A DNA stretch of 20,000 bases, taken from NCBI GenBank assembly GCA_043809585.1, contig JBDROZ010000025.1, positions 51,417 to 71,416 on the forward strand. The letters are read 5' to 3'. The notes below the pieces were generated by a model. The model was not told where the DNA came from, ran no database searches, and saw only the letters and a list, made by a program, of their open reading frames with translations. A program made the position numbers and the translations under genes. This document shows positions 1 to 20,000 of this stretch, one piece after another. Within the stretch, counting starts at the first letter, position 1. Every line of letters begins with the position of its first letter. The stretch is from Candidatus Eiseniibacteriota bacterium. GTDB taxonomy: Bacteria; Orphanbacterota; Orphanbacteria; Orphanbacterales; Orphanbacteraceae.

Positions 1-305
1 AGCTCTTTGGCCGCTTCCTCCGCCTGCTCCCGGCGGTACTCCTCCTCCGGCTTCAGCACGTGGAAGTCGAAGGGGGCGAGGATGTCCTCCTTGACGATAA
101 CCCCTTCGGCGGGGACGAAGACCTGGCTCGTGCCGAGGGGGAGATAGAGGGCGAGGACGACCCCCACCGTGAGGGCGGCGATCCCGACCCGCGCCGCGGA
201 GACCCGCGCCTCCGACGGCGCCGGCGAGAACCGGACGGAGTTCTTCCGGTCCTTTCCTTTTTTCGAGAAAGCCGATGAGGCCACGCGGAAGGGGAAAATC
301 TTCAT
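1..305 (-). CDS. 5' part of a 7TM-HD (HDIG) family membrane phosphohydrolase, PgpH/YqfF-like; runs off the window edge
   Basis: Not in the ORF track. Manual translation from ATG 305: MKIFPFRVASSAFSKKGKDRKNSVRFSPAPSEARVSAARVGIAALTVGVVLALYLPLGTSQVFVPAEGVIVKEDILAPFDFHVLKPEEEYRREQAEEAAKE. It has a TM helix followed by a G-x-I-x-x-x-D-I-x-A-P-F-D-F pattern typical of the 7TM-HD extracellular domain. ATGA overlap with the phoH stop; the phoH-HD gene order is widely conserved. Confidence 0.75.
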   Translation of the reverse strand, partial: MKIFPFRVASSAFSKKGKDRKNSVRFSPAPSEARVSAARVGIAALTVGVVLALYLPLGTSQVFVPAEGVIVKEDILAPFDFHVLKPEEEYRREQAEEAAKE

Positions 306-1318
306 CCCTCGCCCCGCTCTCCCACCCCGCCGCCGTTCCCGGCCTCCGGAGACGAACCGGAGGAGGAATGATTGGCGAAGGCGCGGATGATGCGCTGGAC
401 CAGGTAGTGGCGCACCACGTCCCGGTCCGTGAAATAGCAGAATCGGATCTCGGGAATGTCCTTCAAGATCGGCTGGATCTTGATCAGCCCCGAGTCGGCG
501 GGGACCGGCAGATCGACCTGAGTGACGTCCCCCGTGATGACCGCCCGGGAGTTGTTCCCGAGACGGGTCAAGAACATCTTCATCTGCCCAATGGTCGTGT
601 TCTGCGCCTCGTCGAGAATCACGAAGGCGTCATTCAGGGTGCGCCCCCGCATGTAGGCGAGGGGCGCGACCTCCAGGATCCCCATCTCGAAGGACCGCTG
701 GATCCGATCGGCGCCCATGAGGTCGTGTAGTGCATCATAGAGAGGGCGCAGGTAGGGATCAACTTTTTCCTGAAAGTCCCCGGGCAGGTAGCCGAGGTTC
801 TCCCCCGCCTCGACGGCAGGCCGGACGAGCACGATCCGGTTCTTCTCCCGCGCCCGGATGGCCGAGACCGCCGCCGCAACGGCGAGGTAGGTCTTGCCCG
901 TCCCCGCGGGCCCGACGGCGAAGACGATGTCGTACTTCTCGAGGGCCCGGACGTAGTCTTCCTGGTTGTGGGTCTTCGGCTTCACCGACTTCTTCAGATG
1001 GAAGTAGCTCTTCCGCGGCTCGTAGAGGTCGGCGATGCCGTTGCCGTTATCCTCGAGGGCGAGGCTCACGGCGTACCGGACGTCCGTGTCCTGCAGGATC
1101 TTCCCCTGCTTCACGAGCGAGACGAGGTCGAGGAGGAGCGACTCGAGTCTGCGCACGTGCCCCTCGACCCCCTCGATGTAGATGTCGCCCCCCCGGGCGA
1201 CCAACTGCACGTCGGGGAAGGAGTCCTGGATCAGGCGCAGGTTCTTGTCGTTCTGCCCGAAAAGATGAAGAGGATCCACCTCGACGAGGTGAATCCTTTT
1301 GACGATGACGGCTCCCAC
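302..1318 (-). CDS. phoH: PhoH-family ATPase (PhoH-like/YbeZ)
   Basis: Walker A GPAGTGKT, RPAVEAGENLGYLPGD, LAYMRGRTL, ILDEAQN, GDVTQVDLP and DVVRH motifs; N-terminal LFGQNDKNLRLI KH-like segment. GTG start is somewhat uncertain. Confidence 0.96.
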   Translation of the reverse strand: MGAVIVKRIHLVEVDPLHLFGQNDKNLRLIQDSFPDVQLVARGGDIYIEGVEGHVRRLESLLLDLVSLVKQGKILQDTDVRYAVSLALEDNGNGIADLYEPRKSYFHLKKSVKPKTHNQEDYVRALEKYDIVFAVGPAGTGKTYLAVAAAVSAIRAREKNRIVLVRPAVEAGENLGYLPGDFQEKVDPYLRPLYDALHDLMGADRIQRSFEMGILEVAPLAYMRGRTLNDAFVILDEAQNTTIGQMKMFLTRLGNNSRAVITGDVTQVDLPVPADSGLIKIQPILKDIPEIRFCYFTDRDVVRHYLVQRIIRAFANHSSSGSSPEAGNGGGVGERGEG

Positions 1319-1338
1319 CTGGAGCGGAACCCCCTTCC

Positions 1339-1377
1339 GGGATCGACCCGGGTCGATCCCCCGTCCGGCGCGGACGG
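1339..1377. promoter_or_regulatory. Perfect 22-bp palindrome plus adjacent hairpin in the phoH leader
   Basis: GGGATCGACCC-GGGTCGATCCC (1339-1360), immediately followed by CCGTCCG-gcg-CGGACGG (1361-1377). Function unknown. Confidence 0.55.
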
Positions 1378-1384
1378 ACGATTC

Positions 1385-1414
1385 AATCTAAGTCAATTCA
1401 CGAGAATCTGTCAA
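1385..1414 (-). promoter_or_regulatory. Putative sigma70 promoter of the phoH operon
   Basis: Minus strand TTGACA (1414-1409), 18-nt spacer, TAGATT (1390-1385), in an AT-rich patch about 70 nt upstream of phoH. Confidence 0.65.
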
Positions 1415-1416
1415 TC

Positions 1417-1689
1417 TACCCTGGACGAGGCGATGGTTTTCTGCTGCGGGCTCGGCTCGCGGGCTACGAGGCCTCCGTTCCTTCGCCGCTTGCTCAACCG
1501 GGCCCGTCGGGCGCTTTTGACTCATCGCGACGGCTAGGAGTGATAAGTGTTAGCGCCCGGAGGGAGGATCTTCAGGCCACGCACCTGGCGCCGGGAGTAC
1601 CCGGAGCGCGGAAGCGCGAAGGGTGCAAGTCGGCCTCTCGCCGCGCGATCCGCGCCCTCGCGACGAAAACCCTCACCTCGTCCAGGGTA
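1417..1689. mobile_element. MITE-like non-autonomous element with terminal inverted repeats and TA ends
   Basis: Left end TACCCTGGACGAGGCGATGGTTTTC; reverse complement of right end TACCCTGGACGAGGTGAGGGTTTTC. The first 14 bp are perfect, 23/25 match, and looser similarity continues to about 55 bp. TA at both ends; no credible ORF inside. Confidence 0.75.
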
Positions 1690-1836
1690 TCGAATCCACG
1701 CTCTATTACCTTGACCATCTGTCGAAGGTCGAACTACGACACAGACCGCCATTATGACAGGAAAGCCGAAGACAGGAGAAACTGGGCAATGCCGATCTCT
1801 CTAACCTATTTAACAACAAATGGTAAGGGGCTTCGC

Positions 1837-2628
1837 TCAGTCTCCGGCGAGGTGCCCGGCCTTACGGAGGGTTCTGACGTGGTCTTCGGTGAAGAAGAAA
1901 TAATTGACGCTCCGGACCGCCTTTTCGCGGCGGACGAGCCCCCCGGGGGAGATCCAGTACGGCTCGTATCCGAGGGAGGCGAGGAAGGCGAATAGTTCGC
2001 CGGTGCTCGATTCGGGATCGTCCGGGTTCCGGGAGACCTCGATCAGGAGGGCGGGCTTCCACTTTTCGAGGGTCCGACGGGCGCCGTGCGCGACGGGAAG
2101 TTCGTGGCCCTCCACGTCGATCTTGATGAAGCGGATCGGCTTGGTGTTCTCGGGAAGGGCGTCGTCCATGCAGCGGAGGGGGACGGTGAACTCCTGGCCG
2201 GGGGACCCGAGCTTCTTTCCCTCGGCGACGAAGGACTGGTAGTAGTTGCCGCCGCCGTCCCGGTAGGAGGGGCACTTCATGAGACCTTCCCCCCGCCGGT
2301 CGGAGAGGGCGAGCGGGTAGGCTTTCACGTTCGCCACGTCGAGTCGGGCGAGGCAGGAGAGGAGCACCCGGTAGGTGTGAATGACGGGCTCGAAGCTGTG
2401 CACTTCCCCCTCGGCCCCGACGAGGTTGGACAAGAGGCGGGTGTAGATGCCGAAGTTGGCCCCCACGTCGACGGCGCCGTCCCCTTCCTTCAGGAGGGGG
2501 GGGATGGGGGCGAATTCGGGTTCCTCGTCCATGGGGAGATGCCGGAGAAGGCGGCAGTAGCGCCGGGCCTTCATGCGGATGAGAAGAAACTCGGGGGCGC
2601 TCTGGAGGACGAGAGATTTGAGGCTCAT
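1837..2628 (-). CDS. FkbM-family (Methyltransf_21) SAM-dependent methyltransferase
   Basis: VDVGANFG motif I, VHSFEP, ALSD and FIKIDVEGHE. Start reassigned to ATG 2628, which has GAGGAAAACC upstream; the ORF-track extension runs through a repeat. Confidence 0.92.
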   Translation of the reverse strand: MSLKSLVLQSAPEFLLIRMKARRYCRLLRHLPMDEEPEFAPIPPLLKEGDGAVDVGANFGIYTRLLSNLVGAEGEVHSFEPVIHTYRVLLSCLARLDVANVKAYPLALSDRRGEGLMKCPSYRDGGGNYYQSFVAEGKKLGSPGQEFTVPLRCMDDALPENTKPIRFIKIDVEGHELPVAHGARRTLEKWKPALLIEVSRNPDDPESSTGELFAFLASLGYEPYWISPGGLVRREKAVRSVNYFFFTEDHVRTLRKAGHLAGD

Positions 2629-2672
2629 GGTTTTCCTCGGGATCGGGCCGACGATCACCTTTCTACTATAAG

Positions 2673-2750
2673 GAGTTTGGGGGACACAATACTTAATTCC
2701 GAGTTCGGGGGACACAATACTCAATGGGAGTTCGGTATTGTGTCCCCCCG
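2673..2750. repeat. REP-like GGGGGACACAATAC repeat cluster (two direct copies, one inverted)
   Basis: GAGTT(T/C)GGGGGACACAATACT at 2673-2693 and 2701-2721 (28-nt period); inverted arm GTATTGTGTCCCCC at 2735-2748. Confidence 0.85.
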
Positions 2751-2920
2751 ATTCTTCCTGTCCCCCTCCGGACGGATATGGCGCGCGAGCACAACTGCTC
2801 CAAGGTGCAGAGGAGGAGTCCAAGGAGAATGGAACTTTGGAATGAGCGAATCCTTACCTCCTTCCTTATCTTGTAAGAGAGACATCCGCGGTCCCCCCGT
2901 CGAGAAAGGACCCACCACTC

Positions 2921-4963
<2,043 letters not shown>

Positions 4964-4997
4964 CGAAGAGCCGGTCGGGTGGTCCTCTCGTCCTAGT

Positions 4998-5547
4998 ACG
5001 GGCGGGGCCTGTCCGGGGCGTGGGTGGGGGGATGGCGGCGCAGACAAGCCGTCCGCGCCTACGCGATCTTCCGATGGCAAACCTCGAACTCAACGGCGCT
5101 CCCGGCAACTCGCCGCTTCATCCCCCCACCCAACACCCCGGCCACCCGCCCGTGGCATGGTATTCTCAACAAGGAATGCCGAATTCAAACCCAGTGATAC
5201 CGTTTGTCCTGAGTAGCTCGTGAACGAAGTGAACGAGCGTATCGAAGCCTGTCCTGAGCCTGTCGAAGGGGGCCGACCGGATCTTCGCAGGGAGGAGAAG
5301 AGAGGCGTCCGCCCACCTGGATCTGCGGAGGTCTGTGGTATTCCTACCGCACCTGCTCCCGGCCACCCGCCCGTGGCAGGGCAATCTCAGCAAGGACTAC
5401 TGACCGGATCTTCGTAGGGAGAGAGAGACGTCCGCCCATCTGGGCGCTCGAAGAAGAGCAGCGTTTGTGCCGCGCGCTGGTTCCCCCCCGTTCGCCCTGA
5501 GTGATCCGACCGGAGGGAGGATCGTATCGAAGGGGGAACCGGGGAGA
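4998..5547 (+). repeat. Left mosaic of structured repeat modules (A-B-C-C'-D-B-D-C)
   Basis: A 5008-5141: long hairpin, GGGTGGGGGGATG...CATCCCCCCACCC. B: CCGGCCACCCGCCCGTGGC...CAAGGA at 5138 and 5359. C: CCGTTYGYCCTGAG...CGTATCGAAG at 5200 and 5488, short form at 5248. D: GACCGGATCTTCG...CGTCCGCCCA at 5275 and 5402. Confidence 0.9.
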
Positions 5548-5596
5548 AGCCCCGGAAGACGCCGATACCATACCTATTGTGATATGGCATGACAAG

Positions 5597-5660
5597 GGGA
5601 CAGACACTCCGCACGCAAGCCATCCAGCCACGCCTCGCACCGGAGCGGAGTGTCTGTCCC
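5597..5660. repeat. REP-like inverted repeat, 16-bp perfect arms
   Basis: GGGACAGACACTCCGC (5597-5612) and GCGGAGTGTCTGTCCC (5645-5660), 32-nt spacer; lies downstream of the minus-strand gene ending at 5735. Confidence 0.85.
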
Positions 5661-5734
5661 GACAAGAGTTGGCAGGCAGGCCGCCCGGGGAGACACAGGT
5701 GCCTGTCGCCGGGTTACCAGTCTAAGATTGCTCT

Positions 5735-7468
5735 TCACCGAAGTAGAATCAGACGCTGGCTCTCGACCTCCTCCCCGTCCTGGAGCCGCACGAAGTAGAC
5801 GCCGGAGGGTGCGCGCCTTCCGGATTGGTCGCGGCCGTCCCACTCAAGAACGTGGCTCCCCCGGCCATAGCGATCGTTCGTGAGCCGCCGCACGAGTCGT
5901 CCACCGATCGAGTAAACATCGAGAGAGACTGATCCCTCGTCGGGAATATCGAAGAGAAGCGTCGAAGCCTCGCGCGCCGGATTCGGATAGAGGAGAAGGG
6001 ATGGCCTTGCGCCACCGGGCAAAGAAGAAATGCCGGTCGTAACCGCCAGGCGTTTGCCCGCGTATAGGTCACGATTGCCTGCGCGTTCGTCCACCCAGAA
6101 GAACAGGGCAGACAGCGAATCCGTTATGAACGGCCGTGGGCGTATTTGATTCTGTTCCGCGCAGCAGATCACCTCCCCGTCGATTGTCCAGAGGGGATTG
6201 CCGGCCCCATCGAGGTACTGGGAGTAGATGTCCATCCCGTTCGTTGTTCCGTTGCGTAGGTCCTCCCAGACGACGAACGCGCCTCCGAGACTATCGCTCT
6301 CGATCACCGGGTTCGCCTGGTACGCCGGGTCCGCGCAGACCGGGATACCGCCTGTTCCCCATAGGGCCTGACCCGCACTATTCAGGCGTTGTGCGTAGAC
6401 GTCCTGGTCGCCCGACAATGACAAGATTATCCAGGAAACGAACGCCCCTCCGGAACCATCGGAGGTAATCGAAGGGGTATAGCTGCCGTATTCACCGAGC
6501 ACAGAGCCTCCCACCAGAAGACCATCGGAATCCCACACGGGACCTGAGACCGGATCGAGCCGCTGGGCATAGACGAACGCCCCGAGGCCGTATTCCGCCC
6601 AATGCCAAACCACATAGGCCCCGCCGAGGCCGTCGCCGATGATCTCCGCATATGAGTATCCCCCGGCATTCCCCAGCCGGCCGATGCGAGCACCGTTTGA
6701 AGGCCATCCGGAAACGCTGTCGCCCGACGCCGTAATGTGTTGCGCATAGACCGAACCCAATTCCTCCCACACGATGAATGCTCCCCCGACCCCGTCGCTC
6801 GTCGTTTGAGGGAGAGCTACAGAGGACCCCACCCGAGTCGAGACTCTGGTGCCAGAGGCCCCCCAAAGCAGGTTTCCGTCCGCATCGACCCGCTGGGCGT
6901 AGATGTCGGTGTCCTGCTCGTTAGGGTGGCTGGAGCGGTAGTCCATCCACGCGACGATCGCTCCGCCGGCACCATCCATGGCCAGAGTTGGTAATATTTG
7001 CGAACTGTCACTATCGCATAACAGGTGGCCGTCTGGAGTCCAGAGTGGTGTTCCCAGAGAGTCGACTCGCTGGGCGTAGATGTTCCAGCCCGCTCCAATC
7101 CGCAAGTCATCCCACACCATGATGGCGCCGCCGTCGCCGTCGCCGATGATCTTATGTTCTTTAGTCGCCCCCCCCGCATTGAATCTGAGATCAGTCGGGG
7201 CCGTACAGATCGGCACGCCGCCGGCCTGCCAGAGAGTGTCCCCGACTGCGTCGATCCGTTGTGCGTAGATATCGAATATCACTCCATCTCGAAAGTCCGG
7301 CCACATGATGATCGCGCCGCCAGCGCCATCGTTCGTTGCATACATCAAGCCTTGTTGCCCCGGCGCGTCGCAGACGACATTCCCGTTCGGTGCCCAATCG
7401 GCGTGCGCGTGGATTCCTGCTACCAGAGTGAGACCAACGGCGAAAACGAGAGAGGGTGATCTGCCCAT
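5735..7468 (-). CDS. Secreted repeat (probable beta-propeller) protein with C-terminal FlgD-Ig/T9SS type A-like domain
   Basis: ATG 7468 with GAGGAG SD; signal peptide ending AHA-D. About seven repeats of DG.GGA...W.D.R....DIYAQR.D..G..LW...G. C-terminus YPNPAR...DVYSIGGRLVRRL...WDGRDQSGRRAPSGVYFVRL. Confidence 0.88.
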   Translation of the reverse strand: MGRSPSLVFAVGLTLVAGIHAHADWAPNGNVVCDAPGQQGLMYATNDGAGGAIIMWPDFRDGVIFDIYAQRIDAVGDTLWQAGGVPICTAPTDLRFNAGGATKEHKIIGDGDGGAIMVWDDLRIGAGWNIYAQRVDSLGTPLWTPDGHLLCDSDSSQILPTLAMDGAGGAIVAWMDYRSSHPNEQDTDIYAQRVDADGNLLWGASGTRVSTRVGSSVALPQTTSDGVGGAFIVWEELGSVYAQHITASGDSVSGWPSNGARIGRLGNAGGYSYAEIIGDGLGGAYVVWHWAEYGLGAFVYAQRLDPVSGPVWDSDGLLVGGSVLGEYGSYTPSITSDGSGGAFVSWIILSLSGDQDVYAQRLNSAGQALWGTGGIPVCADPAYQANPVIESDSLGGAFVVWEDLRNGTTNGMDIYSQYLDGAGNPLWTIDGEVICCAEQNQIRPRPFITDSLSALFFWVDERAGNRDLYAGKRLAVTTGISSLPGGARPSLLLYPNPAREASTLLFDIPDEGSVSLDVYSIGGRLVRRLTNDRYGRGSHVLEWDGRDQSGRRAPSGVYFVRLQDGEEVESQRLILLR

Positions 7469-7641
7469 TGTCTTCTCCTCCCCGAAGGGCGGGTTGCCTC
7501 CGGCCCACGGTCCCTTGCGACACCGACGACTCACCGATATGAATGACTAAAGGGAGGAGATGACCGATGGGACCGGCCAGCACTTCCCCGGGAACAAGGT
7601 CTGGCCACCGCTCAACCACAAGGGTAAACTCGATGTTGTAG

Positions 7642-7670
7642 AGCATATCAGACATGAAGGTGCAGTGCAA
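7642..7670 (-). promoter_or_regulatory. Putative sigma70 promoter of the repeat-protein gene
   Basis: Minus strand TTGCAC (7670-7665), 17-nt spacer, TATGCT (7647-7642). Confidence 0.55.
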
Positions 7671-7759
7671 CACATTGGGGAGCTTGGCCCTGTTCCTAAC
7701 CAGATACCCCATTCCCGCTATTCCTTTCGGAACCAGATACCCCTTCGCATCGGTAAGTT

Positions 7760-7822
7760 CGGGGACGTAGTTCCGTTGCTTCCGTTGACGTGACTTGCGA
7801 GACGAACGGAACTACGTCCCCG
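7760..7822. repeat. REP-like inverted repeat, 18-bp perfect arms
   Basis: CGGGGACGTAGTTCCGTT (7760-7777) and AACGGAACTACGTCCCCG (7805-7822). Confidence 0.85.
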
Positions 7823-7826
7823 GGTC

Positions 7827-8175
7827 GGGGGGAGGACGAGCGCGACACAGACGCTGCTCTTCTCAGAGCGCCCGGGTGGGCGGACGCCTCTTCTTCCCTT
7901 TTCAAACGGGAGTTCGAGGCTCTCCCCGGTTCGCCCTTCGATACGAACCTTCGGTCCTGTTCAGGACGAACGGGATCTCTAAATCCTGTTTCGGCAGTCC
8001 TTGCTGATCATTCCCAGCCACGGGCGGGTGGCCGGGGTGTTGGGTGGGGGGATGAAGCGGCGAGTTGCCGGGAGCGCCGGTGGGCTTCGACCCGGCCATC
8101 GGAAGATCGAGTAGGCGCGGACGGCTTGTCTGAGCCGCCATCCCCCCACCCACGCCCCGGACAGGATCTGCCCGT
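7827..8175 (-). repeat. Right mosaic of repeat modules (A-B-C-D on the minus strand), inverted copy of the left mosaic
   Basis: The reverse complement of 8017-8165 matches 5008-5156 without gaps, differing by two substitutions and one 15-nt variable block. C module at 7921-7973; D module at about 7827-7899. Confidence 0.92.
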
Positions 8176-8203
8176 GCGACTACGACTCAGCCCGAACTCC
8201 CGC

Positions 8204-9961
8204 CTACTTCTTCTTCATCTGCAGCCCGAGGTCATCCAGCAGCGCCGGATCCACATCCGACGGGCAGCCGTCCATGAGAGAGAGCCCGCTCATCGTCTTC
8301 GGAAACGCGATCACGTCCCGGATCGACTCGCCGCCCGTCAGGATCTGCACGATCCGGTCCCAACCGAACGCGATCCCCCCGTGGGGGGGCGCGCCGAATT
8401 TCAGGGAGTTCAGGAGAAACCCGAACCGCCGGTCCTGGTCCTCCCCCTTGATCCCGACAACCTCCATGATCTGCCGCTGCACCTCCGGGTCGTGATTACG
8501 GATCGAACCCGACGCGATCTCCACCCCGTTCAGCACCATGTCGTAGAGATGCCCGTGCACCTTCCCCGGATCGCTCGCGAGGAACTCCGCCTCCTCCTCG
8601 AAAGGCATCGTGAACATGTGGTGCGCCGGCTCCCACCGCTCCTCCTCCTCGCTCCACTCGAAGAGGGGGAACTTGTTCACCCAGAGGAACCGGACCGCCC
8701 CCTTCTCCGCGAGATCGAGGCGCCGCCCCACCTCCACCCGGACCGCGCCGAGAGAAGTGAGCGCCTTCTTCCACGGCCCGGCGATCATGAGAACCAGGTC
8801 CCCCTCCTTCGCGCCGAGGGCCCCCGTCAGCTTTTCGAAGTCGAAGAACTTCCCGACGCCGCCGTCGAACCCCCCCCCTTTCACCCGGGTCCACGCCAGA
8901 CCGTGGGCGCCATGTTTCTTGGCGAGCTCTTCGAGCGTGTCGATCTCCTTACGGGAGAACGACGCCCCTCCCGACACCACGAAGCCCCGTACCGCCCCGT
9001 CCTTCCCTTCCAGCACCCCGTGAAACGCCTTGAACTCCGACGCCCGCGCCGCCTCGTCGAGGTTCACCAGATCCAAATCGAACCGGACGTCCGGCTTGTC
9101 GCTCCCGTACCGCTCCATCGCCTCGTGATAGTTCAGGATCGGGATGGGAGTCGGTATGTCGACACCGAGCGTCTCCTTCCAGACCGCCGCCATCAACCCT
9201 TCCATGATGCGGAAGACCTCAGCCTCCGTCGTGAAGGAGATCTCGATGTCGATCTGCGTGAACTCCGGCTGCCGGTCCGCGCGGAGGTCCTCGTCCCGGA
9301 GACACTTGGCGAGCTGGAAGTAACGGTCGAAGCCGGAGATCATCAGGATCTGCTTGTAGATCTGGGGGGACTGGGGGAGGGAGTAGAACTTCCCCGGATG
9401 AACGCGGCTCGGCACGAGGTAGTCCCGCGCCCCCTCCGGCGAGTTCCGGACGAGAAGGGGCGTCTCGATCTCGAGGAAGCCGCGATCGACGAGGTAGCGC
9501 CGGACCGCCTGGGAGGCGACGCTTCTCTGGACGATGCGCCGGGACATCACCTCCCGCCGGAGGTCGAGGAAGCGGTACGTGAGGCGCATCTCGTCGGTGG
9601 CGTCCACCTCCTCCTCGATGACGAAGGGGGGCGTCTCGGAGCGGTTCAGCACCCGGAGCTCCGACGCCACCACCTCGACGCCGCCGGTCGGCAGGTTCTT
9701 GTTGCGGAGCCCCTCGGGGCGCTCCCGGACCTTCCCGGCCACGGCGACCACGTACTCCCTCTTCAACTCCCTCGCTTCGCCGAGATCGACCGGGCCGTCC
9801 GGCTCGAACACCACCTGCGTCAGGCCGAACCGGTCCCGGAGGTCGAAGAAGAAGATGCCGCCCTGATCCCGCATTCGGTGGACCCATCCCATGAGCACCA
9901 CCTCTTCCCCGGCGTGCCCGGCCCGTAGCTCTCCGCAGTTGTGGGTTCGGGTCCCTTTCAT
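8204..9961 (-). CDS. aspS: Aspartate--tRNA ligase, bacterial type with GAD insertion
   Basis: RTHNCGEL, GWVHRMRD, YRFLDLRR, EGARDYLVPSR, LPQSPQ, RDEDLRADRQPEFTQID, GAPPHGGIAFGWDR and IRDVIAFPKT. ATG 9961 overlaps the hisS stop (ATGA). Confidence 0.98.
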   Translation of the reverse strand: MKGTRTHNCGELRAGHAGEEVVLMGWVHRMRDQGGIFFFDLRDRFGLTQVVFEPDGPVDLGEARELKREYVVAVAGKVRERPEGLRNKNLPTGGVEVVASELRVLNRSETPPFVIEEEVDATDEMRLTYRFLDLRREVMSRRIVQRSVASQAVRRYLVDRGFLEIETPLLVRNSPEGARDYLVPSRVHPGKFYSLPQSPQIYKQILMISGFDRYFQLAKCLRDEDLRADRQPEFTQIDIEISFTTEAEVFRIMEGLMAAVWKETLGVDIPTPIPILNYHEAMERYGSDKPDVRFDLDLVNLDEAARASEFKAFHGVLEGKDGAVRGFVVSGGASFSRKEIDTLEELAKKHGAHGLAWTRVKGGGFDGGVGKFFDFEKLTGALGAKEGDLVLMIAGPWKKALTSLGAVRVEVGRRLDLAEKGAVRFLWVNKFPLFEWSEEEERWEPAHHMFTMPFEEEAEFLASDPGKVHGHLYDMVLNGVEIASGSIRNHDPEVQRQIMEVVGIKGEDQDRRFGFLLNSLKFGAPPHGGIAFGWDRIVQILTGGESIRDVIAFPKTMSGLSLMDGCPSDVDPALLDDLGLQMKKK

Positions 9962-11223
9962 CCCATCGACTCCTTCTCGATCTCGTCTTCCAACCGGTCC
10001 CTCCGGACCGTGGTCTGCTCGCCCGTGTCCAGCCGTTTCACGGTCACCGTCCCCGACGCGAGTTCCTCCTCGCCGAGGAGGATGAGCAGGTCCGCCCCCG
10101 CCCTGTTCGCGTGCTTCAAGACGGTCTTCAGATTGCGTGTCTTGTTCGACCCGTCCGCGTGGTACCGGTCCCGAAGTCCCGTGATCAGGGGGAAGATCTC
10201 CCCTTCGGCCCCCTCGGCGAGGGGGGCCACGAAGAGCCGCACCTCCTTCTCCGTTTCCCACGCGATGCCGAGCTCCTCCGCCACCGTCACGATCCTCTCC
10301 ATGCCGGCCGAGAAGCCGACTCCGGGGGTCCGGGGCCCGCCGAGTTCCTCCACGAGCCCGTCGTACCGGCCGCCCCCGCCGAGGGCGCTCTGGGCGCCGA
10401 GCTTCTCGTGGTGGATCTCGTAAACGGTCCTCGTGTAGTAGTCGAGCCCCCGCACGAGGGCGTCGTCCCGTTCGTGCCGGATGCCGGCGCCGCGGAGGGC
10501 GCTTCGCACCTCCTCGAGGTGCCTCCCGCACTCGTCGCAGAGGTGATCGAGGAAGGGGGGCACCCCCTCGATCACCGCCCGGTCCTCCGTCTCCTTGCTG
10601 TCGAGGACCCGAAGCGGATTCCGTTCGAGCCGCTCCCGGCTGAGTTCCGAGAGATCCCCCGCCCGGTCCCGGAGATACGCGACCAACAAGTCGACGTACT
10701 TCGGGCGGCAGGCTGGGTCGCCGACGGAGCCGAGCCTGACGGTCACCTCGTCGAGGCCGAGAACACGAAGGATCTGGACGAAGACGGCGATCGTCTCGGC
10801 GTCGTAGAAGGCTTCCTCCGAACCGAGCACCTCGATGCCGAACTGGTGGAACTGCCGGAAGCGCCCCTTCTGGGGACGCTCGTAGCGGAACATGGGGCCC
10901 ATATAGAAGTACCGGGCGATCGGCCGCTCCCGGCCGAGATTGTGCTCGAGGTAGGCCCGGCAGACCGACGCGGTCCCCTCGGGGCGGAGGGTCAGGCTCC
11001 GTCCCTTCCGGTCGGGGAACGTGTACATCTCCGTCTGGACGATGTCCGTGTCGCTCCCGATCCCCCGGGCGAAAAGCTCCGTCGCCTCGAACAGGGGTGT
11101 CCGGATCTCCTCGTACCCGGCCCGGCCCGCCACCATCCGCACGCCGTCCTCCATGATCCGCCAACGGTCCACGACGGGACCGAATAGGTCCTGGGTCCCC
11201 CGAATCGCCTTGATACGCGCCAC
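9958..11223 (-). CDS. hisS: Histidine--tRNA ligase
   Basis: IRGTQD, EMYTF, LRPEGTA, GPMFRYERPQKGRFRQFHQFG, LVRGLDYY, GGGGRYDGL and GMERI, plus a C-terminal anticodon-binding domain; GTG start at 11223. Confidence 0.98.
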   Translation of the reverse strand: MARIKAIRGTQDLFGPVVDRWRIMEDGVRMVAGRAGYEEIRTPLFEATELFARGIGSDTDIVQTEMYTFPDRKGRSLTLRPEGTASVCRAYLEHNLGRERPIARYFYMGPMFRYERPQKGRFRQFHQFGIEVLGSEEAFYDAETIAVFVQILRVLGLDEVTVRLGSVGDPACRPKYVDLLVAYLRDRAGDLSELSRERLERNPLRVLDSKETEDRAVIEGVPPFLDHLCDECGRHLEEVRSALRGAGIRHERDDALVRGLDYYTRTVYEIHHEKLGAQSALGGGGRYDGLVEELGGPRTPGVGFSAGMERIVTVAEELGIAWETEKEVRLFVAPLAEGAEGEIFPLITGLRDRYHADGSNKTRNLKTVLKHANRAGADLLILLGEEELASGTVTVKRLDTGEQTTVRRDRLEDEIEKESMG

Positions 11224-11228
11224 TGGTT

Positions 11229-11612
11229 CTATCCCTCTCGTTTCTTTCGCGCCCGGGTTTCCTGGATGACCTGGGCGATCGCGACACCGGCGCCGTCGGC
11301 GAGCCAGTCGTTCCGGTCCCGACTCCGGCCGACGGTCCCCTGGTAGAATTCGTCGATGGCGCCGTAGAGGAGGCCGCCCGCGATCACGATCGCCCACGCC
11401 CACCGGCGGAGACCGGGGCGGGCCGACCGGCGGAGGACATCCCCCCAGAGCCAGGCGAGGATCCCGTATTCGATCAGGTGGAAGATCTTGTCGTAATGGA
11501 AGAGCGGTGGGGCCTGCTCCGGCAGCCTCGGGATCGACGACACCCCGATGATGAGAAGCGTCCAGGCGATCGCGAGAGGCAGCCTCGGAATCTTCCACCC
11601 TTTCCCGAACAT
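11229..11612 (-). CDS. VanZ-like family membrane protein
   Basis: Hydrophobic segments with DKIFHLIEYGIL, YGAIDEFYQ, GRS and DWLAD motifs. Confidence 0.9.
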   Translation of the reverse strand: MFGKGWKIPRLPLAIAWTLLIIGVSSIPRLPEQAPPLFHYDKIFHLIEYGILAWLWGDVLRRSARPGLRRWAWAIVIAGGLLYGAIDEFYQGTVGRSRDRNDWLADGAGVAIAQVIQETRARKKREG

Positions 11613-11666
11613 TCTGGGGGCCTCCCGCCCGGCGCCGGGAGAGCCCGCGCCCGTTCTCTGAGAATG

Positions 11667-11695
11667 ACGCTAGCATCCGCCATGCGCCCGGTCAA
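11667..11695 (-). promoter_or_regulatory. Putative sigma70 promoter for vanZ-hisS-aspS
   Basis: Minus strand TTGACC (11695-11690), 17-nt spacer, TGc-TAGCGT extended -10 (11672-11667). Confidence 0.55.
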
Positions 11696-11711
11696 GGAGG
11701 GGTGGCGGCCG

Positions 11712-13169
11712 CTAGAGTTTCACCGCCTCTTCGACGAGACGCCGCCGGACGAGGTCTACGTCGTCCGCCGTCGTCCGGATGTTTCCGATGGTGACCCGGA
11801 GGGCGTAGCGCCCCTTCAGGACCGCGTGGGAGAGGTAGGCGTCACCGCTTCGGTTGATCCCCTCCAGGATCGACCCGTTCTTCGCCACGAGCTCCTCTTC
11901 CCCCTTCGTCGTCCCCCCCCCTCCCCGGTGCCGGAAACAGACCGTCGAGAAGGGGGTCGGGGCGAGGCGTTCCCACTCCTCCTCGCCGTCCACCCAATCG
12001 GCGAACCGGCGGGCGAGATCACAGTGAAACCGGATCCGCTCCTCGATCCCCTTCCTGCCGAAGGCGCGGAGCACGAACCAGAGCTTGAGCGCCCGGAAGC
12101 GGCGTCCGAGCTGGAAGCCGTAGTCCATCGGGTCGTCCGCCCGCTCCCCGGTGCGGAGATACTCGGGAAGGATCGAGAAGGCCCGGCGGAAGGCCTCGGC
12201 ATCCTTGAAATAGAAAGCGCTTGCGTCGACGGGGGTGAAGATCCACTTGTGGGGGTTCACGACGATCGTGTCCGCCCGCTCCCACCCGGCGAAGAGCCCC
12301 CGCTTCTCCGGGAGAAACGCGGCCGCCCCGGCGTAGGCGCCGTCGGCGTGGAGCCAGAGATTCTCCTCCTCGCAGAGGTCGGCGATCCCGTGCATCGGAT
12401 CGACGCCGTTCGCCGCCGTCGTGCCGAGGGTGGCGACCACGGCGAAGGGGCTCCGTCCCGCCCCCCGGTCGACCCGGACCGATTCCCGAAGCGCGGCGAC
12501 ATCCATCCGGTAGTTCCGGTCCGACGGCACCCGCACCACGTGGTCGAGTCCGAGCCCGAGGATGACGGCCGCCTTCTCCACCGACATGTGGGCCTCTTCG
12601 GAGCAGTAGAGCCGGAGGGGGGACTCCTGCCCGTAGAGCCCCTTCCGGCGGACGTCGAATCCGGTCGCCTTCTCCCGCCCCACCGTGAGCGAGAGGAGGG
12701 TCGCCGTCGACGCCGCGTCCGCCATGATGCCGTGGAAACCGTCGGGGAGCCCGAGCCCCCGGGCGAGCCAGCGGAGGGTCCGCTGCTCGAGCTCCGCCGA
12801 GGCCGGGTTCGTCACCCACTTCATGCCGTTCGTGTTCAGCGCCGCCGAGTAGAGCTCGCCGAGGATCCCGGGAACCGAACCGCTGATCGCGAAGTAGGCG
12901 AAGAAGCGGGGATGGTTCCAGTGGGTGACCCGGGGAACCACGAGTTCCCGGAAATCCCGCTCGATCCGCTCGAGGGACTCCCCGTCCTCGGGCATTTCCT
13001 CCGGGAGGTCGGCGAGAAGGTCCCCTTCCGCGGCCCGGGCACGGACCGGATGGTCTCGTGTGCGGTCGAGATAGTCCCCGATCCAGCGGAGCGCCCTCTC
13101 TCCGCCGGAGAGAAGCTCCCCCGAAGGGAGGTCTCCGGGCCCACAAAGATTGATCTCCTTCTTCGACAT
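11712..13169 (-). CDS. Group II PLP-dependent decarboxylase (aromatic-L-amino-acid decarboxylase-like)
   Basis: THWNHPRFFAYF, PASAELE, AHMSVEKA, ATLGTT, WLHADGAYAG, NPHKW (PLP lysine) and GRRFRALKLW. Likely start ATG 13169. Confidence 0.93.
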   Translation of the reverse strand: MSKKEINLCGPGDLPSGELLSGGERALRWIGDYLDRTRDHPVRARAAEGDLLADLPEEMPEDGESLERIERDFRELVVPRVTHWNHPRFFAYFAISGSVPGILGELYSAALNTNGMKWVTNPASAELEQRTLRWLARGLGLPDGFHGIMADAASTATLLSLTVGREKATGFDVRRKGLYGQESPLRLYCSEEAHMSVEKAAVILGLGLDHVVRVPSDRNYRMDVAALRESVRVDRGAGRSPFAVVATLGTTAANGVDPMHGIADLCEEENLWLHADGAYAGAAAFLPEKRGLFAGWERADTIVVNPHKWIFTPVDASAFYFKDAEAFRRAFSILPEYLRTGERADDPMDYGFQLGRRFRALKLWFVLRAFGRKGIEERIRFHCDLARRFADWVDGEEEWERLAPTPFSTVCFRHRGGGGTTKGEEELVAKNGSILEGINRSGDAYLSHAVLKGRYALRVTIGNIRTTADDVDLVRRRLVEEAVKL

Positions 13170-13236
13170 GGGGTTGGACCCCCTTTCCTCATTCGGTTTC
13201 GAAGTGAGAACCACCGGTGCGACGCCCCTCGAACCG

Positions 13237-13245
13237 TGCTATAGT
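13237..13245 (+). promoter_or_regulatory. Extended -10 element upstream of the C25 peptidase gene
   Basis: TGcTATAGT ends 8 nt before ATG 13254; no SD sequence in between. Confidence 0.5.
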
Positions 13246-13253
13246 AACCTCAT

Positions 13254-16200
13254 ATGATCTGCTTCTCTTCACGGAATCCGCGCGATCGGTTCCCCCTCCG
13301 AATCGCTTTCATCCTCCTCGTCCTCGCGGCGGCACCCGCCCGGGGAGAAACGTATCCGGACGTCCGGATCCGCGTCTCGGCGGGGGAGTACGAGATCCGG
13401 GAGGTGACCGTCCAAGGGGCGACCTACCGGCGCGTCATCCCGGACCATCCGAGGTCCGTGGGCGAAGCGGGCTTTCCCGATCTCCCGAGGCGCACCTACC
13501 TCGTGGCCGTGCCCGACGGATACCGCGCTCGGGCGACGGTCTTCGCGAGCGAGCATGTCGACCTGCCCGGCCCTCCGGTCGAGCCCTTCCCCAAGGATAC
13601 GATCGTCGGCCCCGACGGGACGCCGGTCGCCCTCCCCTTCCGGGACGAGGGGTTCCATCGCTCCTCCGCCTGGTATCCCGGCGAACTCGTCACCGTGGGC
13701 GAACCGGCCGGCTTCCGGCGCCACACGGTGGTGCCCGTCACGGTCCACACCTTCCGCACCGTGCCGGGGAGCGGACTCCTTCGGGTCTACTCCTCCGTCG
13801 ACGTCCATGTCCGCTTCGAAAAGGACCCGGGGAAGGCGCCCCCCCTCACGGAACCGGTCGGGGACGAGGGGGCTTGGGAGAGCGTCTACCGCAGCGCCAT
13901 CGTGAACTACGAGGAGGCCCGCGCCTTTCGCTCCCGGCCCGCCCGCTCCGGACCGCCCCCCCGCCTTCCGGGCAAACGGTTCGGTGAGGAGGAGTGGAAG
14001 CTCCGCGTGAAAGAGAGCGGGCTCTACCGCGTCGGATACGAAGAGCTTGCCGCCGCCGGGTTCCCGGCGGGCGTCGCGATCGGGGCCCTCACCCTCGCAC
14101 GCCGGGGGTTCGACGACAAGGAGATGGAAGAGGGGCGCGACCCGTTCACGGTGAAGATCCTCCCGATCGAGGTGGTCGACGAGGGGGGCGACGGCTTCTT
14201 CGGCGCCGGCGACGCGCTCGTCGCCTACCTTCCCGGATTCCGGGAAGACCGGATGGAGCGGGACGACGGCGACCGCTTCGCGACGAAAGCGGTCTATTTC
14301 CTGACCGAAGGGGAGGGTTCGCCCCCCTTCGAAACGAAGAGCGGGTGGCGCGGATTCGCCGGCCTCACGCCCCTCCCCTCCTTCCCCGACTCGGTCCGGT
14401 GGGAGGAGGACATCTTTTACGACATCGGCCCCGTCTCGGACACGACGGACTACTACTACGGATCCGGCAAGACCGAAGACCTTCTGGAGACGACCGTGGA
14501 CCTCCCCGCCGCCGATCCGGCGGGGAGCTTTCGCGTGAAAGGAATGACCGTCAGCACTCTCCAGAGCAGCCGCCGCTACCACCGGTACATGCTCGTTCAA
14601 GAGGCGACAGGGGACACGGTCTTCAATGAAGTGGTCAACCGAGAAAGCCCGGCCCTCTTCCGGAGCGACTCTCTCTTCTCTTCGGCGTCGTTGACGGTGG
14701 GGGAGAACGGATTCACCTACCTCGGCTTTCGGGGCTCCAGCCAGGACAACACGGACGTGGCCGGCGCCGGCGGCTTCCTCGACTGGTACGAGATCCATAC
14801 CGACTTCCTCTACCGGACCCGGAACGGCTACACCCGGTTCAGCACCGGGAAGGCGTCCGGGTCTTCCCAGATGGAAGTCGCGGGGTTCCCCGGAGCGGAC
14901 CTCTTCGTCCTGGACGTGACCGACGGGTACGCTCCGGTGAAGGTCTCCGTCGACTCGGTCCGGAGCGAAGGGGACGGGACATTCACCCTCGTGATGCAGG
15001 AGAGCGCCCCGTCGACGCGGGCTTACGTGGCGGCGGCGGAGGGGTTCTTCCGGCCCCTCGGCGAAGGGTCGATCGTCCGCTCCACGCACGCCGATCTCGC
15101 CTCCCGGGAGGCGGACTATCTGATCCTCGTTCACGACGATCTCGCGGGCGCGGCCGTCGAAGAGCTCGCCGCCCACCGGGAAGCCCAAGGACTCTCGGTG
15201 ACGACGGCGAAGATCAGCGAGGTGTACGACGAGTTCCACGGCGGCCCGAAAGACCCACGGGCGATCCAGCGCTACTTCCGCTTCGCCATGGAGTGGTGGT
15301 CGAACCCGCCGGAGTTCGCCCTCCTCGTCGGCGACGGTTACGAGGACTACAAGGGGATCGCGGGGAACGCGGACTCGACGGAGTTCGACTTCATCCCCGC
15401 CTACCCCATCTGGGATCCGTTGCCCGTGGGGGGGGTCGATCACTGGACCGCGAGCGATCCGTGGTACGCGCTTTTGGATGGGTATTACGACTATCTGCCG
15501 GAAATACTGATCGGCCGCTTTCCGGCGGGGAGCGTCGAGGAAGTGGAGACCCTCGTGGAGAAGACCATCGCCTACGAGTCCGAAGACCCCGGCGCGGCCT
15601 GGCGGAGGCGGGTCTTCTTCGTGGCCGACGACGCCTGGACGAAGGACGGCGCTCTCCTCCCCTACAGGAACTCGAACCAGACCCAGTTCGAGACCGGGTC
15701 CCGGGCGCTCGCGGAGAGGGTCACGTCCCAATCGGCGGTGCGGGCGGACACGTCGACCCTCTGGCTCTCGCGGCACACCGACATCTACCATCCCCTCTGC
15801 CCCGCCGCTCCCCCCTACGACAACGATCCGAGATATGCCGATCTGCTCTGCACGGTCGAACTGGTCCGGGACCCCGCTACGGGGGTGACGGCGGAGTTCT
15901 TCGACCGATCGAACGGGGAGGGGGCCTTCCTCGTGAACTTCCAGGGGCACGGGAGCCGCTCCTCCCTCACCCACGAGATCTTCCTCGTCGAGGGGAAGGA
16001 GGGGGCGTACACGAACCAGGACCTCTTCGACCTGAGCGACTACTCGACCCCCGGGAGCGCCCCCTACGTCTTCATGGGATACGGGTGCAACATCTCCGAG
16101 TTCGAGCAGTTCAACTCGTTCGGCTTCGACGCCCTCGGCGAGGTGATGGTCCTCATGCCCGGAACCGGCGCGGTCCTCACATACGGCTCGACCGCTATCG

Positions 16201-17933
16201 AGTACCTCACGGCCAACCTCCGGCTGAACGACTGGGTGCTCGATTATTTCTACCCCTCCCGGGGGGACTCGGCGAAGGTTCGTGACTCATGGGAACCTCG
16301 AAGGGCGGGCGAGATCTTCGCCCCCGCCATGGCGGAATACGCGGCGGACAACTACGCGTACGCGACGGCCCGCCGCTACGTGATCCTCGGCGACCCGGCC
16401 CTCCGGATCGGTCCGTTCCCGCCGGAAGTGACCGTCGCCGCCGGCGCCGACACGCTCGCCGACGGCGCGGCCGTCGTCCCCCCCGCGGATGGCCCCCTCG
16501 CGGTGGAGATGAGCTACGCGGGCGACCTCTGGGTCGACGAAGGTGAGGACATTCTGGTCTTCGAGGGGGGCTCCCCCGCCGACTCCTCCCGGGTGAGCGT
16601 GACCTCCGGAGTCGACGCCGAGAGCGCGCGCTGGCTCTGGACGGTCCGGTACGAGCGCCCCGCGGGGGAGACGGGGGGCGAAATCCTCTTTCGGATCGAC
16701 GACGTCTGGGGGGGCCGGACGTCGCGCACCGTCAAGACCGATGTCCCTCTCGCCGTCTTCTTCGACGGGGTCCTTTACGACGACACGCTCGGCGTGGCGC
16801 CCGTGACCGACCTGGAGGTCCGAATCTCCACGGTCTCCTCCCTCGACACCGGCGACGTCCGCGCGACCGTGGGGGACCTCTCCCGCCACACCGATTCCCT
16901 CACCCGGGAAGGGGACTCGGTCTGGGTCGCCCGCTTCGATGAGTTCGCCCTTCCCGAGGGGATGCAGAACGTGGAGATCGCCGTCGGCGGTCTCCGGCGA
17001 ACCTATCCGGTGTGGGTCGCGGGGAACGCCCTCGACCTCGCCGCGACGGTCGACGGGAAGCCGGTCGCCAGTGGCCACCATCTCCTCGGCCACCGGGACG
17101 GGACGGCCCCCGAGATCGCCCTCACGGCGCGGGACCTCCGGGGGGGAACGGTCGACTCGGTCCGCGTCCTCCGGGGGGAGGCGTTCGTCGACCGATCGCT
17201 CTACTCGGTCACGCCGGACACGATCGGCGGCCGGCACGGGCTCCTCGTCCTGTACGCTCCGAACCTCGGCGCGGGGGAAGGGGAGATCCGGATCGAGGCG
17301 TTCGGAGAGAGGGGAACCGCCCTCTTCCTCTTCGGCGCCTCCCTCCCGATCACGCTCCGCATCGGCGGGGCGGCGGTCCTCGACGGCGACTTCATCGCGC
17401 CGATGAGCGAGGCCCGCGCGGAAGCGGTCTACCCCCACGACCTTCCCGCGGAGGAGGCGGAGTTCCTCTTCGACGGAGTCTCCCTCCCCATCGACACGCT
17501 CAGGAAAGAAGGGACGGACCGGTGGATCGCCGTGGCGAAAACGGACGCGGGGGGGGGCGGGCACGAGATCGTCTTCCGCGCGGGGGGATTCTCGGCCACC
17601 CGGAAGGTGGTCGTCGAGAACCGGCTCCGGGTGGTGGAGCCCCTCTGCTACCCGAACCCCGTGCGGAGCCGGGCCGGGTTCGTCTACTCCCTCACCCTCC
17701 CCGCCGACGACGTGCGCCTCGAGATCTACACCGTCCGGGGGCTCCGGATCCGGACGCTCGGCGGGCTCTCGGCGAACGCGGGCTACAACGAAAACCGGGA
17801 GGTCTGGGACGGGCGCGACCAAGATGGTGACCCGCTGGCCCGGGGGGTCTATCCTTTCCGGGTGACCGCCTCCCGGGAAGGCGAGAAGGCCGAGGCGATC
17901 GGCACTCTCGTCATCGGGCCGGAAGGCGATTGA
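13254..17933 (+). CDS. C25 (gingipain/PorU-like) cysteine peptidase with propeptide, Ig-like repeats and FlgD/T9SS-like C-terminal domain
   Basis: Signal peptide (ARG-E) and C25 propeptide-like GEAGFPDLP...VAVP. PorU-like KLRVKESGLYRVGYEEL. C25 core ADYLILVH, VYDEFHGG, LLVGDG, ASDPWY, IGRFPA, FVADD, VNFQGHG (His), GYGCN (Cys) and ILGDPAL. C-terminal YPNP...WDGRDQDGDPLARGVY. Confidence 0.92.
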   Translation: MICFSSRNPRDRFPLRIAFILLVLAAAPARGETYPDVRIRVSAGEYEIREVTVQGATYRRVIPDHPRSVGEAGFPDLPRRTYLVAVPDGYRARATVFASEHVDLPGPPVEPFPKDTIVGPDGTPVALPFRDEGFHRSSAWYPGELVTVGEPAGFRRHTVVPVTVHTFRTVPGSGLLRVYSSVDVHVRFEKDPGKAPPLTEPVGDEGAWESVYRSAIVNYEEARAFRSRPARSGPPPRLPGKRFGEEEWKLRVKESGLYRVGYEELAAAGFPAGVAIGALTLARRGFDDKEMEEGRDPFTVKILPIEVVDEGGDGFFGAGDALVAYLPGFREDRMERDDGDRFATKAVYFLTEGEGSPPFETKSGWRGFAGLTPLPSFPDSVRWEEDIFYDIGPVSDTTDYYYGSGKTEDLLETTVDLPAADPAGSFRVKGMTVSTLQSSRRYHRYMLVQEATGDTVFNEVVNRESPALFRSDSLFSSASLTVGENGFTYLGFRGSSQDNTDVAGAGGFLDWYEIHTDFLYRTRNGYTRFSTGKASGSSQMEVAGFPGADLFVLDVTDGYAPVKVSVDSVRSEGDGTFTLVMQESAPSTRAYVAAAEGFFRPLGEGSIVRSTHADLASREADYLILVHDDLAGAAVEELAAHREAQGLSVTTAKISEVYDEFHGGPKDPRAIQRYFRFAMEWWSNPPEFALLVGDGYEDYKGIAGNADSTEFDFIPAYPIWDPLPVGGVDHWTASDPWYALLDGYYDYLPEILIGRFPAGSVEEVETLVEKTIAYESEDPGAAWRRRVFFVADDAWTKDGALLPYRNSNQTQFETGSRALAERVTSQSAVRADTSTLWLSRHTDIYHPLCPAAPPYDNDPRYADLLCTVELVRDPATGVTAEFFDRSNGEGAFLVNFQGHGSRSSLTHEIFLVEGKEGAYTNQDLFDLSDYSTPGSAPYVFMGYGCNISEFEQFNSFGFDALGEVMVLMPGTGAVLTYGSTAIEYLTANLRLNDWVLDYFYPSRGDSAKVRDSWEPRRAGEIFAPAMAEYAADNYAYATARRYVILGDPALRIGPFPPEVTVAAGADTLADGAAVVPPADGPLAVEMSYAGDLWVDEGEDILVFEGGSPADSSRVSVTSGVDAESARWLWTVRYERPAGETGGEILFRIDDVWGGRTSRTVKTDVPLAVFFDGVLYDDTLGVAPVTDLEVRISTVSSLDTGDVRATVGDLSRHTDSLTREGDSVWVARFDEFALPEGMQNVEIAVGGLRRTYPVWVAGNALDLAATVDGKPVASGHHLLGHRDGTAPEIALTARDLRGGTVDSVRVLRGEAFVDRSLYSVTPDTIGGRHGLLVLYAPNLGAGEGEIRIEAFGERGTALFLFGASLPITLRIGGAAVLDGDFIAPMSEARAEAVYPHDLPAEEAEFLFDGVSLPIDTLRKEGTDRWIAVAKTDAGGGGHEIVFRAGGFSATRKVVVENRLRVVEPLCYPNPVRSRAGFVYSLTLPADDVRLEIYTVRGLRIRTLGGLSANAGYNENREVWDGRDQDGDPLARGVYPFRVTASREGEKAEAIGTLVIGPEGD

Positions 17934-17962
17934 TCCGGCCCTCGGACCACGAGGATCCCCCC

Positions 17963-19690
17963 ATGTCGATCCGCCTCTCCCGACTCCGCCGCTTCCCCTT
18001 CACCCTCCTCGCCCTCCCCTTCCTCCTCTCCTGCGGCGGAAGGCCGGCGGCGCCGAACATCCTGCTCGTCGTGATCGACACGATGCGGGCGGACCATCTC
18101 GGCTGCTACGGTTACGGCCGGCCGACGAGCCCCGCCATCGACCGGATCGCCGCGGAGGGGGTGCGTTACGAAAACGCCTACACGTCCGCCCCCTGGACCC
18201 TCCCCGCCGTCGCCTCCCTCATGACCGGAACGAGACCGTGGGAGCACGGCGCCGTGAACGACTACCTCGCCCCCCGGCCGGACCTCTCGACCCTCGGCGG
18301 TCTTCTCGGGGAGGCGGGCTACGAGACGGCCGCCTTCGTGAGCCACATCTACACCTCCCGCGTCTACGGCTTCGACGCCGGCTTCGACCGGTTCGAGGAT
18401 TTCCGCATCGCCGAGGGGTACGTCTTCGATCAGGGGCTCGAGCCGCGGGCGGAAAGGGTGATCGGCGAGGCGGTCCGCTGGCTCGAGGGGCGGGACCGGT
18501 CGAAGCCGTTCTTCCTCTGGATCCACCTTTTCGACCCCCACTGGGAGTACGGCGCCCCCGAGCCGTACCGGGCCATGTTCGACCCCGATTACGACGGCCC
18601 CGTGGACGGGACGTATCGCACCATCGAGCGGTATCTCGAGCACGACTCCCTGATGGCGCCCCGGGACCTCGAACATCTGATCGCCCTTTACGACGGCGAG
18701 GTCCGGTACGCCGACGCGTGGATCGACACCCTCGTCCGCCGCCTGGAGAAGTCGGGCGATTGGGGGCGCACGGTCGCGGTGGTGACCGGCGATCACGGCG
18801 AGGAGTTCCAGGAGCATCGCTCCCTCGGGCACTCGTTCACCTTCTACGACGAGGTGCTCCGGGTCCCCCTCGTCTTCCGGGACCCGGAAGGCCCGGCGGG
18901 GGCGGAGCTCCGGACGCCGGTCGGGCTGGTCGACATCTTCCCCACCCTTCTCTCCCGGGCGGGGGCTCCTTCGCCGGAGGGGATCTCCGGCCGGGAGCTG
19001 CCGGCGAATGAAGATCTCAGGTCCCGTCATCTCGCCGCCGGCACCACCCGGGAGGGGCAGTACGGTCGCGCCCTCGTGGAGGGCCGCCGGAAGATCGTCT
19101 GGGACCGGGAAGGAACCCGACTCTATCATCGCGGCTCCGACCCGGCGGAGACCGTCGACCTTCTCGCCGGGGGGGCGGAGTTCCCGGAACTGATGGACGC
19201 CCTCTTCCCCGCGCCGTCCGACACCGGATGGGTCATCGCGTGGGACGCCTGCGGGCGAGGTCCGCGGGAGTGGGCGGGGGCCGTGGAGGCTTCGGGCATC
19301 GTGGTCGAGGTCCTCCCCCTCCGTGGGGCGGAGATCGCCGTGGAGGCGGCGAACAACCGGGGCTTCCGCTTCGTCTCGCGCGCCGCGGGGAGCGGCGGCC
19401 TCCGGTTCCGCACGGTCCCCCCGGACGGGCCGGTCCGGTTCTCCCTGACCATCGACGGCCGGCCCGGGAAGGGCTCGATCGCCGTCGGGCGGGAAGGCTT
19501 CGCCCCTCCCGCGCCTTCCTTCGGCCTCGACCCGGCCTCGTCGCCGGCGGGGACCTTCGCCATGCCGGACCTTTCCCCTCCCTTCGACGGCTACCGAGTC
19601 TGGAAGGGGAGCGATCCGCCCCCGCCCCCCCGGATCGATCTGACGGCCGAGGAGGAGGCCCGCCTCCGGGCCCTCGGCTACGTGCGCTGA
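17963..19690 (+). CDS. Sulfatase-like hydrolase/transferase (alkaline phosphatase superfamily), probable lipoprotein
   Basis: ATG 17963 with GAGGA SD and lipobox LLSC. PNILLVVIDTMRADH, WTLPAVASLMTG, HLFDPH, YDGEV, TGDHGEEF, LVDIFPT and terminal LRALGYV. Confidence 0.9.
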   Translation: MSIRLSRLRRFPFTLLALPFLLSCGGRPAAPNILLVVIDTMRADHLGCYGYGRPTSPAIDRIAAEGVRYENAYTSAPWTLPAVASLMTGTRPWEHGAVNDYLAPRPDLSTLGGLLGEAGYETAAFVSHIYTSRVYGFDAGFDRFEDFRIAEGYVFDQGLEPRAERVIGEAVRWLEGRDRSKPFFLWIHLFDPHWEYGAPEPYRAMFDPDYDGPVDGTYRTIERYLEHDSLMAPRDLEHLIALYDGEVRYADAWIDTLVRRLEKSGDWGRTVAVVTGDHGEEFQEHRSLGHSFTFYDEVLRVPLVFRDPEGPAGAELRTPVGLVDIFPTLLSRAGAPSPEGISGRELPANEDLRSRHLAAGTTREGQYGRALVEGRRKIVWDREGTRLYHRGSDPAETVDLLAGGAEFPELMDALFPAPSDTGWVIAWDACGRGPREWAGAVEASGIVVEVLPLRGAEIAVEAANNRGFRFVSRAAGSGGLRFRTVPPDGPVRFSLTIDGRPGKGSIAVGREGFAPPAPSFGLDPASSPAGTFAMPDLSPPFDGYRVWKGSDPPPPPRIDLTAEEEARLRALGYVR

Positions 19691-19963
19691 GCCCCCCCCG
19701 GCGTTTCCTCCTGCTGACGAGGATCCGCCAGGATCTCCGCATTCAACATTGATCCTTAATTACTGCAATAACTTATCCGGTTCTTCTCGGCCGGATTCGA
19801 CGGAACGCCCCCCTCCGGCGCCTCCGGGCGGAAGTGAGAATCTGTAAACACGCCTCCATCTAGCCTGGATTATGCATGAATCTCCGTCACGAGGGCTCGG
19901 ATCGCCTGACGAGAAGCCGACTTGGACGAGCCGCCACCGGAGGCAGGGACCCGTCGGGCAGTT

Positions 19964-19995
19964 GGGCTTATCGCGCCCATCGAAGCGATAAGCCC
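19964..19995. other. Hairpin with 11-bp perfect stem near the window end
   Basis: GGGCTTATCGC (19964-19974) and GCGATAAGCCC (19985-19995); no U-tract visible and the context is truncated. Confidence 0.5.
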
Positions 19996-20000
19996 TAGTG

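What the first reader, a model, noticed from the sequence alone, without database searches (positions are those of the whole stretch)
5008..5156. Module A: 149-nt fold-back element placed just after stop codons, with a fixed-length 15-nt variable window
Seen: each copy folds on itself (CCGGGG..TGGGTGGGGGGATG..GCGGC pairing with GCCGC..CATCCCCCCACCCA..CCCCGG). The two copies differ by only two substitutions outside one block, AAACCTCGAACTCAA versus CGGGTCGAAGCCCAC, both exactly 15 nt. The wider homology starts about 35 nt after the yyaL stop and about 29 nt after the aspS stop, in the same sense relative to transcription. Inference: a conserved scaffold with a variable cassette suggests a structured ncRNA or 3'-UTR element; speculatively the variable block could be a guide/spacer-like segment. 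Two copies cannot settle this.
Basis: partly seen in the sequence, partly recalled or inferred. Interest (0 to 1): 0.7.

Follow-up and report, generated by a model that had tools for sequence, protein, structure and literature searches.

The report
Dispersed hairpin repeat behind gene ends
The fold-back is one of 15 copies of a non-coding hairpin repeat that fills the gaps behind genes in this uncultured bacterium; it looks like REP/REPIN-type selfish repeat DNA, not a guide RNA.

Summary
Two inverted copies of a very stable fold-back sit just after the stop codons of the DUF255/yyaL gene and aspS, and they differ mainly in a 15-nt apical block. The real element is longer than reported: 4998-5181 (+) and 8175-7992 (-), a hairpin of about 156 nt plus a conserved 3' tail of about 28 nt.

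The genome holds 15 copies. The block has a consensus (4 of 11 copies identical), so it is a drifting hairpin apex and not a cassette or guide.

Module A shares its basal stem and tail with a second, ~201-205-nt family (B). That family has about 33 full or internally deleted copies, plus solo tails. B's paired arms also occur as ~105-nt hairpins in three genomes of a sister genus.

Both families show compensatory base changes. Nothing matched in Rfam. There are no terminal inverted repeats at the true ends and no target duplications. None of 10 Y1 transposase loci has the repeat beside it.

Elements point their 5' end at the nearest ordinary gene in 39 of 43 cases. In 4 of 8 relatives yyaL and aspS lie 18-76 nt apart, against 3240 nt here.

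Verdict: a lineage-specific REP/REPIN/BIME-like repeat with an unidentified mobiliser. No RNA role was shown. Earlier notes of this scan describe other REP-like families in this genome, but not this one.

The parts
4998..5181 (+). Module A, copy 1. Fold-back 4998-5153 (basal stem, long G-rich/C-rich stem, apex), then the unpaired 3' tail 5154-5181. The tail of this copy is diverged.
5079..5093 (+). The 15-nt 'variable block', which is the apex of the hairpin. This copy is an outlier from the family consensus.
7992..8175 (-). Module A, copy 2, with a consensus tail. Its closest relative is the copy on contig C57 (97% identity), not copy 1 (89%).
5358..5403 (+). Solo fragment: the end of the right arm plus the tail. 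Without the rest of A or B it is one of 37 such hits outside A copies.
   Evidence: (D2, I4).
2921..4963 (+). DUF255/thioredoxin-domain gene ('yyaL'). Its stop lies 25-34 nt before copy 1.
8204..9928 (-). aspS (aspartyl-tRNA synthetase). Its stop lies 19-28 nt before copy 2.
5735..7534 (-). 599-aa ORF with a FlgD_ig / T9SS C-terminal sorting domain and an atypical GC3 of 0.69. It lies between the two copies inside the lineage-specific 3.2-kb insert.
5183..5734 (.). Mosaic of other short repeat modules on the tail side of copy 1. It includes module H (conserved flanks around a covarying GC hairpin).
   Evidence: (I3, I6).
7535..7991 (.). Mosaic of other short repeat modules on the tail side of copy 2. 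The module order differs from the mosaic beside copy 1.

Best explanation
Module A is a non-coding, hairpin-forming dispersed DNA repeat of the REP/REPIN/BIME/MITE kind, specific to this lineage.

It is a derived member of a modular superfamily. The members share a basal stem (a 9-nt ACGGGCRGG motif paired with its complement) and, in this genome, a ~22-nt 3' tail. They differ in what sits on top of that stem:
- a long G/C-rich hairpin in A;
- two ~50-nt covarying arms plus a ~75-nt variable apex in B;
- almost nothing in the internally deleted 'mini-B'.

Inferred mechanism. The element is copied or moved as a folded single strand by a structure-recognising enzyme that is not encoded beside it. 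That would explain why the pairing is kept by compensatory changes, why the apex drifts at constant length, why insertions and swaps happen at the apex or just before the tail, and why there are no terminal inverted repeats or target duplications. Copies survive where they do little harm, mainly just behind genes.

The '15-nt variable window' is the relaxed hairpin apex. Any effect on the upstream mRNA (3'-end protection, pausing) would be a by-product and was not tested.

Shown: repeat family, structure, covariation, distribution, polarity, and lineage-specific insertion at this locus. Inferred: mobility, its single-strand mechanism, and selfishness.
For: Copies:
- 15 copies longer than 100 nt lie on 14 contigs.
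- The tail motif occurs 40 times (up to 2 mismatches) in this genome and 0 times in the 9 other genomes of the phylum that are held.
- Exact 20- and 21-mers of the tail and the A core gave one match each in genome contigs and metagenome contigs. Both lie inside coding sequence and are unrelated.

Superfamily:
- nhmmer found 43 left-end and 54 right-end hits.
- 35 left/right pairs were formed. Two of them, on C64 and C101, are joined to an A copy. The other 33 comprise 29 full copies of 198-205 nt and 4 internally deleted copies of 112-116 nt.

Structure:
- A: 47 consensus pairs, 96.3% of cells paired, 7 pairs with changes on both sides. 0 of 500 shuffles reach this; slid controls give 1-4 such pairs.
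- B: 32 pairs, 97.4% paired, 12 pairs and 65 cells with changes on both sides. 0 of 500 shuffles reach this; slid controls give 1-5.

Apex: identity is 0.69 in the block against 0.93-0.96 in the arms, and the length is constant in subfamily 1.

Chimeras and nested forms:
- C64 is a B element with the A core inside its right arm.
- C46 has an extra hairpin module before the tail.
- C39 has an insert of about 190 nt before the tail.

Age: B arms occur as hairpins of about 105 nt, without the tail, in all 3 genomes of a sister genus (15, 40 and 22 BLAST matches). They were found in 0 of 5 genomes of four other genera.

Locus history:
- aspS and yyaL are convergent neighbours 18-76 nt apart in 4 of 8 relatives, against 3240 nt here.
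- The orthologue of the gene upstream of the C86 copy has no such element behind it in 2 relatives.

Placement:
- 33 of 48 elements are co-oriented with the gene on their 5' side.
- 18 of 48 start within 45 nt of a co-oriented stop codon.
- In 39 of 43 the 5' end is nearer to a high-GC3 gene than the tail is (median 84 against 582 nt).

Literature:
- REPINs show conserved arms, a less conserved spacer of fixed length, compensatory changes and an asymmetric tail (PMC3116915, passages).
- REPs lie predominantly downstream of coding regions, between unidirectional and convergent ORFs, and CGTC-type REPs lack a dedicated transposase (PMC3733652, abstract).
Against: - No mobilising enzyme was found. 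None of the 10 Y1_Tnp loci examined in 6 genomes has A/B arms within about 1.5 kb, although the positive controls were detected.
- The RAYT-like gene on C51 is flanked by a different repeat family.
- The IS110-family element is not next to A or B.
- No TnpB-type zinc-ribbon domain was found in the genome.
- No empty site, excision product or population polymorphism was seen. The public contigs were too fragmented to show one.
- The sense bias and the closeness to stop codons are more than a purely neutral 'safe haven' model needs. They would also fit a selected role in the upstream transcript.
- Copies of one family share ancestry, so counts of compensated cells overstate the number of independent events.
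- Arm-to-arm correction inside a palindrome could also keep the pairing.
- Gene calls behind the placement statistics come from my own crude GC3-based caller.
Confidence: 0.68

Rival explanations
1. A selected 3'-UTR RNA element. The hairpin is transcribed with the upstream gene and serves as a 3'-end protector, processing site, pause or terminator. The repeat family has spread because it carries this function. This is not exclusive with a mobile origin.
For: - 18 of 48 elements start within 45 nt of a co-oriented stop codon, and 33 of 48 are co-oriented (p = 0.013).
- Only 2 of these 18 (C42, C105) have a terminator-like hairpin with a T run in the 70 nt before them, so most could be reached by the upstream transcript.
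- The fold is very stable and covarying.
- Di Nocera et al. state that many REPs are plausibly transcribed and act as RNA elements (PMC3733652, abstract).
Against: - No T run follows the hairpin, and the scan found no terminator-like site at either copy.
- 15 of 48 elements face the other way.
- G-U and A-C departures in the helices are about equal (about 9 against 11 cells in A, 8 against 7 in B, read), so there is no strand-specific RNA signature.
- In A the antisense strand folds more stably than the sense strand in 15 of 15 copies.
- Relatives manage the same genes without the element.
- No expression data exist.
Confidence: 0.17
2. Hairpin ends or recombination sites of gene cassettes. 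In this reading A/B elements mark, or create, the borders of inserted blocks that carry accessory genes. This would resemble integron attC sites or the ends of a fold-back transposon.
For: - In 39 of 43 cases the 5' end faces the nearest high-GC3 gene, and other repeats or low-GC3 ORFs lie on the tail side.
- Neighbouring pairs within 3.1 kb are 5 convergent (tails inward), 1 tandem and 0 divergent.
- Three of the pairs (C25, C112, C97) enclose low-GC3 ORFs with signal-peptide-like N-termini. Some of these ORFs are paralogues of each other.
- In the C112 and C97 pairs one partner is not behind a stop codon.
- The whole 3.2-kb block in the window is absent from relatives.
Against: - The two window copies are only 89% identical, and copy 2 is 97% identical to a copy on another contig.
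- In 3 of 5 pairs the partners are different types of element.
- No target duplication flanks the block.
- Most elements are single.
- The module order on the two sides differs.
- Convergent pairs also arise if each element independently settles, in sense, behind convergent genes.
- No integrase or recombinase is linked.
Confidence: 0.08
3. Guide-bearing non-coding RNA. The fixed-length variable block would be a programmable guide or spacer read by a nuclease or recombinase, as in the omega RNAs of TnpB or the bridge RNAs of IS110.
For: - A fixed-length block flanked by a conserved scaffold.
- B has two much more variable blocks around a conserved 17-nt motif.
- IS110-family genes exist in the genome.
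Against: - The A block has a consensus shared by 4 of 11 copies, with mutation-like departures.
- Only 1 of 12 13-mers of copy 1's block recurs in the genome, below the rate in shuffles.
- No TnpB-type domain was found.
- The IS110-type element does not lie next to any A/B copy.
- The apical parts of B fold differently in each copy.
- No Rfam match.
Confidence: 0.03

Closest known systems
REPINs (REP doublets forming hairpins) of Pseudomonas and Enterobacteria, mobilised by RAYT tyrosine transposases (Bertels and Rainey 2011, PMC3116915)
   Same: - Dispersed extragenic hairpins, tens of copies per genome.
- Conserved arms, a less conserved spacer of fixed length, and compensatory changes.
- An asymmetric single-stranded tail.
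- Persistence in a lineage: here at least two genera.
- Clusters with other repeats.
   Different: - About twice as long: about 156 nt of hairpin plus a 28-nt tail, against roughly 70-110 nt.
- Not built from two recognisable 20-40-nt REPs.
- None of the 10 Y1_Tnp loci examined is flanked by it.
- The genome's RAYT-like gene is flanked by another family.
- Strong polarity towards the neighbouring gene.
REP/BIME mosaics of E. coli and the GTAG/CGTC-tagged REP super-families (Di Nocera et al. 2013, PMC3733652, abstract read)
   Same: - Placement mostly downstream of coding regions, between convergent or unidirectional genes.
- Mosaic arrays in which several module types follow each other.
- Some families have no dedicated transposase.
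   Different: - The unit is far longer than 20-40 nt.
- The base before the stem is only weakly conserved ([A/C]-G-[T/C]) and does not fit GTAG or CGTC in most copies.
- The linker and tail modules are unrelated in sequence.
Bacterial MITE-like repeats such as Correia/NEMIS, ERIC/IRU, RUP and YPAL (Delihas 2008, PMC2229807, abstract and outline read)
   Same: - Size class of 100-200 nt.
- Whole-length imperfect palindrome.
- Intergenic and often co-transcribed.
- Internally deleted and chimeric variants.
   Different: - No terminal inverted repeats at the true ends, because the 3' tail has no mirror at the 5' end.
- No target-site duplication.
- No related full-length insertion sequence in the genome.
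Integron attC sites
   Same: - Imperfect hairpins that follow ORFs in the same sense.
- Structure conserved rather than sequence, with a variable central part.
- One strand folds better than the other: in A the antisense strand, 15 of 15 copies.
   Different: - Copies are scattered over 14 contigs, behind housekeeping genes such as aspS, and are not in an array.
- No integron integrase context.
- The attC core-site motifs are recalled from memory; I did not look for them and did not test them formally.

Membership tests
REPIN-RAYT system | Two inverted conserved repeat units separated by a less conserved spacer of fixed length, together forming a hairpin; compensatory changes are common | tested here: met
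   for A; for B. Definition taken from PMC3116915.
REPIN-RAYT system | The same repeat flanks a single-copy Y1 (RAYT) transposase gene | tested here: not met
   0 of 10 Y1_Tnp loci in 6 genomes have A/B arms within about 1.5 kb, and the 3 control loci were detected. No basal-stem 9-mer lies near the C51 gene and one lies near the C96 gene. The C51 gene is flanked by another family.
GTAG/CGTC-tagged REPs | An unpaired GTAG or CGTC tetranucleotide at one end of a 20-40-nt palindrome | tested here: not met
   The left flank is [A/C]-G-[T/C]. A GTAG that directly abuts the stem is seen in only a few copies (for example C18b and C111). The unit length is about 156-205 nt.
MITE (cut-and-paste DDE type) | Terminal inverted repeats at the element ends, flanked by a target-site duplication | tested here: not met
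   Information content drops sharply after the tail, which has no inverted partner at the 5' end. No direct repeats flank 35 B elements or the 15 A copies.
MITE (any type) | A related autonomous element with the same ends in the same or a related genome | tested here: not met
   The orphan left ends are truncated elements and not IS ends. Self-BLAST finds no multi-copy IS, only two-copy stretches of 85-93% identity.
IS200/IS605-derived palindrome-associated elements | Subterminal hairpins, a conserved target tetranucleotide at the left flank, and a TnpA(Y1) or TnpB partner | tested here: inconclusive
   No TIR and no TSD, which fits. The left flank is only weakly conserved. No TnpB-type domain was found. 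Y1 genes are present but not linked.
Intrinsic terminator | A GC-rich hairpin directly followed by a T run | tested here: not met
   No T run follows either copy. No terminator-like site was found at the element.
Any Rfam RNA family | Covariance-model score at or above the family's gathering threshold | tested here: not met
   0 matches at gathering score in the window. Only chance-level matches (E of 0.49 or more) in 4900-8300 and in 7 A/B loci.
Integron attC | An array of cassettes next to an intI gene; R''/L''-L'/R' core sites | not tested
   Copies are dispersed on 14 contigs behind unrelated genes, which argues against an array. No search for intI or for the core sites was run.
Guide RNA of TnpB or IS110 (omega RNA, bridge RNA) | Encoded within or next to the nuclease or recombinase gene; guide segments differ freely between copies and match targets | tested here: not met
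   No TnpB-type domain. IS110-family loci have no A/B hit nearby, except a sub-threshold hit on C4 about 750 nt from a B copy. The block has a consensus.

The most novel reading that the evidence does not exclude
A/B elements are a new kind of polar, hairpin-shaped border or recombination site. They sit with a fixed end against resident genes. DNA accumulates or is captured on their tail side, including low-GC genes for secreted proteins such as the T9SS-tailed ORF in the window. This would make them a dispersed, integron-attC-like or fold-back-transposon-like system for gene insertion, run by an enzyme that is not a RAYT.
Probability: 0.08. Interest if true: 0.7.

Novelty: new member of a known kind. 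Interest (0 to 1): 0.3.

Why it matters
The finding shows that a little-known candidate phylum (Eisenbacteria according to earlier notes of this scan, which I did not verify) carries a rich, modular population of structured intergenic repeats. It has REPIN-like evolutionary behaviour but no RAYT partner.

Practical consequences:
- It explains why intergenic gaps here are ten to a hundred times longer than in sister genera.
- It warns annotators against reading these hairpins as riboswitches, sRNAs or guide RNAs.
- It provides a well-defined family for searching out the enzyme that moves RAYT-less palindromic repeats. That question is also open for the CGTC-type REPs (PMC3733652, abstract). The family offers two architectures, compensatory variation, a defined polarity, and a simpler ancestral form in a sister genus.

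If the polarity and the enclosed low-GC genes reflect a capture mechanism, the finding would be more than ordinary selfish DNA.

Tried and rejected
- **RNA evidence.** The look-up of sequencing runs listed 3 DNA metagenome runs of one study and no RNA holder.
- **Laying contigs.** Laying the three runs' contigs on 4300-8700 gave only short pieces (151-324 nt) and repeat-induced joints. There was no bridging contig and no empty site.
- **k-mer test of the variable blocks against the genome.** 13-mers are too common in a 66% GC genome (16-28% of shuffled words also occur), and sibling copies inflate the counts. Only the statement about copy 1's own block is used.
- **Second synteny test (C86 locus).** The downstream gene is not a neighbour in relatives, so no gap lengths could be compared. 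Only the absence of the element behind the orthologue could be read.
- **Coding reading of B.** One reverse frame reads through about 45 codons in most copies. However, the residues that change are the ones that covary with the opposite arm, stops follow at varied places, and no start or RBS is conserved. Rejected as a gene.
- **Terminator targeting.** A hairpin with a T run lies within 70 nt upstream in 6 of 48 elements. The rate is 375 of 2969 behind all stops, so there is no enrichment.
- **Composite-transposon reading of the window pair.** See the rival explanation; the two copies are not each other's closest relatives.
- **Apex of B.** No common fold among 29 copies.
- **Profile search in relatives.** A DNA alignment is not accepted by the genome search, so a single B copy was used instead.
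- **Covariance model.** I did not build a covariance model and did not run R-scape (not available).
- **Weak match in G008.** One 38-nt match of module A in G008 (E 9.5e-5) was not followed up.

Full report
**1. What is there**

The window holds two inverted copies of a long fold-back. The repeat finder gives arms 4988-5078/8095-8185 and 5091-5183/7990-8082 at 90-91% complementarity.

Read against all genomic copies, the element runs from 4998 to 5181 on the + strand and from 8175 to 7992 on the - strand. It has four parts: a basal stem, a long G-rich/C-rich stem, an apex, and an unpaired, conserved 3' tail of about 28 nt.

Copy 1 folds as RNA at -95.2 kcal/mol (z -4.89) and copy 2 at -90.8 kcal/mol (z -3.61). 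As DNA, copy 1 folds at -58.1 kcal/mol (z -6.02). No shuffle folds as well.

Both blocks keep a TCGAA core.

Copy 1 follows the stop of a DUF255/thioredoxin gene ('yyaL', 2921-4963). Copy 2 follows the stop of aspS (8204-9928). Each is in the sense of its gene. By the repeat finder the homology begins 25 and 19 nt after the stops.

**2. Copy number and the 'variable window'**

BLAST against the whole assembly (4.24 Mb, 123 contigs, 66% GC) finds 15 copies longer than 100 nt on 14 contigs. Three of them (C37, C101, C3) form a subfamily with a different centre. One (C64) lacks the left end.

Among the 11 remaining copies, mean pairwise identity is:
- 0.93 in the left arm;
- 0.96 in the right arm;
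- 0.79 in the apical 35 columns;
- 0.69 in the 15-nt block.

Four of the 11 carry the identical block. Most others depart from it by 1-4 bases. Window copy 1 and the C46 copy are outliers that resemble each other. The block length is constant.

So the block is the fast-drifting apex of a hairpin, not a cassette. Only 1 of 12 13-mers of copy 1's block recurs in the genome, which is below the rate in shuffles.

**3. A larger family**

The last ~20 nt of the right arm plus the tail also occur outside A: 52 hits in all, 15 inside A copies and 37 outside. Most of the 37 turned out to be the 3' end of a second element, here called B.

B is 198-205 nt long and begins with the same 9-nt basal-stem motif as A. 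It then has:
- a left arm of about 50 nt;
- an apical part of about 75 nt, made of a variable block, a conserved 17-nt motif and a second variable block;
- a right arm of about 50 nt;
- the same basal-stem complement and the same tail.

nhmmer with profiles of the two ends finds 43 left-end and 54 right-end hits. From these, 35 left/right pairs were formed. Two pairs (C64, C101) are joined to an A copy. Of the other 33, 29 are full copies and 4 are internally deleted 'mini-B' copies of 112-116 nt. Several truncated orphans also exist.

Chimeras and nested forms exist:
- C64 is a B element that carries the A core inside its right arm.
- C46 is an A copy with another hairpin module inserted before the tail.
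- C39 is a B copy with about 190 nt inserted at the same place.

Information content falls sharply after the tail and about 3 nt before the basal stem. No direct repeats flank the elements. The tail has no mirror at the 5' end, so there are neither true terminal inverted repeats nor target duplications.

**4. Structure is under constraint**

- A (15 sequences): RNAalifold predicts 47 pairs and 96.3% of cells pair. Seven pairs have changes on both sides. 0 of 500 column shuffles reach this, and slid controls give 1-4.
- B (29 sequences): 32 pairs and 97.4% paired. Twelve pairs and 65 cells have changes on both sides. 0 of 500 shuffles reach this, and slid controls give 1-5. One three-pair stretch of the B stem occurs in four different complementary versions.

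These counts are of sequences, not events, and the copies share ancestry. Still, several distinct compensated versions are present.

The signal is not strand-specific. G-U and A-C departures are about equal in both families (my count). B folds equally well on both strands. A folds better on the antisense strand in 15 of 15 copies, a property of the family consensus.

The apical part of B has no common fold. One reverse frame of B is open for about 45 codons, but the varying residues are the covarying stem positions. I reject a coding role.

**5. Known families**

- Rfam gives nothing at gathering score, and only chance-level matches at E of 0.49 or more.
- No tRNA or tmRNA gene.
- No terminator-like site at either copy.
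- The genome has two Y1_Tnp genes. The RAYT-like one on C51 is flanked by a different repeat family of 41-47 copies. Neither has A/B sequence nearby.
- Across six genomes of the family, 0 of 10 Y1_Tnp loci have A/B arms within about 1.5 kb, while three control loci were detected.
- An IS110-family element (two copies, 87% identical) and DDE transposase genes exist but are not next to A or B. No TnpB-type domain was found.
- Self-BLAST shows no multi-copy insertion sequence.

**6. Distribution**

Module A:
- It gave no real match in 40 other genomes. One 38-nt match at E 9.5e-5 was seen.

Tail motif:
- It occurs 40 times in this genome and 0 times in the 9 other genomes of the phylum that are held.
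- Exact words of the tail and of the A core gave one chance match each, inside coding sequence, in the species-level genome collection and the metagenome collection. That tool notes that records of this genome or of a very near one may be left out.

B copies in relatives:
- A B copy finds its two arms, side by side and without the tail, in all three genomes of a sister genus. BLAST matches number 15, 40 and 22; the arms score separately and at most 40 candidates were scored.
- It finds none in five genomes of four other genera.
- In the sister genus the element is a hairpin of about 105 nt with a 5-9-nt apex, and its stem again shows compensated versions.

So the hairpin family predates this genus. 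The tail, the long apex of B and the A core are additions found only in this genome among those searched.

**7. Placement**

Gene calls come from a crude GC3-based caller of my own (3000 calls, 86% of the assembly). With these calls:
- 33 of 48 A/B elements are co-oriented with the gene on their 5' side and 15 are not (binomial p = 0.013).
- 18 of 48 begin within 45 nt of a co-oriented stop codon.
- In two copies the TAG stop directly abuts the element.
- In 39 of 43 elements with called genes on both sides, the 5' end is nearer to a high-GC3 gene than the tail is (median 84 against 582 nt; sign test p = 3e-8).
- Neighbouring pairs within 3.1 kb are 5 convergent, 1 tandem and 0 divergent.
- Terminator-like hairpins upstream are no more frequent than behind any gene: 6 of 48 against 375 of 2969.

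On the tail side lie other repeat modules and, in about 9 of 31 long gaps, ORFs with low GC3 (0.61-0.77) and signal-peptide-like N-termini. Some of these ORFs are paralogous. Pfam finds a right-handed beta-helix in one and nothing in most.

**8. History of the window locus**

In 4 of 8 relatives of the same family, aspS and the DUF255 gene are convergent neighbours 18-76 nt apart. In a fifth they are 642 nt apart. Here the gap is 3240 nt (4964-8203).

In order, the gap holds: A(+); a mosaic of other modules; a 599-aa ORF with a T9SS sorting domain and a GC3 of 0.69; another mosaic; and A(-). The whole block is therefore a lineage-specific addition.

The two A copies are not sisters. They are 89% identical to each other, while copy 2 is 97% identical to the C57 copy. 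The module order differs on the two sides, and no duplication flanks the block. I therefore favour separate arrivals over a single composite unit, but I cannot exclude the latter.

**9. Interpretation**

The pattern is that of REP/REPIN/BIME-type repeat DNA. Passages of Bertels and Rainey describe conserved arms, a less conserved spacer whose length and pairing matter, common compensatory changes and an asymmetric tail (PMC3116915). The abstract of Di Nocera et al. describes placement downstream of genes, between convergent and unidirectional ORFs, and families without a dedicated transposase (PMC3733652). Delihas reviews MITE-like repeats of this size (PMC2229807, abstract and outline only).

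Module A differs from these in four ways: its length, the shared-scaffold and swappable-top architecture, the lack of a RAYT partner, and its marked polarity towards genes.

I commit to a non-autonomous repeat propagated as a folded single strand by an unidentified enzyme (0.68). A selected role in the upstream transcript is the main rival or add-on (0.17). A cassette-border role (0.08) and a guide RNA (0.03) are less likely. The remaining probability is unassigned.

**10. Earlier notes and literature**

Earlier notes of this scan on other windows of the same genome describe other REP-like hairpin arrays and an 'inverted-repeat cassette'.

A full-text search for Eisenbacteria together with 'repetitive' or 'palindromic' listed no paper on this phylum among its top eight. 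I ran no further search, so I do not claim that the family is absent from print.

Noticed in passing
window 4964-8203: The aspS-DUF255 gap is 3240 nt here but 18-76 nt in 4 of 8 family relatives. The inserted block carries a 599-aa ORF (5735-7534, - strand) with a T9SS sorting domain and an atypically low GC3 of 0.69.
   Followed up: partly
window 5205-5250 and 7925-7965; many contigs: Module H is another dispersed repeat. It has conserved flanks (a GTCCTGAGTAG-like left side and a GTATCGAAGG-like right side) around a GC hairpin whose stem differs between copies while staying complementary.
   Followed up: no
G000:C51:15669-15995 (L011): A RAYT-like Y1 transposase gene is flanked on both sides by a different palindromic repeat family with 41-47 genomic copies. 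This looks like a classical REP-RAYT pair in the same genome.
   Followed up: partly
G000:C112:1581-2723, C60:15080-16267, C97:17812-19437, C87:64376-64720, C58:1849-2892, C52:69433-70200, C46:6292-7011: ORFs with low GC3 (0.61-0.77) and signal-peptide-like N-termini lie on the tail side of A/B elements. Two pairs are paralogous. Pfam finds a right-handed beta-helix in one, a sub-threshold pectate-lyase-like match in its paralogue, a weak sub-threshold match (AMPK1_CBM, E 0.0043) in a third, and nothing in the other five of the eight scanned.
   Followed up: partly
about 10 of 48 elements, e.g. L055, L060, L061; also C57 before an A copy: About ten elements are preceded by a further shared module. 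It is a short GC hairpin with a TTT run, followed by a conserved stretch of about 20 nt that ends in AGT directly at the element's 5' end.
   Followed up: no
G000:C104:6756 and C18:41320: In two B copies the upstream gene's TAG stop codon directly abuts the element's 5' end, as if the insertion had supplied or replaced the end of the gene.
   Followed up: no
G000:C23:33783-35479 and C82:18608-20299: A roughly 1.7-kb IS110-family element is present in two copies at 87% identity, one of them with an in-frame TGA. Several other two-copy stretches of 85-93% identity at contig ends suggest that the assembly mixes two strains.
   Followed up: no
L110 (G007), L111 (G008), L112 (G004): The sister genus carries the B arms as a plain hairpin of about 105 nt with a 5-9-nt apex and no tail, in tens of copies, sometimes in tandem.
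   Followed up: partly
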